A stretch of DNA of 63,597 nt, filler included, from Caldilineae bacterium (GTDB taxonomy: Bacteria > Chloroflexota > Anaerolineae > DTLA01): assembly GCA_037446815.1 (NCBI GenBank). It is 3 parts of 3 records of this genome, joined end to end, with 100 filler letters (N's around TTAATTAATTAA, not from the genome) between each part and the next. Parts side by side here need not be neighbours in the genome. Positions count along the whole stretch, not along the records: positions 1 to 23,804 come from JBBIHX010000033.1; 2 more parts are not named here. One strand, given 5' to 3'. The position numbers and the translations under genes were made by a program. The stretch's first letter is position 1, and each line of letters starts with the position of its first letter. The notes beneath the pieces are model-generated. The model saw only the letters and a list, made by a program, of their open reading frames with translations. It was not told where the DNA came from and made no database searches. Positions 1 through 63,597 of the stretch are shown here, piece after piece.

Positions 1-483
1 CAGGGCGTGGTAGAAGGCGAAGGTGGCCAGCACAATCATGAGCGCAGGCAGGCTATAGGGGCGAACCTCCTGGGAGTAGTAGACGTGGGAAGGCAGGATG
101 GTCAGGATGGCGGCGGCGAGGAATCCGGTGGTTTTGTCAAACATGCGCTTGCCGAGGAAGTAGACGGCGGCCACGGTGAGCACGCCCCACAGTACGGCGG
201 GGAGGCGCAGGATGCCCTCGGAGCGGCCGATGTAGTAGTAGACGAAGTGGGTGACGAGGTAATCCAAGGGCGCAGAACCCGGGTAGGCCAAAGCGGCTTT
301 GGGTACCCTCCACCATGGCTCGCGGGCTGCTCGCACTTGCGACAGTTCGTCAATCCAGAAACTGTCCTGCTCCAGTTGGTAGAGGCGCAGGGCAAGGGCA
401 ACGAGCAGGATGGCGCCCAGCAGGATAACCTCGTGGTGCTTGCGCAGGCGTTCGCGAAGGGTCTCGTGCGTCTCGCTGCTCAT
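1..483 (-). CDS. GT-C/GT39 (PMT-like) membrane glycosyltransferase, 5' part; runs off the window
   Basis: Not in the ORF track. Manual translation from ATG 483: MSSETHETLRERLRKHHEVILLGAILLVALALRLYQLEQDSFWIDELSQV...LRLPAVLWGVLTV...HVYYSQEVRPYSL. It has the W-x-DE and YSQExRPY motifs; GGAGG RBS at 490-494. Confidence 0.85.
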   Translation of the reverse strand, partial: MSSETHETLRERLRKHHEVILLGAILLVALALRLYQLEQDSFWIDELSQVRAAREPWWRVPKAALAYPGSAPLDYLVTHFVYYYIGRSEGILRLPAVLWGVLTVAAVYFLGKRMFDKTTGFLAAAILTILPSHVYYSQEVRPYSLPALMIVLATFAFYHAL

Positions 484-528
484 GGAAGTCCTCCATAGCG
501 CAGAATCGGCATGGGCTGGCTGGGTGGG

Positions 529-557
529 AGTGTAACACCCCGGCCCCGAGTCGTCAA
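529..557 (-). promoter_or_regulatory. sigma70-type promoter of the GT39 gene
   Basis: TTGACG-N17-TACACT on the minus strand. Confidence 0.55.
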
Positions 558-572
558 ACCGCGCGGGCCGCG

Positions 573-885
573 GAGTCGGTTTCATCCTGTCACTATGTTT
601 GCACTTTTGTGTGTTGGCCGATTTTGCGCCCGCTTCGCTCACGGCAGAGATGTTCAGGGTTTCCTCTGCGCTCTCTCCGCGCCTCCGCGGTGCAGAATCA
701 ACCGTGAGCGCGAGTCGGTTCCGAAGTCTGTTGGCATCTGCCGTCATTCTGAGCGGCGGAGAGCGAAGAATCTCGCCCCTCACCCCAGCCCTCTCCCGAA
801 GGGCGAGGGCGTATCGCCTTCGGCTCAGCATGACAGAGTGGGGAGGCGGCGCGCGGGACAGGCCGACACAAGATGGAGCCGACTC
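573..885. mobile_element. composite MITE; core copy 712-885 carries REP-like cargo
   Basis: Ends GAGTCGGTTCCGAAGTCTGTTGG and CCGACACAAGATGGAGCCGACTC; internal GTCATTCTGAGCGG..GAAGAATCT and CCCTCACCCCAGCCCTCTCCC motifs; an extra end at 573. Confidence 0.7.
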
Positions 886-1103
886 GGCTGCGGAGGATCC
901 CGTGGCCCATACTTTGCAGCCAAGATGAACAGATTGTCATGCAAAGGGGTTTGCGTTTTCATCGTTTTTTCATCTTGGACTGCTATACTGGGCCCGAGGG
1001 GAGAAAAGGGCTGAGGGAGGCCTTTTCGCACACTGCACCGGAGAGCACGCGCCGCGCTGCCGCCCTCCGTACTGAATCCCCGCGAGCGGTTGTTGTTTGC
1101 GCA

Positions 1104-1120
1104 TTGGCACGAGGCTTGCA
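1104..1120 (+). promoter_or_regulatory. sigma54 (-24/-12) promoter
   Basis: TTGGCACGAGGCTTGCA matches the consensus YTGGCACG-N4-TTGCW, 57 nt upstream of ATG 1178. Confidence 0.75.
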
Positions 1121-1177
1121 TGGAGCGTGTTGCCACCGTGAACGCTCGGCCAGGCGCTGTGAGCGGAGGATGCGAAG

Positions 1178-1828
1178 ATGAGCGTTGAGTCGGTTGCTGT
1201 GGACACGGCTACCCTGGAGTCCAGCCTGAAGCAGGTAAAGGGCGTGTATGCATGTCGGGTGGTGATGGATGCGCCCAACGAGATCGGCGAGATTCATGTG
1301 GTGGGCGCGCCCGACCGCAAGCCCAAGCAAATTGTGCGCGATATTGAGTCGCTCCTGTTTGCCAGGTTTGGCCTGCGGGTGAACTACCGCAAGATTAGCC
1401 TGGCGCAGATGCAGGAGGAGAAGGCGTTTGCGGCGCTGGGGTCGCGGCCCCGACTCCTGGCGGCGGAATGCGCTGGCGAGGGCGACTCCTACACCGTGCG
1501 CGTGCGGCTTGCCGATAATGGCAACGTCTTTGAGGGGGCGGCGAGCCAGCCCAAGGATGACGGGAATGCGGGCCGCGCAGCGTGCCTGGCCGCGCTGGAT
1601 GCGCTCAACAAGATGGTCAACAGGAACGGGCTGTTCACTCTGGACGCGCTAGAGGTCATGCCGGTGGCGGGCCGCGAGGTGGTGATTGTGATGGTTACCT
1701 TCGCGTTCGCCGCGGGCGAGGAGCACCTCATCGGCACGAGTTTCTACCGCGGGGATATGGTGGAATCGGCCGTCCGGGCCACGCTGGACAGTGTCAACCG
1801 GCGGCTTTCGCTCATACGGTCGCTCTAG
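1178..1828 (+). CDS. conserved hypothetical cytoplasmic protein (216 aa), first gene of the peptide/HD-GYP/DUF5317 locus
   Basis: GGAGGA RBS, typical codon usage; motifs EIHVV..RKPKQIVRDIES..RKISLAQ and AVRATLDSVNRRL. Confidence 0.85.
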   Translation: MSVESVAVDTATLESSLKQVKGVYACRVVMDAPNEIGEIHVVGAPDRKPKQIVRDIESLLFARFGLRVNYRKISLAQMQEEKAFAALGSRPRLLAAECAGEGDSYTVRVRLADNGNVFEGAASQPKDDGNAGRAACLAALDALNKMVNRNGLFTLDALEVMPVAGREVVIVMVTFAFAAGEEHLIGTSFYRGDMVESAVRATLDSVNRRLSLIRSL

Positions 1829-1862
1829 GGGTCCCGGCGCCGAGACGCCGACCCGAGCGCAA

Positions 1863-2096
1863 CGGAAGAGGTGGGAGGCGGCATCGGGCTGAAGAAGCCT
1901 GAAGCGGAGCGAAGGGGAATCGGAAGAAACCTCAACAAACTTTCGGCCGAAAGGCTAGACTAGCGAAGGAGGAGATTCCCCATGAAGTGGAGAGTTCTGT
2001 ACGCGTTGATGATCGTCGCCAGCATCGTTGCCGCAGCCGGCGCCACCGCCAAGTGGCACTAGCATGAACGCATTGGCCGCCTCCCACCTCTATCCG
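1863..2096 (+). other. long-range inverted repeat enclosing the small ORF (structured RNA domain)
   Basis: 1863-1882 CGGAAGAGGTGGGAGGCGGC is complementary to 2076-2096 GCCGCCTCCCACCTCT(A)TCCG: 16 perfect bp, one bulge, 4 more bp. Confidence 0.75.
1982..2062 (+). CDS. 26-aa small hydrophobic peptide MKWRVLYALMIVASIVAAAGATAKWH (putative signalling-peptide precursor)
   Basis: Strong RBS AAGGAGGAG at 1966-1974; ATG 1982, TAG 2060-2062; basic N-region, hydrophobic core and polar W-containing tail; below the ORF-track size cutoff. Confidence 0.8.
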   Translation: MKWRVLYALMIVASIVAAAGATAKWH

Positions 2097-2105
2097 ACCA
2101 AATCT

Positions 2106-2436
2106 GTCATTGCGAGCGAAGCGATGGCGGTTGACCTCACCCCCTCGTTGGAGAGGCCCGGCGCGGTGTCGCCCGGGGCTGAAGCCTCGGGCTGAGGAGG
2201 GCGAAGGCGCGGGGGTGAGGTGTGGCTGGCTGTGGGAGATTCNNNNNNNNNNNNNNNNNNNNNNNNNNNNNNNNNNNNNNNNNNNNNNNNNNNNNNNNNN
2301 NNNNNNNNNNNNNNNNNNNNNNNNNNNNNNNNNNNNNNNNNNGCGCATGGGAAACCCGGCCCACTCCTGTCACCCTGAGCGGAGCGAAGGGTCTCGGGTC
2401 GGGAGATTCTTCGCGGCTTCGCAGATTAGAATGACA
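2106..2436. repeat. REP-like hairpin mosaic flanking a scaffold gap
   Basis: GTCATTGCGAGCGAAGCG, CCTCACCCCC...GGGGGTGAGG, and GTCACCCTGAGCGGAGCGAAGGGTCTC...GAGATTCTTCGCGGCTTCGC motifs that recur across the window. Confidence 0.7.
2243..2342. other. assembly gap (100 N, no linker)
   Basis: Run of N. Confidence 0.99.
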
Positions 2437-2452
2437 GGGGCGAGGGCAAGAG

Positions 2453-2481
2453 TTGCGGAGTTGGCAGGTTTTGGGTAAACT
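2453..2481 (+). promoter_or_regulatory. possible sigma70 promoter for the HD-GYP/DUF5317 pair
   Basis: TTGCGG-N17-TAAACT. Confidence 0.4.
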
Positions 2482-2585
2482 GCAGGCCATCCGCAAACGG
2501 GTTCTGAGGAGAACAGATCGGCAACTGGCGGTCTGTCGCCTGGGGTCGCGGGGCATCGGCCTGCCGGTCTGGGGAGGACGGTTAC

Positions 2586-3920
2586 GTGAGGGCACTGCCC
2601 GGACGCGCGCAAGTCTATATCATCGCACTCACCGTGGCGGCTTTGCTCGGCATCCTGGGCTGGCTGCCCACGCTCATGGCCCAGCCAACGCTGTGGCCTG
2701 TGGTGTTGCTGTTCGCGGGCCTCATCTGCCTGTCTGACATGTTCCCCATCGTGATGCCGTTCCCCGGCGACGCGGAGATGACCGTTTCGGGCGCGCTGCA
2801 GGCCGCGGTTGCTATCCTGTTCGGCCCGGCCGCGGCGGCCTGGGCGGCTTTTCTGGGCACGCTGGTGGCCGAAGCGATTTTGCGACGGGCTCCACACAAG
2901 GCGGCGTTCAACGTTTCCCAGATGGTGATCACCTTCGGGGCCATGGGCTCCCTGTACCGGGTCCTCTACGATGGGAACGTCAATCCCCTGAACTCCGTCC
3001 AGAACGCCATGGCTTTGGCCTTGCTGGCGCTTTTCTACTACGTTGTGAACACGGGGATGGTGGCGCTCATCATCGCCTTCGTGAACAACATTTCGGCCTC
3101 TTACGTCTGGAAGGTGAGTTTCCGCAACATCGCGTGGCACGAACTCACCATGGTTCCGCTGGGGGCGATGATCGTGATTCTGTGGCAGGCCAGCCCGTGG
3201 GCCATTGTCCTCATGCTGCTGCCGCTGGCCGTGGTGCGCACCTCGCTGCTGCAGTCCAGCGCGCTGCAACTGCAGACGATGGAGACGCTGATGGCGCTGG
3301 CGGATACCATTGACCAGCGCGACCCGACGACCTACGAGCACTCACAGCGCGTGGCGATGTTTGCCGAGATGATTGCCAAGGAGATGGGCCTGCCACAGGA
3401 CCAGGTGGAACTCATCTCCATGTCGGCGCGCCTGCACGATGTGGGCAAGATCGGCATGAGCAACGCGCTCCTCTACAAGCCGCAGCAGTTCTCGCTGGAA
3501 GAGTGGCACGAGTTCCGCCGCCATCCGACCATCGGCGCGAGCATGGTGGAGAATTTCCCGCTGTTCCGCAAGGGCCGCGACCTCATCTTGCACCACCACG
3601 AGCGGTGGGATGGCCAGGGCTATCCCGACCGCCTGGCGGGAGAGGAGATTCCGCTGGGGGCGCGCATCATCGCCGCCGCCGACGCGCTGGAGGCCATGAC
3701 GGCCGAACGGGTGTACCGCGACGCGCTGACCCTGGACGCGGCGATAGAGGAGTTTCGGCGGGAGCGGGGCCGCCAGTTTGACCCGAGGGTGGCCGATGCG
3801 CTCATCGCCGTGCTAGAGCGGTGCCGCCAGCAGGAGCCCGATTGGGAGCGCGCGACGTTCCAGAAGCGTATTCAGGCGTATCCGGTGGTGCAGCCCATGT
3901 CCAGCAGGGTGGGGAGTTGA
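2586..3920 (+). CDS. membrane-bound HD-GYP domain c-di-GMP phosphodiesterase
   Basis: About 220-aa multi-TM N-terminus; TYEHSQRVA, LHDVGKIG, HP, HHERWDGQGYP, RIIAAADALEAM and QFDP motifs; GTG start with GGAGGA RBS. Confidence 0.93.
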   Translation: MRALPGRAQVYIIALTVAALLGILGWLPTLMAQPTLWPVVLLFAGLICLSDMFPIVMPFPGDAEMTVSGALQAAVAILFGPAAAAWAAFLGTLVAEAILRRAPHKAAFNVSQMVITFGAMGSLYRVLYDGNVNPLNSVQNAMALALLALFYYVVNTGMVALIIAFVNNISASYVWKVSFRNIAWHELTMVPLGAMIVILWQASPWAIVLMLLPLAVVRTSLLQSSALQLQTMETLMALADTIDQRDPTTYEHSQRVAMFAEMIAKEMGLPQDQVELISMSARLHDVGKIGMSNALLYKPQQFSLEEWHEFRRHPTIGASMVENFPLFRKGRDLILHHHERWDGQGYPDRLAGEEIPLGARIIAAADALEAMTAERVYRDALTLDAAIEEFRRERGRQFDPRVADALIAVLERCRQQEPDWERATFQKRIQAYPVVQPMSSRVGS

Positions 3921-3921
3921 C

Positions 3922-4491
3922 GTGATCCTGCTCGTCTTCGCCCTGGTCGCGCTGCTCATTGCCCTGGCCCGTGGCGGCGACATCATGGCGCTGGCGCGGG
4001 TGCCGTTTCGCCTGGGGTGGCTTGCGCTCCTCGCCGTCGGCCTTCAGATTCTCATCTTCTCGCAGTGGTGGGCACGGTCGGCGCTGGCCGGTTGGACGCC
4101 GGCGCTGTACATCGTGTCGCTGGCGCTGCTTGTGGGGCTGGTGGCGGCCAACTGGCGGCTGCCCGGGTTGGCCGCGGTGGGGCTGGGGCTGGCGTGCAAC
4201 GCCGTCGCCATCGGCCTGAACGGCGGCAGGATGCCCGCGTCCGCCGATGCGCTGCGCACCGCCGGATTGGAATTCGTCATCCTCAAGGCGGGGACCCTCG
4301 GCTCCTCGGCCAATACGGTGCTGCTGGGGCCGCAGACCCGCGTCCCCTTCCTGTGCGATATCTTCGCGCTGCCCTCATGGTTCCCCATGGCCACGGTCTT
4401 CTCCATCGGCGATGTGCTCATCGCGCTGGGCGCGGCGTGGTTCTTCTTGGCCGTGGTTCGCCCCAAGGGCACGACCGGCGGCCGCGGATAG
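3922..4491 (+). CDS. DUF5317 family membrane protein (signal peptidase II-like motifs)
   Basis: Hydrophobic; GLACNAVAIGLNGGRMP, FLCDIF and VFSIGDVLIALG motifs; starts 1 nt after the HD-GYP stop. Confidence 0.85.
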   Translation: MILLVFALVALLIALARGGDIMALARVPFRLGWLALLAVGLQILIFSQWWARSALAGWTPALYIVSLALLVGLVAANWRLPGLAAVGLGLACNAVAIGLNGGRMPASADALRTAGLEFVILKAGTLGSSANTVLLGPQTRVPFLCDIFALPSWFPMATVFSIGDVLIALGAAWFFLAVVRPKGTTGGRG

Positions 4492-4500
4492 GGCGGGCCC

Positions 4501-4963
4501 CCGCGAAGAATCTCGCAAACCGAGACCCTTCGCTTCGCTCGGGGTGACAGGATCGGGCTGCCTTCCCGCAAGGCCCTCACCCTAACCCTCTCCCGGCGGG
4601 CGAGGGAACTGGGGAGAGTGCGCCTACGGTTCACCAACACAAGATGAACCGACTCCTACCCGCGGGGGGACTCGGTTCCAAAGTCTGTTGGTAACCGCCA
4701 TTGCGAGGGCGCGGGCGGAGGCCCCTCACCCCAGCCCTCTCCCAGCGGGCGAGGGAGCGACGCCCTCACCCCAACCCCATTCACGCGGATTCGCGTTCAT
4801 TCGCGGCCATGGAACTGTCATTCTGAGCGGCGAAGCCGCGAAGAATCTCGCCCCTCACCCCAGCCCTCTCCCAGAGGGCGAGGGCGTATCGCCTTCGGCT
4901 CACCATGACAATGGAATAGAAAGGCCGCGCGCCAGACAGACCAACACAAGACGGAACCGAATC
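4501..4963. mobile_element. MITE/REP mosaic (right end at 4655; complete expanded copy 4669-4963)
   Basis: GACTCGGTTCCAAAGTCTGTTGG ... CCAACACAAGACGGAACCGAATC ends, with multiple CCCTCACCCCAGCCCTCTCCC units. Confidence 0.75.
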
Positions 4964-4977
4964 GCCCCTGGCCCCGC

Positions 4978-5006
4978 TTGACGTTTCCCCTTGCGCGGCG
5001 TAAGAT
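4978..5006 (+). promoter_or_regulatory. sigma70 promoter of rarA
   Basis: TTGACG-N17-TAAGAT. Confidence 0.6.
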
Positions 5007-5036
5007 GAAGCCAAGACTCGGAGGAGCAGCCATCTC

Positions 5037-6398
5037 ATGGCCAGGGACGACCTGTTCGCCCATGCCCGCGCGGCACAAATTCGCAAGGAGGCCCCCCTCG
5101 CCGCCCGCATGCGCCCGCGCACGCTGGATGAGTTCGTGGGCCAAGAGCATATCGTCGGCGAGGGGCGGCTGCTTCGCCGCGCCATCCAGGCCGACCAGTT
5201 GACATCGCTCATCTTCTGGGGACCGCCCGGCACCGGCAAGACCACCCTCGCCATGATCATCGCCAACACCACCAAGTCGCACTTTGCCGCCATCAGCGCC
5301 GTCATGGCCGGCGTGGCCGACATCCGCCGCCTGATTGACGAGGCCAAGGAGCGGCGCAACCTCTACGGCCAGCGCACCATCGTCCTGGTGGACGAAATCC
5401 ACCGCTTCAACAAGGCCCAGCAGGACGCGCTCCTGCCCCACGTGGAGGACGGCACCATCATCCTCATCGGCGCGACGACCGAGAACCCCTACTTTGAGGT
5501 CATCTCGGCGTTGGTGTCGCGCTCGCAGGTGTTCCAGTTGCGCCCGCTCACCGAAGAGGACGTGCTGGTCGTCCTGCGCCGGGCACTCACGGACAAGGAG
5601 CGCGGCTACGGCAACTGGAAGGTGCGCGTGGACGAAGAGGCCATCCAGCACATCGCCCACATTGCAGGCGGCGACGCCCGCCGCGCGCTCAACGCCCTGG
5701 AACTGGCCGTTACCACGACCCCAGCCGACAAGCAGGGATGGGTGCACGTTACCCTCCAGGTGGCCGAGGATTCCATCCAGCGCCGCGCCATCCTGTACGA
5801 CCGAGACGGCGACGCCCACTATGACACCATCTCCGCGTTCATCAAGAGCCTGCGTGGCTCCGACCCCGACGCGGCCCTGTACTGGATGGCGAAGATGATT
5901 TACGCAGGCGAAGACCCGCGGTTCATCGTGCGGCGGATGATTATCTTCGCGTCCGAGGATGTGGGGCTGGCCGACCCGCAGGCATTGGTGGTGGCAACGG
6001 CAGCGGCCCAGGCGCTGGAATGGGTGGGCCTGCCCGAGGCGCAGTACGCCCTGGCCGAGGCCGCCATCTACCTGGCCACCGCCCCCAAGAGCAACTCCAC
6101 AGGCGGGTACTGGAAGGCCCTGGCCGACGTGGAGCGGGAGGGCAAGGTAGAGGTGCCCAATCACCTGAAGGACGCCACCCGCGACGCCGAGGCGCTAGGC
6201 CACGGCGAGGGATACAAGTACCCGCACGCCTTTGACCGCCACTGGGTGGAGCAGCAATACCTCCCCGACGCCCTCAAGGGCCGACGCTACTACGAGCCCG
6301 GCGCGCTGGGGTACGAGAAGCGCATCAAGGAGTGGCTGGAGTGGATGCGGGGGCAGGGCGCCAGCACGGCAGGGGAGGAAAACCGCGAGGGCGAATGA
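5037..6398 (+). CDS. rarA: replication-associated recombination protein A (MgsA/RarA AAA+ ATPase)
   Basis: [18 protein letters not shown]alker [36 protein letters not shown]. Confidence 0.97.
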
Positions 6399-6509
6399 GC
6401 CTCTACGCCCTTGCGCGCGGGCGACCTCAGCACCCTGCCGTGCCGTGCAGAGGGCCTACTCCATCTCCCACAGCTCCAGCGCCCGCAGGACGCCCCACCC
6501 TAGCCCGCC

Positions 6510-7178
6510 TCACGCGAAGTAACTCGCCGCCAGCGCGATGAGGAACTGCCCCGCGTAGTAGAACGCCAGGCTGATGCGGTGGTACCGCCACGGCTTCCAG
6601 AAACGCGCCGCGGCCAGAATCACGTCCGAGACGTAGAACAGCACCGCGCCACTCGCCACCATCGCCGCCTGGGCGGGGCCGAACGCGGGGCTTGCCAGCG
6701 TGGATACCGCGCGGTTCACCATGAGCGAAATCACGAGCATGTATACGATCACAGGCCCGCGCATCGCGCCCAGGTTTGGCCCAATGAGAGCGTACAATCC
6801 CACGCCCGCCGCCACCAAGACCGCCGCCGACAGGATGTCCCAGCCGGACGAGCGACCCAGCGCCGCGAACACCACCGTGTATGCAACGTGGGCCAGCAGG
6901 AACAGCACGAGGCCCGCGAGAAAAGCCTTGCGGCTCTCCTGGAACATGAGCGCCACATCCCCGCCCAGCGAGAGAACCAACCCCACGAGCACACCCACTG
7001 TGTACGTCGGGTTCTGTGCCGGCTCCCGCAACGCCAGCGCTGCGGCAGCGATGACAAGGAGCGTGGACAGGGGCTTGGACACGTAGACGAGGCGTCGCCT
7101 GCCGGCGAACTCGGCTGCGATGAGGATGCTCACGGCTGCCACGAGCAGGGGCGCGAGAAGGACCGCGGTCTTCACCAT
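6510..7178 (-). CDS. YhhN/TMEM86 (lysoplasmalogenase) family membrane protein
   Basis: SKP, SLGGDVAL, FLAGLVLFLLAHVAY, GAVLFYVSD, YYAGQ motifs. Confidence 0.9.
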   Translation of the reverse strand: MVKTAVLLAPLLVAAVSILIAAEFAGRRRLVYVSKPLSTLLVIAAAALALREPAQNPTYTVGVLVGLVLSLGGDVALMFQESRKAFLAGLVLFLLAHVAYTVVFAALGRSSGWDILSAAVLVAAGVGLYALIGPNLGAMRGPVIVYMLVISLMVNRAVSTLASPAFGPAQAAMVASGAVLFYVSDVILAAARFWKPWRYHRISLAFYYAGQFLIALAASYFA

Positions 7179-7279
7179 GAGACCCTCCTTGTCCAGGGAT
7201 CGCGGCGCAGCAAAGACCGCACGCGCGCGGTAGGCCCAGTCCCACCGCGCGCTTTTCGGCCCCTACGGGTTACAGCAGG

Positions 7280-7738
7280 CTACCGGCCCTCTACGGTTGC
7301 GATGGCCTGTTCGGGCGGCACGTTGGCGTAGAGAACGCTCATGATGCCCGGCAGGTACTTGTCCATCATGAGCACGTTGGTATACACGAGAGTCTTGACC
7401 ATCTGCGTCGTCAACTGCCCGCCCTCAACGTCAACGCTCGTCTTGTAGCGAATCTCCCCGTCGGAGTAGTCCATCTCAAAGTTGCCGAGCACAAGGCCGT
7501 AGTTCGCCCGCGTGAGGAACTCGGCGATCGCCGCCCGCCTCTCCGGCACGGCCTTGGCCTCCAGCACGGAGTAGAAGATGAACCGCTCCTGCTCGTTCTT
7601 CGCCTGGGCATAACACATCCAGGAACCATTGCGGCCTGAAAACCCCAACTGAAGTATGGGCCTGTCCTCAAGTTGTCGGAATTTCCAGTCGTCCTCTTTG
7701 AAGAACCGAACCATGGTGTCAAAAATCGTCTCGCCCAT
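7280..7738 (-). CDS. YbjN-domain protein (putative sensory transduction regulator / chaperone-like fold)
   Basis: EFLTRANYGLVLGNFEMDYSDGEIRYKTS motif. Confidence 0.88.
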   Translation of the reverse strand: MGETIFDTMVRFFKEDDWKFRQLEDRPILQLGFSGRNGSWMCYAQAKNEQERFIFYSVLEAKAVPERRAAIAEFLTRANYGLVLGNFEMDYSDGEIRYKTSVDVEGGQLTTQMVKTLVYTNVLMMDKYLPGIMSVLYANVPPEQAIATVEGR

Positions 7739-7777
7739 CGCGCTCTCCTTTCTGGCTACTCTGGTAGCCTGTGGCCC

Positions 7778-7805
7778 ATTATACCCCCGCCGTTGGGGCT
7801 GTCAA
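7778..7805 (-). promoter_or_regulatory. consensus sigma70 promoter of the ybjN-like gene
   Basis: TTGACA-N16-TATAAT. Confidence 0.75.
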
Positions 7806-7820
7806 TGGCGGGAAACGGAA

Positions 7821-8001
7821 GATTCGGTTCCAAACTGTGTTGGTGAATACGACTCGGTTTCATCTTGTGTTGGTGAAACGCATGGACACTCTCCTCGTGT
7901 GTCGTTGCGAGCGAAGCGAAGCAACCCCACGCCTCGGAGATTGCTTCGGGCGCTCCGCGCCCTCGCAATGACAAAATACCAACAGACTTTGGAACCGAAT
8001 C
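7821..8001. mobile_element. MITE (151-bp core 7851-8001 plus a duplicated end) with 8-bp TSD
   Basis: AAACGGAA at 7813-7820 and 8002-8009; terminal inverted repeats; internal palindrome. Confidence 0.85.
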
Positions 8002-8105
8002 AAACGGAATTCACCGCAGAGGCAGAGAAGATATCAGCGATTTCCTCTGCGTCCTCTGTGCCTCTGCGGAGGAATTCTGTCCCTACCCGCCAGCGGCTGG
8101 CGCGC

Positions 8106-8801
8106 TCACGTCCACGCGCCGCCGCGCCGCTCCACCTCGGCCAGCACCCGCGCCACAACGCCCGACAGGTCGCTACCCGCCGATGCCGCGTACACGTACG
8201 TCCATCCCGGCGGCACGGGGGCCCGTTCCGCCAGACCCACGCCCACGCCCCCCTGTGCGCACGGGATGGCGATGGCAATCCGGTACCGCCCGCTCGCGTC
8301 CCTCACCTCCAGCGACCCCTCCGGACGCAGGCCGGCCCCCTTCAGCGCCCGCCAGATGCGCTCCTCCAGCGGCTCGCGAATCCACAGATCGTTGATCTCC
8401 TCGGCCGACAGGAGCCGGCCCAGCGTGGTGGGAAGGAACGTCAATCGGCGGAGTCGCCGACTGGGGATGGGCCGCGGCAGCGGTTCCAGCGGCCCCAGCG
8501 CCACGCGGTAGTACCAGTCATCGGCGCGGGGATGGTCCGCCTCATCGGGGAGCAAGTCCCGCCGCCGCACCAGTTCAAACCGCAGCACCGGCGCCACATA
8601 GCGCACGCTCCAGGCCATGTCGCCGAACACCTTGGTGAAGTAGAACGCCAGAAGGTCCGCGCCTATCTGGCGGGGCGCGCGATTCACCGGAATGCGGTAC
8701 CACCCCTCCGTCTGGACAATCTCCCAGTCGCGACGGTTGTTCACCAACACGACCAACACGCGGTACGTATCCGGAGAGCGGTAGGCAGTCTCGGTGTTCA
8801 T
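8106..8801 (-). CDS. hypothetical protein: EVE/PUA-like N-terminus plus degenerate DUF559/Vsr-like endonuclease C-terminus
   Basis: VLVVLVNNRRDW..GWYRIP, LAFYFTKVF, PLEERIWRALK..YRIAIAI; ATG 8801 overlaps the upstream TGA (ATGA). Confidence 0.65.
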   Translation of the reverse strand: MNTETAYRSPDTYRVLVVLVNNRRDWEIVQTEGWYRIPVNRAPRQIGADLLAFYFTKVFGDMAWSVRYVAPVLRFELVRRRDLLPDEADHPRADDWYYRVALGPLEPLPRPIPSRRLRRLTFLPTTLGRLLSAEEINDLWIREPLEERIWRALKGAGLRPEGSLEVRDASGRYRIAIAIPCAQGGVGVGLAERAPVPPGWTYVYAASAGSDLSGVVARVLAEVERRGGAWT

Positions 8802-9142
8802 CGCAGCATTACCAGCAAGTAGGCTGCGGCGGCCAGCCCCATCAGCAGCCACAGCACCGCAAACACGTGGGCCACACACCCCCAGCGGCCCGCGGACCGT
8901 GCCACCCGAGATTTGTCCGAGGACTCCCCGCCCGATTTCTTCGCGAGCGCGCGCTGCCCTTTCGCCCAGCGGCGGCTGGCCAGCCCGAGCACGATGAGCA
9001 TCCCGCTCCCCATGCCCCCGCTAACCAACGCGTAGGGGTACCAGGGGTTGTCCTCGCCCGCGGACAGAATCAGCCACGCCACGGCCAGCAGAGCGAACGC
9101 CAGGATGACTAACCATCCCACCAGCGGCGAGTTCTTCGGCAT
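8798..9142 (-). CDS. small membrane protein (3 TM)
   Basis: Hydrophobic segments; packed between uvsE and the downstream gene. Confidence 0.7.
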   Translation of the reverse strand: MPKNSPLVGWLVILAFALLAVAWLILSAGEDNPWYPYALVSGGMGSGMLIVLGLASRRWAKGQRALAKKSGGESSDKSRVARSAGRWGCVAHVFAVLWLLMGLAAAAYLLVMLR

Positions 9143-9155
9143 ACGGCCCCTCGCG

Positions 9156-10118
9156 TCAGGTGATCCGATGCGCCTCCGCCAGTTGCGGCGCGAACCGTCG
9201 CAGGTCCTCGCGCAGGCGCAGCAAGGCCAGGTCCTTGGCCTTTGCCTCCAGCATCACGTCGTATTCGCGCAATCCTTCTGCATCCTGCACAAATCGGATG
9301 AACTCAAAGGGATTGATGAAGTCCGAGTGCTGGGTCCAGAGGGGCGGCAGAAGCACATCGCGGCGACCGCCATCCGCGTCCTTGCGCGCGGCGATGCGGA
9401 ACTCCGTGCGCGGCGAACTGAAGTGAATCTTCGGCGTCTGGCCCTGGGGCCAGGAGTCCAGCGCCATGCGGACGGCGTTTCGCAGCAGCACCCCCTCGTG
9501 GTTGCAGTTCTGGAAGTGCAGGTAGTCAAAGATGAGGCGGATGCCGGTCTGCCGGTGCACCCAGTGGATGTCCGAGATGCAGAATTGGCTTTCGTCGTTC
9601 TCCAGCACAAGCCGCCTGCGCGCCGGCTCGGGGAGGCGCTCGTAGCGGCGTGCGAACCGCTCCAGGGCCGCCCTGCGGTCGCCGTATAGCCCGCCCACAT
9701 GGGTAACCACCACCGCCTCGTCGTCCAGGCCCATCTCGTCCAGCATCCGCGCCTGGGCCACGATGTCGCGCGCGCCCTTTTCGGCGATGGACTCATCCTC
9801 GGCGTTGAGCACGATGTATTGCGACGGATGGAAGGACAGCCGCAGGCCCTGGTTCCGCGCCATGTCGCCCAGCGCGGCCAACTCCCGCGCGCACTCGTCA
9901 ATCTGCGCGTGGAATTGGGGCATGTCCGGATGCGTGAGGTAGGGGGCGATGTCCGACGAGATGCGGTACATGCGAATCTGCACCTCGCCCAGGTAGACGA
10001 AGATATCGCGTAGATACGCCAGGCTGACGCTGAGATGAGGGCTGTTCTGCCACCGGCGTGTGTCGTGGGACTTCAGCCCAGGCCGCCCCAGCACTTTCAC
10101 GGCGAATCCGAGTCGCAT
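9156..10118 (-). CDS. uvsE: UV DNA damage endonuclease
   Basis: MRLGFAVK, YRISSD, RLSFHPSQYIVLN, VTHVGG, LVLENDE, FDYLH, PKIHFSS, QHSDFI, DVMLEAKAKDLA. Confidence 0.95.
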   Translation of the reverse strand: MRLGFAVKVLGRPGLKSHDTRRWQNSPHLSVSLAYLRDIFVYLGEVQIRMYRISSDIAPYLTHPDMPQFHAQIDECARELAALGDMARNQGLRLSFHPSQYIVLNAEDESIAEKGARDIVAQARMLDEMGLDDEAVVVTHVGGLYGDRRAALERFARRYERLPEPARRRLVLENDESQFCISDIHWVHRQTGIRLIFDYLHFQNCNHEGVLLRNAVRMALDSWPQGQTPKIHFSSPRTEFRIAARKDADGGRRDVLLPPLWTQHSDFINPFEFIRFVQDAEGLREYDVMLEAKAKDLALLRLREDLRRFAPQLAEAHRIT

Positions 10119-10200
10119 GTGCCTGCGCTCCGCGGGTGTGATGTGCGCGCCGCAGGGCCGCCCCACGGCACGCGAGACCTGTGCGCACTGCGCGGGCACA

Positions 10201-10229
10201 ACAGTAGCACGGGCGCGGGCGGCTGTCAA
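10201..10229 (-). promoter_or_regulatory. sigma70 promoter of uvsE
   Basis: TTGACA-N17-TACTGT with extended TG. Confidence 0.55.
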
Positions 10230-10256
10230 GCGCCTCCAGCCCCGCGCGGCCACGCT

Positions 10257-10342
10257 CCCTCGCCCCACGGAAAAGGGCCGGGGTGAGGGCAGCGCCCCCT
10301 CGCCCCACGGGAAAGGGTCGGGGTGAGGGCATCGCTCCCTCG
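10257..10342. repeat. tandem REP-like hairpin units
   Basis: Two copies of CCCTCGCCCCACGG(A/G)AAAGGG(C/T)CGGGGTGAGGGCA. Confidence 0.75.
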
Positions 10343-10381
10343 TTCCCCCGCCCGTAGCGCAAGATGCCATCTTGCGCTACG

Positions 10382-11461
10382 CTAGGATGCCTTGGGCCTC
10401 CTGGATGCCAGGTAATACCCCGCCGCCAGGCCAACCACCAGCGCCACGACAACCGCCACAACGGCAATTGCCCCTGCGTCCAGATTCTCCAGCAGGCCGG
10501 GCGCGGGCGTCGGTGTGGCCGTCGGCGTCGCGGTAGGCGGCACCGGCGTGGGCGTGGCCGTGGGCTCCGGCGTAAACGTCGCCGTGGGCAACGGCGTGGG
10601 CGTCTCCGTCGGCGTGGGGGTGGGCAGCGGCGTATCCGTCGGCAATGGCGTGTCCGTCGGGGTGGCCGTCGGCTTGGGCGTGCTCGTGGGCGGGTGCGTC
10701 GGCGCGATGTAGGTCAGGCAGGCATCGTCCCAAAACGAATCGTTGTGCTTCACCGGGTACTCCTGCCAGCCTTTGGTGTACACGGTAACGTGATCGGCCA
10801 GGGCGCGGGTGGTTACCGTCAACTGCACCCAGGCGTCGTAGGGGAAGCCATCCGCATCGTAGCGCCGCGTCTCCCGATCCAGCACAGGCTCGGACCACAC
10901 CGTCGTATCCGGCGGGGGCGCGCCGAACCCAGGCGGCGTGTTGCCGTAGGGGTCAATGCCCGCTTGGGCCCGGTAGTAGCCCGGCCCGCCCTCGCTCAGG
11001 TCCGAGATGAAACTGTTGTTCCGGCCGTACACTTCGTTCTGGCCGGTGTAAATCTGCACCCAAATCGTGAACGTTACCAGGCTCCCTTTCGGGACAGCCA
11101 CCCGCTGCCAGAAACCGGACGTGTGCGTGGCCCACAGGGTGAAGAACTTCTGCGAGAACTGCCCGCTGTGGACGCGGTAGGGGCTGTTCTTCTCTACGAT
11201 GTCTTCAACCTTGAACTCCGGCTCGCGGTTATGCGTCTGATCGCCCAGGAGCGACCAGGGGTACCAGCCGTTGGCCACCCAGGACGACAGGCTTGTGCCC
11301 TCGCCCATGGTGAGTCGGCTCCCCTCTTCAAAGCCGGGATTGGCAAGCAGGTTGCCTGGGCAGGGGTTCTGCAGCGGGGGCGCGGCGAGCACCCGGCCCT
11401 GGGGAAGGACAAGCGACGTTACGACAAGCACGAGCAAGGCCACGACAACGAGTTTGCGCAT
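10382..11461 (-). CDS. secreted protein with carbohydrate-binding-like domain, Pro/Thr linker and C-terminal membrane anchor
   Basis: Signal peptide, NLLANPGFEEG...FWDDACL, PT-rich tract, C-terminal TM followed by RRPK. Confidence 0.8.
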   Translation of the reverse strand: MRKLVVVALLVLVVTSLVLPQGRVLAAPPLQNPCPGNLLANPGFEEGSRLTMGEGTSLSSWVANGWYPWSLLGDQTHNREPEFKVEDIVEKNSPYRVHSGQFSQKFFTLWATHTSGFWQRVAVPKGSLVTFTIWVQIYTGQNEVYGRNNSFISDLSEGGPGYYRAQAGIDPYGNTPPGFGAPPPDTTVWSEPVLDRETRRYDADGFPYDAWVQLTVTTRALADHVTVYTKGWQEYPVKHNDSFWDDACLTYIAPTHPPTSTPKPTATPTDTPLPTDTPLPTPTPTETPTPLPTATFTPEPTATPTPVPPTATPTATPTPAPGLLENLDAGAIAVVAVVVALVVGLAAGYYLASRRPKAS

Positions 11462-11464
11462 CGT

Positions 11465-12421
11465 TTACCAAATGCCTCCTAGAGAGATGGATTGTTGCGC
11501 GTGGGCGAGGACGACCGCCATGGCGATGGAAAGCACGCGGGTTACGTGCTCGTCCGCGCGGGAATTGATGATGATGGGGACTTTGGCGCCGACCACCAGC
11601 CCGGCCATGCGCCCGTTGGCGAAGTACAGGATGCTCTTCGCCATGGTGTTGCCGGCCTCCACGCTGGGGACGATGAGGATGTCGGCGCGGCCGGCCACCT
11701 CGCCGCCCAGGTTCTTGATGCGGGCGGCCTCGGGCGATATGGCGGCATCCAGCGGCAGCGGGCCGTCCACCACCGCGTCGTCCACCCACCCCTGCGCCGC
11801 CATGCGCGACAGGGCCAGCGCGTCTATGGACGACGGCACCTTCGGGTGGACCGTCTCGGACGCGGCCAGGATCGCCACCCGTGGGCGCTGGATTCCGAAC
11901 AGCCGCGCCACCTCCACCGCGTTCTGGATAATCTCCAGTTTCTGATAGATGGTGGGGTACAGCACCACGCCGCTGTCGCTGATGTAGATGAGGCGATCCA
12001 GGCCCGGGATTTCAAAGATGCCCACGTGGGTCAACAGGCGCCCCCGACGGATGCCGTACTGGCGGTCCAGCGCCGTGCTCAGGAGTTCGTCGGTCTTGAG
12101 TTGGCCCTTCGCCACAACGTCCGCGGCGCCGATGCTGGCAAGACGCACCGCTTCGCGCGCGGCCAACAGCGCATCGGCCACGTGGGTAATCTCCATGCCG
12201 TTCAGGCTCAGGCCCTCCCGCTCGGCGATGGCGCGGATGGTCTTCTCATCCCCCACCAGATGACAATGGGCGATGCCCTTGCGCTCCACCTCCTCGGCGG
12301 CGATGAGCACTTCCGGATCCGCGGCGGCCGCCACGGCCACCGTCTTCGGCCCGACGGTAACGGCCTCCTCTATCATCTCGTCAAACGTCGTGATGGGTGA
12401 GGTACGCGGTTTCACTCCCAT
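11465..12421 (-). CDS. phosphate acetyl/butyryltransferase (PTA_PTB family)
   Basis: KGQLKT, VDGPLPLDAAIS, VAGRADILIVPSVEAGN, GAKVPIIINSRAD. Confidence 0.92.
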   Translation of the reverse strand: MGVKPRTSPITTFDEMIEEAVTVGPKTVAVAAAADPEVLIAAEEVERKGIAHCHLVGDEKTIRAIAEREGLSLNGMEITHVADALLAAREAVRLASIGAADVVAKGQLKTDELLSTALDRQYGIRRGRLLTHVGIFEIPGLDRLIYISDSGVVLYPTIYQKLEIIQNAVEVARLFGIQRPRVAILAASETVHPKVPSSIDALALSRMAAQGWVDDAVVDGPLPLDAAISPEAARIKNLGGEVAGRADILIVPSVEAGNTMAKSILYFANGRMAGLVVGAKVPIIINSRADEHVTRVLSIAMAVVLAHAQQSISLGGIW

Positions 12422-12444
12422 TCCTCCGCACGGGCAACTGCCCG

Positions 12445-13605
12445 TCAGTCGCCCTGCGCCAGGCGCGCCAGGGCAAGGGACGCGAACAGCGCCGCGCCAA
12501 CGGCCAACGCCGACTCGGCCACGTCAAAGCGCGATGTGTGAATCGCTCGGAAGGGCTGGCCCTGCCCCCGCACGCCTAGCCGCAGGTAGCAGCCGGGCGC
12601 TTTGGCCGCGAAGATGCTGAAATCCTCCGCGCCCATCTCTATCGGCTGGTCGCCAAATCGGTCGCCCAGGAGTTCGCGCCCGACCCGCCGCGCCAGGCCC
12701 GTGAGTTCCGCATCGTTGACCGTGGGCGGATAGCCCTCCTGCACGGCCAACTCGTAGTCGCCGCCCAGGGCGCGGGCCACCTCGCAGGCGCGCCGGATGC
12801 CACCTACCAGCGCGGCGCGCACCTCCGGCGTGAAACTGCGCAGGGTGCCCTTGACCTCCACCTCGCCGGGGATGATGTTGCTCTTCGTGCCGCCGTGAAT
12901 ACTCCCGATGGAGACGACGCCGCTATCCAGCGGCGAGATACGCCGCGATACCACGTGGTTCAGCGCCACCACCACCTGCGCCGCCAGCAGGATGGGGTCC
13001 ACGCCCTTGTGGGGATACGCGCCGTGGCTCCCCTGCCCCCGCACGACGACTCGGAACGCGTCGGCGGCGGCCATCACCGGCCCCGTGCGCACGCCCGCCG
13101 TGCCCGCTTCGGCCTCGTCGTCCACGTGCATGCCGAAGACGGCGCTTACGCCGTCCATGACGCCCTCGGCAACCATGCGCATGGCCCCGCTCTGGCCCTC
13201 GTCATCCTGCCCCTCCTCGCTGGGCTGGAAGATGAAGCGCACCGTGCCGCGAAACGCGTGCTCGCGCAGGAGCATGGCCGCGCCTATCAGCGCTGCCATG
13301 TGCACGTCGTGGCCGCATGCGTGCATCACGCCCGGGTTGCGCGAGGCGTAGGGGGCGTCGTTCTCCTCCTGGATAGGCAGCGCATCCATGTCGGCGCGCA
13401 GGGCCACGATGGGCCGACCGCTGCCCATGTCGGCCACCACGCCGGTCTTGCCTACGCCGGTTCGCGGCTTCAGGCCCAGCGACGCCAGAAGACCTGTGAT
13501 GTACTCGGCGGTTCGGTACTCCTGGAAGCCCAACTCGGGATACTGGTGCAGCGTCCTGCGGATTTCCACCAGCCGAGGGAGCAGGGCAGTTGCATTGGAC
13601 AGCAT
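12445..13605 (-). CDS. M20D family amidohydrolase
   Basis: HQYPELGFQE, LRADMDALPI, MHACGHDVH, FQPSEE, GAEDFS. Confidence 0.95.
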   Translation of the reverse strand: MLSNATALLPRLVEIRRTLHQYPELGFQEYRTAEYITGLLASLGLKPRTGVGKTGVVADMGSGRPIVALRADMDALPIQEENDAPYASRNPGVMHACGHDVHMAALIGAAMLLREHAFRGTVRFIFQPSEEGQDDEGQSGAMRMVAEGVMDGVSAVFGMHVDDEAEAGTAGVRTGPVMAAADAFRVVVRGQGSHGAYPHKGVDPILLAAQVVVALNHVVSRRISPLDSGVVSIGSIHGGTKSNIIPGEVEVKGTLRSFTPEVRAALVGGIRRACEVARALGGDYELAVQEGYPPTVNDAELTGLARRVGRELLGDRFGDQPIEMGAEDFSIFAAKAPGCYLRLGVRGQGQPFRAIHTSRFDVAESALAVGAALFASLALARLAQGD

Positions 13606-13631
13606 AACGTAGCCTCGTTGAAGGGAGAATG

Positions 13632-14621
13632 TTAGGGCAGGCGAACGGCCCGCTTGACCTCGTCCAGCGTTTGCGCGGCGATGACGCGGGCGCGCTCCGC
13701 GCCGTCGCGCAGGATGTCCCAGACCTCGTCCGGCCGCTCGGCGTACTTCGCGCGAATCTCCCGGAACGGCGCGAGGAATTCTATCAGTTCACGGGCAAAC
13801 ATCCGCTTGTGCTCCACGCACCCCAGCGTCGCGTTGCGGCAATCGCACTCAATCTGCGCCATCCTCGCGTCGTCGCCGGCGATGAGTTTGTGCAGCGTGA
13901 AGATGTTGCAGACCTCCGGGTGTCCGGGGTCCTTCTTATACAGGCGCGCGGGGTCCGTTACCGCGCCCATGACCTTGCGCGTGATGTCCTCGGGCGAGTC
14001 GGCCAGTTCAATGCTGTTGTCCTTCTCCAGCGACTTGCTCATCTTGCTCACGCCGTCAAGCCCCAGAATCTTGGGCGCCTCGGTCAGCACCATCTGCGGC
14101 TCCACGAGCACCTGGCCGTAGCGGGCGTTGAAGCGCCGCACGATTTCGCGCGTGAATTCCAAATGCGGGGCCTGGTCTATGCCCACGGGCACGGCATCGG
14201 CCTTGTACAGCAAGATGTCGGCGGCCATGAGCACCGGATATCCCACCAGGCCGTAGTTCACGTTGTCGGGCTGTTCGCGCACCTTGTCCTTGAACGTGGG
14301 CAGGCGCGTGAGCCAGCCGAGAGGCGTCGTCATGCCCAGGAGCGTGTACAGTTCGGTAACCTGGGGCACGTGCGACTGCACGAAGACGATGGTGCGCGTC
14401 GGGTCAATTCCGGCCGCCAGCCAGTCCAGCACCATCTCATACGTGTATTCGCGCAGAGGCGACGTGTCCACCAGCGAGGTCAGCGCGTGCAAGTCCACCA
14501 CGCAGTAGACGCAATCGTACTCCTCCTGCAGCGCCACGTAATTGCGGATGGCGCCGAAGTAGTTGCCGAGATGTTGGCGCCCCGTTGGGCGCGCTCCGGA
14601 AAAGACCCTACCCTTCTTCAT
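13632..14621 (-). CDS. trpS: tryptophanyl-tRNA synthetase
   Basis: SGARPTG, HLGN (HIGH), YPVLMAADILLY, VPVGIDQ, KMSKS. Confidence 0.98.
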   Translation of the reverse strand: MKKGRVFSGARPTGRQHLGNYFGAIRNYVALQEEYDCVYCVVDLHALTSLVDTSPLREYTYEMVLDWLAAGIDPTRTIVFVQSHVPQVTELYTLLGMTTPLGWLTRLPTFKDKVREQPDNVNYGLVGYPVLMAADILLYKADAVPVGIDQAPHLEFTREIVRRFNARYGQVLVEPQMVLTEAPKILGLDGVSKMSKSLEKDNSIELADSPEDITRKVMGAVTDPARLYKKDPGHPEVCNIFTLHKLIAGDDARMAQIECDCRNATLGCVEHKRMFARELIEFLAPFREIRAKYAERPDEVWDILRDGAERARVIAAQTLDEVKRAVRLP

Positions 14622-14651
14622 ACGCTCACCTCATTCTTTCCAAGCATCTGT

Positions 14652-14679
14652 GGCCGGACCGGCCTCCCTAGATAGTTCA
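14652..14679 (-). promoter_or_regulatory. putative bacterial SECIS element
   Basis: UGA ACU AUC UAG GGA GGCC-GGUCC-GGCC: GC stem whose GGUC apical loop starts 16 nt after the UGA. Confidence 0.65.
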
Positions 14680-14895
14680 GTAGCCGTGGAACCCCACACG
14701 GACCTGACCGCGCTCCACGATGGTGGGGACTGCGCGCTTGCCGCCGTTGAGCGCCAACATGCGCTCGCGGGCTTCGCGGTCGGCCAGGACGTCGTATTCG
14801 GTGAAGGCGATGCCGCGCTGTTGGAGGTCCTTCTTCGCCGCCGCGCTGTACGGACAACCCGGCTTGGTGAAGATGACGACTTCTTCCTCAGGCAT
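14668..14895 (-). CDS. Uxx* glutaredoxin-like selenoprotein (UGA = Sec), 75 aa
   Basis: AGGAGG RBS; MPEEEVVIFTKPGCPYS...VPTIVERGQVRVGFHGY-TGA-ACT-ATC-TAG, i.e. GFHGY-U-T-I-stop. Confidence 0.8.
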
Positions 14896-14930
14896 GATTC
14901 GCCTCCTGTGCGGAGTCATCGCTCCTGCCT

Positions 14931-14959
14931 AGTTTACCATACATGCCCACGGCATACAA
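14931..14959 (-). promoter_or_regulatory. sigma70 promoter of the glutaredoxin-trpS unit
   Basis: TTGTAT-N17-TAAACT with extended TG. Confidence 0.5.
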
Positions 14960-15170
14960 AATGCCAGGCATTCTCTTGCCACCACACGCCAGAGGGAGAC
15001 AAGCCGCAAGAACCTCGCGCCTGCGGGCACACACTGTACGGGCTACCGGCCGGTCGCCTCTGCAACGACGTTACTCGGACCGCGCCAAGCACAGCGAAGT
15101 GGGGCAAGCTCGGGATATGGCAGGCACGGATTGCACGGAAGGGGCTGAGGTGAGGGCGCGCTCCGGCCGC

Positions 15171-15995
15171 CTACGGCGCGGCCCGTCGTATCCGCCACGG
15201 GTGGGTGTAGACGACAAAGCGGTGCGGGCGCACGTACCCCACGAGGGTCTGATTCAACACGTCGGCCAGTTGCACCGATAGCGACGTTGGCGAGGAGAGG
15301 GACGCCACCAGGCTTACGCCCAGGCGCGCGGACTTGGTAACGAACTCGTAACTGGCGCGGCCCGTGCCCAACAGGAACTTGTCGCCCAGCGGGATGCCGC
15401 GCAGCACGCACGCGCCCAGGGTCTTGTCCACCGCGTTGTGCCGCCCGATGTCTTCGCACACCACGATTGCCTCCCCGGACGCGGCGAATATGCCGGCGGC
15501 ATGGATTCCGCCCGCCGCCTTGTACGCCTCCTGCGCCGCGGTCAGCCGCTTCAGCGAGCCGCGCAACGCCTCCTCCGGAAACTCAACGCCGTCGCCGAGG
15601 GGCGGGACCGTGCACGCCCAACTGCCCGGGGCGTCGGCCGCGCACCCCGAACGGATGAAGCGCGGCTTGGCGAGTTTCTCGGCATCCGGGCGCACACCCG
15701 GCCGCAGGCGCAGCGTTACCCGCTTGGCGACCTCGCCGCCGTCGGTGTCCACGGACGCGATGGCCTCGGCATCGGGCACGATTCCTTCGCCCAGGCAATA
15801 CCCCACCGCCAGTTCCCTATCCAGCCCGGGCGTGCGCATCAACACCGCCACGAGCGTGTCGCCCACGGCGATCTCCAGAGGCGCTTCCACAACCACAAGC
15901 CCCTCTTCGGGGCCGGGCGCTCCCCACGGTTGCGCTGGCCATCGGAACAGCCCCGGCGAGTCCCCATAGTCCGATGGGTTTGTGCGTCGTTTCAC
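15171..15995 (-). CDS. fdhD: formate dehydrogenase accessory sulfurtransferase
   Basis: EAPLEI, MRTPG..ELAVG..EG, GGIHAAG, EDIGRHNAVDK, GRASYE, SSPTSL. Confidence 0.93.
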   Translation of the reverse strand: MKRRTNPSDYGDSPGLFRWPAQPWGAPGPEEGLVVVEAPLEIAVGDTLVAVLMRTPGLDRELAVGYCLGEGIVPDAEAIASVDTDGGEVAKRVTLRLRPGVRPDAEKLAKPRFIRSGCAADAPGSWACTVPPLGDGVEFPEEALRGSLKRLTAAQEAYKAAGGIHAAGIFAASGEAIVVCEDIGRHNAVDKTLGACVLRGIPLGDKFLLGTGRASYEFVTKSARLGVSLVASLSSPTSLSVQLADVLNQTLVGYVRPHRFVVYTHPWRIRRAAP

Positions 15996-16050
15996 CTTCT
16001 CCTCCGCTCTGTGGGCACCACGCGGTCAGCCGCCGGCGCCCTTGCCGCAC

Positions 16051-18774
16051 CTATGGCCCGCCCTCCGCCGTCGGTTCGGGCGTCGCCGTGGGGGCCGGCG
16101 TATCCGTGGGCGCGGGCGACGGCTCCGGCGAGGGCGTGGGGCTTGCCGGCGGCGTGGCCGTGGGCGTCGGCGTTGGGCTGACCGTGGGCGATGGCGTCGG
16201 CGTGGGCGTAGGCGTTCGCGTCCGCGTGGGCGTCGGCGTAACGGTGGGCGTGCGCGTGGGCGTGGGTGTCGGGTTGGCCACCTCCACCAGGGCGCGCGCC
16301 TCCACCGAGTTGCCCCGGTGGTCGTACACCACAAGGCGCAGCGTGTACGGCCCGTTGTCCAACTCCCGCGTGTCCCACTGGGTCAACAGGCCGCGATCCA
16401 CCATGTTCCCGATGGGCGCGCTGACGGGGCCCCATCCCAGCGGACTCGTGCCGACGCCGTACTCCACCACGTAGTGCGAGAAATCCCCCATCCGCGCCGT
16501 GCCGATGACCTGCACCACGCCCATCACCCGCGCATTCGGCTCGGGCCGCTCTATGACGGCAATCGGCGCGAAGGTGTGGACGGAGCACGTCGCCGACGGC
16601 GGCTGTGGGATGTTGTTCTTGTCCACCCAGGGCCGGAATTCCTCGGGCCAGACCTCAAAGTAGCGCTCCTCCACCACGTTGGCCGGGCAGAATTCGGTGG
16701 CACGCTGGCCGCTCACGGTGCAGATGCGCAGCAACTGGTGCACGTCCTTGCTCGGGTCGGTCGGTTCCGTGCCCGCGACGAAGACCTCGGTGCCGCGCGC
16801 CGGGCAGACCTCGCTGGGCGCGGAGCCGGATACGGTGCAGATTTCCGCCGTAACGATTCCGGGCGGGCGGATGAAGTCCTTGGGAGGAACACCCTCCAGC
16901 GCCTCTTTCATGAAGCGGTTCCAGATGGGGCCGGCCGCTCGCACTCCCGGAAGCCGCTTCATGGGCGTGTTGTCGCTGTTGCCCACCCAGACGCCCACGG
17001 CGATGTCGGGCGTGTAGCCGATGGTCCAGCCGTCGCGGTAGTCGTCAGTGGTGCCCGTCTTCACCGCGGCGGGCCGCCCGATCTCCAGCAGGTTCCCCGG
17101 GCCGAAGGCCGGCAGGCGCGCCTTGTTGTCCGAAAGAATGCTGGTGATGAGGTACGCGTGTTGCGGCGACACCACCTGCTGCCCGCGGTTGGCGTCCAGC
17201 GACTCAATCACGTGCCCCTGGCTGTCCAGGATGCGGCGAATGGGCGTCGGCGGGACGCGCACCCCTCCGTTGGCCAGCGCCTGGTAGGCCCCCACCATCT
17301 CCAGCAGGGTAACGTCGCCGCCGCCCAGCGTCAGCGACAGCCCGTAGTCCGGGCGGTTGAGCGACGTGATGCCCAGCCGATGCGCCGTCTCTAGCATATT
17401 CTTCAGCCCAACGAATTGCAGCGCCTTCACCGCCGGGATGTTGTAGGAGTTGGCCAGCGCCGTTCGGACGGTAACGGGGCCGTGCTCTTTGTTGTCGTAG
17501 TTGTGCGGCTTGTAGGGTGGGTTGGCCCCATCCGGGAACTCGGTCTCCATGTCCAGGATGACCGTCGCGGGCGTCCACCCCATCTCAAAGGCCGTGAGGT
17601 ACGTGATGGGCTTGATGGACGAACCGGGCTGGCGAAGGCGCAGGGCGACGTTCACCTGGCCGTCTATGCTCGCGTCGTTGAAGTCCGCGCTGCCAACCAT
17701 AGCCAGAATCTCGCCCGTGCGCACGTCCAGCGCCACCAGGGCGCCGTTGGTGGCATGGTGGCTCTCGCCAACCTGGGCAATGTGCTCGCTCACCGCGCGC
17801 TGGGCGATGGCCTGCAGGCGGGGGTCCAGCGTCGTGTACACCTGGAAGCCCCCACGGTACAGGACCTCGGTCCCGTACTTCTGCTCCAGAACCTCGCGCA
17901 CGTAGGCGACAAAGTGGGGCGCTTCCGAGCCATAGCGCGGCGGCACCAGGTTCAGCGGCTGCTGGGCGGCGGCTTCGGCCTGGGCGCTGGTGATATAGCC
18001 CTGCTCCACCATGAGTTGGAGGACCACGCGCTGGCGCTTCTTGGCGGCGTCAAAGTGGGCATACGGGTCGTACAGCGCCGGAGCCTGGGGCAGACCGGCC
18101 AGGAACGCCGATTCGGCCACATCCAGCGCGGCGGCCGTCTTCCCGAAATACGTCTCCGCCGCCGCCTCTATCCCATAGGCCAGGTTGCCGTAGTTGATCT
18201 CATTCAGGTAAATCTCCAGAATCTCATCCTTGCTGTAACGGCGGGTGATCTCGGCGGCGAGAACGGCCTCGGTGATCTTGCGCTTGAGGCTCACCTCCGG
18301 CGTCAGGAATAGGGTCTTGACCAGTTGCTGGGTGATAGTGCTCCCGCCCGAGACGATGCGGCGCTCCGTAACGTCGTACCACAGGGCGCGGAGGACGGAC
18401 AGCGGGTCAAACCCGGGATGCCGGTAGAAGTTGGCGTCCTCCGTCGCGATGGTCGCGTTGATGACGTGGGGCGAAATGCGGCTGATGGGCACGACGGTGC
18501 GCTTGCCGCCGTAGGGGTCAAAGATTTCGTAGAGCAGGCCGCCGTTGCGGTCGTAAATCTTGGTGCTCAAGAACGTGGCCGATCGCGCCCGCAGTTCTTC
18601 GGCCGGGGGCAGGTTGCGGGCGATGCGCGCGTACAACACCACGCCCACAGCCAGGGCGACGAAGAAAAGCGCCACGGCCACCGCCGACGCGATGGCGAAA
18701 GCCTTGGCGGCGCGGTACCAACCGCCGGGCCGCGCTTGTGCGATGGGTGAGGTGGAGACAGGGTGCTTTTGCAC
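16051..18774 (-). CDS. class A penicillin-binding protein (PBP1A) with C-terminal extension
   Basis: [36 protein letters not shown] (SxxK), SYN, KTGT; PT-rich tail. Confidence 0.96.
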
Positions 18775-18913
18775 TACACTCCTCTGGTTTTTCGGATGGC
18801 CTATGATACAAACGCCCGCGGCGACTTGCCGGTTCCGCCTGTAGAGCGCGGCCTCATTATAGTATGCGGAGCGGGCGCGGCAAATTGAGGGGGGCCAGGG
18901 CGCATTTCGGCGC

Positions 18914-19063
18914 GATTCGGGGCCAACGTCTGCTGTTGGCTGTCATTGCGAGGGCGCGGAGCGCCCGAAGCAATCGCCGGGGCGTGCGATTGCTTCGCTT
19001 CGCTCGCAATGACACACGAGGAGAGTGCGCCCACAGTTCGCCAACACAAGATGGAACCGACTC
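18914..19063. mobile_element. 150-bp MITE; a ~40-bp direct repeat spans its left end and recurs just after it
   Basis: Terminal inverted repeats; GGGCCAGGGCGCATTTCGGCGYGATTCGGGGCCAACGTCTG at about 18892-18932 and 19064-19104. Confidence 0.8.
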
Positions 19064-19205
19064 GGGCCAGGGCGCATTTCGGCGTGATTCGGGGCCAACG
19101 TCTGTGGGTATTCGTCATCACGAAGAATCTCGTCCCTCACCCCAGCCCTCTGCCGGCGGGCGAGGGCGGATTGCCCTCGGCTCAGCATGACAGATGGGGG
19201 ACAAT

Positions 19206-19234
19206 GTGCGACGCACCTCGGAGGCGTGTCGCAC
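19206..19234. repeat. REP-like palindrome
   Basis: GTGCGACGCACCTCGGAGGCGTGTCGCAC; second copy at 24113-24147. Confidence 0.65.
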
Positions 19235-19245
19235 GTTCCCTATCC

Positions 19246-19273
19246 TTGACAACGGCGCGGGCGGCCTTATAAT
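19246..19273 (+). promoter_or_regulatory. consensus sigma70 promoter of yvcK
   Basis: TTGACA-N16-TATAAT. Confidence 0.8.
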
Positions 19274-19310
19274 CTGGGCCAGTGGGAGACTTCTATCTCT
19301 AGGAGCAGCC

Positions 19311-20612
19311 GTGAAACCGCGAACGCGATTCCGCTCGGCCCTGCGGTGGCTGGCGCCCGGCATGCACGTCAAGCGATGGCTCCTGTTGCTTCTGCTGGGC
19401 ACCAGCATCGTGGGTCTGGGCATTGCCTATGTCCTGAGGGAAATCTACGTGCGGTGGACCTTCCCGCCCGTGTTCTATTACCTCACGCTCCAGTTCATCG
19501 GGCGGACGTGGCGCGGGCTTCTGTTCGGCTTGGTGGGGCTGGCCGCAATCGGCGTCGCCATCTATCAACTCAACCGCTCGCTGTTGGCGGCCTTCCTCCG
19601 CCCCGGCCACGAGAATGTAGCCGAGACCGTGTACAAGCACTGGCAGCGCGAGCGCGGGCCCCGAATCGTGGCCATCGGCGGGGGAACGGGCCTCTCCACC
19701 CTGCTGCGCGGCCTGAAGGAGTACACCCAGAGCATCACGGCCATCGTTACCGTGGCCGATGACGGCGGCAGTTCCGGCAGGCTGCGCCGACAACTGGGCG
19801 TGCTCCCCCCGGGCGACTTCCGCAACTGCCTCACCGCCCTCGCCGACGCCGAATCGCTCACCACCCAACTGTTCCAGTACCGATTCAGCGAGGGCGAGGG
19901 GCTGAACGGGCACAGTTTCGGCAACCTGTTCATCGTCGCCATGGCGGGCGTTACGGGCAACTTTGAGCGCGCCCTGTTGGAGTCCAGCAAAGTCCTCGCG
20001 GTGCGCGGGCAGATTCTCCCCTCCACGCTGGAGAACGTAACCCTCGTCGCGGAACTGAAGGGCGAGGGCGAGGAGGTCTGCGAGGGCGAACCCGCCTGGG
20101 TGGAAGGGGAATCACAGATTCCGGAGTGCGGCCGTCCCATTGAGCGCGTCTTCCTGCAACCGAGCGACGTGCCGGCCTATCCCGGGGCGCTTCGGGCCAT
20201 CCTGGAGGCCGACCTCATCGTGGCTGGGCCGGGCAGTTTGTACACCAGCGTCCTGCCCAATCTGCTGGTGCCCGACATCGTCAGGGCGGTGCGGGCGTCG
20301 CGGGCCAAGAAGATTTACGTGTGCAACGTGGCCACGCAGCGGGGCGAGACCGAGGGCTATACCCTCGCTGACCACATGGCCGCGCTGCACCGCCACATCG
20401 GCGCGGACGTGTTCCCCAACGTGCTGGCCAACGACAACCTGTCCGAGGCGCTGCCCGACGTGCCCGGCGTGGCATGGGTGCGCCCCGAATACCCGTCCGA
20501 TGCGCCCTACCGCGTCTACACCGGCGACCTGGTGGATCGGGAACGCCCCTGGCGACACGATTCGGCAAAACTGGCCCGGTGGCTCATGGAGTTTTGCGAA
20601 GGGGCGGGATGA
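19311..20612 (+). CDS. yvcK: YvcK/GlmR (CofD-like) UDP-GlcNAc-binding protein with N-terminal TM segments
   Basis: AIGGGTGLS, VTVADDGGSSGRLR, PPGDFRNCL, GHSFGNL, GPGSLYTS; GTG start with AGGAG RBS. Confidence 0.93.
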   Translation: MKPRTRFRSALRWLAPGMHVKRWLLLLLLGTSIVGLGIAYVLREIYVRWTFPPVFYYLTLQFIGRTWRGLLFGLVGLAAIGVAIYQLNRSLLAAFLRPGHENVAETVYKHWQRERGPRIVAIGGGTGLSTLLRGLKEYTQSITAIVTVADDGGSSGRLRRQLGVLPPGDFRNCLTALADAESLTTQLFQYRFSEGEGLNGHSFGNLFIVAMAGVTGNFERALLESSKVLAVRGQILPSTLENVTLVAELKGEGEEVCEGEPAWVEGESQIPECGRPIERVFLQPSDVPAYPGALRAILEADLIVAGPGSLYTSVLPNLLVPDIVRAVRASRAKKIYVCNVATQRGETEGYTLADHMAALHRHIGADVFPNVLANDNLSEALPDVPGVAWVRPEYPSDAPYRVYTGDLVDRERPWRHDSAKLARWLMEFCEGAG

Positions 20613-20621
20613 GGGTATAAT
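20594..20621 (+). promoter_or_regulatory. possible sigma70 promoter of pgk
   Basis: TTGCGA-N16-TATAAT. Confidence 0.55.
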
Positions 20622-20715
20622 CCATCGTGAATTCTAGCACAATCTTCACCGCAACGTCCAGACGGGACTTCCCCGATGTCGCGGGGGCGTCTGGATTCAA
20701 TAAGGAGCGAGACGG

Positions 20716-21891
20716 ATGAACAAGAAGACGATTCGTGATGTGCCCGTGATGGGCAAGCGCGTCCTCGTGCGCGTGGACTTCAACGTGCCGCTGGAAGGGG
20801 GCGAGGTGCGCGATGACACCCGCATTGTGGCGGCCCTGCCAACCATCCGCTATCTGATGGACGAGAAGGCGCGGGTGATCCTCGCCTCGCACCTGGGCCG
20901 GCCCAAAGGCAAGCCCACGCCCGAATTCAGCCTGAGGCCGGTGGCCAAGCGGCTCGGCGAGTTGCTGGGCGCGCCCGTCGCTTTCGCGAACGACTGTGTG
21001 GGGCCCGAAGCCGAGGCTGCGGTCGCCGCGCTTTTGCCCGGCCAGGTGCTCATGCTGGAAAACCTGCGCTTCCACGCCGAAGAGGAGGCCAATGACCCCG
21101 AGTTCAGCCGCAAACTGGCTGCCCTGGCCGACCTGTACGTGAACGACGCCTTCGGCACGGCCCACCGCGCCCATGCCTCCACGGCGGGAGTCGCGGCCTA
21201 CCTGCCCGCGGTGGCCGGGTTCCTGATGGAGAAGGAGATTGACTACCTGAGCCGCGCCCTGGAAAATCCCAAGCGGCCCTTCGTGGCGATCCTGGGCGGC
21301 GCGAAGATTTCCGACAAGATCGGCGTGGTCAAGAATCTGCTGGGCAAGGTGGATCGGCTCCTCATCGGCGGGGGCATGGCCAACACGTTCCTCAAAGCCC
21401 AGGGCTACGACGTGGCGGCGTCGCTGGTGGAGGAGGACAGCGTCGCCGTCGCCCAGGAGTTGCTGGCCCAGGGCGCCGGCAAGATTCTCCTGCCGACCGA
21501 CGCGGTGGTGGCCGACGCCTTCGCCGCCGACGCGGAGGCCAAGACTGTCCCCGTAGGCCAGGTGCCGGCGGGTTGGCGCATTCTGGACATCGGGCCGGAG
21601 ACGGTCAAGGCGTTTTCCAAGGCGTTGCGCGGGGCTAAGACCGTGGTGTGGAACGGCCCCATGGGCGTCTTTGAGTTCCCGCGGTTCGCGGAGGGGACGT
21701 TCGCCATCGCGCACGCCTTGGCGAAACTGCCGGGCGCGGTTACCATTATCGGCGGCGGCGACTCGGCGGCGGCCGTGGAGCAGGCGGGCGTCGCGGACAA
21801 GGTGTCGCACGTGTCCACGGGCGGCGGGGCGTCGCTGGAGTTCCTGGAGGGCAGGACGCTGCCCGGCGTGGCCGCGCTCGCCGACAAGTAG
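20716..21891 (+). CDS. pgk: phosphoglycerate kinase
   Basis: [54 protein letters not shown]. Confidence 0.99.
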
Positions 21892-21924
21892 TCCCGGCAC
21901 ACCCGCGAGCGCAGCAAGGGGCGA

Positions 21925-22099
21925 CACTCGGTTTCATCTTGTGTTGGCCTGTCCCGCGCGCAGTCTCTCCATTCTGTCATGCTGAGCCGAAGGCGATGCT
22001 CCCTCGCCCTTCGGGAGAGGGCTGGGGTGAGGGGCGAGATTCTTCGCCCTTCCGCCGCTCAGAATGACAGTGGGCGCAAACGAGCTTGGGAACCGAATC
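21925..22099. mobile_element. ~175-bp MITE (inverted relative to 712-885)
   Basis: ACTCGGTTTCATCTTGTGTTGG ... GGGAACCGAATC ends; same cargo as 712-885. Confidence 0.75.
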
Positions 22100-22142
22100 A
22101 GCACCGACGGATACAGAGATGCCCACGGATGGCCGTTCTCCG

Positions 22143-22253
22143 TCCGTGGGCATCCGCGCTATCCGTGGACTACCCCCTGTCCTATCCGTGGGCATCCGCG
22201 CTATCCGTGAATTACCCCTGCCCTATCCGTGGGCATCCGCGCTATCCGTGGAT
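22143..22253. repeat. tandem repeat, 3 units with ~41-42 bp period
   Basis: TCCGTGGGCATCCGCGCTATCCGTG x3, preceded by an inverted partial copy (GATGCCCACGGA). Confidence 0.85.
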
Positions 22254-22296
22254 CGCCTGCGCCCCGTCCGCGGAGCGCGCTTTCGCAAGTCCGGCG

Positions 22297-23448
22297 CTAT
22301 TTCAGCGTTACCTTCATGTCCAGCGGCACGGTGTTGTACCACGTGTTGCCGGGTTTCAGCGGGAACAGTTGCCCGTCGGGGCCGATGAGGGTCAGCGGGT
22401 CCGGCCGATTGGGTCGCCGCCAGGTAACGTCCCACGCCTTGCCATCGCGGAGCACCGTCGCGCGCCCCTCGCCCCACAGTTGAATCTGGATGGAGTGGGA
22501 ACCGAGTTCATCCTCCACGATAAGCGTCTCCACGTGGTTGACGTACAGGATGACGACGTTGTCCGCCCCGATTTGCTGATCCGTCAGGCGGTCCTTGTGG
22601 GGCTCGCCCAGGATGGAGTGCAAATACTGCCCGCGCTGGGGGTCGTAGGTCCACGTCACGTCGGAGTAGTACTTGCTATAGGGGATGAACGCCGAGACAA
22701 CGGGCTTCCCGCCTGCGGGCACCGCGGCGTCGAACCGCATTCCGCGAATGTCCCGCTTGCCGAACCAGCCCTTGGTCTTCACGTAGTCCCAGATGGTTTT
22801 GGTGTCGGTAAACAGCGTGTGCTCGTAGGCAAGGCCGGGGATTTTCACCCGATAGAACACGGGCGCGCCGAACCAGTCGGATAGCGCCCGGTCGGCGAAG
22901 TCCGATTCTGTGATGAGGCGCGTAACCTCGGGGCTGGCCCCCGAATAAATCAGCCCGCACTGGAACATGGCGGGAATCTCCAAGTCAATCAGGCGGGCGC
23001 TCCGCACCGAGCCGATGCGTTCCACGTCGTGGCTGTGATAGATGGCGGTGTAGCGGGTTACGCCGCCCTCGGCCAGGTGCTCAAACACGATGTCGGCGGC
23101 CTGTAGCCCGGACTGGGGGCGCACCTGGGGCGAGTTGGAGATCTTGACGGCGATGGGCGGGCGTTCCAGCAGCGATGTATCAGCCACAGGCATGCCGGTC
23201 AGAGGCCAGACGTTGCCCGCCACGGTCGGCAGCGGCGTAGGCAGCGCGGCGGTCGGCTCGGGCGTCGCGGTCTCTACCTGAATCGGCGGTGGGGACGTTG
23301 GCGTTGGCGGTTCGGGCGTGGGCGTGGCAGCCGGCCGGGGCGTCTTGGTAGGGGTGGGTGTGGGCGCGGGACCGCCGCAGCCCGCCAGCGGCCAGGCCGT
23401 AGCAACCACCAGCAGGGCCAGCAGCGTCAGTTGCAGACAGCGCTTCAT
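22297..23448 (-). CDS. DUF3048 (YerB-like) lipoprotein
   Basis: Lipobox LAGC, PT linker, WPLTG, RPPIAVKISN, RPQSGLQAADIVFE..EGGVTR, GSVRSAR, PGNTW. Confidence 0.9.
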   Translation of the reverse strand: MKRCLQLTLLALLVVATAWPLAGCGGPAPTPTPTKTPRPAATPTPEPPTPTSPPPIQVETATPEPTAALPTPLPTVAGNVWPLTGMPVADTSLLERPPIAVKISNSPQVRPQSGLQAADIVFEHLAEGGVTRYTAIYHSHDVERIGSVRSARLIDLEIPAMFQCGLIYSGASPEVTRLITESDFADRALSDWFGAPVFYRVKIPGLAYEHTLFTDTKTIWDYVKTKGWFGKRDIRGMRFDAAVPAGGKPVVSAFIPYSKYYSDVTWTYDPQRGQYLHSILGEPHKDRLTDQQIGADNVVILYVNHVETLIVEDELGSHSIQIQLWGEGRATVLRDGKAWDVTWRRPNRPDPLTLIGPDGQLFPLKPGNTWYNTVPLDMKVTLK

Positions 23449-23514
23449 GTCGGGTCTATCCTCCGAAAAGAAATGCGCGGAAGCGTATCCGCGTTGCAAG
23501 GTGCGCACCCTCGG

Positions 23515-23542
23515 ATTATATCAGCCCGCGCCCTGCGCGCAA
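23515..23542 (-). promoter_or_regulatory. possible sigma70 promoter of the DUF3048 gene
   Basis: TTGCGC-N16-TATAAT with extended TG. Confidence 0.5.
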
Positions 23543-23557
23543 ACGCACCGGTGGGGA

Positions 23558-23707
23558 GAGTCGGTCTCATCTTGTGTTGGTGAACCGTAGGCGCACTCTC
23601 CTCGTGTGTCGTTGCGAGCGAAGCGAAGCAACCCCACGCCCCAGGGATTGCTTCGGGCGCTCCGCGCCCTCGCAATGACAAATACCAACAGGCTTTGAAC
23701 CCGAATC
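23558..23707. mobile_element. 150-bp MITE with perfect 8-bp TSD
   Basis: GGTGGGGA at 23550-23557 and 23708-23715; terminal inverted repeats. Confidence 0.9.
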
Positions 23708-23804
23708 GGTGGGGAAATTCGGTCCCAAGGTCCGTTGGTAACCGCCATTGCGAGGGAGCGACGCCCTCACCCCAGCCCTCTCCCAGCGGGCGAGGGAGCG
23801 ACGC

Positions 23805-23904
23805 NNNNNNNNNNNNNNNNNNNNNNNNNNNNNNNNNNNNNNNNNNNNTTAATTAATTAANNNNNNNNNNNNNNNNNNNNNNNNNNNNNNNNNNNNNNNN
23901 NNNN
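23805..23904. other. artificial contig-joining spacer
   Basis: 44 N + TTAATTAATTAA + 44 N (stops in all six frames). Confidence 0.95.
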
Positions 23905-24178
23905 AGGGCACGGGCGGAAGCCCCTCACCCCAGCCCTCTCCCAGCGGGCGAGGGAGCATTGCCCTCAGCCCGATGCTTCAGCGTCGGACGGCCCTGCTCG
24001 CTGTCATTCTTCGCGGCTTCGCCGCTCAGAATGAGAGTTGGCGTGGCGTGTTGCGAGCGGAGCGACCTCGGAGGATGGCAACCGCGAAGAACACGAATCC
24101 GCGTGAACAGGGAACGTGCGACGCACATCCGAGGTGCATCGCACGTTGTCCTGATGTCGCGAGCGGAGCAGTGCAAGT

Positions 24179-24207
24179 TTGACGGTTCGGGCATGTGCGG
24201 GTATCCT
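24179..24207 (+). promoter_or_regulatory. sigma70 promoter of tlyA (possibly a leaderless transcript)
   Basis: TTGACG-N17-TATCCT; the GTG start is 7 nt downstream. Confidence 0.55.
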
Positions 24208-24213
24208 GCATCT

Positions 24214-25008
24214 GTGAGCAAGGGCAAGGTACGCCTAGATGTGCTTCTGGTAGAGCGGGGCCTGGCCGAAACGCGCGAGAAGGCGCGGCGGCTGACGCTG
24301 GCGGGGAGCGTGGAAGTGGACGGCCACGTCGCCGACAAGCCGGGGATGGCCGTGGCCCGCGATGCGGACGTCCGCTTGCGCGAAGGGCTGCCCTTTGTCA
24401 GCCGCGGCGGGCTGAAACTGGCGGCGGCGCTGGATGCCTTCGGCATCGCGGTGGAGGGGCTCGTGGCGGCAGACTTCGGCGCGTCCACAGGCGGCTTCAC
24501 CGACTGCCTGCTCCAGCGCGGCGCGCGGCGCGTGTATGCCCTGGATGTGGGATACGGCCAACTGGCGTGGCCGCTGCGCGAGGACCCGCGCGTGGTCGTC
24601 ATGGACCGCGTGAACGTGCGCTACCTGGAGGCGCTTCCGGAGCCGGTGGACCTGGTTACGATAGACGTGTCGTTTATCTCCCTGGGCCTGGTGCTGCCGG
24701 CGGCGCTGCGCGTGCTGAAGCCCGAGACGGGTCAGGCGGTGGCGCTGGTGAAGCCGCAGTTTGAGGCGGGGCGGGACAAGGTCGGGAAGGGCGGCGTCGT
24801 GAAAGACCCTGCCGTTCACCGCGAGGTGTTGGGAAAAGTGCGAGGCGCGGCCCGCGAACTGGGCTTTCGCGTTCGCGGCGTGATGCGCTCGCCCATCACC
24901 GGCCCGGCGGGGAATGTGGAGTTCCTGATGCACCTGGCGCTGGCCGGGGATGAGCCGGACTGGGACGCTGCCCTGGAGATGGCAATGCAGACGACTCCAA
25001 CCGCGTAG
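24214..25008 (+). CDS. tlyA: TlyA family rRNA 2'-O-methyltransferase
   Basis: S4 domain [65 protein letters not shown]. Confidence 0.95.
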
Positions 25009-25017
25009 AGGAATTCA

Positions 25018-26205
25018 TTGACGGAGCGACACGCCGTGGCCGACGCCCATTCGCGAGACCGATACCCCCGTGCCTTCTTCCTGGCCATGTTTGCCAATTT
25101 CGTGTTCTTCGCGAGCATGCACCTGCTCATGTGGACGCTGCCCATCTACGTGTCGCTCCGCTTTCCGAGCGCGACGGCGGTGGGTCTTATCATGGGGCTG
25201 ATGGCGCTGTCGTCGGTGTTGCTGCGGCCGTGGGCCGGCAACTGGGCGGACCGGCAGGGACGCAAGGCGGTCATCCTCGCGGGCGTTGTCTGCACGGGCC
25301 TCGCGCCGCTGTTCTACCTGGGCGGGCAGTCGCCGGCGCTGCTGGCCCTGGGGCGGCTGATGAATGGGGCGGGCATCTGCCTGTTCACCACAGGCTACGG
25401 GGCGCTGATTCCGGATTTGGCCCTGCCGGCCAAGCGCGGCCAGGCCATCGGGCTTGCGGCCATCACCATGCCGCTCTCGCTGATGATTATGCCGCGCGTG
25501 GGCGCTGCGTTTCAGGAGCGGTTTGGGTTTCCGCTGCTCTTCGTAACCTCCTGTTTGGTTGCCGCCATTGCGCTGGGGGTGAGCCTGGGGCTGCCGCGCG
25601 GCAATTTCCGGGCGGTGTCGGAGGCCGGGGCGGTATCTTTCCGCAGCGTGTTGGGTATGCGCCGGCTGTGGGCGGCCCTCGCCGCGGTGGCGGCGCTGGC
25701 GCTCTCCTACGGCGCGCTGCTGTCGTTCCTGCCTCTGTTCGCCCAGGAGCGCGCCATTCCGAATGGAAGTTACTTCTTCCTGGCCTATGGCCTGGCGCAG
25801 GTGGTGGCGAGTTATTCCGTTGGCGACCTCTCGGATCGCTGGGGCCGGGCTAGGGTGATCGCGCCAGGGATGCTAGGTGTGGCAGCGGTCATGGCGATGG
25901 TCTCTCGCGTGGGCCACCTGGTGCCGCTGCTCGTGCTCGCGTTCGTCATGGGTCTGCTCTTCGGCGCGGCGAAGATTCCCCTGGATGCGTTCTGCGTGGA
26001 TTCGGTTCCGGCGGAAGGACGGGGAGTGGTGGTAAGCCTGGAGTTCGCCGTGTTTGACGCGGGCATCGGCGTGGGGTCGCTGGGCCTGGGCGCGGTGGCC
26101 GACGCGGTGGGCTACAGCAACATGTTCCTGGTGATGTCGGGGCTGGTCGTGGCGGGACTTCTGGCCTTTATGCTGCTTTACCGGAGGAACGGCTGTGCGG
26201 CGTAG
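25018..26205 (+). CDS. MFS transporter
   Basis: About 12 TM; motif A in both halves (GNWADRQGRK, GDLSDRWGR). Confidence 0.92.
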   Translation: MTERHAVADAHSRDRYPRAFFLAMFANFVFFASMHLLMWTLPIYVSLRFPSATAVGLIMGLMALSSVLLRPWAGNWADRQGRKAVILAGVVCTGLAPLFYLGGQSPALLALGRLMNGAGICLFTTGYGALIPDLALPAKRGQAIGLAAITMPLSLMIMPRVGAAFQERFGFPLLFVTSCLVAAIALGVSLGLPRGNFRAVSEAGAVSFRSVLGMRRLWAALAAVAALALSYGALLSFLPLFAQERAIPNGSYFFLAYGLAQVVASYSVGDLSDRWGRARVIAPGMLGVAAVMAMVSRVGHLVPLLVLAFVMGLLFGAAKIPLDAFCVDSVPAEGRGVVVSLEFAVFDAGIGVGSLGLGAVADAVGYSNMFLVMSGLVVAGLLAFMLLYRRNGCAA

Positions 26206-27973
26206 CGTCCTGGGCCCCCGCATTGCGCTGCTCGTCATCGCCGTTGCCGCCGTGGCCGTGCGCCTGTACGGGCTAGACTGGGATGGCGGGCAGTGGATTC
26301 ATCCCGACGAGCGCATGATCCTGATGGTGGTGAGCAACCGCCTGGCCGTTCCCACGCCCGATCAGATGCCGCTCCTTCTCACGCCGCAAAGCCCGCTGAA
26401 CCCGTCGTTTCACGCTTATGGCTCGTTCCCCATGTACGTGCTGAAGGCGGGGCAGTTGCTGGCCGACGGAAGATTGCCTCTCCACATCTTGGCGCGGCTC
26501 CTGTCGGTGGCCTTTGACTGCGGGACGGTGCTGGTGGTGTATGCCCTCGCGGCCTCGCTGGCCGGTGCGTGGTGGGGGGCGCTCGCGGCGCTGCTGGTGG
26601 CCATCTCGCCCATCCACGTGCAGTTGGCGCACTATTTCACGGTGGACACCCTGCTCGCATTCTGGACCGCGCTGGCGGCGTGGATGGCTCTTCGCCTGGC
26701 CGCTACGGGCAGGCTCCGTTGGGCGCTGGCCCTGGGCGCGGTGGCGGGGCTGGCGATGGCGACGAAACTCATCGGCGCCATGCTCCTGTTGTTCGTCGCG
26801 CTGACCTTGCTTGCGCGGCTGCTGGGGAGCGGGCGCTGGACATGGAGGGCCGCCTGGCGCGCGGTGGGGTGGGTTTCTGCGGCAACGGGGGTCGCCCTGG
26901 CGGTGTTTGTCCTCGCCGACCCCTATGCGGTGATTGACGCCTGGGCCTTCTGGGGCGAGGCGGCCAACCAGGCCCTGATGGCTCGCGGCGATCCGCGCTT
27001 CCCGTACACGTTGCAGTTCTACTACACGCTCCCGTACCTCTACCCGCTCTGGCAGAACCTGACGCGGGGCTGGGGCATTGGGGCCGGACTCCTGGCGTGG
27101 GGCGGCCTGATTTGGGGGGCGATTCGCGCGGCGCGATTCCGCAGGCTGGATGGTTGGGGCATCCTGGCGGCCTGGGCGCTGGTGTTCTATCTCGTGGTGG
27201 GCGCGTGGCACGCCAAGTTCCCGCGCTACCTGCTCCCCATGATGCCGCTCCTGTGCGCGCTGGCGGCGGGGATGGTGGCGGCCGCCTGGCGCCGCTGGCG
27301 GGGGCGCGGACGGCGGGCGGGGATTGCCCTAGCGGCAGCGGCTCTTGTGGCGGCGACAGGCGTGTACGCGGTCGGCCTGGTTCAAACGTTCGGGGAGGAG
27401 CATCCGTGGGTGCGCATGTCCCGCTGGCTGTATGAGAACGTCCCGCCGCGGGCGAGCGTAGCCGTGGAGTACTGGGACATGGCGCTGCCCCTGCCGCTGA
27501 CGGTGGAGGGGCGGTCGCGCGATCGCGGCAATTACCGCCTGGCCGAGTTGAGCCTGTACGACGCGGACACGCCGGAGAAGTGGGAGGCGTTGGCCGAGAC
27601 GCTGGCCGCCACCGATTACTACATTGTGGCGTCGCAGCGCGTCTACGGCCCGGTGGGGTTGCTGCGGGACCTGTATCCAATCACGGCGCGGTTCTACGAG
27701 GCCCTGTTCCAGGAGCGGCTCGGCTTTCGCTTGGCCCGTTGGGAGGGCACGGATATGGCGATTCTGGGGCGGCGACTGGTGGAGAATCCCTTTGCGCGGG
27801 CGGGGCTGCTGGCGCCGGACGCCATCGCCGAGGCGTGGCGCAGAGGCGGAGCGTGGCTGCTGTCGGGGGCCGATGAGTCGTGGACGGTGTACGACCGCCC
27901 GCTGGTCATGGTGTTCCAGAACGAGGGCCGGCTGAGCGCGGAGGAGATTCGGTCCGCGCTGGGGGCAAGGTAG
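26195..27973 (+). CDS. GT-C/GT39 membrane glycosyltransferase (HPDE type)
   Basis: RLYGLDWD..IHPDER, SPLNP, QLAHYFTVDT, KFPRYLLP, DESWTVYD. Confidence 0.85.
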   Translation: MRRSVLGPRIALLVIAVAAVAVRLYGLDWDGGQWIHPDERMILMVVSNRLAVPTPDQMPLLLTPQSPLNPSFHAYGSFPMYVLKAGQLLADGRLPLHILARLLSVAFDCGTVLVVYALAASLAGAWWGALAALLVAISPIHVQLAHYFTVDTLLAFWTALAAWMALRLAATGRLRWALALGAVAGLAMATKLIGAMLLLFVALTLLARLLGSGRWTWRAAWRAVGWVSAATGVALAVFVLADPYAVIDAWAFWGEAANQALMARGDPRFPYTLQFYYTLPYLYPLWQNLTRGWGIGAGLLAWGGLIWGAIRAARFRRLDGWGILAAWALVFYLVVGAWHAKFPRYLLPMMPLLCALAAGMVAAAWRRWRGRGRRAGIALAAAALVAATGVYAVGLVQTFGEEHPWVRMSRWLYENVPPRASVAVEYWDMALPLPLTVEGRSRDRGNYRLAELSLYDADTPEKWEALAETLAATDYYIVASQRVYGPVGLLRDLYPITARFYEALFQERLGFRLARWEGTDMAILGRRLVENPFARAGLLAPDAIAEAWRRGGAWLLSGADESWTVYDRPLVMVFQNEGRLSAEEIRSALGAR

Positions 27974-28043
27974 GCCCGCGGGGCTGCGCGCACGGGTCTC
28001 ACCCCGTCAGAAGGCCGTTGGCCGAGGGTGAGGTGTGTCTACG

Positions 28044-28193
28044 GATTCGGTTTCATCTTGTGTTGGTGAACCGTAGGCGTACTCTCCTCGTGTGTCATTG
28101 CGAGCGAAGCGAAGCAATCGCACGCCCCGGAGATTGCTTCGGGCGCTCCGCGCCCTCGCAATGACAGCCACCAACAGACGCCGGAACCGAATC
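28044..28193. mobile_element. 150-bp MITE (degraded TSD)
   Basis: Terminal inverted repeats; flanks TGTCTACG / TGTCTGTG. Confidence 0.85.
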
Positions 28194-28208
28194 TGTCTGT
28201 GCGCGCAT

Positions 28209-28237
28209 TTGTCCCAGGCGGGGCAAAGGGTTATAAT
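28209..28237 (+). promoter_or_regulatory. sigma70 promoter of the glycosylation operon
   Basis: TTGTCC-N17-TATAAT. Confidence 0.6.
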
Positions 28238-28272
28238 GGCAGGCTGATTGAGGACGACACGAGGAGGGCTTT

Positions 28273-29310
28273 GTGGCCGGACCCAAAATACTCGTAACGG
28301 GTGGCGCCGGTTTCATCGGCTGCAACCTGGTCCACTCGCTTCTCTCCGATGGGTACGATGTTACCGTCTTTGACAACCTCTCGCGGAAGGGTTCCAAACT
28401 GAACGCGGCGTGGCTGGCTTCGGTGCACGGCAAGGCGTTTCGCCTTGTGGAGGGGGACGTGCGCGATTCCCGCGCCGTGGCCGAAGCCATTCGGGGCATG
28501 GATCGCATCTACCATTTCGCCGCGCAGGTGGCCGTTACGACCTCGGTGCAGGACCCGCGCGAGGACTTTGAAATCAACGCGCTGGGCACATTCAACGTGC
28601 TGGAGGCGGCGCGCACCGTTGCCGATCATCCGGTGGTGGTCTTCACCTCCACGAACAAGGTGTACGGCGGCATGGAGGATGTGGCCATTGTGGAATCGGC
28701 CACCCGCTACGAGTACCGCGACTTCCCCGACGGGATAGACGAGTCGCGCCCCCTGGATTTCCATTCGCCCTATGGCTGCTCCAAGGGCGCGGCCGACCAG
28801 TATGTGCGCGACTACTACCGCATCTACGGCATCCCCACCATCGTTTTCCGTATGAGTTGCATTTACGGCACGCGCCAGTTCGGGGTGGAGGATCAGGGCT
28901 GGGTGGCGCATTTCGTCATCTCGGCGGTGCGGAATCGGCCCATCACGATTTACGGCGACGGCAAGCAGGTGCGCGATATCCTGTTCGCCGACGATTTGGT
29001 TCGCGCGATGCGCATGGCGCCAGAACATCTTGACCGCACGGCGGGCCAGGTGTTCAACATCGGGGGCGGCGCGGCGAATACGATTTCCGTCTGGGCCGAG
29101 TTCAAGGAGATTCTGGGGCGACTGTCGGGCAAGCCGGTGGAGGCGGCCGCGTGGGGCCCCTGGCGGCCCGGCGATCAACTGGTGTACGTGAGCAACTGCG
29201 CCAAGGCCAAGGAGGCTTTCGGGTGGGAGCCTCGGGTCGGGAAGGAAGAGGGAATCGCGCGGCTGTGGCATTGGGTGCGCGAGAATCCTGAACTTTTCGC
29301 GAATCTGTGA
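28273..29310 (+). CDS. NAD-dependent epimerase/dehydratase, CDP-paratose 2-epimerase-like
   Basis: TGGAGFIG, AQVAVTTS, STNKVYG, LDFHSPYGCSKGAADQY, RMSCIYG, EDQGWVAHF, GDGKQVRD. Confidence 0.9.
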   Translation: MAGPKILVTGGAGFIGCNLVHSLLSDGYDVTVFDNLSRKGSKLNAAWLASVHGKAFRLVEGDVRDSRAVAEAIRGMDRIYHFAAQVAVTTSVQDPREDFEINALGTFNVLEAARTVADHPVVVFTSTNKVYGGMEDVAIVESATRYEYRDFPDGIDESRPLDFHSPYGCSKGAADQYVRDYYRIYGIPTIVFRMSCIYGTRQFGVEDQGWVAHFVISAVRNRPITIYGDGKQVRDILFADDLVRAMRMAPEHLDRTAGQVFNIGGGAANTISVWAEFKEILGRLSGKPVEAAAWGPWRPGDQLVYVSNCAKAKEAFGWEPRVGKEEGIARLWHWVRENPELFANL

Positions 29311-29322
29311 GCGGGGGATACG

Positions 29323-30477
29323 GTGAGGATTCTGTTTGCGCTGACCTACTACAGGCCCCACGTGTCGGGGCTGACGATATACGTTGAGCGGCTGGCCCAT
29401 GTGATGGCGGCGCGCGGGCACGAGGTAACGGTGCTGACTTCGCAGTACAGCAAGGACCTGCCTGCCGAGGAGGAGCACGAGGGCGTCCGCATCGTGCGGG
29501 TGCCGGTGGCGTGGCGCATCAGCAAAGGCGTGGTGATGCCCAAGTTCCCCGTGTACGCCTGGCGGGAGATTCGCCGCCACGACGTGGTGAGCATCCACCT
29601 GCCGCAGTTTGAGGCGAGCCTGTTGGCGCTCCTGTCGCGCTTGGCGGGGCGACCGCCGGTGCTGACGTACCACTGCGACTTACAACTGCCGCCTGGGTGG
29701 TTCAATCGCTTCGTCAATCAGGTGGTGTTCGTGAGCAACTACATCGCGGGGCTGCTGGCCAAGTCCGTCGTGGCGTACACCGAGGACTACGCGGAGAACT
29801 CGCCGTACCTGCGCAAGTTCACCCGCAAGCGGCACGTCATCCCGCCGCCGGTCATCATGCCGCCGGCCGATGCGGGCGGCTGCCAGGCGCTGCGCCAGGA
29901 GCACGACCTGGACGGCAAGAAGGTCATCGGGTTTGCGGCTCGTTTCGCCGCCGAGAAGGGCGTGGAATATCTCCTCGGCGCCATCCCGTACATTCTGACC
30001 GAGATTCCGAATATCAAGATTCTGTTCGCGGGCGAGTACCAGAACGTCATCGGCGAGCGGGTGTACGAGCGCCTGAAGCCGACGATGGACGAGTACGCCG
30101 AGTACTTGGCGTTTTTGGGGGTCCTTTCGCCGCAGAAGATGGCCGATTTCTTCTCGGTGTGCGACGTGGTGGTGCTGCCGAGCATCAACTCCACCGAGTC
30201 GTTCGGGTTGGTGCAGGTGGAAGCGATGCTGTGCGGGACGCCGGTGGTGGCCAGCAACCTGCCCGGCGTGCGCGTGCCCACGCGGGTAACGGGCATGGGG
30301 GAGACGGTGCCCATCCGCAACGAGGTTGCCCTGGCCGAGGCCATCGTCCGCGTCATCCGCAACCGCGCCGAGTACGTGCGCCCGCGCGAGGAGATTGAGC
30401 GCGCCTTCAGCCTGGAGACGACGCAGAAACTCTATGAAGAACTCTTTGAGCGCCTCACCGCCGGACGTTCCGGATAG
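29323..30477 (+). CDS. GT4 glycosyltransferase
   Basis: EKGVEYL, ESFGLVQVEAMLCGTPVVAS. Confidence 0.93.
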   Translation: MRILFALTYYRPHVSGLTIYVERLAHVMAARGHEVTVLTSQYSKDLPAEEEHEGVRIVRVPVAWRISKGVVMPKFPVYAWREIRRHDVVSIHLPQFEASLLALLSRLAGRPPVLTYHCDLQLPPGWFNRFVNQVVFVSNYIAGLLAKSVVAYTEDYAENSPYLRKFTRKRHVIPPPVIMPPADAGGCQALRQEHDLDGKKVIGFAARFAAEKGVEYLLGAIPYILTEIPNIKILFAGEYQNVIGERVYERLKPTMDEYAEYLAFLGVLSPQKMADFFSVCDVVVLPSINSTESFGLVQVEAMLCGTPVVASNLPGVRVPTRVTGMGETVPIRNEVALAEAIVRVIRNRAEYVRPREEIERAFSLETTQKLYEELFERLTAGRSG

Positions 30478-31270
30478 GGCGGACTACTTCGCCGCGCACT
30501 TGCCGTTGGTGCCGGCGTTTCGCGCGCTGATTCGCGCGGTGGAGTGTCGGCTCTTGGCCGGGGTGGAGATGCCGGAGCCCGTGCTGGACATCGGCTGCGG
30601 GGATGGCATCTTCGCGCAGGTGCTCGCGGGCGGGCGGTGGTTCGCGGGCGTGGACACCTGGGCCGAGGGGGTGCGGCAGGCCGCGGCCCGGGGCGCGTAT
30701 CGGCATGCGCTGGTTGCCAGCGGCACGCGCTTGCCCTTCGCCGACGGGGCATTCCGAACGGTCGTGAGCAACTGCGTGCTGGAGCACATTCCCGACGTGG
30801 ATGCGGTGCTGCGCGAGGCGAACCGCGTGCTTCGCATGGGCGGGCGATTCGTGCTCACGGTGCCGAGCCACCTGTTTGCGGAGATGCTGTTCGTGAGCAC
30901 CGCTTGCAGGCGGCTGGGGTTGCGGCGGCTCGCGCGCGCCTATGGCGACTGGTTCAACCGAAAAGCGCGGCACTACCACTGCGACCCGCCAGAGGCGTGG
31001 ATTGCGCGCCTGGACGATGCGGGGTTCGCGGTGGATCGGTGGCAGTACTACCTGTCGCACGCGGCGCTCCAGGCCATTGACGTGGCGCATTACTACGGGG
31101 TGCCATCCTTGCTTTGGAACAAGGTGCTGGGTCGGTGGAATATCGCCCAGGGCAGTTGGAACTACGTGGTGCCCCACCTGTGGCTGCGGCGGTATTACGA
31201 GGAGCCGTCGCCGAATCCCGGAGGGTACATCTTCTTCGCGGCCACGAAAACGCGTGAGTTGGAGCAGTGA
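30434..31270 (+). CDS. class I SAM-dependent methyltransferase
   Basis: VLDIGCGDG, LPFADGAF, SNCVLEHIPD, RVLRMGG. Confidence 0.9.
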   Translation: MKNSLSASPPDVPDRADYFAAHLPLVPAFRALIRAVECRLLAGVEMPEPVLDIGCGDGIFAQVLAGGRWFAGVDTWAEGVRQAAARGAYRHALVASGTRLPFADGAFRTVVSNCVLEHIPDVDAVLREANRVLRMGGRFVLTVPSHLFAEMLFVSTACRRLGLRRLARAYGDWFNRKARHYHCDPPEAWIARLDDAGFAVDRWQYYLSHAALQAIDVAHYYGVPSLLWNKVLGRWNIAQGSWNYVVPHLWLRRYYEEPSPNPGGYIFFAATKTRELEQ

Positions 31271-31283
31271 GGAGCGAGCGGCG

Positions 31284-33284
31284 ATGACGCAAGGTATCCG
31301 CAGACCGTGGTTCGCACTGGGCCTCGCGTGCTGCCTGGCGCTGGCGCTGTGGGGGCAATACCTGTTCGCGCGGCAACGGCCCGCCTTCGCCGATGGGGTG
31401 GCGCTGTACGCCATCAGCGCCGTGCTGTTCCTGGTGCTGAACGGCATCGCCGACCGCGCGGGCGTCGGGGCGGCATCGGTTGAAGTGGGCGAAGGGGCGG
31501 CCCGCCCGGTGGTGTGGACGAGGCCGGTACGCATCGGGCTTGTGGCCGCGTCGTTGGTGTGCGCGGCGCTGTCGCTGCGAATTGCCATCTCTCGCCCGCC
31601 CACGTACTGGACGGCGTTCTCCCTGTGGCTTGCGAGCATCGCAATCTTCGTCGTGGCCCATGTGCACAGGCCCGTCTTCGCCGGCTGGGCTGCCCTCAAG
31701 CGCCGGGCCTACGACAACCGCTGGGAAATCGCGGCGGTGGCCCTGATGTTGATTGCGGGGGCTTTGCTGCGGGGCGTCAACCTGGCCCAGGTGCCCGCCA
31801 ACGTGGGCGGCGACGAAGGCTCGCAGGGGCTGGAGGCCATTGACTTCCTCACGGGCGCCAAGACCAACATGTTTGAAACCGGCTGGCTGGGCGTGCCGAC
31901 GATGTCCTTCCTCTGGCAGGCGCTGTGGTTCAAGGTCTTCGGCGTCAGCGTAACGACGCTGCGGTTGCCGTGGGCGTTCGTGGGCACGGTTACCATCCTG
32001 GTCTTCTACCTCCTGGTGCGGCGGCTGCTGGGGAAGCGGCTCGCCCTCATTAGCGCCATCTTCCTGACGACGTACCATTACCACATCCACTACAGCCGAC
32101 TGGGTTCCAATCAGGTGGCCGATGCGCTGTTCATGGCGCTGGTGTTGTACTTTCTGGCGCGCGGGTTGTCCACGCGCCAGCCGCTGGACTTTGCCCTGGC
32201 GGGGGTATTCCTCGGCGCGAGCATCTACTTCTACGCGGGGGCGCGCCTGACGTTCGTCGTGGTCGCCGCGTACTTGGTGCTGGTGGGCCTGCTGGATGAG
32301 CGCGCCCTTCGGGGGCAGGCGTCCAACCTGCTGGTGATGGCCGGGGCGGCGTTTGTGGTGGCGCTGCCATTGGGCTACTTCTACTACAAGCATCCCGACG
32401 ATTTCAACGCGCGGCTGAACATGGTGGGCATCATCCAGTCCGGCTGGCTGGAGCGCGAGGTGCAAATCACGGGGCGCCCCATGATTCGCATCCTGGCCGA
32501 TCAGTTCCAGCGGGCGTTCTTCGCGTTCAACTACTACCACGACCGAACCGTGTGGTATGGCGCAACAATCCCGCTGATGGACTTCGCGTCGTCGGTATTC
32601 TTCCTGCTGGGGCTTGTGTTGGCGACGTTCCGCTGGCGGCGCAGGGGGTATCTGCCTTTTCTCGTCTGGTTCTGGCTCGGCCTGATTCTGGGCGGGATGA
32701 TGACCGAAAGCCCGCCCAGCAGCCAGCGGCTCATCACCCTGGCGCCCTCGGCGAGCCTGTTCGCGAGCCTGGCCCTCACGCGGACATGGGACATGTTCGG
32801 GGCGGCGCTGGGCAAGGCGCGCGCGTGGAGCGATCGCCTGGTGGCCGTTTCGCTGGTGTGCCTGGCGCTCATCGGCACGGTGTACTACTTCCATCGGCTG
32901 ATGCCCAAGCGGTTGTACGGCAGCCTCAACGGCGAGGTGGCGACGGAGATGGGTTACTACCTGCGCGAACTGGGGCCGGACTATCGGTGCTACTTCTTCG
33001 GGCCGGGGCGCATGTACTACGGTTTCTCCACAATCCCGTTTATCGCGCGGGGCGTGGAGGGCATGGACGTGCTCCAGCCGATTTCCGAGCCGCCCGATTT
33101 CGTGCTGCCGGACAAAGGGGCTGTCTTCGTGTTCTTGCCGGAGCGCCTGTGGGAATGGAACTTCGTCAAGGCGAAATACCCGGGGGGCACGATTCGGGAT
33201 TTCGCCCACGCCCAGTCGCAGGATTTGCTGTTCACGGCGTATGTGGTGCCGCGCAACATCGTGGAAGCGGCGTCCAGTCCGTAG
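31284..33284 (+). CDS. GT-C/GT39 membrane glycosyltransferase
   Basis: Multi-TM; LRGVNL..PANVGGDEG, LRLP, HIHYSR; ATG 31284 after AGGAG. Confidence 0.82.
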   Translation: MTQGIRRPWFALGLACCLALALWGQYLFARQRPAFADGVALYAISAVLFLVLNGIADRAGVGAASVEVGEGAARPVVWTRPVRIGLVAASLVCAALSLRIAISRPPTYWTAFSLWLASIAIFVVAHVHRPVFAGWAALKRRAYDNRWEIAAVALMLIAGALLRGVNLAQVPANVGGDEGSQGLEAIDFLTGAKTNMFETGWLGVPTMSFLWQALWFKVFGVSVTTLRLPWAFVGTVTILVFYLLVRRLLGKRLALISAIFLTTYHYHIHYSRLGSNQVADALFMALVLYFLARGLSTRQPLDFALAGVFLGASIYFYAGARLTFVVVAAYLVLVGLLDERALRGQASNLLVMAGAAFVVALPLGYFYYKHPDDFNARLNMVGIIQSGWLEREVQITGRPMIRILADQFQRAFFAFNYYHDRTVWYGATIPLMDFASSVFFLLGLVLATFRWRRRGYLPFLVWFWLGLILGGMMTESPPSSQRLITLAPSASLFASLALTRTWDMFGAALGKARAWSDRLVAVSLVCLALIGTVYYFHRLMPKRLYGSLNGEVATEMGYYLRELGPDYRCYFFGPGRMYYGFSTIPFIARGVEGMDVLQPISEPPDFVLPDKGAVFVFLPERLWEWNFVKAKYPGGTIRDFAHAQSQDLLFTAYVVPRNIVEAASSP

Positions 33285-33296
33285 GGACGGCTGGGC

Positions 33297-36200
33297 ATGG
33301 GGCTTGCAGGCGATCCTATGAACGATTCGCTCATGACACCTAATCGGCGAAGGGTTTTGGACATGGCGTTTGCGTCGCTGAAACGATGGATTGCACAGGG
33401 AATGCGGGCGGCCGCGGCCGGGGCGCGCTGGCTGCTTGACCCCGGCCACAGCGCGCTGGTGCTGGCCGTGATTTTGGCGGCGGCTCTGGCGCTGCGCCTG
33501 GTGGGGCTGGACTGGGACAAGGGCAACGGGATTCACCCCGACGAGCGGTTCCTTCGGATGGTGCTGAACGACATCCGCTGGCCCAAGTCCATCGGAGAGT
33601 ACTTCAACACGGCTCAGTCGCCGCTGAACCCGCGCAACAAGAACTTCACGTTCTGGGTGTACGGCGAGTTGCCGCTGTTCCTGGTGCACCGGCTGGGCGA
33701 CCTGCTGCACAAGTCGGGGTACGGCGAGATTCACCTGGTGGGGCGAGCGGCGTCGGCGCTGGCCGATGTGGGGTCGGTGCTGGTCATCTACCTCCTCGGC
33801 AAGCGGCTGTACTCCAAGAAGGTGGGGCTCATCGCGGCGGGCTTGCTGGCGTTTACCGCGCTGGACATCCAACTGTCGCACTTCTTCGCGGTGGATACGT
33901 TCGCGGCATTCTTCGCGACGCTGGGCCTTCTGTGCGCCGTGTACGCGGCGGAGAAGGGGGGCTGGTGGCAGTTCTTCGTGCTGGGCGTGGTCGTGGGGGC
34001 CGGGATGGCGTCCAAAATCAGCATGGCGGCGTTCGGCGCGGTGGCGGGACTGGCCTGGCTGCTGTTCGCCTTGCGCACCCGCCGCGAGGAGTTCTGGGCC
34101 GAGCGGGTGGTGCTGCGGCTGGGGCTGCTGGGGCTGGGCGTGCTCCTGGCGTTCCGCGTGTTCCAGCCCTACGCTTTTTCGGGGCCGAGTTTCCTGAACT
34201 TCACCCTGTCGCCGGACTTCTTGGCGAACATGAAGGAGGCCCAGGGCTACCAGACCGGCAAGTTTGACCCGCCGTGGGGGTTCCAGTGGGCCAACCGCAC
34301 GCCGTACATTTTCCCGCTGTACAACATGGTGCTTTTCGGGATGGGCGTGCCGATGGCGCTGGCCGCCTTCGTGGGGTGGGCCGCCGCGGGCTGGGAGATG
34401 GTGTCCCAGAAGCGAATGACGCACCTGCTGCCGTGGGCGTGGGTAACGCTGCTGTTCGTCTACCAAGGCGGGCAGTTCGTGAAGTCCATGCGCTATTTCA
34501 TCCCCATCTATCCGGTGATGGCGCTGCTGGCGGCATTCGGCCTCGCGTGGGTGTACCGCCAGGCTCGGGAGCGCGGCACGCTGGCCAGGCGGGCGGCGGC
34601 GCTGCTGGCGGTGCTGGTGGTGGCCAGCACGGCGGTGTACGGCACGGCCTTCGCCACCATCTACACGCGCCCGCACCCGCGCATGGCCGCAAGCGACTGG
34701 ATTTACGAGAACGTGCCCATGGTGGCCACGCTGCACTACCGCACCCAGGACGGAACGGTGCGGCAGTATCAGTTGGGCATTCCGCATGGGCAGATTCTGT
34801 CGCCCACGTCGCCGGTCTTCGTGTCGTTCTCGCTGCCCGAGGGCGGCGACATCGTGGACGTTACGCTGAATCGCCTGCGGAGCGATGGGACTGGCGCCAG
34901 CACCTTGCGCGTGGAGATCGCCCGCGAGATGTGGCCCGACGACACGCTGGCCTCGGCGGAGTTGAGCGGTATCTTCGCGCCCGGTGCGGAGGGCAAGGGG
35001 CGCGCCTATCGGCTGGACATGAGCGGCCTGACCATGGCGCCCGGCGTGCGCTACGTGGCGAAGTTCTCGGTTACCGAGGGCGCGTCGCTCATCGCCGAGA
35101 GCAGCACCATTCTGCAGGAGACCTACGACGACCCCAAGGTGCCCTTCAGCGAGGCGGGACGGGATCCGTTCCGCAATTACAACATCCCCGAGTTGCGGGT
35201 GTACGATGACGAGAACCCCGACAAACTGCGCCACTTCCAGGAGATGCTGACGCAGGCCGACTACATCTGCTTCACGAGCCAGCGCGGCTACGGGTCTATA
35301 CCGCGAATGGCGGCGCGGTTCCCCATGGCGACCAAGTTCTACCAGATGCTGTTCGCGGGACAGTTGGGGTTCAAACTCGTGGGCGAGTTCACGTCGTATC
35401 CCCAACTGGACGGGCTAGTCTTCAACGACGACAAGTCCGAGGAGGCCTTCACGGTCTACGATCACGCCAAGGTTCTGCTGTTCCAGAAGGTGCAGCCGAT
35501 TACGGCGGAGCAGATTGCCGCAGCGATCGCCCCCGCCGACTGGAACGCGATCCCGCGCTACACGGCGAAGCAGGCGGCCAAGTACAAGACGCTCCTGCTG
35601 AGCCCCGAGGATTTGATTATCCAGCAGCAGGGCGGCACGTGGCGGGAGATTTTCAATCCCAACTCGTGGGTGAATCGCGTGCCCACGCTGGTGTGGCTGC
35701 TGCTGGTGGAATTGCTTGGCGTGCTGGGCTTCCTCATCGGCTTCCCGCTGTTCCGCCACATGGTGGATCGGGGATACGCGCTGTCCAAGACCTTCGGCAT
35801 TCTGCTCCTGGTGTTCGTCAGTTGGATTGTGGTGGCGCTGAAGATGGCGTGGTTCACGCGCCTCACCATCGGGATGGCGTTGCTGCTGCTGGCGGTGGCT
35901 GCCGGCGGCGTGGCCTACGCCAAGCGGGAGGAGTTGCGCGCGTTTCTGAAGGAGCGCTGGCGGCATCTGGCAGCGGTTGAGGCCATCTTCCTCGTGCTGT
36001 TCTTCGTGTGGTGGCTCATTCGGCGGGGCAACCCAGACCTGTGGCATCCCTACCTGGGCGGCGAGAAGCCGATGGAGTTCGCGTACCTCAACGCGGTCAT
36101 CAAGAGCACGACCTTCCCGCCGTATGACCCGTGGTTTTCGGGCGGCTACATGAACTACTACTACTGGGGGCAGATCATCGTCGGGACGCTCATCAAGTTC

Positions 36201-38156
36201 ACGGGCATCGTCCCGTGGGTTGGGTTCAACCTGGCGGTGCCCTTGGTGGCGGCGCTGACGGGGGTGGGCGCGTTTTCAGTAACGTACCACCTGCTGCCGG
36301 AACGGGTTCGCGGCGTGATGGGCACGCGCTTGCGGGGCTGGCTGTACGGGCTGGCGGGCGTCGCGTTCGTGGTGTTCTTCGGCAACCTGGGCAATATGAA
36401 CCTCATCGTGGGGGGCTTGATTCGGCAAGGCGTGCCCGAGTTCAAGAGCAGCGTTCCTGGGCTGGTTCCCGTCGTGCGGGCGCTCACGGGCCTGTGGAAG
36501 GTGCTGTCGGGGGCGTCGCTGGGATTCGCGCGCGAGTGGTGGTTCTGGAACGCCACGCGGACGATTCCCGACACGGTAAACGAGTTTCCGTTCTTCACCT
36601 TCTTGTTCGCGGATCTGCACGCGCACATGATTGCGCTTCCGTTCACGGTTCTTGCGCTGGGGATGGCGGTGAACATCCTGCGCGGGGCGCGGAACAGCGC
36701 GGCGCGCCCCTGGCCGAATGCGTCCATCCTGGAGCGGCTGGCGGGCCTAGCGCGCGACTGGGATGTGGGCGCTCTGCTGGGGCTGGCGCTGGTGCTGGGG
36801 GCGCTGTGGCCGACGAACACGTGGGACTTCCCGACCTATTTCGTCATCGCAATCGGCGCGCTGGTGATACGGGCCTACGCCCGCGAGGGCAGAATCTCGT
36901 GGCGATGGGTGTTGCAAGTCGCGGCGCAGGCGGTGTTTGTGGCGGTGCTCGCGGTGGCGCTGTTCTATCCGTTCCACGCGTACTACGGCAGTTACTACAC
37001 CAGCGTGGAGATGTGGAAAGGGCAGCGCACGCGCCTGGGCGAATTCCTCACCATCTCCGGGCTGTGGCTTTTCATCCTGTTCGCCTACATGCTGGACAAG
37101 GGGTTCGGCCGGGGCGGGAGCGGCATCATGGGCTGGGTGGGGCGCATGGCCGCCCATCGCCGCCAGACGGCCAGACGGTGGTCGCTCACCCAGGCGCTGA
37201 GTGCGTCGTTTGCGGGCTGGTGGACAGGGCTGGTGATGATCGTCGCGGCGTTGGGGTTGCTCGCGTACCTGCTGGTGCACCTGAAGTATCCCGTGGTCGC
37301 CTTCCTCCTGGCGCCGCTCGTTGTCGCGGTGGCGCTGTTCTTCCAGAAGCGGGCGTCGGCGGAAGATCGGTTCATCGCGCTCCTGGTTGCGGCCGGCCTC
37401 GCGCTGAGCATGGCGGTGGAGATCGTGGTGCTCAAGGGCGACGTGGGCCGCATGAACACCGTGTTCAAGTTCTACCTCCAGGTGTGGGTGATGTGGGCCA
37501 TCGCCGCCGCCGTGGCTTTGTCGCACCTCGCCGAGCGCATGGGCAACTGGGCGCGGGGTTGGCAGACCTTCTTCCGCGCCGGGCTCGGATTCCTGGTCGC
37601 CATGTCGCTCCTGTACACGGTAACGGCGACGCCCGCGCGCATCGGCCTGCGCTACGACGCCAGCCTCGGCCCCTCGCTGGACGGCATGGCGTTCATGGAC
37701 TCGCCCAAGGCGCAGTTTTGGGAGAACGAGCAGGTTCAGGAGTTGAAGTGGGACAAGGAAGGGATTCTGTGGCTGCTGGAGAACGTGGACGGCTCGCCGG
37801 TGGTACTGCAGGGTGCGACATCGTTCTACCGATGGGTGGCGCGGGTGTCCATCTATACCGGCCTGCCGACCGTCATCGGCTGGGACTGGCACCAGATACA
37901 GCAGCGGATGCTCATGCCGCCGGGCACGGTGGAGGGGCGCTACGCGGACGTGCGCACGATTTACAGCACCACGGACGACGAGGCGGCGCTGTCGCTCCTG
38001 CGGAAGTACGGCGTGTCCATGATTTACGTCGGGCAGACGGAGAGGGCGCTCTATGGCCAGGAAGGCCCCGCGAAGTTTGACCGCTGGGTGGAGCGGGGGA
38101 TTCTGGAACTGGCCTTCTCCAGTCCGGAAGTCAAGATTTATCGCATGCTAGAATAG
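33297..38156 (+). CDS. fusion of a GT39 (HPDE) module and a DUF2298/Chlor_Arch_YYY module, about 1600 aa
   Basis: N-half IHPDER/SPLNP; C-half GEKPMEF, PPYDPWFSGGYMNYYYWG, NEFPFFTFLFADLHAH, NTWDFPTY, RMNTVFKFY, TGLPTVIGWDWH; exact start uncertain. Confidence 0.88.
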   Translation: MGLAGDPMNDSLMTPNRRRVLDMAFASLKRWIAQGMRAAAAGARWLLDPGHSALVLAVILAAALALRLVGLDWDKGNGIHPDERFLRMVLNDIRWPKSIGEYFNTAQSPLNPRNKNFTFWVYGELPLFLVHRLGDLLHKSGYGEIHLVGRAASALADVGSVLVIYLLGKRLYSKKVGLIAAGLLAFTALDIQLSHFFAVDTFAAFFATLGLLCAVYAAEKGGWWQFFVLGVVVGAGMASKISMAAFGAVAGLAWLLFALRTRREEFWAERVVLRLGLLGLGVLLAFRVFQPYAFSGPSFLNFTLSPDFLANMKEAQGYQTGKFDPPWGFQWANRTPYIFPLYNMVLFGMGVPMALAAFVGWAAAGWEMVSQKRMTHLLPWAWVTLLFVYQGGQFVKSMRYFIPIYPVMALLAAFGLAWVYRQARERGTLARRAAALLAVLVVASTAVYGTAFATIYTRPHPRMAASDWIYENVPMVATLHYRTQDGTVRQYQLGIPHGQILSPTSPVFVSFSLPEGGDIVDVTLNRLRSDGTGASTLRVEIAREMWPDDTLASAELSGIFAPGAEGKGRAYRLDMSGLTMAPGVRYVAKFSVTEGASLIAESSTILQETYDDPKVPFSEAGRDPFRNYNIPELRVYDDENPDKLRHFQEMLTQADYICFTSQRGYGSIPRMAARFPMATKFYQMLFAGQLGFKLVGEFTSYPQLDGLVFNDDKSEEAFTVYDHAKVLLFQKVQPITAEQIAAAIAPADWNAIPRYTAKQAAKYKTLLLSPEDLIIQQQGGTWREIFNPNSWVNRVPTLVWLLLVELLGVLGFLIGFPLFRHMVDRGYALSKTFGILLLVFVSWIVVALKMAWFTRLTIGMALLLLAVAAGGVAYAKREELRAFLKERWRHLAAVEAIFLVLFFVWWLIRRGNPDLWHPYLGGEKPMEFAYLNAVIKSTTFPPYDPWFSGGYMNYYYWGQIIVGTLIKFTGIVPWVGFNLAVPLVAALTGVGAFSVTYHLLPERVRGVMGTRLRGWLYGLAGVAFVVFFGNLGNMNLIVGGLIRQGVPEFKSSVPGLVPVVRALTGLWKVLSGASLGFAREWWFWNATRTIPDTVNEFPFFTFLFADLHAHMIALPFTVLALGMAVNILRGARNSAARPWPNASILERLAGLARDWDVGALLGLALVLGALWPTNTWDFPTYFVIAIGALVIRAYAREGRISWRWVLQVAAQAVFVAVLAVALFYPFHAYYGSYYTSVEMWKGQRTRLGEFLTISGLWLFILFAYMLDKGFGRGGSGIMGWVGRMAAHRRQTARRWSLTQALSASFAGWWTGLVMIVAALGLLAYLLVHLKYPVVAFLLAPLVVAVALFFQKRASAEDRFIALLVAAGLALSMAVEIVVLKGDVGRMNTVFKFYLQVWVMWAIAAAVALSHLAERMGNWARGWQTFFRAGLGFLVAMSLLYTVTATPARIGLRYDASLGPSLDGMAFMDSPKAQFWENEQVQELKWDKEGILWLLENVDGSPVVLQGATSFYRWVARVSIYTGLPTVIGWDWHQIQQRMLMPPGTVEGRYADVRTIYSTTDDEAALSLLRKYGVSMIYVGQTERALYGQEGPAKFDRWVERGILELAFSSPEVKIYRMLE

Positions 38157-38163
38157 GTCGCCT

Positions 38164-40536
38164 ATGATACCCGTTCTGGTTTGGTGGCTTCTTGTAACGC
38201 TGGCGGGGTGGACGGCATTCCCGCTGGCCATGCGATTCATGGATCGGCTGCCTGGGCGCGGCTACGCCCTGTCCAAGGCGCTGGGTCTGCTGCTCGTGTC
38301 CTACGTCTTCTGGCTTCTGTGCTCGCTGAAACTGCTGCCCAACAATGCGGGCGGGATTCTTGTGGCGTGGGCGGTGGTGCTGGCGCTGTCGCTGTGGTTC
38401 TATCGGCGCGGCGGGGGAAACCTGGCCGACGTGCAGCAGTTCATCCGCGAGCGGTGGCACTACATCGTCTCTACGGAGGCCATCTTCCTGGTCGGGCTGG
38501 CGGGCTGGGCCGCCTTCCGCGCGTTTGACCCCGACCTGGTGGGCACCGAGAAGCCGATGGAATTCGCGTTCCTCAACGCGATCCTGCGGAGCGAGACGTT
38601 CCCGCCGCATGATCCCTGGCTGTCGGGCTACGCCATCAGTTACTACTACTATGGCTACGTCATCATTGCCATGCTAACCAAACTCGGGGGAACGCCGGCC
38701 GCCGTGGCGTTCAACGTGGGCATCGCGCTTCTGTTCGCGCTGACGCTGACGGGGAGTTTCGGCGTGGTGTACGAACTTATCGCGGGCGGGCGCGCGGGGG
38801 ACAGGGGACGCGCCATCGGGTTCAGCCTGTTCGGGCCGCTGTTCGTCGCGCTGGCGGGGAATCTGGAGGGCCTGCTGGACGTGCTGCACTCGCGGGGCAT
38901 CGGCTCGGCGGCGTTTTGGCGGTGGGTGCAGATCAAGGGACTGGCCGAGGCCCCCGTAACCGGCGCGTGGATTCCGCAGGATCATTGGTGGTGGTGGCGG
39001 GCGTCCCGCGTGGTGTACGATGTCAGCGTGCTGGGCGAGCACCAGGAGGTCATAGACGAGTTCCCCTATTTCAGTTTCATCCTCGGCGACATGCATCCCC
39101 ACGTGCTGGCGCTGCCGTTCGTCATGCTGGTCATCGGGCTGGTGGTGCAGGTGGTGCGCTGGGCGGCGGAGCAGAAGCCGCTGGCGCTGCCGACAAGGGG
39201 CGGCGCGTGGGTCTGGCTCAGGGGGTGGCTGGCGCAGGACTGGGAGCGCAACCTGCTCATCGCGCTGTGCCTGGGCGCGCTGGGATTCCTGAACACGTGG
39301 GATTTCCCGATTTACTGGGCGGTGGCGACGCTCGGATACGCGGCGGGCCGCTATTGGGCGGGCCGCAGGGTGGACGGGGCGTATCTTTCGGATGTCGCGC
39401 TGTGGGCGGGGCGCGCGCTCGTGCTCGGCATCCTGTTGTTCCTGCCGTTCTACCTCGGCTTCGGGTCGCAGGCTAGCGGCATCGGCTTGGTGGTCATCAA
39501 CAAGACGCGCCCGTGGCACTACTTCGTGATGTTCGGGCTGTTCCTGCTCACCGCGCTGGCATTCCTGGTGTACGCGACGCGGGCTTGGCTTCGCGGGCGC
39601 AGGCTGGCCGCGACGGCCGACGTGCAGGCCATCGGGGTTGCGGTGGCGCTCCTCGCGGCGCTGTCGCTCATCACGGGCAAGTGGACGGCGCTCGGCGTCA
39701 TCCTGGCGGTCGGCGTGCTGGCGCTTGCCGTTACCAGGCGGCTGGCGCAGGCGGATGACGCCGATGAGCACGCGCTGACCGATACCACCGTCGCCCTGAT
39801 GATGATGGCAGGGTTCCTGCTGACCTTCGCGGTGGAGTTCGTGTTCCTGAAGGACTACTTCGGCACCCGAATGAACACCGTGTTCAAGTTCTACTACCAG
39901 GCGTGGGTGCTGCTGGGGCTGGGCGGCGCGTATGCGTTGTGGGCCGTGTTCGGGCGGGGCGCGTGGGGCCGCGACGCGTGGGCGCGGGCAGTGCGCGGGG
40001 CCTTCGCGGCGGCGTTCGCCATCCTCCTGGCGGCGAGCCTGGTCTACACGTTGGCGGCGGGATACTCCAAGGCGGGCGGCTTCCGAGGCGAGGCGACGCT
40101 GGACTGCCTGGCGTTCGTGCGCAAGTACTACCCCGCTGAATACGACGCCATACAGTGGCTGAACGCTCACGTCCAGGGCGCGCCGGTGATTCTGGAGGCG
40201 ACGGGTGGCTCCTATACCGAAGCGGCGCGCGTGTCGGCGCGAACGGGCCTGCCCACGGTGCTGGGCTGGGATTTCCACGAGCAGCAGTGGCGCGGCAAGC
40301 GGAATCCGGCGGGGAGCCGCGCGATGGACATAGAGACGATGTACCGCACGCCTGACAGCCCCGAATCTTTGACGTTGCTGGACAGGTATGGTATAAGTTA
40401 CGTCTACGTAGGGGATTTGGAGCGCAGCAAGTACGGCCTGAGCGAGGCCGTTGTGAACCGGTGGGACCAGGTTGCCCTGCGCGTGTACGACGCGGGCGGC
40501 GTTCGCATCTACCGGTATCCGCGCCCATCCCCCTAG
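38164..40536 (+). CDS. DUF2298/Chlor_Arch_YYY membrane protein
   Basis: TEKPMEF, HDPWLSGYAISYYYYGY, DEFPYFSFILGDMHPH, RMNTVFKFYYQ, TGLPTVLGW. Confidence 0.9.
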   Translation: MIPVLVWWLLVTLAGWTAFPLAMRFMDRLPGRGYALSKALGLLLVSYVFWLLCSLKLLPNNAGGILVAWAVVLALSLWFYRRGGGNLADVQQFIRERWHYIVSTEAIFLVGLAGWAAFRAFDPDLVGTEKPMEFAFLNAILRSETFPPHDPWLSGYAISYYYYGYVIIAMLTKLGGTPAAVAFNVGIALLFALTLTGSFGVVYELIAGGRAGDRGRAIGFSLFGPLFVALAGNLEGLLDVLHSRGIGSAAFWRWVQIKGLAEAPVTGAWIPQDHWWWWRASRVVYDVSVLGEHQEVIDEFPYFSFILGDMHPHVLALPFVMLVIGLVVQVVRWAAEQKPLALPTRGGAWVWLRGWLAQDWERNLLIALCLGALGFLNTWDFPIYWAVATLGYAAGRYWAGRRVDGAYLSDVALWAGRALVLGILLFLPFYLGFGSQASGIGLVVINKTRPWHYFVMFGLFLLTALAFLVYATRAWLRGRRLAATADVQAIGVAVALLAALSLITGKWTALGVILAVGVLALAVTRRLAQADDADEHALTDTTVALMMMAGFLLTFAVEFVFLKDYFGTRMNTVFKFYYQAWVLLGLGGAYALWAVFGRGAWGRDAWARAVRGAFAAAFAILLAASLVYTLAAGYSKAGGFRGEATLDCLAFVRKYYPAEYDAIQWLNAHVQGAPVILEATGGSYTEAARVSARTGLPTVLGWDFHEQQWRGKRNPAGSRAMDIETMYRTPDSPESLTLLDRYGISYVYVGDLERSKYGLSEAVVNRWDQVALRVYDAGGVRIYRYPRPSP

Positions 40537-40560
40537 TCAACGAGGACACCGCGAATCGGC

Positions 40561-42288
40561 ATGACCGACAAACCTGATGTCAAGAAGAGCCTCTTTGCCC
40601 GCATAAACGCAGAAACGGCGCTCTACGGCGTTCTCCTCTTGGTATCCCTTGCGCTCCGCCTGGTGGACCTGGACGCCCGTCCGATGAGCGGCGCGGAGGC
40701 GGCGCGCGCGCTGGGCGCATGGCATCTGGCCCAGGGACGCCCGCCTGCGTCGGTGGGCAGCCCGCTTCTCACCAACGGCACGGCGCTGCTCTTCTTCCTG
40801 TTCGGCGCGAGCGACTTCACGGCGCGCCTGCTGCCTGCGCTCATCGGCGCGGCGATGGCGGTGGTGCCCTACTTCTGGCGGGAGCGCCTGGGGCGAGGCG
40901 GGGCCCTCGTCGCGGCGGCGCTGCTGGCGGTGTCGCCGTTGGCGCTGTTCGCATCGCGCTCCCTGGGGCCCGAGGCGCTGGCCGCGGCGTTTGGCCTGGG
41001 GCTGGCGACGGCGTTGGCGCGATTCGCGGACACGGGCGCGCCGCGCGCCTTGTACGCAAGCGCCGCGCTGCTGGGGCTGCTGCTGGCTTCAGGCGCGGGC
41101 GCGTACTTCGTGTTGCTGGCGTTGGCGGCGGTGGCGCTGGTGGTCTGGGCGTTGGGCCGCCGAGGGGCCCCCGGCGCGGCTGCCTTGCGCGAGCGATGGA
41201 TGGCGGCCCGCGCGCACCTCCGGACGGCGGGGGTCGTGTTCCTGGCGACGGTGGCGGGCGTTGGCACGCTGTGGTTCTTCCACGTGTCGGGGCTGCGCGG
41301 CTTCGGCGACGTGCTGGATGCGTGGTGGCGTGGCTTCGCGGGCGTCGGGGCGATGCCCTGGTTCAGCCCCGTGGTGTGGCCAGTGCTGTACGAGCCGGTG
41401 GTGTGGGTGTTTGGCATCATCGGCGGGGTTCGCGCCGTGTGGGAGCGTGATGTGCTGGGCAGTAGCCTGCTGGGGTGCGCGCTTGGCCTCTCGGTCATGC
41501 TGGTGGCGTGGCCCGCGCGCACGTCGGGCGATCTGCTCCTGGCGACGGCCCCGCTGGCGCTGCTGGCGGGCAGGCAGATGGCGCAGATGTGGCAGGCGGC
41601 TCGCTCCGATTGGCGCGGCGTGCGGGACGGGCTATACGTCGCCGTGTTCGCCATCCTGGTGGTGTACGTCTACCTGCAACTGGCCGGGTTTGCCGAGAGG
41701 GGAGACCCCACATTCGCGCTGCTGGCGTGGACGGGCGTGGCGCTTATGGCTGTGCTCACCATCGGCCAGGGCGTGCTGCACGGCGTGGACAACGCGCTGC
41801 GGAACCTGGGCCTGACGGCGGCGGGGCTGGCGCTGGTCGTCACGGTGTCGGCGGCGCTCGGCTCGGCCTACAACGCCGGCGGCCGGAACGCCGAGTACCT
41901 GGACCCCGCCCCCTCCTCTCCGCAGGTGCGGGCGCTGGCGGCGGATGTGGCGACGTGGTCGCTGCGCCGCATCGGCGACGCGCACGAGATGTCGGTCGCG
42001 GTGATGCTGCAGGAGCCGTCGGTGATGGAGTGGTACCTGCGGGAGTTCCGCAACCTGGCGGTGTACGCGGGGAGCGCCGGCCCGCTGGACGCGGAGGCCA
42101 TCATCGCGCCGGACGGCATCCAGCCGGCGGTCCGAGGGGCCTATACCGGCCAGGCGTATGAATTGACGCGAGACTGCCGTTGGCGGGCGCTGCCGGCGCG
42201 GGATTGGTGGCGGTGGGCCTTGTGGCGTGCGCTCCCCGCTTCGGCGGACGCCCGCGCGGTTCTGTGGATGAAAGCCTCGTCAGAGTAA
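40561..42288 (+). CDS. divergent TIGR03663/GT-C-like membrane protein lacking the DE pair
   Basis: LFGASDFTARLLPALIG, LGRGGAL and WYLREF shared with the next two genes. Confidence 0.7.
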   Translation: MTDKPDVKKSLFARINAETALYGVLLLVSLALRLVDLDARPMSGAEAARALGAWHLAQGRPPASVGSPLLTNGTALLFFLFGASDFTARLLPALIGAAMAVVPYFWRERLGRGGALVAAALLAVSPLALFASRSLGPEALAAAFGLGLATALARFADTGAPRALYASAALLGLLLASGAGAYFVLLALAAVALVVWALGRRGAPGAAALRERWMAARAHLRTAGVVFLATVAGVGTLWFFHVSGLRGFGDVLDAWWRGFAGVGAMPWFSPVVWPVLYEPVVWVFGIIGGVRAVWERDVLGSSLLGCALGLSVMLVAWPARTSGDLLLATAPLALLAGRQMAQMWQAARSDWRGVRDGLYVAVFAILVVYVYLQLAGFAERGDPTFALLAWTGVALMAVLTIGQGVLHGVDNALRNLGLTAAGLALVVTVSAALGSAYNAGGRNAEYLDPAPSSPQVRALAADVATWSLRRIGDAHEMSVAVMLQEPSVMEWYLREFRNLAVYAGSAGPLDAEAIIAPDGIQPAVRGAYTGQAYELTRDCRWRALPARDWWRWALWRALPASADARAVLWMKASSE

Positions 42289-42296
42289 GTGGGACA

Positions 42297-45200
42297 ATGC
42301 CTAAGGTAGAACGGGTTTCGGACAACACGGATTGGTGGGAGACGCCGGTTCTCCATAGTTTGCAGCGGCTGACGCGGGAGCAGGCGGCGTACATCGTCAT
42401 CGGGATCGCGGCGCTGGCGCTGCGCCTGTGGGCGTTGGGCGCGCGCGCCGTGAGTTTTGACGAGTGCCAGCACCTGTATTTCTCGTGGCAGCCCTACTCC
42501 GTCGGCTCCATCTTCAAGTTTGACCCCGTTACCGGGCCGATTACCCACGGGCCGTTCCTGTTCCTGGCGAATACGCTGATGTACACCCTGTTCGGCGTGA
42601 GCGATTTCACGTCGCGGTTGGCGTCGGCGTTTTTCGGCACGGCGCTGGTGTTGTTGCCCTATTTCCTGCGCAAGTACCTGGGGCGCGGCGGGGCGCTGGC
42701 CGCGGCGGTGATGCTGGCCGTGTCGCCGTTCCTGCTGTTCTACTCGCGGGACAACCTGCACGAAATCTACGGCGCGGTCTGGACGATGCTCATGGCCATC
42801 GGCTTCATTCGGTATGTGGACGAGCGGAAGCCGAAGTACCTGTACCTGTTCGGCGCGGCGGTGGGGTTTTACCTGTGCACGAAAGCCGTGGCGTACATCA
42901 TGGGGTTCATCGTCGTGGCATTTGTGGTCGTGGCGTTGGTGTGGGAGCGGCTGTCCCCGTCGGCGGCGCGCCGCGTGCGGGGCGTGGGGCTGGTCGCCAG
43001 CGGGGCGGCCCTGGCGGTGCTGGTGTGGCTCACCAACCGCCCCTTGCCCGCGGGGGCGGCGCGGAGCGGACTGCTGCCGGTGCTCGTGGTGCTGGTGTGC
43101 CTGCTGGCGGCGGCGCTCCTGTCGGGCTTCGCCATGGGCAGCGCGGACAAGGAGCGGCCGATGGCGCGCGCCCTCTCCTCTATCCGCGGGCGGCAATTTG
43201 GGGCGATGGTCGGCATCGGGCTGGGCGTGGTCGTGCTGTTGTACACCACGTTCTTCACCAACCCGCGGGGGTTGGTGGGGCCCATCAGCCAGTTGTCCTA
43301 CTGGTTTGGGCAGCACGGCGAAGCGCGGGGCGGTCAGCCGTGGTACTATTTCCTGCTGGTGCTGATGCCGATGTACGAGTTCCTGCCGCTTGTGGGCGGG
43401 GTTGCGGCCATCCTGTACTACGCGGGGTTCCGGCGCAATCGGCATTCGGCGCGCGACGCGGTGCCTTTTGTGCCGTTTGCGGTGTTCTGGGCCATCTCCG
43501 CCATGGCGATTCACAGTTGGACCGGGGAGAAGATGCCCCAGCATACGGTGTACCTGGTGCTGCCCATGATTCTGCTGACGGGGCGGTTGCTGCAGGATTG
43601 GCTGGGCGATGTCAACTGGGCGGGCAAGCGCAGGGGCGATGCCATCGCGTTCTTCGCGCTGGTGCCCCCGGCAGGGTACGCGCTGGTGCGATTGCTGTCC
43701 ATTAGGCCGTTCGCGGGGTTCTCGCAGGCGCAACTCAATCAGACGATGGCGTGGCTGGTGGCGCTGGGGGTGGCGGCGGGGCTGGCATGGGCGTTGGCGC
43801 GGCTGGGGCAGCGACTGGGCGTGGGGCTAGCGCTGCGGATGTGCGCCGCTGCCGCGTTCGCCGTGCTGCTCGTGTTGACTGTGCGGTACAGTTGGATGGC
43901 GAGTTTCGTGAACTATGACAACGCCAAGGAACTCATCGTCTACGCGCACGGCACCCAGGACGCCAAGGTTACGCTGAACGAGATTCTGGACATCTCGCAG
44001 CGCACCGTGGGCGACAACCGCATCCGCGTGGCGTATGACGCCAAGACGGGGTTCCCGTTCTCCAACTGGTATCTGCGGGACTTCCCGAACGCCATCTCGT
44101 TCTCGGGCGAGAACCCAAGCCGCGAGGCCGTGGATTCGCCCATCGTCATCGTGCACGGCTGGAACGAGGGCAAGGTGCAGCCGCTTCTGGCGAATTACGT
44201 GCGGTTCCCGCGCTTGATGATGTGGTGGCCGGTGGAGGACTACAAGGGGATGACGCCTGCCCGCCTGTGGGCCATGCTGAAAGATTCGGCCAAGCGCGCG
44301 GAGATATGGAACATCCTATGGTCGCGCACGTATCCGTACTCGCTCAACAACTGGCCGTACCGTGAGGAGATGTTCCTGTACATTCGCAAGGACGTTGCGG
44401 CCCAACTGTGGGAGTACGGGCTGTCGCCTGCTGCCGTTGCCCCGCCGCAGCCCGAGGAGGACCCGTATCTGGCGAAGAAGGTGCTGGTGCCGGCGGCGCT
44501 GGTGTTTGGGCGGCAAGGGCAAGGGTCTGGGGAGTTCCAGGACCCGCGCGGGGTGGCAGTGGACGCGGCGGGGAACATCTACGTGGCGGACACGGGGAAC
44601 CATCGGGTGCAGGTGTTTGACGCGAGCGGGCGGTATCTGCGGGGCTGGGGGCAGTACGGGAGCGGGCCTGGGGAGTTCAACGAGCCGTGGGGGATCGCGG
44701 TGGACGGCGCGGGGAACGTGTACGTGGCGGACACGTGGAACTACCGTGTGCAGAAGTTTGACAAGGACGGGAAGTTCCTGACGATGTGGGGAGAGAGCGG
44801 GGACTCGCAGGGGGACGCGCTGGCATTGCCTGGGGCGTTCTACGGGCCGCGAGCGGTGGCGATAGCGGGGGACGGGAGCGTGTTGGTGATGGACACGGGG
44901 AACGAGCGGATCCAGCGGTTCACGGCGGATGGGGAGTACGTGGCGGGGTACGGTGGGTTTGGGGTAGGAGCGGGGCAGTTCTGGGAGCCTGTGGGGTTGG
45001 CGGTAGATAGCGCGGGGAGGGTGTACGTGGCGGACACGTGGAATCATCGGATTCAGCGGTTTGGTGCGGGGATGGGGTTTGAGAAGGCGTGGGATGTGAA
45101 GACGTGGGCCGGGGAGTCGGTGTTGAACAAGCCGTACTTGGCGGTGGATGGTGCGGGGCATGTGTATGCGAGCGATCCGGAGGGGCATCGGGTGTTGGAG

Positions 45201-45362
45201 TGGACGGTGGAAGGGGAGTTTGTGGCGGCGTATGGGGAGTACGGGAGCGATGAGAGTCGGTTCAATTTGCCTGTAGGGTTGGCGGTGGATGGGAGCGGGC
45301 GGTTGATCGTGGCGGATTCTGGGAATCATCGGATCATGGTCTTCGCGCCGTTGGGGCCGTAG
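42297..45362 (+). CDS. TIGR03663 (Agl23-like) GT-C membrane protein fused to an NHL-repeat beta-propeller
   Basis: SFDECQH, HGPFLF, RGGQPWYYF, GEKMP, YAHG; about six P.G.AVD..G..YVADT.NHR.Q repeats. Confidence 0.88.
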   Translation: MPKVERVSDNTDWWETPVLHSLQRLTREQAAYIVIGIAALALRLWALGARAVSFDECQHLYFSWQPYSVGSIFKFDPVTGPITHGPFLFLANTLMYTLFGVSDFTSRLASAFFGTALVLLPYFLRKYLGRGGALAAAVMLAVSPFLLFYSRDNLHEIYGAVWTMLMAIGFIRYVDERKPKYLYLFGAAVGFYLCTKAVAYIMGFIVVAFVVVALVWERLSPSAARRVRGVGLVASGAALAVLVWLTNRPLPAGAARSGLLPVLVVLVCLLAAALLSGFAMGSADKERPMARALSSIRGRQFGAMVGIGLGVVVLLYTTFFTNPRGLVGPISQLSYWFGQHGEARGGQPWYYFLLVLMPMYEFLPLVGGVAAILYYAGFRRNRHSARDAVPFVPFAVFWAISAMAIHSWTGEKMPQHTVYLVLPMILLTGRLLQDWLGDVNWAGKRRGDAIAFFALVPPAGYALVRLLSIRPFAGFSQAQLNQTMAWLVALGVAAGLAWALARLGQRLGVGLALRMCAAAAFAVLLVLTVRYSWMASFVNYDNAKELIVYAHGTQDAKVTLNEILDISQRTVGDNRIRVAYDAKTGFPFSNWYLRDFPNAISFSGENPSREAVDSPIVIVHGWNEGKVQPLLANYVRFPRLMMWWPVEDYKGMTPARLWAMLKDSAKRAEIWNILWSRTYPYSLNNWPYREEMFLYIRKDVAAQLWEYGLSPAAVAPPQPEEDPYLAKKVLVPAALVFGRQGQGSGEFQDPRGVAVDAAGNIYVADTGNHRVQVFDASGRYLRGWGQYGSGPGEFNEPWGIAVDGAGNVYVADTWNYRVQKFDKDGKFLTMWGESGDSQGDALALPGAFYGPRAVAIAGDGSVLVMDTGNERIQRFTADGEYVAGYGGFGVGAGQFWEPVGLAVDSAGRVYVADTWNHRIQRFGAGMGFEKAWDVKTWAGESVLNKPYLAVDGAGHVYASDPEGHRVLEWTVEGEFVAAYGEYGSDESRFNLPVGLAVDGSGRLIVADSGNHRIMVFAPLGP

Positions 45363-45398
45363 AAGGGCGGCCCGACGACTCGGATTGCGTGCAGGGAT

Positions 45399-47679
45399 AT
45401 GAGCAAGTCGGCGGACAACTGGGAAAGGCAGACGTGGTGGGAACAGCCCGCGGCGCGGGCGCTGGTGTGGCTCACCTGGGAGAAGGCGGCGTACCTGGCG
45501 CTGTTCGCCGTGGCGCTGGCGATGCGCCTGTGGAATCTGGGCGCGCGCAGCATGAGCCACGACGAGAGTCTGCACGCGCTGTTCTCCTGGAAGTTGTACG
45601 CGGGACAGGGGTACGTGCATGACCCCATGATGCACGGGCCGTTCCTCTTCTATGCCAACGCGCTGGCCTACTACCTGTTCGGCGTGAGCGATTTCACGGC
45701 GCGGCTGGTGCCCGCGTTGTTCGGCGCGTCGCTGGCATTCCTGCCCTATTTCCTGCGCAAGCACCTGGGGCGGCTGGGGGCATTCGTAACCGCCATCCTC
45801 CTCACCTTCTCGCCGTCGTTTTTGTACTACTCGCGGTATATCCGCAACGACATCTACATCGCCGTGTGGTCGGTGCTGATGCTCGTCGCGCTGTTCCGCT
45901 TCCTGGACGAGGGCAAGGATCGGTACATCTACCTGTTCGGCATCGTGGCGCTTCTGTCCATTGCCACGAAGGAAGTGGCGTATATTACGGGATTTATCTT
46001 CGTTGTCTTTGTGCTCTGGGCCGTGGCCTGGGAGCGGCTGGGGGCCAGCGGACGGGAGGCAGCGCGCTGGGCGCTGCTGGGGGCCGGCGGCGGGTTCCTC
46101 ATCGTGGCGCTGTGGCTCACGGTGCGGTCGGGCGGGAGCGCGTTGACGCCCACGCCGCGGGCGCTGCCCAATCTGGTGCTGGTCGCGTGCTTCGCCTTCG
46201 CGTTCGGCCTGGCCGGGCTCGCATGGCGCAACCTGCGGGATGGCGCGCCGGTCTCCGAGGGCTTGGCGCGTGTGCGCTGGCGGGCCGTGGCGTGGACGGC
46301 GCTCGCGGCGGCGGTGATCTTCGTCGTGCTGTACACGACGGTGTTCAGCAACCTGCGGGGGCTGTACAGCGGAACCATTGGGCAGGTGGTCTATTGGCTG
46401 AAGCAGCACGGCGTGCAGCGAGGCGATCAGCCGTGGTACTACTACTTCGTGCTGATGCCGATGTACGAGTTCCTGCCGCTGCTGGGGGCGCTGGCGGCGA
46501 TGGTGTACTACGCCTTCGTGCGCCGCCGCTGGGACGAGCACCAGGATCGCCTGCCATTCGTGCCCTTCCTCATCTTCTGGACGATTGCGGCGACGGCGCT
46601 GTACAGTTGGGCGGGGGAGAAGATGCCGTGGCTGGTGCTCCATCCCGTCCTGCCGATGGTGCTGCTCACGGGGCGATTGGCGCAGGACTGGATCGGCGGG
46701 GTGGATTGGGGCGAGGCGTGGAAGCGGGGCGCCGCTGGGTTCATCCTGCTGGTGCCATTCGCAGTGTTCTTGCTGATCCGATTGTTCCTGTTGCGCCCGT
46801 TTGCGGGGATGTCGCTCCAGGACCTGTCGCGGACGGCGACGTGGATTCTGAACGCGGGCGTGGCGGTGGCGGCGTTGTGGGTTGTGTACTCCTACGCGAC
46901 GGCGCGGCTGGGCGTGCGGTTCGCCCTGCGGTGCGCGGCGGTGTCGGCGCTCGGCATCCTGTTCCTGCTGACGGTGCGGTTCACGTGGATGGCGAACTAC
47001 GTCAACTACGACACCGCGAAGGAATTCATCGTCTATGCCCACGGCACGCAGTTCGTCAAGCAGACGATGGCCGAAATCGCCGAAATCTCTGAGCGCCTGT
47101 ACGGGGACACGTCCGTTGAGTTGTCCTACGACGGCGGCGACTTGCGCGATCAGGCTAACCCCAACGACGACTGCGGCGGCTTAGCGTGGCCGCTGGAGTG
47201 GTACCTGCGCGAGTTCCCCAATCGGCACTACTTCCAGTATTGGGATGGCGGGACCTCGGCAAGCCCGCAGATGTTCACGGTCCCTGTGGTGCTGGTGGAT
47301 TCGTGCAATGAGGGCAAGGTGAAGTCCTTGCTGGGCGACAAGTACTACCGCTTCCCCACCGAATCCTGGCGGCAGTTGGTGTGGTGGCCCACGGAGGATT
47401 ACCGCAACCTGACGCCTGCCCGCATCCTCGCGGCGCTGAAGAATCCCGTTCGCCGCGCTGAAATCTGGGACATCCTGTGGTGGCGCAAGTACAAGTACAC
47501 GGCGGACACGTGGCCGAATCGCCACGACTTCGCGATGTACGTGCGCAAGGATGTCGTCTCGCTGATGTGGAAGTACAGCATCGGTGGCGCTGCCCCGCAG
47601 CCGCCTGTAGTTGTTACCGAGGATCCGTATCTGGCGAAGAAGGTGCTGGTGCCGGCGGCGCTGGTGTTTGGGCGGCAAG
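45399..47679 (+). CDS. second TIGR03663 paralog, truncated by the contig end at the start of its NHL module
   Basis: SHDESLH, HDPMMHGPFLF, SRYIRND, RGDQPWYYY, AGEKMPWL. Confidence 0.85.
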
Positions 47680-47779
47680 NNNNNNNNNNNNNNNNNNNNN
47701 NNNNNNNNNNNNNNNNNNNNNNNTTAATTAATTAANNNNNNNNNNNNNNNNNNNNNNNNNNNNNNNNNNNNNNNNNNNN
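47680..47779. other. artificial contig-joining spacer
   Basis: 44 N + TTAATTAATTAA + 44 N. Confidence 0.95.
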
Positions 47780-47980
47780 CGGCGAAGAATCTCGCAACCC
47801 GAGACCCTTCGCTTCGCTCAGGGTGACAGGGCCAGGCCCCGCTCCCGCGCCCGCCGCAAACTGTCATTCTGAGCCGCGAAGCGGCGAAGAATCTCGCAAC
47901 CCGAGACCCTTCGCTTCGCTCAGGGCGACAGGGCCAGGCCCCGCTCCCGCGCCCTTCGGGAGAGGGCCGGGGTGAGGGCC
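47780..47980. repeat. tandem REP-like units at a contig end
   Basis: Two copies of GCGAAGAATCTCGCAACCCGAGACCCTTCGCTTCGCTCAGGGYGACAGGGCCAGGCCCCGCTCCCGCGCCC. Confidence 0.85.
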
Positions 47981-48007
47981 TCGCCTTCCGGCCGTCCGCC
48001 GTCGGCG

Positions 48008-50191
48008 CTACCGCGTCACGCTGCGCATGATGAGAGGCAAGTGCAGCCGCCCGTGGGGCAAAGGCGTGATCTTCGGCGTCATCTTCGGCGTCGCCGTGGG
48101 CGTGGCCGTCGGCGTCGCGGTGGGCGTCTCCGTCACGGTCGGCGTGGCCGAGGCCGTTGCGCTGACCGTAGCGGTCGCCGTCGGCGTGGGTGTGGCCGTG
48201 GCGTCGGCCTGCCACGAGATCGCCCAGGCGTCCAGGCGAGGCGTGGCCCCACCGTCCGCGGACTCCATCCGCGCCGCCAGCCGAAGCCCAGGGTACGCCT
48301 GGACGCTCAACCCCGCCAGGCTGGCGCCGCTGGCCACATCCGACAGGACAACCTCGCCCGAGCCATCGCACACATCCACATGGAGCGACGCGCCCGCCGG
48401 GACGGTAGCCGTGTAGGTCAGTTGCCCCCACTGGGCCAGCGGGTTGGGCGCGACGAGCACGGAAACGGCCGCGCCGGCGGTCTTGTAGCGCCGGTACACC
48501 AGCCGCACCGCGTCCAAGCGCGGGGACACGAGGTGATCGGCCGTGGACAGGTCGGCGCGCACCTGGACAAAGCGCGCCACGGGCGCGGGGACGGGCAAGC
48601 CCGGCGCGCCTATCGGGGGCGACCAGTCGCTCCATGAAACGTCGGGGGCGGGAGTGTTGCCGCTCCGCACGTGGAACAGCAGCGACGTGCCTGTCGGCGT
48701 CTGGGCATCCCAGTCCAGCGCGCCCCACGCCGCAACCCCGCCCGTATCGTACACCGGCGACAGATACGTGCCCTGATAGACATAGTTCGGGTCGTAGCGA
48801 GCGGCGTAAATCATGCCGGCGCCGTCCCGGCGATCCTCCCACGCAAGGAGCACCTCGCCCGAGGCCTGCCCCACCGCAGCGGGAATGCCGTGCTCAATGC
48901 CTGCGCCGCCCGAGTCCACGGGGGCGAGCGCAGACCACGTCAGTCCGCCGTCGGCCGAATAGGCATGGAACACGTTCAGTTTCCCGCCTTCCGCCTGGCG
49001 GCAGAGGAGATGCACGAGCGAGCCGCCCACCGCCAGGACAGGATCGTGCTGGTCTGCAGAGGCTTGCGGCGAAACGATGGGGGCGGGGGCGGACCACGAA
49101 GCGCCGCCATCGGTGCTCCTGGACACGAGGACGTCGTAGCCGCTGGTGGCGCGGTTGCGGTCGTCCCGCCATGCGGCGATGACCGTGCCATCGGCGACGA
49201 CGGCCAGGGATGGCGTATCCTGCGCCCCCGCCACGCCGTCAATGCGGATGTCCGTGCCCCACGACGCGCCGTCGTTGGTGCTGCGGTCCACATAGACATT
49301 CCACGTGCCGCTGCGGTTATCTGCCCAGATGGCGTACAGGACATTCGGCGCGCCCGCGACGATGCGAGGGGCATCGCTGAACTGCACGGCGCTCACATCG
49401 CTGATGCGGGCAACGGCGCTCCAGTTGGCGCTGTTGGCGTAGAACACGCCCGCAAAATCCCTCGTCCAGGCGACGTGAACCTTGCCCGACGCCGACCGCG
49501 CGATGGCCGGAGACTTGTTGCCGGCGCTTGGGAATGCGGCCAGCGCCGTGAGCGTCCAGGACGTGCCCCCGTTGGTGCTCCGCCCGTACACGATGCTATC
49601 GCCGTTCTCGCCATCCTTGGACTCGCGCCACGCGGCGTGAATCTCCGTGGGGCTTGCCACGGCGATGCGGGCAGGGTAGCGATACGCCTGGGACGGGTGC
49701 GGGATCGTAAGGGGAGTCGTCCAGGTAACGCCGCCGTCCGACGAATAGGCGTAGAAGACATCCCACAGGGGAGAGGCCAGCACATCCTGCCAGACGAGAT
49801 GGACGCCCCCCGCCGAGTCGCGGGCGAGGTCGGGCGATTTCTGCGCGGCCTGCCGCGTGGGCGAGTAGACGCGCGTCGGCGCGGAGAAGCCGGCCATCGC
49901 CAGTTCAATCGCCCCTTCCGCCGTAACGACCCGCGTCCCGCTGAGGGTGCCGGCCCCGAAGTCGGCGGCGGTAGTCTGCGTCCACGTCGCAGGTTCTTGC
50001 GCGAGCACCAGGTTGCCTTCGGCCACGAGCGTATCGGTCATGGTCTGAAGACCCGTTGCGTCCGCGAAGGTGTCCTGCCACCACGATTCGCCGACGGACG
50101 GCGCGGCAGACGCGGCCAGGAGCGCCACCATCAGGCCCGAGGCGAAGATGATAAAGGCAATGGCGATGCGGGTGGTGTTCGGTTTCGTCAT
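48008..50191 (-). CDS. secreted BNR/Asp-box (sialidase-like) beta-propeller protein with PT linker and C-terminal LHLPLIMR motif
   Basis: Signal peptide; Asp-boxes SSDGGVTW, STNGGTSW, STNDGASW, STDGGASW, SADGGLTW. Confidence 0.85.
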   Translation of the reverse strand: MTKPNTTRIAIAFIIFASGLMVALLAASAAPSVGESWWQDTFADATGLQTMTDTLVAEGNLVLAQEPATWTQTTAADFGAGTLSGTRVVTAEGAIELAMAGFSAPTRVYSPTRQAAQKSPDLARDSAGGVHLVWQDVLASPLWDVFYAYSSDGGVTWTTPLTIPHPSQAYRYPARIAVASPTEIHAAWRESKDGENGDSIVYGRSTNGGTSWTLTALAAFPSAGNKSPAIARSASGKVHVAWTRDFAGVFYANSANWSAVARISDVSAVQFSDAPRIVAGAPNVLYAIWADNRSGTWNVYVDRSTNDGASWGTDIRIDGVAGAQDTPSLAVVADGTVIAAWRDDRNRATSGYDVLVSRSTDGGASWSAPAPIVSPQASADQHDPVLAVGGSLVHLLCRQAEGGKLNVFHAYSADGGLTWSALAPVDSGGAGIEHGIPAAVGQASGEVLLAWEDRRDGAGMIYAARYDPNYVYQGTYLSPVYDTGGVAAWGALDWDAQTPTGTSLLFHVRSGNTPAPDVSWSDWSPPIGAPGLPVPAPVARFVQVRADLSTADHLVSPRLDAVRLVYRRYKTAGAAVSVLVAPNPLAQWGQLTYTATVPAGASLHVDVCDGSGEVVLSDVASGASLAGLSVQAYPGLRLAARMESADGGATPRLDAWAISWQADATATPTPTATATVSATASATPTVTETPTATPTATPTATPKMTPKITPLPHGRLHLPLIMRSVTR

Positions 50192-50263
50192 GATGTCTCC
50201 GTCCGTGATTGGGATGTGCTGCCACAGCGGGCCGAGAGCGCAGAGCCGCCGGCCCGTTTCTTG

Positions 50264-50413
50264 GAGTCGGTCCCAAAGTCTGTTGGTGCCCGTCATTGCG
50301 AGGGCACGCAGTGCCCGAAGCAATCTCCGGGGCGCGGGATTGCTTCGCTTCGCTCGCAATGACACCCGAGGAGAGTGCGCCTACGATTCACCAACACAAG
50401 ATGGAACCGGCCC
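50264..50413. mobile_element. 150-bp MITE with perfect 8-bp TSD
   Basis: GTTTCTTG at 50256-50263 and 50414-50421. Confidence 0.88.
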
Positions 50414-50461
50414 GTTTCTTGCTACAACGTGTGTCGTGTGCCGTGGGTGCGGGGCCGAACC

Positions 50462-51538
50462 CTATCCGCCCAGCGCCTTGTCCAGGAGTTGCCACAGGTC
50501 CAGGACGTCCACGAATTTGTCCACTTCGTTGGCGAGGCGGCCCGCGCCTCGCAAGAGCGTCGGCGTGCAGGTCGGGCACACGGTGATGATGGTCTCCGCG
50601 CCTACGGCCAGCGCGTCGCGCACGCGATTCTTGGCGATCTCCGCGGACAGTTTCGGGTTCACGGCGGTTACGCCGCCCCCACCGCCGCAGCATGTACTGA
50701 ACGTGCGATTGTGCTCCATCTCCACCAGGTGGATGCCCAGCGCGCGGATGATGTCGCGGGGCTCCTCAAACACGCCCAACATGCGCCCCAGGTGGCACGG
50801 GTCGTGATACGTGGCCGTCATCGGCGTCGGCTCCAACCGCAGGTCGCCGATGCGCTCGGCCACGGCGACGATGGCCGGCTTCACCCGCAGGCCGTACTTG
50901 TCGCGCAGCGTGATGGTGCACGTCGGGCACAGGGTGAGAATCTCTTGTTCGGCGTATGGCGCGTACACCTGCCGGAACCGCTCCTGCGCGCGGGCGAACC
51001 CCTCGGCGTCGCCCGTGGCCTCCACCACATACCCGCAGCAGACCTCGTCGGCGATGAGCGGGTCAAACCCCGCCTTCTCCAGCACCGAGAGGATGGTCTT
51101 CACTTCGGCGGGCTTGCTCTGGTATAAACACCCCAGGTACAGCGGCGTTGTGCCTTCGCGGCGAATGGCCGTCGCGCGGGGGAAAAGGTAGCCTTCGGTC
51201 AGTATCTGCACGCTGTTGGCCTCATGCTTGGCGGCGCGGAACCCGGCCTGGGCCAGCGCCTCGCGCAGCGCGGTGATGATCTCCACGTTGTGCAGGGCGC
51301 AGCGGGCCGCGCAGTAGCCGCACAGCAGGCATTCGTCGGCCATCCGCGCCATCTCCTCGTCGGGCGCCAGCGTGCCTTCCAGCAGGCCCCGCGCCACCAG
51401 CATCTTGCCCCGGCACGAGTAGGTCTCGTACCCCTCCACGCGGTACACCGGGCACTCCTCGCGGCAGAAGCCGCAGCGGGTGCGGTTGCAGGTGTAGATG
51501 TCATCTATGTACTGCTCAAGGGCTTGCAAGGGGTTCAT
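50462..51538 (-). CDS. Fe-S binding protein (GlcF/HdrD-like; 2x4Fe-4S plus CCG domains)
   Basis: CNRTRCGFCREECP, CLLCGYCAARC, CCG, YHDPCHLGR, CCGGGGG. Confidence 0.92.
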   Translation of the reverse strand: MNPLQALEQYIDDIYTCNRTRCGFCREECPVYRVEGYETYSCRGKMLVARGLLEGTLAPDEEMARMADECLLCGYCAARCALHNVEIITALREALAQAGFRAAKHEANSVQILTEGYLFPRATAIRREGTTPLYLGCLYQSKPAEVKTILSVLEKAGFDPLIADEVCCGYVVEATGDAEGFARAQERFRQVYAPYAEQEILTLCPTCTITLRDKYGLRVKPAIVAVAERIGDLRLEPTPMTATYHDPCHLGRMLGVFEEPRDIIRALGIHLVEMEHNRTFSTCCGGGGGVTAVNPKLSAEIAKNRVRDALAVGAETIITVCPTCTPTLLRGAGRLANEVDKFVDVLDLWQLLDKALGG

Positions 51539-52998
51539 CGCAGCCACCTCGTGTCAAATTTCTTGCCTGGGTTCATGATTCCCATCGGGTCAAAGAGGGC
51601 CTTGACCTGTTTCATGTACTCCAGGCTAGGCCCATGCTCCAGGATGTTGAAACCGCCCAGGCGGTCGCCGTCGCCGATGTACGAACTCATGGTGCCTTCC
51701 AGTTCTACCGCCATCTCGCTCATCTCGCGCACGTATTCGTAGAAGTTGCGGACGCTTTCCTCCGTGGAGTCGTCCACGAACACGGCGAAACTGATGCTGG
51801 CCGTGGACTTGTTGGGCGACTCATTGTACACGGTCATGCCCAGCACGTCCTGGTGCCACTTGGCGGCGATTTCGCGGAAGCGGGCATAGGCTTCGTCCAG
51901 CCTGCCGATGGGGAGGCCCAGGTCTGCCGCCCCGAACTTCTTGACCCGCTGGCTATCGGGCCACTTCTGCTTGAACGGGATGAACTCCAGGCGGTGCTTG
52001 GAGTCCCACCACCCGTCCACCATCTCCTGCTCGCGCACCATCTCCGCGCCGAACTCCTCCCGCAGGATGCGCGTCGTCTTGTCCATGCTGAACTCCACCA
52101 CGTCGGGGTCGCCCGCCCAGGAGATGAACAGAATCGCCTCGGCCCAGTCGGGCACCTCGGGTTCGCGGTGGTACTTCTCGCGGTACGAGTGGGTGTAGAA
52201 GTGCAGGCGCTCGCGGTCGTTCATGTGGGCGCTGTCAATGGCCAGGCCCGCCGCCAGCACGCGCTCCAGGGCCTTGGCCCCCTCGTTCAGGCTGCGGAGC
52301 AGATACCCGCGCACCTGGCGGGTCTGGGGCAAGGGGAAGACGCGCAGCGTGGCCTCGGTTACGATGCCCAGCGTGCCCTCGGACCCGACGACGAGTTCCA
52401 AGAGTTTGTAGCCTGTGGATGTGAACGAGGCCTTGCGCCGGCCCAGGCGGACGGCCTCGCCCCTGCCCGTAACAAGCACCAGGTTGGTCAGGTTCTCCAG
52501 GATTTTGCCGTAGCGGATGCCGAAGGTGGAGTCGTTGTCGCAGCCGATGCACGCGCCGATGGTGCAGGCGCGCTTGCTTTCGGGCTGGTGCGGAAACCAC
52601 AGGTTGTGGCGGGCCAGGTGCTCGTTGAGCGTCCAGATGGTGATGCCCGCCCCCACGGTTACCGAGAGGTTCTGCAAGTCCAATTCCAGAATCTGATTGA
52701 GGCCCTTGGTTTCCACCATGATGCCGCCGCGCCACGCCGCCACCCCGCCCCCCATGCCGGTCCCGCCAGCGAAGGGGACGACCGGCAGATTGTAGCGCAG
52801 CGCCACCTCCACCAACTGCACGACCTCATCCGTGGTATGCGGGATGACGACGATGTCGGGCAGGTCTTGCGCGGAGCGGTGGCGGGGGCTCCAGTCGCGG
52901 CTGTAGGCCATTCGGTGCATGGGCGAAATGGACGCCCTCTCGCGGAAAATGGCGTGCAATTCCTCGTAGGCGCGTTGAACGTGGGTATCGGTAGGCAT
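51535..52998 (-). CDS. FAD-binding oxidoreductase (GlcD/D-lactate dehydrogenase/VAO family)
   Basis: PFAGGTG, CTIG, RYG, GSEGTLGIVTEATL, KALFDPMGIMNPGK; AGGAG RBS. Confidence 0.92.
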   Translation of the reverse strand: MPTDTHVQRAYEELHAIFRERASISPMHRMAYSRDWSPRHRSAQDLPDIVVIPHTTDEVVQLVEVALRYNLPVVPFAGGTGMGGGVAAWRGGIMVETKGLNQILELDLQNLSVTVGAGITIWTLNEHLARHNLWFPHQPESKRACTIGACIGCDNDSTFGIRYGKILENLTNLVLVTGRGEAVRLGRRKASFTSTGYKLLELVVGSEGTLGIVTEATLRVFPLPQTRQVRGYLLRSLNEGAKALERVLAAGLAIDSAHMNDRERLHFYTHSYREKYHREPEVPDWAEAILFISWAGDPDVVEFSMDKTTRILREEFGAEMVREQEMVDGWWDSKHRLEFIPFKQKWPDSQRVKKFGAADLGLPIGRLDEAYARFREIAAKWHQDVLGMTVYNESPNKSTASISFAVFVDDSTEESVRNFYEYVREMSEMAVELEGTMSSYIGDGDRLGGFNILEHGPSLEYMKQVKALFDPMGIMNPGKKFDTRWLR

Positions 52999-53032
52999 CG
53001 CATCACTCCTTTGTGAATGCATGGCTTGGGTC

Positions 53033-53740
53033 TTATCCCTCAACGTGTAGGATGCGCTCGCACGAGGGGCAGAAGGCGACCTGAGCGCGGTCGCGGGCCT
53101 GCTGGGCAACGGCGATGGGCACCGAGACGCCGCACGCGCCGCAGACGTTGGCGCGCGTCAGGAGCGCCACGGGGCGGTTGCCCTTGCGCTTGGCCAGGTA
53201 CTCGTAGAGGCTCAAGGTTTCGGGATTGAGGGACGCACGGGTTTCGGCGATGGCCTTGTCCAGCGCGGCAATGCGCTGCTCCAGTTCTCCCCGCTGCTTC
53301 GTGAGGTCTGCGACCTGGGCTTCGCGCTCCGCGGTTGCCTGGGCAAGTTGAGCATCGGCAGCAGCGTGCTGCGCCTGGGCCTCCTCCAGGATGATGAGGG
53401 CTTCCAGCAGGTCGTCCTCCAACTTGGCGATTCGGCGCTGCAGCGCTTCGCTCTCGGCCTGGAGGCTGGCCACCTCCTTGGGATTGGTAACCTTGCCGCT
53501 GAACATGCGCGTTTCGGTGTTGGCCTTCTTGGACTTCACGCTCTGGATTTCCAGTTCCAGTTCGCGGACGGCCGTCTGCGCCTTGGTCAGGGCGGACTGG
53601 GCGGCTTTGGCCTGGGCTGCGGCGGCGTCCACTTGGGAGGCGTCGCCCAGGATTGCGATGGCCTGCGCGAGCCGCTGGGCGCAGTCGGCCCGCTCCAGTT
53701 CGGCCTGCTGGAGGCGGTACAGGGTCGGCGCGATTTCCAT
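53033..53740 (-). CDS. coiled-coil C4 zinc-ribbon protein (DUF164/CT398-like)
   Basis: LYRLQ, long coiled coil, NPKE, CGAC...CPSCERIL. Confidence 0.9.
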   Translation of the reverse strand: MEIAPTLYRLQQAELERADCAQRLAQAIAILGDASQVDAAAAQAKAAQSALTKAQTAVRELELEIQSVKSKKANTETRMFSGKVTNPKEVASLQAESEALQRRIAKLEDDLLEALIILEEAQAQHAAADAQLAQATAEREAQVADLTKQRGELEQRIAALDKAIAETRASLNPETLSLYEYLAKRKGNRPVALLTRANVCGACGVSVPIAVAQQARDRAQVAFCPSCERILHVEG

Positions 53741-53779
53741 TGGGCCCCTCGCGTGAGTGTTGGCGCGATTGCGCGGCCC

Positions 53780-53808
53780 ATTATAACACGGGGGTGGCGG
53801 AGAGGCAA
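53780..53808 (-). promoter_or_regulatory. sigma70 promoter
   Basis: TTGCCT-N17-TATAAT with extended TG. Confidence 0.6.
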
Positions 53809-53823
53809 TTGCAGGCGCCGGAG

Positions 53824-54114
53824 GACTCGGCCCCAAAGTCTGTTGGCATGTACCGTCATTCTGAGCGGCGAAGCCGCGAAGAATCTCACAACCCGAGACC
53901 CTTCGCTTCGCTCAGGGTGACAGGGCCAAACCCCGCTCCCTCGCCCGCCGCAAACTGTCATTCTGAGCGGCGAAGCCGCGAAGAATCTCTCGCCCCTATC
54001 CGCACAATCCGTGCTATCCGTGGATACACCCATGGAGATGCTTCGCCTTCCGCTCAGCATGACAGAGTGGGGAGGCGGCGCGCGGGGCAGACCAACACAA
54101 GATGAAACCGACTC
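53824..54114. mobile_element. expanded MITE (291 bp) with near-perfect 8-bp TSD
   Basis: Flanks CGCCGGAG / GGCCGGAG; duplicated GTCATTCTGAGCGGCGAAGCCGCGAAGAATCTC cargo. Confidence 0.8.
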
Positions 54115-54247
54115 GGCCGGAGGACTCGGCCCCCAAGCGTGGTAATGACGGGGCCGCAACCGCGAATGAACGTGAACCCACCCGAACGAAGAAATGGGGA
54201 AACGAGATTCTGAGGCGCGACGCGCCGAAGAATGACGGATATGCGCA

Positions 54248-54275
54248 TTGACGCAAGGGCGGATCGTGGTAGAAT
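54248..54275 (+). promoter_or_regulatory. sigma70 promoter of the second GT-C operon
   Basis: TTGACG-N16-TAGAAT with extended TG. Confidence 0.6.
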
Positions 54276-54304
54276 GCACGCGCGATCTTGCGACGGAGAA
54301 CCGT

Positions 54305-55858
54305 ATGCCCATCCACGAGCGGAAAGACCAACTCTGGATCGCGCTCTGCATCGGCGCCCTGCTGGCACTGACCCTCGTCCCCTATGCCGTCGCGTGGCTC
54401 GCCGCCCCGAACAGGCTGGTGTTCACTGGCGTCCTGTACAACCCGTGGGACGGCCACTCGTACCTGGCGAAGATGCGGCAAGGCTGGGAGGGGCAATGGC
54501 TGTTCCATCTCCCCTTCACCGAGGAGGCCCACGACGGCGCGTTCATCTTCACGTTCTACCTCTTGCTCGGACACGCGGCGCGGGCGCTGGGGTTGTCGCT
54601 CCCGCTGACCTTCCACCTGGCGCGGCTCCTCGCGTCGGCGTTCATGTTCGGGATGTTGTGGCGCTTGCTGGGGCGGTTCTTTGACGGGACGGCGCGCCGC
54701 CGCGCCTTCTTGCTCGCGGCGCTGGGCGCGGGGTTTGGCTGGCTGTTCCCGATGGCGGAGCCGCTTTTGCCCGATTTGTGGATTCCCGAAGCGTTCGCGT
54801 TCTACAGCGCGCTCTCCAATCCGCACTTCCCCTTGGCCATCGGCCTGATGGCGGCGCTGGCGGACATGGCCCTAGGGGGCGGCGGGCGCGAATGGCCCGC
54901 GTGCGCCGCGGCGTGCGGCCTGGCGATCGCCATCGTGCAGCCGCTGGCCGCGCCGGTGATCCTCACCGTGCTGGTCGCCCATGCGCTGGCCCAGGCGGCG
55001 CGAGGTCTGGGTTGGCGGAGGCCGCTCGGCGTCGCCGTTGCGGCGGGGGTTGCGGGCGCGCCGGTGCTGGGGTACGACGTGTGGGTGTACCGCGCTAATT
55101 GGGCGCTGGCGGCGTGGTCGGCGCAAAACGTTACCGCGTCGCCCCCCGCGTGGCACTGGCTGGCGGGCTACGGCCTGATGGCGGCGCTGGCGGGCGCGGG
55201 CGTATGCGCGGCCTTGCGGCGGTCGCCGTCGCCGCTGGATTTCGCCGCCGTGTGGCTTGGCGTCGCCGCCGTGGGCATGTACGTCCCCTTCGCACTGCAG
55301 CGGCGATTCTCCATCGGGCTGGTGATTCCCGTGGCGATTCTGGCCGCCGCTGGATTCGGGGCGCTGGCCGATAGGGCAAGGCCGCGTCTCCGGGGCGCGG
55401 GGTTCGCCATCCTCCAGGGCGTGGTGAGCCTGTCATCCGCGTTTCTGTTGGTGCTGGGCGTAGTCGGCGCTCTGGGCGGGGAGCCGCGGGTGTTCGTCAG
55501 CGCCGATGAGGCGCGGGCGCTGGACGCGCTTCAGGAGGCAAGCGGCGGGCGCGGCGTCGTGGCCGCCTCGCCGTCGCTGAGCGCCATGATCCCCGGCCTG
55601 GCGGGCAACCCCGTGGTGTACGGCCACCCGTACGAGACCATCCGCGCCGACGCCAAGAAAGCCGCGCTGGAGCGATTCTTCGCACAGGCCGACGAAGGCG
55701 CTCGCCGCCGCTTCCTCGCCGAGCACCGCGTCGCGTTCGTCGTCTGGGGCCCGCGGGAACGGGCGATGGCGTCGGCCTTCGCGCCATCCGACCTAAACCT
55801 GCGCCTCATCGCGCGATGCGGGACGGTTGAGGTATGGGCTACCGAGGAGCGGCCATGA
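54305..55858 (+). CDS. multi-TM protein, GT-C-like
   Basis: DGHSYLAKMRQG, NPHF, C-terminal soluble domain with VVYGHPYET; ATG 54305 after GGAG. Confidence 0.7.
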   Translation: MPIHERKDQLWIALCIGALLALTLVPYAVAWLAAPNRLVFTGVLYNPWDGHSYLAKMRQGWEGQWLFHLPFTEEAHDGAFIFTFYLLLGHAARALGLSLPLTFHLARLLASAFMFGMLWRLLGRFFDGTARRRAFLLAALGAGFGWLFPMAEPLLPDLWIPEAFAFYSALSNPHFPLAIGLMAALADMALGGGGREWPACAAACGLAIAIVQPLAAPVILTVLVAHALAQAARGLGWRRPLGVAVAAGVAGAPVLGYDVWVYRANWALAAWSAQNVTASPPAWHWLAGYGLMAALAGAGVCAALRRSPSPLDFAAVWLGVAAVGMYVPFALQRRFSIGLVIPVAILAAAGFGALADRARPRLRGAGFAILQGVVSLSSAFLLVLGVVGALGGEPRVFVSADEARALDALQEASGGRGVVAASPSLSAMIPGLAGNPVVYGHPYETIRADAKKAALERFFAQADEGARRRFLAEHRVAFVVWGPRERAMASAFAPSDLNLRLIARCGTVEVWATEERP

Positions 55859-58101
55859 GCGCAGCGCGGCGTGAGTGGGTGGGACCGGCGCTTCTCCTCG
55901 GCGTCCTAACGCTCATCAGCCTGTGGCCATTGCCCCTGCGCGTGGATTGCCTCATCATGCCGTCGCGGGGAGCGTTCTCCGACCTGGCCATCAGCCACTG
56001 GCCCATGCAGTCGTTGTGGCGGGAATCGGTTCGGGAGTCGGGCGCGTGGCCCTTCTGGATGCCGACGTACTTCAGCGGGCAACCGCTGGCGGGCAACCCG
56101 CTGGCGGGATTTCACTACCCCCCGAACTGGCTCCATGCTGCACTGCCCACGGAGACGGCCTTCGCCGTGCTGGCGCTGCTGCACGTGTGGTTTGGCGCGC
56201 TGGGCATGTACGCGCTGATGAGGAAGGGCGCGGGACTGTCGGCGCCCGCGGCGATGCTGTCGGCGGTGGTGTTCGCCTTTGGGCCGAGGCTGGCCGCCCA
56301 TCTGGGCGCGGGGCATGTGAGCATCGTGTACGGGTGGGCGTGGCTGCCGTGGGCAGCGTGGGCAGCGTTGACGGCGCGCGCGTGGCGGGATGGCTGGCGG
56401 CTGGGCCTCCTGCTCGCGGCGGCCTTTCTCGCCGACGTGCGCATGGGATACTACGCTGCGGGGGCCGCGGCGGCCATCGGGCTGGCGCGCGGGATCGCGA
56501 GCCTGTCGCGGCGGCCATCGCGCTCGTGGCGGCGGTGGGGCGCGACGGTCATCGCCGTGGCGCTGGCATTCGCGGGCGGCGCGGCATTCCTGGCCCTGCC
56601 TCTGCTGGAACTGCTGGGCCAGGCCACACGCGCGGGGCTGTCGCCGCACGAAGCGATGGCCCTATCGCTCCCGCCCGCTGCCCTGCTCGGCGCGGTGTTG
56701 CCGCTGGAGCCTGCCACCCACGAGTGGGTTACGTATCTGGGGCTTCCCGTCATCGCGGCGGCCGTCGCGGCATTCTGGGGCGCGCGCCGCAAGGCGGCCT
56801 GGGCGCTGTGGGTCGGCGCTATCGTCTCGGCGGCGCTGGCCCTGGGCGCGCATACGCCGCTGTACGGCGTGGCGCTCCGCGTGCTCCCTGGGCTGGACCT
56901 GTTGCGGGTGCCGGCGCGGTTCTGGATCCTGGCGCTGGGGTGCGTCGCGGCGCTGGCGGGCATGGGGGTGGACGCGCTGGCCGTCATGGGGCGCGACTCC
57001 AAGACAAGGCAGCGGGCGACCGTGGCGCTGGCCGCGATGCTCGTGGTGATGGGCGGTCTGGGCGGATTCATGGCCCTGGCCCACCTCGGCAGCGGGGCCG
57101 CCTACCTCCGCCTCGGCATCGCCGCCATGGGCATGGCGCTTCTGGCGTTGGCGATGCGGGGGATGACCGCGCGTGTTGCGGTCGTCCTCCTGCTGTGCGC
57201 CGTGTTTGCCGACGCCGCCATCGCATCGCGGGTCTGGTGGCGATTGGCGACGGTGGAGGAGGTGATCGCGCCCGGGCGAGAGGTCGCGGCCTATCTCGCC
57301 AACCTGCCCGACCGCGGGCGCGTGTACTCGCCCAGTTACAGCGTTCCGCAGCAGGCCGCCTGGTTCTACGGGCTGGAGACCGCCGACGGGGTGGATCCGA
57401 CGCAACTGCGGCTGTACCGGCAGTTCATGGCGGTTGCCGGGGGTTATGAGGATGCGCAGTACACCGTTACCATCCCGCCGTTCCCACCCGATGAGCCGCC
57501 GCAATCGGCATGGCGCAGCACAACGCCCAACGCCCGCCTGCTCGGGCTGCTGAACGTAACGCATCTGGTCGCGGCCTTTCCGGTGCAGGCGGGCGACTGG
57601 GAACCGATGGGGCAGACGGCGGGCGTGTACGTGTATCGCAACGCGCGGGCAATGCCCAGGGCGTGGCTGGCCCATGAGGTGCAGGTAGTGAGCGACGACG
57701 GGGCGTTGCGGAGACTTGCCGACGCAGACCTGGAGCGCCAGGCGTTGATTCCGCCCGAGCACGCGGCGCACGCGGTGGCCGCAGGCGGGGACAGCGTCGC
57801 GGACGCGGTGCGGACTGCGGCACGGTCGGCGAACACGCTGGAACTGGAGGTGCAGGCTTCGGCGCCTGGGCTGCTTGTGATAAGCGAGGTCTGGCATCCC
57901 GGGTGGCGGGGCTGGGTTGACGGCGAGCCGGCGCCGGTGATACGGGCCGATTTCCTGCTCCGCGCCGTCCCCATCGCCGAATCGGGGCGGCACACGGTTC
58001 GCCTGGCGTATGCGCCGAGGTGGTTCTACGCGGGCGCGGCAATCTCCGCCGCCACGGTTCTGGCATACGGCATCCTGCTGGCCGTCGGGAGGAAGCGGTG
58101 A
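55855..58101 (+). CDS. YfhO family GT-C membrane protein
   Basis: PFWMPTYFSGQPLAGNP..YPPN, RVPARF, MPRAW, SEVWHPGW..VDG. Confidence 0.88.
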   Translation: MSAARREWVGPALLLGVLTLISLWPLPLRVDCLIMPSRGAFSDLAISHWPMQSLWRESVRESGAWPFWMPTYFSGQPLAGNPLAGFHYPPNWLHAALPTETAFAVLALLHVWFGALGMYALMRKGAGLSAPAAMLSAVVFAFGPRLAAHLGAGHVSIVYGWAWLPWAAWAALTARAWRDGWRLGLLLAAAFLADVRMGYYAAGAAAAIGLARGIASLSRRPSRSWRRWGATVIAVALAFAGGAAFLALPLLELLGQATRAGLSPHEAMALSLPPAALLGAVLPLEPATHEWVTYLGLPVIAAAVAAFWGARRKAAWALWVGAIVSAALALGAHTPLYGVALRVLPGLDLLRVPARFWILALGCVAALAGMGVDALAVMGRDSKTRQRATVALAAMLVVMGGLGGFMALAHLGSGAAYLRLGIAAMGMALLALAMRGMTARVAVVLLLCAVFADAAIASRVWWRLATVEEVIAPGREVAAYLANLPDRGRVYSPSYSVPQQAAWFYGLETADGVDPTQLRLYRQFMAVAGGYEDAQYTVTIPPFPPDEPPQSAWRSTTPNARLLGLLNVTHLVAAFPVQAGDWEPMGQTAGVYVYRNARAMPRAWLAHEVQVVSDDGALRRLADADLERQALIPPEHAAHAVAAGGDSVADAVRTAARSANTLELEVQASAPGLLVISEVWHPGWRGWVDGEPAPVIRADFLLRAVPIAESGRHTVRLAYAPRWFYAGAAISAATVLAYGILLAVGRKR

Positions 58102-60470
58102 GGCGAGTCGCTTGGCACAACGTGGCAAGTGCGGGGATTCTGACCCTGGGCGCGGCGCTGGTGTCCTGGGACGTGTTGTTCCGGGGCCGCGTGCTCTATT
58201 GGGGCACGGCGTCGCTCCAGTTCCTGCCGTGGCACCGCCTCGTCGCCGACGCCATCCGCAGCGGGCACGCGCCGCTGTGGACGCACGCCCTGGGCAACGG
58301 CGCGCCGCTCCTGGCGAACTTGCAATCGGCTGCGTTGTACCCACCGAACCTGTTGTACCTTGCCCTGCCGCCCGCCCAGGCGATAGGTCTGCTGTTCGCG
58401 ATGCACCTGGTGTTGGCGGGCGCGTTCGCGTACCTCCTGGCGCGCGCCTGGGGGATGCGGCCCGCGTCGGCGCTCGTGGCCGCGCTGGCCTACGGGCTGG
58501 CGGGGTTTGTGGTCTCGAGGTCGCAGTTCGGCAGCATGACGAGCGCGTACCCGTGGCTCCCGGCCAGCGTCCTGATGGCCGAGCGGCTGCTCCGCGCGCC
58601 ATCGCTCCGGCGGGCCATCGGGCTGGGATTGGTGTTGGCGCTGTTCCTGTGCGCCGGTCACGCGCAGATGTTCTACTACGCGCTCCTGTTCCTCGGCGCG
58701 TATGCGCTGTGGCAGGGGTGGGCGGGGGCCTGGCGCGCGCGGCGGGCACGGGGAAGCGCGCTCGCGGCGGGCTGGCTGGCGCTGGCAGTCGCGCTATCGC
58801 TCCTCTTCGCCGCGGCTCAGGCGCTGCCCACCGCCGAACTGCTGCTCCAATCGCAGCGGCCGGGGGGCCCCAACTACGACTTTGCCATGACCTACTCGTT
58901 CTGGCCGTGGCACTTCCTGACGTTCCTCGCGCCCGACCTGTTCGGCAACCCCGCCCAGGGCAACTACTGGGGCTACGCCAACTACTGGGAGGATTGTGGC
59001 TTCATCGGCGTGTTGCCGCTTCTGCTCGCGCTGGCGGCGTGCGTCGGCGCGGTGCGACGCGTCGTCGGCAGGGCCAAGACGGCGGCGCGCGAGGGGAATC
59101 CGTCGCGGCCCGACGCCACCGGCTTCCTCGCGGTCGCGGCCCTTCTGTCGCTCATCTTGGCACTCGGACGGCATAGCCCGCTTTACCTGCTGGCCTACCG
59201 GTGGTTTCCCGGCATCGCCTGGTTCCAAGCGCCTGCCCGGTTCCTGTTCCTGTACACCTTCGCCGCGGCGATGCTGGCCGGGTTCGGGGCCGAGCGCCTT
59301 GCGCCATCGCGCGCATGGGTCTTCTGGGGGCGGCTAACGCTGGTGGGCGGGCTGGCGGCCGCGGCCATGCTCCTCGCGCTCCAAGCCGTGCCTCCGTTTA
59401 GCGAGAGCACCTTCCCCGCGGCGCTGTTGCGATTGGCCGCAACCGGCGCGGCCATCGGCGCGTGGGGGGCCGCCTGCCCCATGAGGGGCGACGCGCGACG
59501 GGTGGCCGCGTGGCGGTGGGCGGCGGTGTCCATCGCGCTGGTGGACTTGGCAACCTTCGGGCGGCCCCTTGTCCCAACCGCGCCACAGGCTGCCTTCGCG
59601 GGCGACGCCACCATCCCGACCCTCCTGCGCCAGGCGTCCGGCACGTCGCGGATTCTCACGACCGAGGCCTACGAGTACAACACCATGTTCTCCGGCTACA
59701 CGCGGTTTGCCGACTTCGGGCCGCAGGACGAGGCGATCGTCAGGGGCCTGCGGGCAAGCCTGCTGCCCAACCTGTGCGCCCTTGAGGGCATTGAGACCGC
59801 CGCGAATTACGACCCGCTGCTCCTCGCGCGCTACTCGGAGTTGCGAACCCGCGCCGAGTCGGCGACCGGCGACGCGCAGAAGCGCCTGCTTGGCCTGATG
59901 AGCGTGCGGTACCTGGTGGCGCGCGCGGCACCCGAGGGATGGCGTATCGTGCGCGATGCGCCTGGGATGGCGATTGCCGAGAACGACGCGGTGTTCCCGC
60001 GCGTGCGCGTGGCATCCTGCGCTCGGCGCGTGCCGTCGCCCGCCGACTGGGAGCGCATTCTGCGCGAGGGCGATTTCCGCGCCGACTGCGTCTGGCTGGA
60101 GACCCCGCCCGCGCTCGCGTCCGGGGGCGCGACATCGGGAAAGGTGCTCTCATGGGCCGCATCGGTCAACGCGCTGTCGGTTCGGGCGCGGACGGACGGG
60201 CCGGCGTACCTGGTGTTGAGCGAGACGTACCATGCGGGTTGGCGCGCGTGGGACAACGGCGCGCCGGTGCCGGTGCTGCGGGCCGACTACGCATTCATGG
60301 CCGTGCCGATGGCGGAGGGCGGCGAACACCTCGTTGAAATGCGATTCGCGCCGACCTCGTGGACGGTCGGGTGCGGCGTGTCGGCGCTTGCGCTTGTCGC
60401 GGCGGGGGCACTCCTCGTCGCGCGCGGGCGGCGCAAGGCGCGCGGGATGCAAGGAGGGACACAGCGATGA
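58098..60470 (+). CDS. YfhO family GT-C membrane protein
   Basis: PLW..GNGAPLLANLQSAALYPPN, AGHAQ, QAPARF, SETYHAGW; GTGA overlap with the previous gene. Confidence 0.88.
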   Translation: MRRVAWHNVASAGILTLGAALVSWDVLFRGRVLYWGTASLQFLPWHRLVADAIRSGHAPLWTHALGNGAPLLANLQSAALYPPNLLYLALPPAQAIGLLFAMHLVLAGAFAYLLARAWGMRPASALVAALAYGLAGFVVSRSQFGSMTSAYPWLPASVLMAERLLRAPSLRRAIGLGLVLALFLCAGHAQMFYYALLFLGAYALWQGWAGAWRARRARGSALAAGWLALAVALSLLFAAAQALPTAELLLQSQRPGGPNYDFAMTYSFWPWHFLTFLAPDLFGNPAQGNYWGYANYWEDCGFIGVLPLLLALAACVGAVRRVVGRAKTAAREGNPSRPDATGFLAVAALLSLILALGRHSPLYLLAYRWFPGIAWFQAPARFLFLYTFAAAMLAGFGAERLAPSRAWVFWGRLTLVGGLAAAAMLLALQAVPPFSESTFPAALLRLAATGAAIGAWGAACPMRGDARRVAAWRWAAVSIALVDLATFGRPLVPTAPQAAFAGDATIPTLLRQASGTSRILTTEAYEYNTMFSGYTRFADFGPQDEAIVRGLRASLLPNLCALEGIETAANYDPLLLARYSELRTRAESATGDAQKRLLGLMSVRYLVARAAPEGWRIVRDAPGMAIAENDAVFPRVRVASCARRVPSPADWERILREGDFRADCVWLETPPALASGGATSGKVLSWAASVNALSVRARTDGPAYLVLSETYHAGWRAWDNGAPVPVLRADYAFMAVPMAEGGEHLVEMRFAPTSWTVGCGVSALALVAAGALLVARGRRKARGMQGGTQR

Positions 60471-62068
60471 GCGCACGTGCTGTGCGGGGCAAGCGGTGGG
60501 GCCACGTGGCGCTGGGCGTCGCCGGTATCGTCCTGGCGCTGCTGATTCACGCGCCCAAGCGCGCCCCGGGCTACATGGATGCCTACTACCACCTGACGAT
60601 TGCCGAGCGCATCGCGGGCGGGCAAGGCTTCACCGAACCGTTCGTGTGGAATTACCTGGACGCGCCGGATGACATCCCGCACCCAAGCCACCTGTACTGG
60701 GCGCCGTTGCCGAGCATCCTGGCGGCGGGCGCCATCCGTCTCTTGGGCAAGTCGTACCATGCAGTGAGCCTGCCCTTCATCCTGTGCACGGCTGCGCTGC
60801 CATTGCTGACCTTCGGCTTGGCGCGGCGGCTGGGCGCGACCGTGCGCGAGGCTGTGGCGTCGGGCCTGCTGGTGCCGCTGGCCGGGTTCTACGCCGCGTA
60901 CTGGACCTCGCCCGACAGTTTCGCGCCGTTCGCCGTGGCCGGATGCGCCGCGCTTGGGTTGATGGCGCGGGCGCACGAGAGCCGATGGCGCGCGCTGGCG
61001 GCAGGGGTGTGCGCCGGCCTGGGGCACCTGGCGCGGCCCGACGGCATCCTGCTCATCGCGACGGGGTTGCTGTGGGTGGCGTGGGTATGGGCGAAGGGAC
61101 GCGCGCCTCGCGCCCGCGCGCTCTGGGCCGCGCTGGCGATGCTGGCGGGGTACGCCGTCGTCATGGGGCCCTGGTATGCGCGCAACTGGGCGGTTGCCGG
61201 TTCGCCCCTGGCGGGGGGCGGGTTGAGCAGCCTGTTCCTGCGCGAGTACAACGAACTGTACGCCGCGCGCCACATCCCCACGCTCACAGACTACCTCGCA
61301 TGGGGCGCGGGCAATATCGTTGCATCCAAGGCGGGCGCGCTGGTGTCCAATCTCATCACGCTGGTGGGGGCGCTTCTCGTCGTGCTCGCCGTGCCGGCGG
61401 CCTGGGGGCTTTGGGCGGCGCGGCGGGACGGATGGCTGTGGCCTCCGCTGACGTTCGGGGTGCTGCTGTACCTGGCGATGAGCCTTGCCTTCACGTTTCC
61501 GGGCATCCGCGGCAGTTTCTTCCACTCGGCAGGGGCGCTGCTGCCGTTCCTGTTCGCGGCGGTGTTCCCGGGGCTGCGCGCGGGCGTCGCCTGGGCCAGC
61601 GCGCGCCGCTCATCCTGGAACGCGACGCAGGCCTACCGCGTCTTTGCTGTGGCGCTGGTGGTCATGGCATTGCCGGTCAGCGGGGCGCTGTACGCGCGAG
61701 CCATGGGGAGCAGAGGCGTCGCCATCGGGCCGTGGAACGCGCGGTACGGGGTATACCCCACCGTGGCCCGCTGGCTGGATGAGCACGCCGCGCCCGCCGA
61801 CCGGGTGCTGGTGAACGACCCGCCCGCGTTCTACTACTATAGCGGGCGAGAATGCGCTGCCATTCCATCCGACGGCATGGATGGTCTGCGCTTTGTGCAG
61901 GCCAGGTATCGCGTCCGCTGGCTTGTGCTAGAGTATAATCATCCGCGATTCTTGGATGAGGTGTACGACGCGGACAACGCACCGCCGGACTGGATCCCTC
62001 GGCAGGTATTCTACGACACCACAGGGCAGAAGGTAGTACTCTATGAGATGGGTGAAGGGGCGCGATAG
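60467..62068 (+). CDS. GT-C/GT39-like membrane glycosyltransferase
   Basis: PGYMDAYY, YWAPLPS, HLARPDG, PWYARN, NDPP; ATGA overlap. Confidence 0.8.
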   Translation: MSARAVRGKRWGHVALGVAGIVLALLIHAPKRAPGYMDAYYHLTIAERIAGGQGFTEPFVWNYLDAPDDIPHPSHLYWAPLPSILAAGAIRLLGKSYHAVSLPFILCTAALPLLTFGLARRLGATVREAVASGLLVPLAGFYAAYWTSPDSFAPFAVAGCAALGLMARAHESRWRALAAGVCAGLGHLARPDGILLIATGLLWVAWVWAKGRAPRARALWAALAMLAGYAVVMGPWYARNWAVAGSPLAGGGLSSLFLREYNELYAARHIPTLTDYLAWGAGNIVASKAGALVSNLITLVGALLVVLAVPAAWGLWAARRDGWLWPPLTFGVLLYLAMSLAFTFPGIRGSFFHSAGALLPFLFAAVFPGLRAGVAWASARRSSWNATQAYRVFAVALVVMALPVSGALYARAMGSRGVAIGPWNARYGVYPTVARWLDEHAAPADRVLVNDPPAFYYYSGRECAAIPSDGMDGLRFVQARYRVRWLVLEYNHPRFLDEVYDADNAPPDWIPRQVFYDTTGQKVVLYEMGEGAR

Positions 62069-63548
62069 CGGCATCCTCGCCGCGGCGGCAGTCGGCGCCA
62101 TCGGGGCGCTGGCCTATGTCGTCTATGCGGCGGCGCAGGGATACGCGGGCTTCCCGCTGGACGACGGGTGGATTCACCAGACCTACGCGCGCAACCTGGT
62201 GGAGACGGGCGCGTGGGCCTACGTCCCGGGCGAAGTCAGCGCGGGGTCCACGTCGCCGCTGTGGACGCTGATTCTGGCGCTGGGGTATGCGCTCGGAGCG
62301 CCCTTCCGGGCGTGGACGGCGGCTGTCGGGGCGTTGTCGGTGGCGGCTGTGGCGGTGGTTGCCGGCCGGGTTGCGCGGCGCCTGTTCCCCGATGCGCCTG
62401 CCGCCGTCGTTGCGGCGCTGGCATGCGCGCTGGAATGGCACATGCTGTGGGCGGGAGCGTCGGGCATGGAGACGGCGCTGTTCGCGGCGCTGGCGTTAGC
62501 CGTTCTGGGCGGCGCGATGGCCTTGTCGCGGGATGATCGCCCGCGGGCGTGGCTGGGCTGGGGGCTGCTGGGCGGCGCGGCCTTCCTGACGCGGCCCGAA
62601 GGGCTGCTACCGCTTGGGCTGAGCGGGGTGTGCCTGTTGGCCGTTCGGCGCGGCGACTGGACGCACGGCAGGCGCGGCGCGGCCCTGAAACGCTACGGAC
62701 TGGCGGCGGGCGGCTTCCTCCTGCTCGCCGTCCCCTATCTTCTCTTCAACTGGAAGGCGTCGGGCGCGCTCTTTCCCAATACGTTCTACGCCAAACAGGC
62801 CGAGTATCGCGAGGTCGTGGCGGGGGTGCCGTGGCTGGTGCGACTGGCGCGGGTGGCGGGCGTGCAGTTGGTGGGAGGCGCGGCGCTGCTGGTTCCGGGC
62901 ATGCTCGCGGCGTGGCGGGACATCGGCAGGCGGCGCGATTGGGTGGGGTTCCTCCCCCTCGCCTGGTGGGCGGCCACCGTCGTGCTGTACGCGACGCGCC
63001 TGCCGGTAACGTACCAGCACGGGCGCTACGAGATGCCGGTGATTCCCGCGCTGCTGCTGTACGGCGCGCCTGGGACGGCCCTGCTCGTGAAGGCGGCGCG
63101 GGGCGCGGCGGGACGCATCCTGTCGCGCGCGCTGGCGCTGGCGGCTTGCGCGGTGTTCGCGGCGTTTGTGCTCGTGGGCGCGCGGGCGTACCTGTCCGAC
63201 GTTCGCATCATTGACACCGAGATGGTGGATGTGGCGCAGTGGCTGGATCGCAACACGCCCCGCGATGCCGTCATCGCGGTGCACGACATCGGAGCGGTGG
63301 GGTACTTCACGCGGCGGCGGCTGCTGGACTTGGCCGGACTCGTCAGCCCGGAGGTCGTGCCGTTCATCCGCGACGAGGGGCGCCTGTACGACTATATCAT
63401 GTCGCGCGGCGCGTCGTATCTGGTAACCTTCCCCTCGTGGTACCCGCAGATGACGGCGCGGCCCGACGTGGTGCTCATCTATCAGACGCGCTCGCCGTGG
63501 ACGGTTCAGGCGGGCGGCGACAACATGGCCGTCTATCGCCTCCGATGA
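62043..63548 (+). CDS. GT-C membrane glycosyltransferase (DD type)
   Basis: PLDDGWIHQTYARNL, GSTSPLW, SGMET, TRPEG, PNTFYAK, DIGAVGY, DLAGL. Confidence 0.82.
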   Translation: MRWVKGRDSGILAAAAVGAIGALAYVVYAAAQGYAGFPLDDGWIHQTYARNLVETGAWAYVPGEVSAGSTSPLWTLILALGYALGAPFRAWTAAVGALSVAAVAVVAGRVARRLFPDAPAAVVAALACALEWHMLWAGASGMETALFAALALAVLGGAMALSRDDRPRAWLGWGLLGGAAFLTRPEGLLPLGLSGVCLLAVRRGDWTHGRRGAALKRYGLAAGGFLLLAVPYLLFNWKASGALFPNTFYAKQAEYREVVAGVPWLVRLARVAGVQLVGGAALLVPGMLAAWRDIGRRRDWVGFLPLAWWAATVVLYATRLPVTYQHGRYEMPVIPALLLYGAPGTALLVKAARGAAGRILSRALALAACAVFAAFVLVGARAYLSDVRIIDTEMVDVAQWLDRNTPRDAVIAVHDIGAVGYFTRRRLLDLAGLVSPEVVPFIRDEGRLYDYIMSRGASYLVTFPSWYPQMTARPDVVLIYQTRSPWTVQAGGDNMAVYRLR

Positions 63549-63553
63549 GCCTG

Positions 63554-63597
63554 GATTCGGTTCCAAAGTCTGTTGGTATTTGTCATTGCGAGGGCGC
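63554..63597. mobile_element. left end of another MITE copy
   Basis: GATTCGGTTCCAAAGTCTGTTGGTATTTGTCATTGCGAGGGCGC. Confidence 0.8.

Follow-up and report, generated by a model that had tools for sequence, protein, structure and literature searches.

Does the 26-codon open reading frame (ORF) that lies ahead of a c-di-GMP phosphodiesterase gene in a Caldilineae bacterium encode a functional peptide, and, if so, what might this peptide act on? We analyzed a stretch of 63,597 nt from this genome (assembly GCA_037446815.1), filler included, which is referred to as the window. All genes and RNA elements described below are located on its plus strand.

A 26-codon reading frame without a name

The ORF (1982..2062) starts with an ATG codon at positions 1982–1984 and ends with a TAG stop codon at 2060–2062, as given by the ORF listing. 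A purine-rich run resembling a Shine-Dalgarno (SD) site is located at 1966..1974, 7 nt (1975–1981) 5′ of the ATG. The original prediction had described this SD-like site, its spacing and several residues of the 26-aa product, and both coordinates and translation agreed with it. Positions 2 and 4 of the peptide are basic, residues 5 to 23 carry no charge, and the C-terminus reads K24-W25-H26. Its single hydrophobic helix has small residues along one face and is followed by a five-residue tail after A21 that ends in K-W-H. Two A-x-A triplets, A19-G20-A21 and A21-T22-A23, were found in the translation, corresponding to the AGA and ATA sites noted before. The first 6 kb of the window contain 88 ORFs of at least 20 aa, and thus a 26-codon ORF alone is within reach of chance. 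This one is beyond chance because it is conserved in related loci, as described below.

The ORF had been reported as unannotated. Indeed, no name for it was found anywhere, but the exact 26-aa sequence is already present in a protein collection as a JGI/IMG gene call, on 7 contigs and without a name. The window peptide matched no NCBIfam model, and its best Pfam match, DUF2749, scored 15.5 bits against a cut-off of 25.5. When 67 family members were compared with Pfam-A and NCBIfam, only weak signal-peptide-like matches were obtained (best E 0.007–0.26). No description of the peptide was found in the literature searched on MASE9, TM1467, DUF5317, HD-GYP and c-di-GMP sORFs. The family was previously unnamed: the peptide falls into no Pfam or NCBIfam family, and neither a source annotation nor a paper found here names it.

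Conservation of the peptide gene

In 71 of 80 loci, a profile search detected a relative of the peptide just downstream of a homologue of the neighbouring 216-aa protein and in the same orientation. The genomes of these peptide-bearing loci are labelled Chloroflexota, Bacillota, Coriobacteriia, Sumerlaeota and Armatimonadota. Among the nine loci without the peptide, two are cut by contig ends and the other seven also lack MASE9, HD-GYP and DUF5317. The original prediction looked to related genomes for both the frame and a G-A-x-x-x-W tail; along with the frame in the 71 loci, the tail is kept in the family as G-A-x-x-[K/R]-W.

The pattern of substitution is that of a coding sequence. The peptide is 100% identical in loci L001 to L003, compared with only 86–89% for the 216-aa protein. 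Five synonymous and no non-synonymous substitutions separate the window from L003, and seven and none separate L001 from L003. Between L030 and L067, 19 synonymous and 5 non-synonymous substitutions were counted (pS 0.88, pN 0.08). The DNA of the peptide gene in distant relatives falls to 72–76% identity, with frame, length, residue classes and stop codon kept. The position of the stop codon is conserved as well, as the tail after an invariant Ala comprises 4–6 residues in 67 of the 71 members and 3–7 in all of them. An SD-like site is present at a spacing of 4–13 nt in most family members, and the gene is single-copy in the whole genomes searched.

Among 1.84 billion representative proteins, the profile gave 36 significant matches, all 24–83 aa long, and in 34 of these the match lay within three residues of the C-terminus. 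A long or fused protein, which would be expected if the peptide were joined to the sensor as an extra N-terminal helix, was not among the 36. Judged from these sequence comparisons, 1982–2062 is almost certainly a genuine gene, encoding a predicted single-helix membrane microprotein of 24–35 residues.

Neighbouring genes and synteny

The gene usually found directly upstream of the peptide gene encodes a 216-aa protein (1178..1828 in the window, from the ORF listing). This protein is predicted to be cytoplasmic and to comprise an N-terminal alpha-beta-beta-alpha-beta domain and a C-terminal domain similar to the regulatory domains of LeuA and citramalate synthase. Its AlphaFold2 model (mean pLDDT 88.3) was matched by Foldseek to LeuA (3hps, probability 1.0) and to the citramalate synthase regulatory domain 3f6g_A (probability 1.0, TMt 0.59, rmsd 4.3 over 131 columns). 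Pfam LeuA_dimer (PF08502; cut-off 24.9 bits) was matched by the L014 homologue with 26.3 bits and by the window protein with 10.9 bits. No Pfam or NCBIfam family scored above its cut-off for the window protein, a PDB sequence search with the 216-aa profile returned nothing meaningful, and all named relatives are called "hypothetical protein". Used as a marker, the protein had relatives in 218 stretches of a species-level genome collection.

The peptide gene is separated from the next gene by a spacer (2063..2585, unstranded) that is enlarged in this assembly by copies of a dispersed repeat and a scaffold gap of 100 N (2243–2342). Inverted repeats pair 2350–2416 with 4501–4567 and 2403–2437 with 4815–4849. 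The corresponding spacer is 147–161 nt long in the three closest relatives, and the distance from peptide gene to sensor gene ranges from 4 to 341 nt among relatives, with a median of 58 nt. Peptide-sensor adjacency in the window rests on these relatives, as repeat DNA and a scaffold gap intervene here.

The sensor gene (2586..3920) encodes a membrane c-di-GMP phosphodiesterase whose catalytic HD-GYP domain (Pfam HD_5 131.4 bits, HD 86.2 bits) comes after a multi-pass, MASE9-like domain at the N-terminus. The stretch H-H-E-x-x-D-G-x-G-Y-P, by which HD-GYP domains are recognized, was found in the translation and in the consensus of the relatives. The MASE9 (PF20972) score of the window sensor, 23.5 bits, is just below the cut-off of 24.3, and syntenic relatives score above it (L028, 33.1 bits; L039, 39.9 bits; L006, 26.5 bits). 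This architecture is that of the MASE9-HD-GYP proteins of the Thermotoga maritima TM1467 type, defined by Galperin and Chou (bioRxiv 10.1101/2021.11.05.467447). The parts of that preprint available to us describe no small ORF, 216-aa protein, DUF5317 link or leader RNA.

In 66 of 71 loci, a match to MASE9 or HD-GYP begins no more than 1.6 kb past the peptide gene, and the remaining five loci end within 740 nt of it. All 66 loci that extend far enough have a gene for a MASE9-type sensor as the next one after the peptide gene, suggesting that the peptide is likely a partner of, or a signal for, this sensor. Nine Chloroflexaceae-type loci encode MASE9 fused to a histidine kinase, and the peptide gene is still directly before it. 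The original prediction had listed a membrane-embedded regulator of the HD-GYP protein among its alternatives. This reading became the best supported one on the strength of the 66 sensor neighbours, whose output domain is either HD-GYP or a histidine kinase. Genome G019 keeps the peptide-MASE9 pair without an adjacent 216-aa gene, and in the class of genome G001 the peptide is encoded in 11 of 14 genomes, which are also the 11 that encode the 216-aa protein. No such peptide gene was found at the other MASE9 paralogues (about 560–610 aa) in the same genomes; the peptide is therefore not a general requirement of MASE9. The Pfam models of MASE9 and DUF5317 also match in the control genomes of T. 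maritima and Thermus thermophilus.

A structured leader sequesters the start site

The peptide gene is preceded by a structured 5′ leader (1886..1987), detected as a match to covariance model R1 (E 0.045). AGCGR occurs in the window leader as a tandem motif at 1903–1912 and as a further copy at 1962–1966. The leaders carry three to five copies. The 71 leaders together contain 223, compared with 33.4 ± 5.6 in shuffled leaders, and the density is 22.9 per kb in leaders versus 2.4 per kb elsewhere. A leader helix pairs 1914–1921 with 1974–1981 and covers the spacer between the SD site and the start codon; pair counts in the leader show covariation. The anti-SD duplex in the window has an energy of −16.5 kcal/mol versus −5.7 for shuffles. 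Identity of the leader to L001–L003 is 92–94%, versus 83–86% for the upstream gene and 62–64% for the 120 nt after the stop codon.

The structure was seen only after anchoring the alignment on the motif and building the covariance model. The window leader folded alone was no better than shuffles (z −0.87), and RNAalifold predicted no pairs from a plain MAFFT alignment of 20 leaders. Rfam gave no leader match in positions 1–6000 of the window (E up to 1) and none in seven related loci (E up to 5). A scan of both strands of 1000–4600 detected no promoter-like site, and shuffled sequences contained terminator-like sites at least as often. The covarying leader sequesters the ribosome-binding site and start codon of the peptide gene, indicating that production of the peptide is itself regulated.

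SD-sequestering leaders are known as riboswitch expression platforms, and TRAP attenuation relies on binding to GAG/UAG repeats. The leader described here resembles both in combining AGCGR repeats with a helix whose covarying pairs cover the SD site and the start, which fits a ligand or an oligomeric RNA-binding protein, and differs in matching no Rfam family.

Sequence features of the peptide family

Position-wise conservation was determined for 93 distinct family cores, numbered relative to the invariant Ala (position 0; A21 in the window). This Ala is present in 89 of the 93 cores, and G, A or S stands three residues ahead of it, also in 89. Small residues reach a frequency of at least 0.81 at positions 0, −1, −2, −3, −7 and −10, whereas −4, −5, −6, −9 and −12 are Leu, Val or Ile. 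The small residues at 0, −3, −7 and −10 fall on one face of the helix. A basic K or R is located at −14 or −17, and the uncharged run before the invariant Ala has a length of 14 residues in 38 of the 71 members and of 17 in another 30.

The motif resembles a lipobox, L-A-G-G-A, with L in 78, A in 78 and G in 60 of the 93 cores; in the window it reads A-A-G-A. The consensus of a true lipobox is [LVI][ASTVI][GAS]C, with an invariant Cys at +1. The original prediction had pointed to Ala in place of Cys, and the family bears this out: the Cys site holds Gly in 81 cores or Ala in nine, and the canonical Cys is absent from all 93. Likewise, the signal-peptide-like layout with a tiny cargo noted for the single ORF proved to be family-wide. 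Members share the features of signal peptidase I substrates, namely a basic n-region, a hydrophobic core and small residues at −1 and −3 of the cleavage site, with 3–7 residues after that site. None of the 71 members has a mature passenger domain beyond it. The only other whole-genome match of the peptide profile was a true lipoprotein signal peptide, and weak matches to LPAM_1 (5 of 67 members) and to LptM-signal (7 of 67) were recorded.

The peptide could thus be read as a cleavable signal peptide. If it is cleaved, family conservation would point to the bond after A21, leaving the five-residue tail. Conservation nevertheless exceeds what signal peptidase I needs, with positions −1, −2 and −3 near-fixed and small residues at 0, −3, −7 and −10.

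Proposed partner of the sensor or processed signal

We infer, with about equal weight for and against, that the peptide is an uncleaved single-helix membrane microprotein and a putative partner of the MASE9 sensor. The peptide gene would be the first of a transcription unit that runs into the gene of a MASE9-type sensor and often that of a DUF5317 protein, and the AGCGR leader would control its translation through pairing with the region of the ribosome-binding site and start codon. Membrane insertion would be post-translational, leaving the basic N-terminus inside and placing the short K-W tail at the outer interface, and the peptide would remain uncleaved. The small-residue face (0, −3, −7, −10) may pack against transmembrane helices of the MASE9 domain. 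The peptide would determine or transmit the sensor state and thereby c-di-GMP hydrolysis or kinase output, possibly in the manner of MgrB on PhoQ or KdpF on KdpABC. Several features count against this model. An uncharged run of 14 or 17 residues is short for a helix that spans the membrane and is typical of the core of a signal peptide, and the residues at −1 and −3 of the putative cleavage site fit the signal peptidase I rule. The other MASE9 paralogues without a peptide gene, the loci without DUF5317 and the repeat DNA and gap between the two genes in the window also count against it. A predicted complex of the 31-aa L006 homologue with residues 1–230 of its MASE9 protein scored 0.07 (mark 0.32), which gives no verdict either way. 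Galperin and Chou (bioRxiv 10.1101/2021.11.05.467447) argue that MASE9 binds a ligand within the membrane.

The main rival to the partner model is a processed signal peptide. The peptide would be a precursor cleaved at the lipobox-like site, and the product, either the tail of 4–6 residues or a hydrophobic fragment, would be sensed by MASE9, much as in signalling by Phr or SHP peptides or by the enterococcal pheromones. Cleavage may be by signal peptidase I, C-terminal to the invariant Ala, or by a dedicated membrane protease, with DUF5317 as the candidate. We regard this reading as possible but rather unlikely. The n-region, hydrophobic core and c-region found throughout the family (Ala at −1 and G, A or S at −3, each in 89 of 93 cores) are consistent with it, as are the tail of 4–6 residues in 67 of 71 members, the agreement with the lipobox consensus save for Cys, the lipoprotein signal peptide picked up by the profile, and the weak LPAM_1 and LptM-signal matches. 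On the other hand, conservation at −2, −4, −7 and −10 goes beyond the needs of a signal peptidase, and rapid divergence is usual in pheromone precursors, in contrast to the conservation of this peptide from phylum to phylum. A 26-residue product would, in addition, leave the ribosome before co-translational Sec targeting.

The candidate protease is encoded downstream of the sensor. The DUF5317 gene (3922..4491) was assigned from Pfam DUF5317 (PF17248; 114.5 bits, cut-off 25), and its product has five predicted helices and twelve invariant alignment columns. The invariant polar residues N93, N100, D146, S161 and D164 are located close to the outer ends predicted for helices 4 and 5 (structure model pLDDT 92.7). 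In an even sample of one phylum, 16 of 41 genomes carry DUF5317, and 15 of these also have the peptide, which favours both the link of the peptide to the sensor module and processing. Comparison of DUF5317 with LspA by hhalign aligned about 50 residues that include the two invariant Asp motifs of DUF5317 and the two of LspA (probability 35%, P 4e-4). Deepening the LspA profile from 3 to 32 sequences had raised this probability from 4% to 35%. The similarity is restricted to these 50 residues, however, and Peptidase_A8 (PF01252) matched canonical LspA only, and not DUF5317, in three genomes. Foldseek (PDB) and VIA-align 2 (pdb_via_wide) searches with the DUF5317 model gave generic helical matches in which LspA was not listed; ESM Atlas gave no usable match, and a PDB sequence search with the DUF5317 profile nothing meaningful. 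DUF5317 was found in the fetched flank of 47 of 71 peptide loci and not in the other 24, which speaks against a dedicated protease; its role in the module is therefore optional or exerted in trans.

In the most elaborate form of processing, the locus would be a complete peptide-signalling circuit. DUF5317 would be an LspA-like aspartyl peptidase that cuts the Cys-less micropeptide, and the fragment would be an in-membrane or extracellular MASE9 ligand that sets c-di-GMP turnover. The AGCGR leader would gate synthesis and might be read by the 216-aa protein, whose LeuA-like domain would bind a ligand. Taken together, we consider this combination unlikely.

Less probable readings

Translation of the ORF might instead act in cis, setting MASE9 expression by coupling, by stalling at the K-W codons or by opening a structure, with a peptide that is itself functionless. 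Such an upstream ORF would fit the distance to the sensor gene that follows (4–341 nt, median 58), the preceding leader that sequesters the start site of the ORF itself, and the conservation of the C-terminal residues and stop position. However, purifying selection acts on the entire hydrophobic helix, and each position keeps its residue class in several phyla, neither of which a pure upstream ORF needs. Moreover, no conserved structure or overlap joins the stop codon to the sensor start, the 120 nt after the stop being 62–64% identical. We therefore judge a purely cis-acting role improbable.

A type I toxin, that is, a small hydrophobic membrane-damaging peptide held by antisense RNA, had also been put forward. 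Size and hydrophobicity are all that the peptide itself offers for this, together with the sequestered ribosome-binding site, a feature of many type I toxin mRNAs. Type I toxin loci are typically patchy and multi-copy, whereas this gene has one copy per genome and a fixed place in an operon with signalling genes, conserved vertically across phyla. Neither a promoter-like site on either strand of 1000–4600 (consensus scan) nor an Rfam antitoxin or sRNA match was detected. We consider the toxin alternative very improbable.

Finally, a chance ORF within a conserved non-coding leader and without translation is extremely improbable: the flanking leader is conserved in nucleotides, and part of the ORF conservation in close relatives could be at the RNA level, but distant relatives retain frame, length, residue classes and stop while pS reaches 0.88, SD-like sites are retained in the family, and gene callers of several sources predict the gene independently.

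Comparison with known systems and implications

Small single-pass regulators of membrane sensors are exemplified by MgrB, which acts on PhoQ. The peptide studied here is similarly a tiny single-helix product proposed to bind the membrane or periplasmic part of a sensor and to modulate its output, and its own production is regulated. The two have no sequence relationship, and the proposed partner here is a multi-pass MASE9 protein that drives an HD-GYP phosphodiesterase or a kinase. In addition, the sensor gene follows directly on the peptide gene, and the cluster that holds them is conserved in several phyla.

KdpF (29 aa) and CydX (37 aa) are small stabilizing subunits encoded with their complex. 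They share with the peptide its size, one hydrophobic helix, a gene beside that of the membrane partner, and a tendency to be missed by annotation. Their partners are a transporter and an oxidase, whereas a signalling protein is proposed here, and the lipobox-like motif and aromatic-basic tail of the peptide are absent from those subunits.

Signalling peptides of the SHP/Phr type and the enterococcal pheromones derive from short hydrophobic precursors, the enterococcal ones being cut from lipoprotein signal peptides. The basic N-terminus, hydrophobic core and L-A-G-type box are common to these and to our peptide, whose length is near that of SHP precursors. It differs from lipoprotein signal peptides in having Gly at +1 in 81 of 93 cores and never Cys, and therefore the lipoprotein pathway would be unable to act in its normal way; no mature domain follows. 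It differs from SHP and Phr in being conserved across phyla, not species-specific, and in that the neighbouring candidate receptor is a membrane sensor, not a cytoplasmic receptor of the Rgg or Rap type.

The analysis brings to light two elements, a conserved microprotein and, in its leader, a structured RNA that belongs to no Rfam family. That a conserved gene of 26 codons escaped naming shows how such genes can be passed over. The module is common, and its carriers include cultured strains. Membrane domains of the MASE type rank among the most widespread inputs of c-di-GMP enzymes and kinases in bacteria. A peptide of 24–35 residues encoded immediately before one MASE9 subfamily in every evaluable locus, whatever the output domain, provides a concrete hypothesis for the input of these sensors: a partner or ligand peptide.

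A conserved peptide gene

The 26-aa ORF at 1982..2062 (plus strand) translates to the residues given in the original prediction. A Shine-Dalgarno (SD)-like purine-rich run (1966-1974, plus strand) is followed by seven bases and the ATG at 1982, and the ORF ends with TAG at 2060-2062. As the first 6 kb of the window is overlapped by 88 ORFs of at least 20 aa, a 26-codon ORF is unremarkable by itself, and conservation was the deciding question. JGI/IMG gene calling has predicted the exact peptide on seven contigs without naming it, and the protein records of nine relatives that were looked up also carried no name. No family in Pfam or NCBIfam covers the peptide.

Related loci were gathered using the 216-aa protein encoded directly upstream (1178..1828, plus strand). 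A total of 325 stretches matched, 218 of which encode a relative, and the best 80 of 218 were kept. Small ORFs from a simple pattern search were used to build a profile, with which the peptide was detected across the 80 loci. A small ORF was located directly 3' of the 216-aa homologue on the same strand in 71 of these best 80 loci (E 2e-15 to 0.015), whose labels include Anaerolineae and other Chloroflexota, many Bacillota, Coriobacteriia, Sumerlaeota and one Armatimonadota. Two of the nine loci without the ORF terminate at or shortly past the 216-aa gene; the flanks of the other seven also lack MASE9, HD-GYP and DUF5317, and radical-SAM genes are among the neighbours found there instead. Given the selected start sites, 67 of the 71 members (the window and 70 loci) have lengths of 23-35 aa, and an SD-like site was found for most of them.

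The peptide was 100% identical in the three closest loci, where the 216-aa neighbour was 86-89% identical. Synonymous versus non-synonymous differences numbered 5 vs 0 between the window and locus L003, 7 vs 0 between L001 and L003, and 19 vs 5 between L030 and L067 (pS 0.88, pN 0.08); among 60 compared pairs, almost every one had a pN well under its pS. Substitutions in the coding frame thus show that the protein is under selection. A profile search of three whole genomes found one copy of the gene in each; the sole other match (E 5e-4) was the signal peptide of a 324-aa lipoprotein. Among 1.84 billion representative proteins, 36 matched at E ≤ 1e-3, all of 24-83 aa, with the match ending at most three residues from the C-terminus in 34 of them; no fused form was present among these 36 matches. 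In the 47-aa database relative P0150, the peptide seems to be duplicated in tandem: there are two hydrophobic cores, and an L-A-G-G box closes each of them. The peptide gene is real, under selection and single-copy, and its translation initiation is regulated.

Pairing with a MASE9 sensor

The genomic context was read by Pfam scans of eight loci and by tblastn over all loci. The common cluster comprises the 216-aa gene, the peptide gene, a gene encoding a MASE9 membrane domain with an HD-GYP c-di-GMP phosphodiesterase (2586..3920 in the window, where the domain is MASE9-like) and DUF5317. Some loci have a second HD-GYP gene after the first, and DUF5317 could be detected in 47 of 71. In 66 of 71 loci, a MASE9/HD-GYP match starts no more than 1.6 kb past the peptide gene, and the other five loci end within 740 nt. 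Between the peptide gene and the next long ORF lie 58 nt at the median (range 4-341). In the window itself, a 100-N run (2243-2342) and repeat DNA lie between the peptide ORF and the HD-GYP gene, so this linkage crosses a scaffold gap.

Nine Chloroflexaceae-type loci (L008, L018, L023, L047, L049, L053, L060, L061 and L065) are ordered as DUF5317, the 216-aa gene, the peptide gene and then a fusion of MASE9 with a HisKA/HATPase histidine kinase, without HD-GYP. As the histidine kinase replaces HD-GYP in these loci, it is MASE9, and not the output, that the peptide follows.

A second sampling, unbiased by the 216-aa marker, covered 14 genomes of the class of genome G001 and 41 genomes drawn evenly from that phylum, and agreed with this pattern. 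In the class, the peptide and the 216-aa protein co-occurred in the same 11 of 14 genomes, and DUF5317 was present in 12. In the phylum sample, 15 of the 16 genomes with DUF5317 also had the peptide, and MASE9 and the 216-aa family were found in 17 and 21 genomes, respectively; of two additional peptide matches, one lay at a contig end and one, inside a 336-aa frame, is probably false. Longer MASE9 paralogues elsewhere in the sampled genomes had no accompanying peptide gene. One genome, G019 (L115 2497-2598, minus strand), retains a normal peptide-MASE9-DUF5317 cluster without an adjacent 216-aa gene, and another, G052 (L114 881-943), has a degenerate 20-codon peptide with Arg in the box upstream of a MASE9-HD-GYP gene. 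The peptide gene is invariably paired with one MASE9 sensor subfamily.

Anatomy of the peptide family

We anchored 93 distinct cores on the nearly invariant Ala (position 0; A21 in the window), present in 89 of 93. Position −1 is Gly in 81, −2 is Gly, Ala or Ser in 89, and −3 is Ala in 78 of the 93 cores. Leu predominates at −4, −6, −9 and −12, position −5 is occupied by Val, Leu or Ile, and Lys or Arg occurs at −14 or −17. Small residues occupy −7 in 97% and −10 in 81% of cores, and those at 0, −3, −7 and −10 share one helix face. After the Ala, the tail reads any residue, an aromatic residue (F/W/Y, 54/93), K/R (68/93) and then Trp (61/92). All but four of the 71 members have a tail of 4-6 residues.

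The L-A-G-G-A box corresponds to the lipobox consensus, except that Gly replaces Cys. The lipobox-like site of the original prediction is retained family-wide as a box lacking Cys; the residue in the Cys place is Gly in 81 and Ala in 9 of 93 cores. This resemblance accounts for weak LPAM_1 and LptM matches and for the lipoprotein cross-match. The uncharged run preceding the Ala is 14 residues long in 38 of 71 members and 17 in 30. Cores of this length are usual in signal peptides and short for a helix that crosses the membrane.

Neighbouring proteins

The predicted fold of the 216-aa protein (pLDDT 88.3) starts with a small alpha-beta-beta-alpha-beta domain, in which basic residues are conserved. 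After it come two beta-beta-beta-alpha units, which matched the regulatory domain of LeuA and citramalate synthase in Foldseek. One homologue exceeds the Pfam LeuA_dimer cut-off. The family is large, and every named relative is annotated 'hypothetical'. The protein may act as a regulator that binds a ligand. An S30AE ribosome hibernation factor gene lies just upstream of the 216-aa gene in several loci of Bacillota, Sumerlaeota and Coriobacteriia (L028 3242-3754; L063 2056-2598; L068 3202-3741), and Rfam cspA thermoregulator matches under the gathering score occur further upstream (L063 1591-1938, L030 2865-3177).

DUF5317 (3922-4491, plus strand) was modelled as five helices (pLDDT 92.7). Its alignment has 12 invariant columns, including N93, N100, M104-P105, D146 and S161-x-G163-D164, and two invariant Asp motifs near the start of the last helix. 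By the positive-inside rule, these invariant residues would lie at the outer membrane interface, as would the peptide box if the N-terminus is inside. The two motifs are reminiscent of LspA (signal peptidase II). The Peptidase_A8 model matched only canonical LspA in three genomes, and LspA was not among the structures listed in fold searches with the DUF5317 model. In profile-profile comparison, the aligned parts were exactly the two Asp motifs, which are catalytic in LspA; an LspA profile of 3 sequences gave a probability of 4%, and one of 32 gave 35% (P 4e-4), over an alignment of only about 50 residues. The putative relationship is a lead, not a result.

A structured leader RNA

In the four closest sequences, the 118 nt 5' of the ATG were 92-94% identical, compared with 83-86% for the upstream gene (63-72% at third codon positions) and 62-64% for the 120 nt past the stop. 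Other Chloroflexota leaders share a GAAGCGRAG block and open with a clear −35/−10 promoter, indicating that the peptide gene heads its own transcription unit. The 9,738 nt of 71 leaders contain 223 copies of AGCGR (22.9 per kb, vs 2.4 per kb outside the leaders in these loci; 33.4 ± 5.6 copies in shuffled leaders), with at least three copies in 59 of 71. The window leader (1886-1987, plus strand) has a tandem copy at 1903-1912 and a further copy at 1962-1966.

The window contains 15 copies of the tandem AGCGRAGCGR vs 1.2 expected, and at least two other copies (2378-2387 and 4530-4539) lie within repeat arms, so the motif alone is not specific in this genome. The window contains a dispersed repeat family whose ends are palindromic and whose GAGCGRAGCGAAGG-like core resembles the tandem motif of the leader. 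It is inserted between the peptide and sensor genes beside the 100-N gap (2063-2585), at 630-840, at 4500-4910 and elsewhere in the window.

The segment directly after the tandem AGCGR pairs with the SD, spacer and start region (mean duplex −12.9 vs −8.1 kcal/mol in shuffles; 39 of 51 leaders have a duplex stronger than the mean of their shuffles). The window duplex joins 1914-1921 to 1974-1981 (−16.5 vs −5.7 kcal/mol). A covariance model built on 12 leaders of one Bacillota subgroup gave 43 matches at E ≤ 1 in 80 sources; 41 of them adjoin a peptide start, including that at 1886-1987. In the resulting alignment, which was fitted to the model and hence leans its way, 86% of cells pair vs 39-56% with slid partners, and both sides change in 114 cells vs 18-32; none of 500 shuffles reached the observed values. 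Three whole genomes gave one strong match, and no Rfam family matches the leader. The covarying structure would, by its predicted pairing, sequester the SD and start region of the peptide gene. The leader carries 3-5 AGCGR repeats, is found across phyla and is single-copy per genome. It is a candidate new cis-regulatory RNA that would act either as a riboswitch or by binding a protein. That the 216-aa protein reads it is speculation; G019 has neither an adjacent 216-aa gene nor the repeat-rich leader, which, as a single case, is anecdotal.

Function of the peptide

We consider it about an even chance that the peptide is an uncleaved membrane partner of the MASE9 sensor. It would sit in the membrane with its N-terminus inside, and its small-residue face would pack helix to helix. 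We prefer this reading because the whole helix is conserved, the small residues form a one-sided stripe, and MASE9 is tracked across outputs. The preprint by Galperin and Chou (bioRxiv 10.1101/2021.11.05.467447) independently argues that MASE9 binds its ligand inside the membrane, which also favours it.

A cleaved precursor is a less likely but serious possibility, to which we give perhaps one chance in a few: the hydrophobic core is short, the residues at the −1/−3 sites of the signal peptidase rule fit it, a pseudo-lipobox is present, and DUF5317 provides the LspA lead. A purely cis-acting uORF fits the data poorly and is improbable. The type I toxin offered in the original prediction fits poorly as well and is very unlikely, and a chance ORF is the least credible.

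No description of the peptide family, its MASE9 link or the leader was found in Pfam, NCBIfam, Rfam or the literature searched. Small single-pass sensor partners are a known kind; this family, its link to MASE9 and its leader appear to be new.

Follow-up and report, generated by a model that had tools for sequence, protein, structure and literature searches.

Stems processed by RNase III flank functional RNAs in rRNA precursors and in phage T7 early mRNAs, and 5′-terminal stem-loops of the ompA type stabilize bacterial mRNAs. Small membrane proteins of the MgrB–PhoQ type modulate membrane sensors. For the type I toxin mRNAs hok and aapA, a published account (PMC6733600) gives as hallmarks a short hydrophobic peptide whose ends are charged, a strong Shine–Dalgarno sequence, 5′–3′ long-distance pairing around the ORF, and a structured ribosome-binding site (RBS), with aapA present in several copies per chromosome. 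Here, we describe an element that shares with hok/Sok and aapA/IsoA, as presented in that account, a hydrophobic mini-ORF on an RNA of approximately 200 to 400 nt, pairing of the extreme 5′ region with sequence past the ORF, and a structured RBS. Unlike these systems, the element is single-copy, keeps its place by an HD-GYP gene, and occurs across phyla; no antisense gene is evident from promoter scans of 10 loci, and its helix leaves the predicted accessibility of the RBS unchanged.

The element lies in a 63,597-nt stretch of DNA, filler included, from a Caldilineae bacterium; this whole stretch is referred to as the window, and all genes and all parts of the element named below are on its plus strand. 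Read from the sequence, positions 1863–1882 (CGGAAGAGGTGGGAGGCGGC, the 5′ arm) are complementary to positions 2076–2096 (GCCGCCTCCCACCTCTATCCG, the 3′ arm). In the resulting helix, P1, a run of 16 contiguous Watson–Crick pairs (1867–1882 with 2076–2091) is followed by a bulged T at 2092 and by four more pairs (1863–1866 with 2093–2096). The domain closed by P1 comprises 234 nt and encloses the Shine–Dalgarno (SD) sequence GGAGGAG (1968–1974) as well as an entire 26-codon ORF (1982–2062), the 3′ arm beginning 13 nt past the stop codon. The MFE structure of positions 1855–2105 contains exactly P1, at −108.3 kcal/mol (z = −5.16; 0 of 200 dinucleotide shuffles as stable), whereas the minus-strand fold of the same region has a z of −2.69. 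A preliminary description of this locus had proposed the helix, with its 16 bp, 1-nt bulge, and 4 bp, and its enclosure of the RBS and the whole small ORF, and both proposals are confirmed by the sequence, the former also by the MFE fold.

Between the upstream and downstream stretches, only 4 of 600 dinucleotide shuffles contained a contiguous Watson–Crick run of at least 11, and none contained one of 16, as the window does. Pairing of stretches across loci gave such runs of at least 11 in 0 of 132 cases, with a maximum of 10. The exact 16-mer of the arms occurs in the window at the two P1 arms only. The earlier statement that the arms are not copies of repeats thus holds for exact copies. A repeat family of the window (835–850 and 54,064–54,079) shares 14 of 16 bases with the 5′ arm, and matches to the 5′ arm with at most three mismatches number 7 in the window, compared with 1.94 expected.

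Homologous loci were located using the upstream gene, which encodes a 216-aa protein, as an anchor. The P1 arrangement was found downstream of the homologous gene at 41 of 42 further ORF-carrying loci, hence in 42 of 43 elements when the window is counted. Loci with P1 belong to Chloroflexota, Actinomycetota, and Atribacterota, among others, and from one clade to the next the arms show no sequence relationship. The length of the helix ranges from 12 to approximately 33 bp, with 12 to 16 bp in the actinomycete clade D and 25 to 33 bp in clades G and B. Wherever P1 is clear (42 of 43 elements), the 3′ arm is positioned between 5 nt before and 27 nt after the end of the stop codon.

Covariation was assessed in two alignments that had been trimmed or fitted to the helix, which biases their counts towards P1, although slid controls nonetheless reached only 35 to 49%. 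In alignment A4 (46 rows), 81.9% of P1 cells were paired, compared with 58.4% upon shuffling and 35 to 49% upon sliding; changes on both sides were seen in 19 of 20 pairs, and the covariation score was 0.565 versus 0.205. Alignment A3 (30 rows) gave 81.2% paired cells, compared with 60.9% (shuffled) and 39 to 48% (slid), and both-side changes in 20 of 24 pairs. Three base pairs (C–G, G–C, and G–C) are nearly invariant in A4; in the window, they correspond to the C-G-G core of the 5′ arm (1879–1881) and the C-C-G core of the 3′ arm (2077–2079). RNAalifold recovered P1 in all clade alignments tried, and the predicted pairing probability of P1 was 0.74 to 1.00 for 22 representatives. P1 cells with G–U outnumber those with A–C (74 versus 32), which fits an RNA, on the strand of the ORF. 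A gapped helix score distinguished true pairings from cross-locus ones only weakly (own arms, 34–53; cross-locus mean, 28.8, SD 5.8, maximum 50–52) and was superseded by the contiguous-run and alignment-based counts, while RNA.duplexfold across long flanks was set aside because it over-extended helices. On this comparative evidence, P1 qualifies as a genuine long-range RNA helix under selection, which encloses the peptide cistron and is kept by covariation across phyla. Loss of complementarity or of compensatory changes at homologous loci had been named beforehand as the result that would speak against it; across the 42 of 43 elements and in both alignments, complementarity is retained through compensatory changes.

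A covariance model combining P1 with a sequence profile detects members outside its training set, and also matches genomes of Chloroflexota (12 of 151) and of Actinomycetota (18 of 151, one of the 18 being the unpublished genome G242). The genomes of three relatives each hold one full-length copy of the element, the remaining matches being short (E > 0.01). Only P1 persists in the all-clade consensus; the internal helices are not alignable across phyla, and the architecture is partly shared. In some genomes, the peptide gene is found without leader or P1, for example as tandem copies in L087; the peptide thus does not strictly require P1. Almost all members are from uncultivated lineages, in which elements of this kind go unannotated.

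The small ORF (MKWRVLYALMIVASIVAAAGATAKWH, 1982–2062; 26 aa plus stop) follows the GGAGGAG SD sequence and encodes a single-pass hydrophobic mini-protein. The alignment of the peptide family spans phyla, with lengths of 25 to 31 aa and the consensus MKWR..L..L...AAL.LA.GA..KW. Codons with synonymous-only versus amino acid–changing differences number 8 and 0 in clade A, 14 and 2 in clade D, and 5 and 2 in clade E, a pattern that marks the small ORF as a real gene under purifying selection. In searches of Pfam-A and NCBIfam, the only match of the window peptide was DUF2749, at 15.5 bits (below the cut-off of 25.5), and seven variants from other clades matched no family above the cut-off.

Within the domain, a P2 hairpin with a GGCU GAAGA AGCC core (1884–1902), kept in Chloroflexota clades A and B, is followed by M1 (AAGCGGAGCGAAG, 1902–1914), a tandem AGCGR motif; no other primary sequence in the element is as well conserved between phyla. 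The 5′ strand of helix P3 (GGGGAAUC, 1914–1921) pairs with a 3′ strand (GAUUCCCC, 1974–1981) that occupies the spacer between SD and AUG, and P3 contains the P4 hairpin (CUUUCGG/CCGAAAG, 1940–1954). A third AGCGR copy, in M2 (UAGCGAAGG, 1961–1974), merges into the SD sequence. AGCGR occurs 50 times in 21 leaders, compared with 8.7 ± 2.6 after shuffling (maximum of 17 over 500 shuffles). Searches of Rfam 15 with window positions 1000–3000 (E ≤ 1) returned a single match, to Acido-Lenti-1 at 17.2 bits (gathering threshold, 37), which lies outside the element at 2172–2199; nine diverse homologous loci gave no match on the element. Outside P1, a G+C-rich hairpin (GGGUC..GGCG and, across the loop, CGCC..GACCC, 1829–1854) abuts the stop codon of the anchor gene and lacks a U-tract. 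Counterparts of this hairpin with different sequences were seen in close relatives, by eye only.

The SD region and the spacer are mostly paired in the predicted ensembles of the 22 representatives, and in the window, the last four spacer bases have a predicted unpaired probability of 0.00. Removal of P1 changes little in these predictions: the unpaired probability of the RBS was 0.37 for the full RNA, 0.39 upon 3′ truncation, and 0.36 when the 5′ arm was omitted (n = 20; Wilcoxon p = 0.70 and 0.67). Since removal of either arm leaves the predicted accessibility unchanged, P1 appears to carry no anti-SD sequence. As modeled, accessibility of the RBS is independent of P1, and the idea of the helix as a translation silencer is not supported.

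The genes around the element keep their order across at least three phyla (Chloroflexota, Actinomycetota, and Atribacterota). The upstream anchor gene (1178–1828), itself conserved, belongs to no Pfam or NCBIfam family. An AF2 model of its product shows an N-terminal α-β-β-α-β part and a C-terminal (β-β-β-α)×2 part resembling the regulatory domain of LeuA/citramalate synthase; Foldseek matched LeuA regulatory domains at E = 3e-5 and, more weakly, tandem dsRBDs. A sequence search of the PDB with this family returned just chance-level phycocyanin matches (E ≥ 0.08). Of 10 new full-length RNA matches, 3 lack the gene in the 1.5 kb upstream. One idea is that the 216-aa protein binds AGCGR.

Downstream, the conserved neighbor is a gene for a membrane HD-GYP phosphodiesterase (2586–3920; HD_5, E = 3.6e-38), immediately followed by a gene for a DUF5317 membrane protein (3922–4491). 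HD_5 is present in the downstream ORF at 19 of 21 loci tested. The N-terminal membrane domain of the HD-GYP protein is MASE9-like, at 23.5 bits slightly below the 24.3 cut-off; according to a preprint (bioRxiv 10.1101/2021.11.05.467447), the MASE9 sensor domain has been proposed to bind a ligand within the membrane. MASE9 proteins also occur in Gemmatimonadota, Thermotogota, and Deinococcota. The gap of approximately 490 nt between P1 and the HD-GYP gene in the window contains a masked run of N (2243–2342) and repeat copies. As the HD-GYP start (2586) lies beyond the end of the 3′ arm (2096), its RBS is not in the helix, unlike in control of the ermC type, where the helix opened by the ribosome on the leader ORF contains the downstream RBS. 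Clade B has the HD-GYP start codon in a separate local hairpin, approximately 66 nt past P1.

The gene for the 25- to 31-aa single-pass peptide directly neighbors that of a membrane-anchored signaling enzyme, which recalls the MgrB–PhoQ type; unlike in the MgrB type, the peptide gene lies inside an RNA fold that is conserved. Complex prediction for the peptide and the MASE9 domain of locus L014 gave a score of 0.01 against a mark of 0.32, which is uninformative either way. Among the matches listed in literature searches on MASE9, DUF5317, and HD-GYP with small ORFs, there was no description of the element.

Promoter scanning of 10 loci placed the end of a sigma-70-like promoter 7 to 9 nt before the 5′ arm in four of them (L010, L054, L011, and L083). 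With these predicted promoters, the first bases of the transcript would fall in the 5′ arm in four clades (clades B, C, and H, and that of L054). Such pairing of the first transcribed bases recalls the ompA type, although the partner strand of P1 is not that of a local hairpin but lies more than 200 nt away, beyond the whole cistron. At the other six loci, the window included, no promoter adjoining the 5′ arm was called, and positions 1600–2240 of the window contain neither a sigma-70-like promoter nor a terminator. In the clade of the window, the 5′ arm may lie inside a longer transcript, in which case protection of a 5′ end may not apply there.

At the 3′ side, a 13-bp terminator begins at the end of the 3′ arm in L086 and would yield a discrete RNA with paired ends. 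A terminator right after the 3′ arm is absent in most other loci, including the window, the tail of which reads ACCAAATCTGTC. T-runs of at least 5 within approximately 10 nt past P1 were found in 10 of 42 tabulated elements, all in clades other than that of the window (L022, L030, L069, L070, L026, L063, L029, L025, L021, and L067); the longest T-run is 0 to 2 in the window and all members of clades A and G, and T-runs are absent in most of clade B. Two sets of candidate terminators were rejected. Hairpins approximately 66 nt past P1 in clade B are really, as judged by eye, the HD-GYP start region, with the SD sequence in the stem and GUG in the loop, and candidates at +101 to +130 in clade C fall within the HD-GYP reading frame.

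Several explanations of P1 can be weighed against these data. Chance complementarity or an inverted repeat acting at the DNA level, such as a pair of protein-binding sites or the terminal repeats that bound a miniature transposable element, could draw on the purine-rich, G+C-rich context and on the repeat family that resembles the 5′ arm. This reading is already contradicted, and we regard it as extremely improbable: the 16-bp run was not reached in any shuffle, the window has no exact match to the arm beyond P1 itself, three relatives carry one element per genome, synteny is conserved, pairing persists despite complete sequence change, and a DNA repeat does not explain the excess of G–U over A–C. 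A type I toxin mRNA, held inert by 5′–3′ pairing until its 3′ end is trimmed and opposed by an antisense RNA antitoxin, would account for the small size of the peptide, its hydrophobic nature and charged ends, a strong SD sequence, a long-distance helix around the ORF, and an RBS that is largely paired in the predicted ensemble. Yet copies are single in each of the three related genomes, gene order is conserved over at least three phyla, and the peptide has been under purifying selection over deep divergence, while both strands of 10 loci, scanned for sigma-70 promoters, revealed one weak (9/12), chance-level antisense site inside the element, in L022. We consider this reading very unlikely, and the analogy to hok and aapA drawn in the preliminary description is not supported as one of membership. 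Its suggestion that the mRNA is translationally silent until processed fares no better, because the arms make no difference to predicted RBS accessibility; the peptide mRNA may be excised or stabilized as a separate RNA, as was also suggested.

Excision is what a processing stem for RNase III would bring about, P1 being cut such that the mini-cistron is released from a longer transcript (216-aa gene, peptide, and HD-GYP) as a stable RNA with paired ends and a level uncoupled from its neighbors. As in rRNA precursors and T7, a long helix of flanking sequences brackets a complete unit, and RNase III substrates usually span roughly two helical turns (approximately 20 bp), the size of the window helix (16 + 4 bp with one bulge); the helices of clades G and B reach 25 to 33 bp. 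A polycistronic precursor is plausible in the window clade, since the scans called neither a promoter in the interval from the upstream gene to the 5′ arm nor a terminator past the 3′ arm. What makes this explanation unlikely is that P1 varies from 12 to approximately 33 bp, with merely 12 to 16 bp in clade D, that in the four clades in which a predicted promoter sets the 5′ end at the arm there would be nothing upstream to cut off, and that the C-G-G/C-C-G core is nearly invariant; RNase III is not known to require invariant base pairs of this kind. Quite unlikely, too, is a long-range terminator or attenuator, in which the emerging 3′ arm pairs with the 5′ arm before a U-run and halts transcription ahead of HD-GYP, unless a ribosome at the ORF stop blocks pairing and permits read-through. 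The placement of the 3′ arm close to the stop codon (−5 to +27 nt from its end), the T-runs after P1 in 10 elements, and the HD-GYP gene on the same strand would suit it; however, the window, clades A and G, and most of clade B lack such T-runs, composition alone predicts T-runs in A+T-rich genomes, and a stem around a 200-nt structured loop is atypical for an intrinsic terminator. A tentative reading, to which we give a fairly low chance, is that the element represents a sensor RNA of a new class, which could be a riboswitch or be bound by an RNA-binding protein under ligand control, with the C-G-G/C-C-G core and AGCGR as the recognition site, that sets the level of a micro-protein tuning the membrane HD-GYP enzyme.

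The explanation we favor, with a probability slightly better than even (roughly 55%), is that P1 serves as closing stem for a structured mRNA module, conserved and approximately 210 to 270 nt long, which comprises the AGCGR leader, P3, and the mini-protein gene and precedes a MASE9-type HD-GYP gene; its function we infer as follows. P1 would clamp the 5′ end, or 5′ border, of the mini-cistron RNA onto the sequence just beyond its stop codon, and the entire mini-cistron may thereby fold as a single autonomous, nuclease-resistant domain. Base pairing of a 5′ end is well established as a shield against 5′-end-dependent decay. Peptide output would be set within the domain by P3 and the AGCGR motifs rather than by P1, the AGCGR motifs probably serving as a platform for a trans-acting factor. 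A ribosome completing the ORF would abut P1, as in the window, or, in clades B, E, and F, have to unwind the inner portion of the helix, and this contact could link translation of the mini-gene to the fold of the 5′ domain of the operon. In the membrane, the peptide probably works together with the HD-GYP protein.

Should the sensor-RNA reading prove true, it would imply an RNA-plus-micropeptide layer of control over c-di-GMP turnover in Chloroflexota, Actinomycetota, and Atribacterota. If the favored reading of a closing stem holds, the element would represent an uncatalogued structured RNA family, without a match in Rfam 15, together with an unannotated, phylum-spanning gene for a small membrane protein, without a match in Pfam or NCBIfam. 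It would also offer a clean natural case, outside toxin–antitoxin systems, of a whole cistron held inside a covarying long-range helix. RNA and peptide would both be physically linked to a membrane c-di-GMP phosphodiesterase with a sensor domain, MASE9, for which no ligand is known, and the element would thus provide a testable entry into the control of MASE9-type HD-GYP enzymes.

P1, a long-range helix on the plus strand of the window, pairs positions 1863–1882 with 2076–2096 through 16 contiguous Watson–Crick pairs (1867–1882/2076–2091), a bulged T at 2092, and four further pairs. Between its arms lie the Shine–Dalgarno (SD) sequence GGAGGAG (1968–1974) and the entire 26-codon ORF (1982–2062; product MKWRVLYALMIVASIVAAAGATAKWH). 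The minimum free-energy fold of 1855–2105 (+) contains exactly P1, at −108.3 kcal/mol, compared with −83.9 ± 4.7 for 200 dinucleotide shuffles (z = −5.16; none of the 200 as stable); the fold of the minus strand gave z = −2.69. Both sequence and fold thus bear out the helix around ribosome-binding site (RBS) and small ORF that the preliminary description proposed. Its remark that neither arm was seen among the repeat families of the window stands for the exact arm 16-mer, which is found at the two arms only. A repeat family at 835–850 and 54064–54079 (within 820–870 and 54050–54100; …GCTCAGCATGACAGAGTGGGGAGGCGGCGCGCGGG…) contains a 16-mer that agrees with the 5′ arm in 14 of 16 bases.

Homologous loci were located with the upstream gene (1178–1828, +), which encodes a 216-aa protein with 121 relatives at E up to 1e-3, the named ones being hypothetical proteins from Anaerolineae or Chloroflexota MAGs. 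A search with an alignment of 44 of these relatives (A1) yielded 49 metagenome loci and 23 genome loci, the latter with record titles naming Anaerolineae/Anaerolineales, Atribacterota, Actinomycetes/Actinomycetota, and others. Of the 72 loci, 42 have a small hydrophobic ORF after the anchor gene; among the remaining 30, some stop too early and some have different downstream genes, such as the xerD-like gene in L032–L037. Helices were sought between the region 40–150 nt 5′ of the start codon and that between 6 nt upstream and 50 nt downstream of the ORF end, and 42 of the 43 elements had one in the corresponding position (the window and 41 of 42 loci), L066 being a weak case in which the arm call is probably wrong. 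The 5′ arm lies 84–136 nt 5′ of the AUG (205 nt in the insertion-bearing L028), and the 3′ arm starts at a point between 5 nt upstream and 27 nt downstream of the end of the stop codon.

The clades differ completely in arm sequence: the window, which belongs to clade A, has GGGAGGCGGC/GCCGCCTCCC, and examples elsewhere are GCCGGTGAGAGG/CCTCCACCGGC (clade B), ACCGGCGAACTTGCG/CGCAAGTTCGCCGGT (clade C), GGACCGACATCC/GGATGTCGGTCC (clade D), and ATAGGTCGGTGA/TCACCGACCTAT (clade E). In 12 clade representatives, the longest contiguous Watson–Crick runs are 16, 12, 7, 7, 8, 15, 14, 11, 12, 11, 14, and 8; the maximum in 132 cross-locus pairings was 10, and a run of at least 11 occurred in 4 of 600 dinucleotide shuffles. 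A gapped helix score was set aside as a control because of its poor discrimination.

RNAalifold recovered P1 in every clade alignment, with compensatory pairs at columns 18/292, 19/291, and 20/290 in that of the window’s clade. In an all-clade MAFFT alignment of 30 rows (A3), 81.2% of the P1 cells are paired, against 60.9 ± 1.4% in shuffles (none of 500 as high) and 39–48% when the partner is slid by 1–3 columns; both sides have changed in 20 of 24 pairs, and doubly changed cells number 134 versus 54 ± 6.5. R1, a covariance model built from A3, picked up members on which it had not been trained (L008, the actinomycete clade, L065, L020, and L060). The 46-row alignment derived through R1 (A4) has 81.9% paired cells versus 58.4% shuffled and 35–49% slid, double changes in 19 of 20 pairs, and a covariation score of 0.565 versus 0.205 shuffled and at most 0.199 slid; A3 and A4 were trimmed or fitted to the helix, which biases these counts towards P1, yet the slid controls, which preserve relatedness, collapse. 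G–U cells outnumber A–C cells (74 versus 32), which is the expectation for an RNA transcribed from the strand of the ORF. Hence the covariation check suggested for homologous loci came out in favor of P1, which is almost certainly a real, selected RNA helix. Three pairs, C–G, G–C, and G–C (1879–1881/2077–2079; A4 columns 14–16/392–394), are nearly invariant, being the same in 46, 45, and 39 of the 46 rows, whereas the flanking pairs covary freely, a pattern that hints at sequence-specific recognition of P1.

Across phyla, the leader carries a tandem AGCGR motif, which in the window is AAGCGGAGCGAAG at 1902–1914; a third copy, UAGCGAAGG at 1961–1969, runs into the SD. Of 21 representative leaders, 20 contain the motif, with 50 occurrences in all where dinucleotide shuffles gave 8.7 ± 2.6 (maximum 17 of 500); in several clades, a hairpin loop contains the distal copy. 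Directly 3′ of the first motif, GGGGAAUC (1914–1921) pairs with GAUUCCCC (1974–1981) on the plus strand to form the inner helix P3, whose 3′ strand occupies the whole SD–AUG spacer. Clades B, C, E, G, and H have equivalent helices of other sequence. Partition-function folds of 22 representatives gave a pairing probability of 0.74–1.00 for P1 and an unpaired probability of 0.05–0.63 for the SD region (0.23 in the window); of the spacer, the final four bases are mostly paired (unpaired probability 0.00 in the window), and the AUG is mostly open.

The peptide consensus, MKWR..L..L...AAL.LA.GA..KW., aligns across phyla (A6, 24 rows). Codons varying only synonymously, compared with codons showing an amino-acid change, number 8 versus 0 in clade A, 14 versus 2 in clade D (actinomycetes), 5 versus 2 in clade E (Atribacterota), and 11 versus 10 and 11 versus 9 in the more divergent clades B and C. 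Judged by these codon patterns, the small ORF is a real gene, with purifying selection on its peptide; none of the peptide variants matched a Pfam or NCBIfam family above cut-off. Locus L087 (G081:C28:42430–42740) has a tandem pair of identical genes for a related 31-aa peptide, MKWATLKMKVIYGLMVIASLVMAAGADSRWA, with strong SDs and with neither AGCGR leader nor P1. In L088 (G016:C319), the AGCGR motifs are 3′ of the peptide ORF rather than 5′, one in a hairpin loop and one running into the SD of the next gene, HD-GYP.

A downstream gene with an HD_5 domain was present in 19 of 21 loci tested, 15 of the 19 also having MASE9, which has been described as a membrane sensor domain of HD-GYP proteins with suggested intramembrane ligand binding (bioRxiv 10.1101/2021.11.05.467447). 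The HD-GYP gene of the window (2586–3920; HD_5 E 3.6e-38; MASE9 23.5 bits, just below cut-off) is followed by a DUF5317 gene (3922–4491). Between the element, that is, the domain closed by P1, and the HD-GYP gene lie 100 N (2243–2342; masked or unresolved), flanked by repeat-family copies, which limits statements on co-transcription. Among ten new full-length R1 matches, seven have the anchor gene upstream; the others, L094, L095, and L098, lack it within 1.5 kb upstream and retain an HD-GYP motif downstream, so the association of RNA and peptide is closer with the HD-GYP gene than with the gene of the 216-aa protein. R1 matched 12 of 151 Chloroflexota genomes (an evenly drawn sample) and 18 of 151 Actinomycetota genomes (17 of 150 without G242; full-model match in 9 of the 18), counts from samples in which many genomes are incomplete, so that absence of the element elsewhere cannot be claimed.

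No Pfam or NCBIfam family covers the 216-aa protein. Its structural model (pLDDT 84) shows a ring-building-motif-like alpha-beta-beta-alpha-beta N-domain and a C-domain most like the leucine-/isoleucine-binding regulatory domain of LeuA and citramalate synthase (E 3e-5); tandem dsRBD matches were weaker than the LeuA-type ones. The protein may be a small-molecule-sensing partner of the locus. Within about 1–3 kb of the 216-aa gene, raiA RNAs (RF03072; gathering score 101.3) occur in an Atribacterota locus (L026:1923–2128, +; 170.5 bits) and an Actinomycetota locus (L065:109–408, −; 155.7 bits). The latter also has a below-threshold cspA thermoregulator match 5′ of the 216-aa gene (L065:1511–1891, +; 55.9 bits, gathering score 78, E 1.6e-11).

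The search for sigma-70-like promoters took in both strands of ten loci. In four, a promoter with an extended −10 ends 7–9 nt 5′ of the 5′ arm (L010, TTGACA-17-TAGAAT; L054, TTGACA-17-TAAAAT; L011, TTGCCA-17-TAGAAT; L083, TTGCAA-17-TACAAT), and in their clades the transcript should therefore begin with the 5′ arm. No such promoter was found by the 5′ arm in the other six (the window, L026, L086, L096, L029, and L022). In the window’s clade, just 34 nt separate the anchor stop codon from the 5′ arm. This gap is filled by a G+C-rich hairpin without U-tract (1829–1854), directly 3′ of the stop; by eye, L001–L007 and L050–L052 have counterparts of changed sequence that still pair.

Several other roles for P1 were weighed. 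Chance or a DNA repeat is hardly credible as its origin: three related genomes of 3.2–3.7 Mb each hold one full-length copy of the element (E 1e-89 to 1e-101), all other matches being short with E > 0.01, and a repeat or mobile element was rejected on this count. A long-range terminator or attenuator in front of the HD-GYP gene is improbable. A T run of at least five follows P1 within ~10 nt in 10 of 42 tabulated elements, none of them in the window or in clades A or G, and L086 has a 13-bp terminator starting where the 3′ arm ends. A clade B hairpin ~66 nt after P1 was rejected as a terminator because, by eye, it holds the HD-GYP gene’s own SD and GUG start. Conserved hairpins of the form GGAGCCUC-loop-GAGGCUCC occur ~14–68 nt 3′ of P1 in L014, L017, L024, L054, L055, L059, L067, and L072; they appear to carry the HD-GYP SD in the 5′ strand and the GUG in or beside the loop and, if this placement holds, would be a second, local RBS-sequestering structure. 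Excision of the RNA by RNase III at P1 is somewhat less doubtful than termination, and still unlikely.

In hok- and aapA-type mRNAs, a 5′–3′ interaction closes the RBS until the 3′ end is trimmed (PMC6733600). Unlike in those mRNAs, the predicted accessibility of the RBS here is the same with or without the P1 arms: its unpaired probability (−14 to +3; 20 representatives) was 0.37 for the complete domain, while truncating the RNA at the stop codon gave 0.39 and removing the 5′ arm 0.36 (Wilcoxon p = 0.70 and 0.67). The earlier suggestion that P1 keeps translation silent until processing was accordingly not upheld, and RBS occlusion is, by prediction, local (P3) and independent of P1. The element is single-copy and in deeply conserved synteny, the peptide is under purifying selection, and the sigma-70 scan of the ten loci gave no credible antisense promoter (one chance-level 9-of-12 site, in L022). 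Jointly, these four points speak against counting the element as a type I toxin, and a hok-like toxin mRNA seems very unlikely.

The best explanation, with a probability of roughly 0.55 for the account as a whole, makes P1 the stem that closes a new structured mRNA module for a small protein. No Rfam 15 match to the element was found in the window or nine diverse homologous loci, nor a description of it among the matches listed in literature on DUF5317, MASE9, and HD-GYP with small ORFs. Type I toxins and processing stems already provide the principle of a long-range helix enclosing a small ORF; what is new is the family itself, together with its motifs, genomic partnership, and breadth. As the closing stem of such a module, P1 would clamp the mini-cistron’s 5′ end, or its 5′ border, to the bases immediately past the stop codon, so that the cistron would fold as one autonomous domain, within which P3 and the AGCGR motifs, probably a binding platform, would set translation. 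In the window, a terminating ribosome would abut P1 (13-nt spacer); in clades B, E, and F, where the stop-to-P1 spacer is at most 4 nt or the 3′ arm starts before the stop codon ends, it would have to open part of P1. The peptide most likely acts in the membrane with the adjoining MASE9–HD-GYP enzyme.
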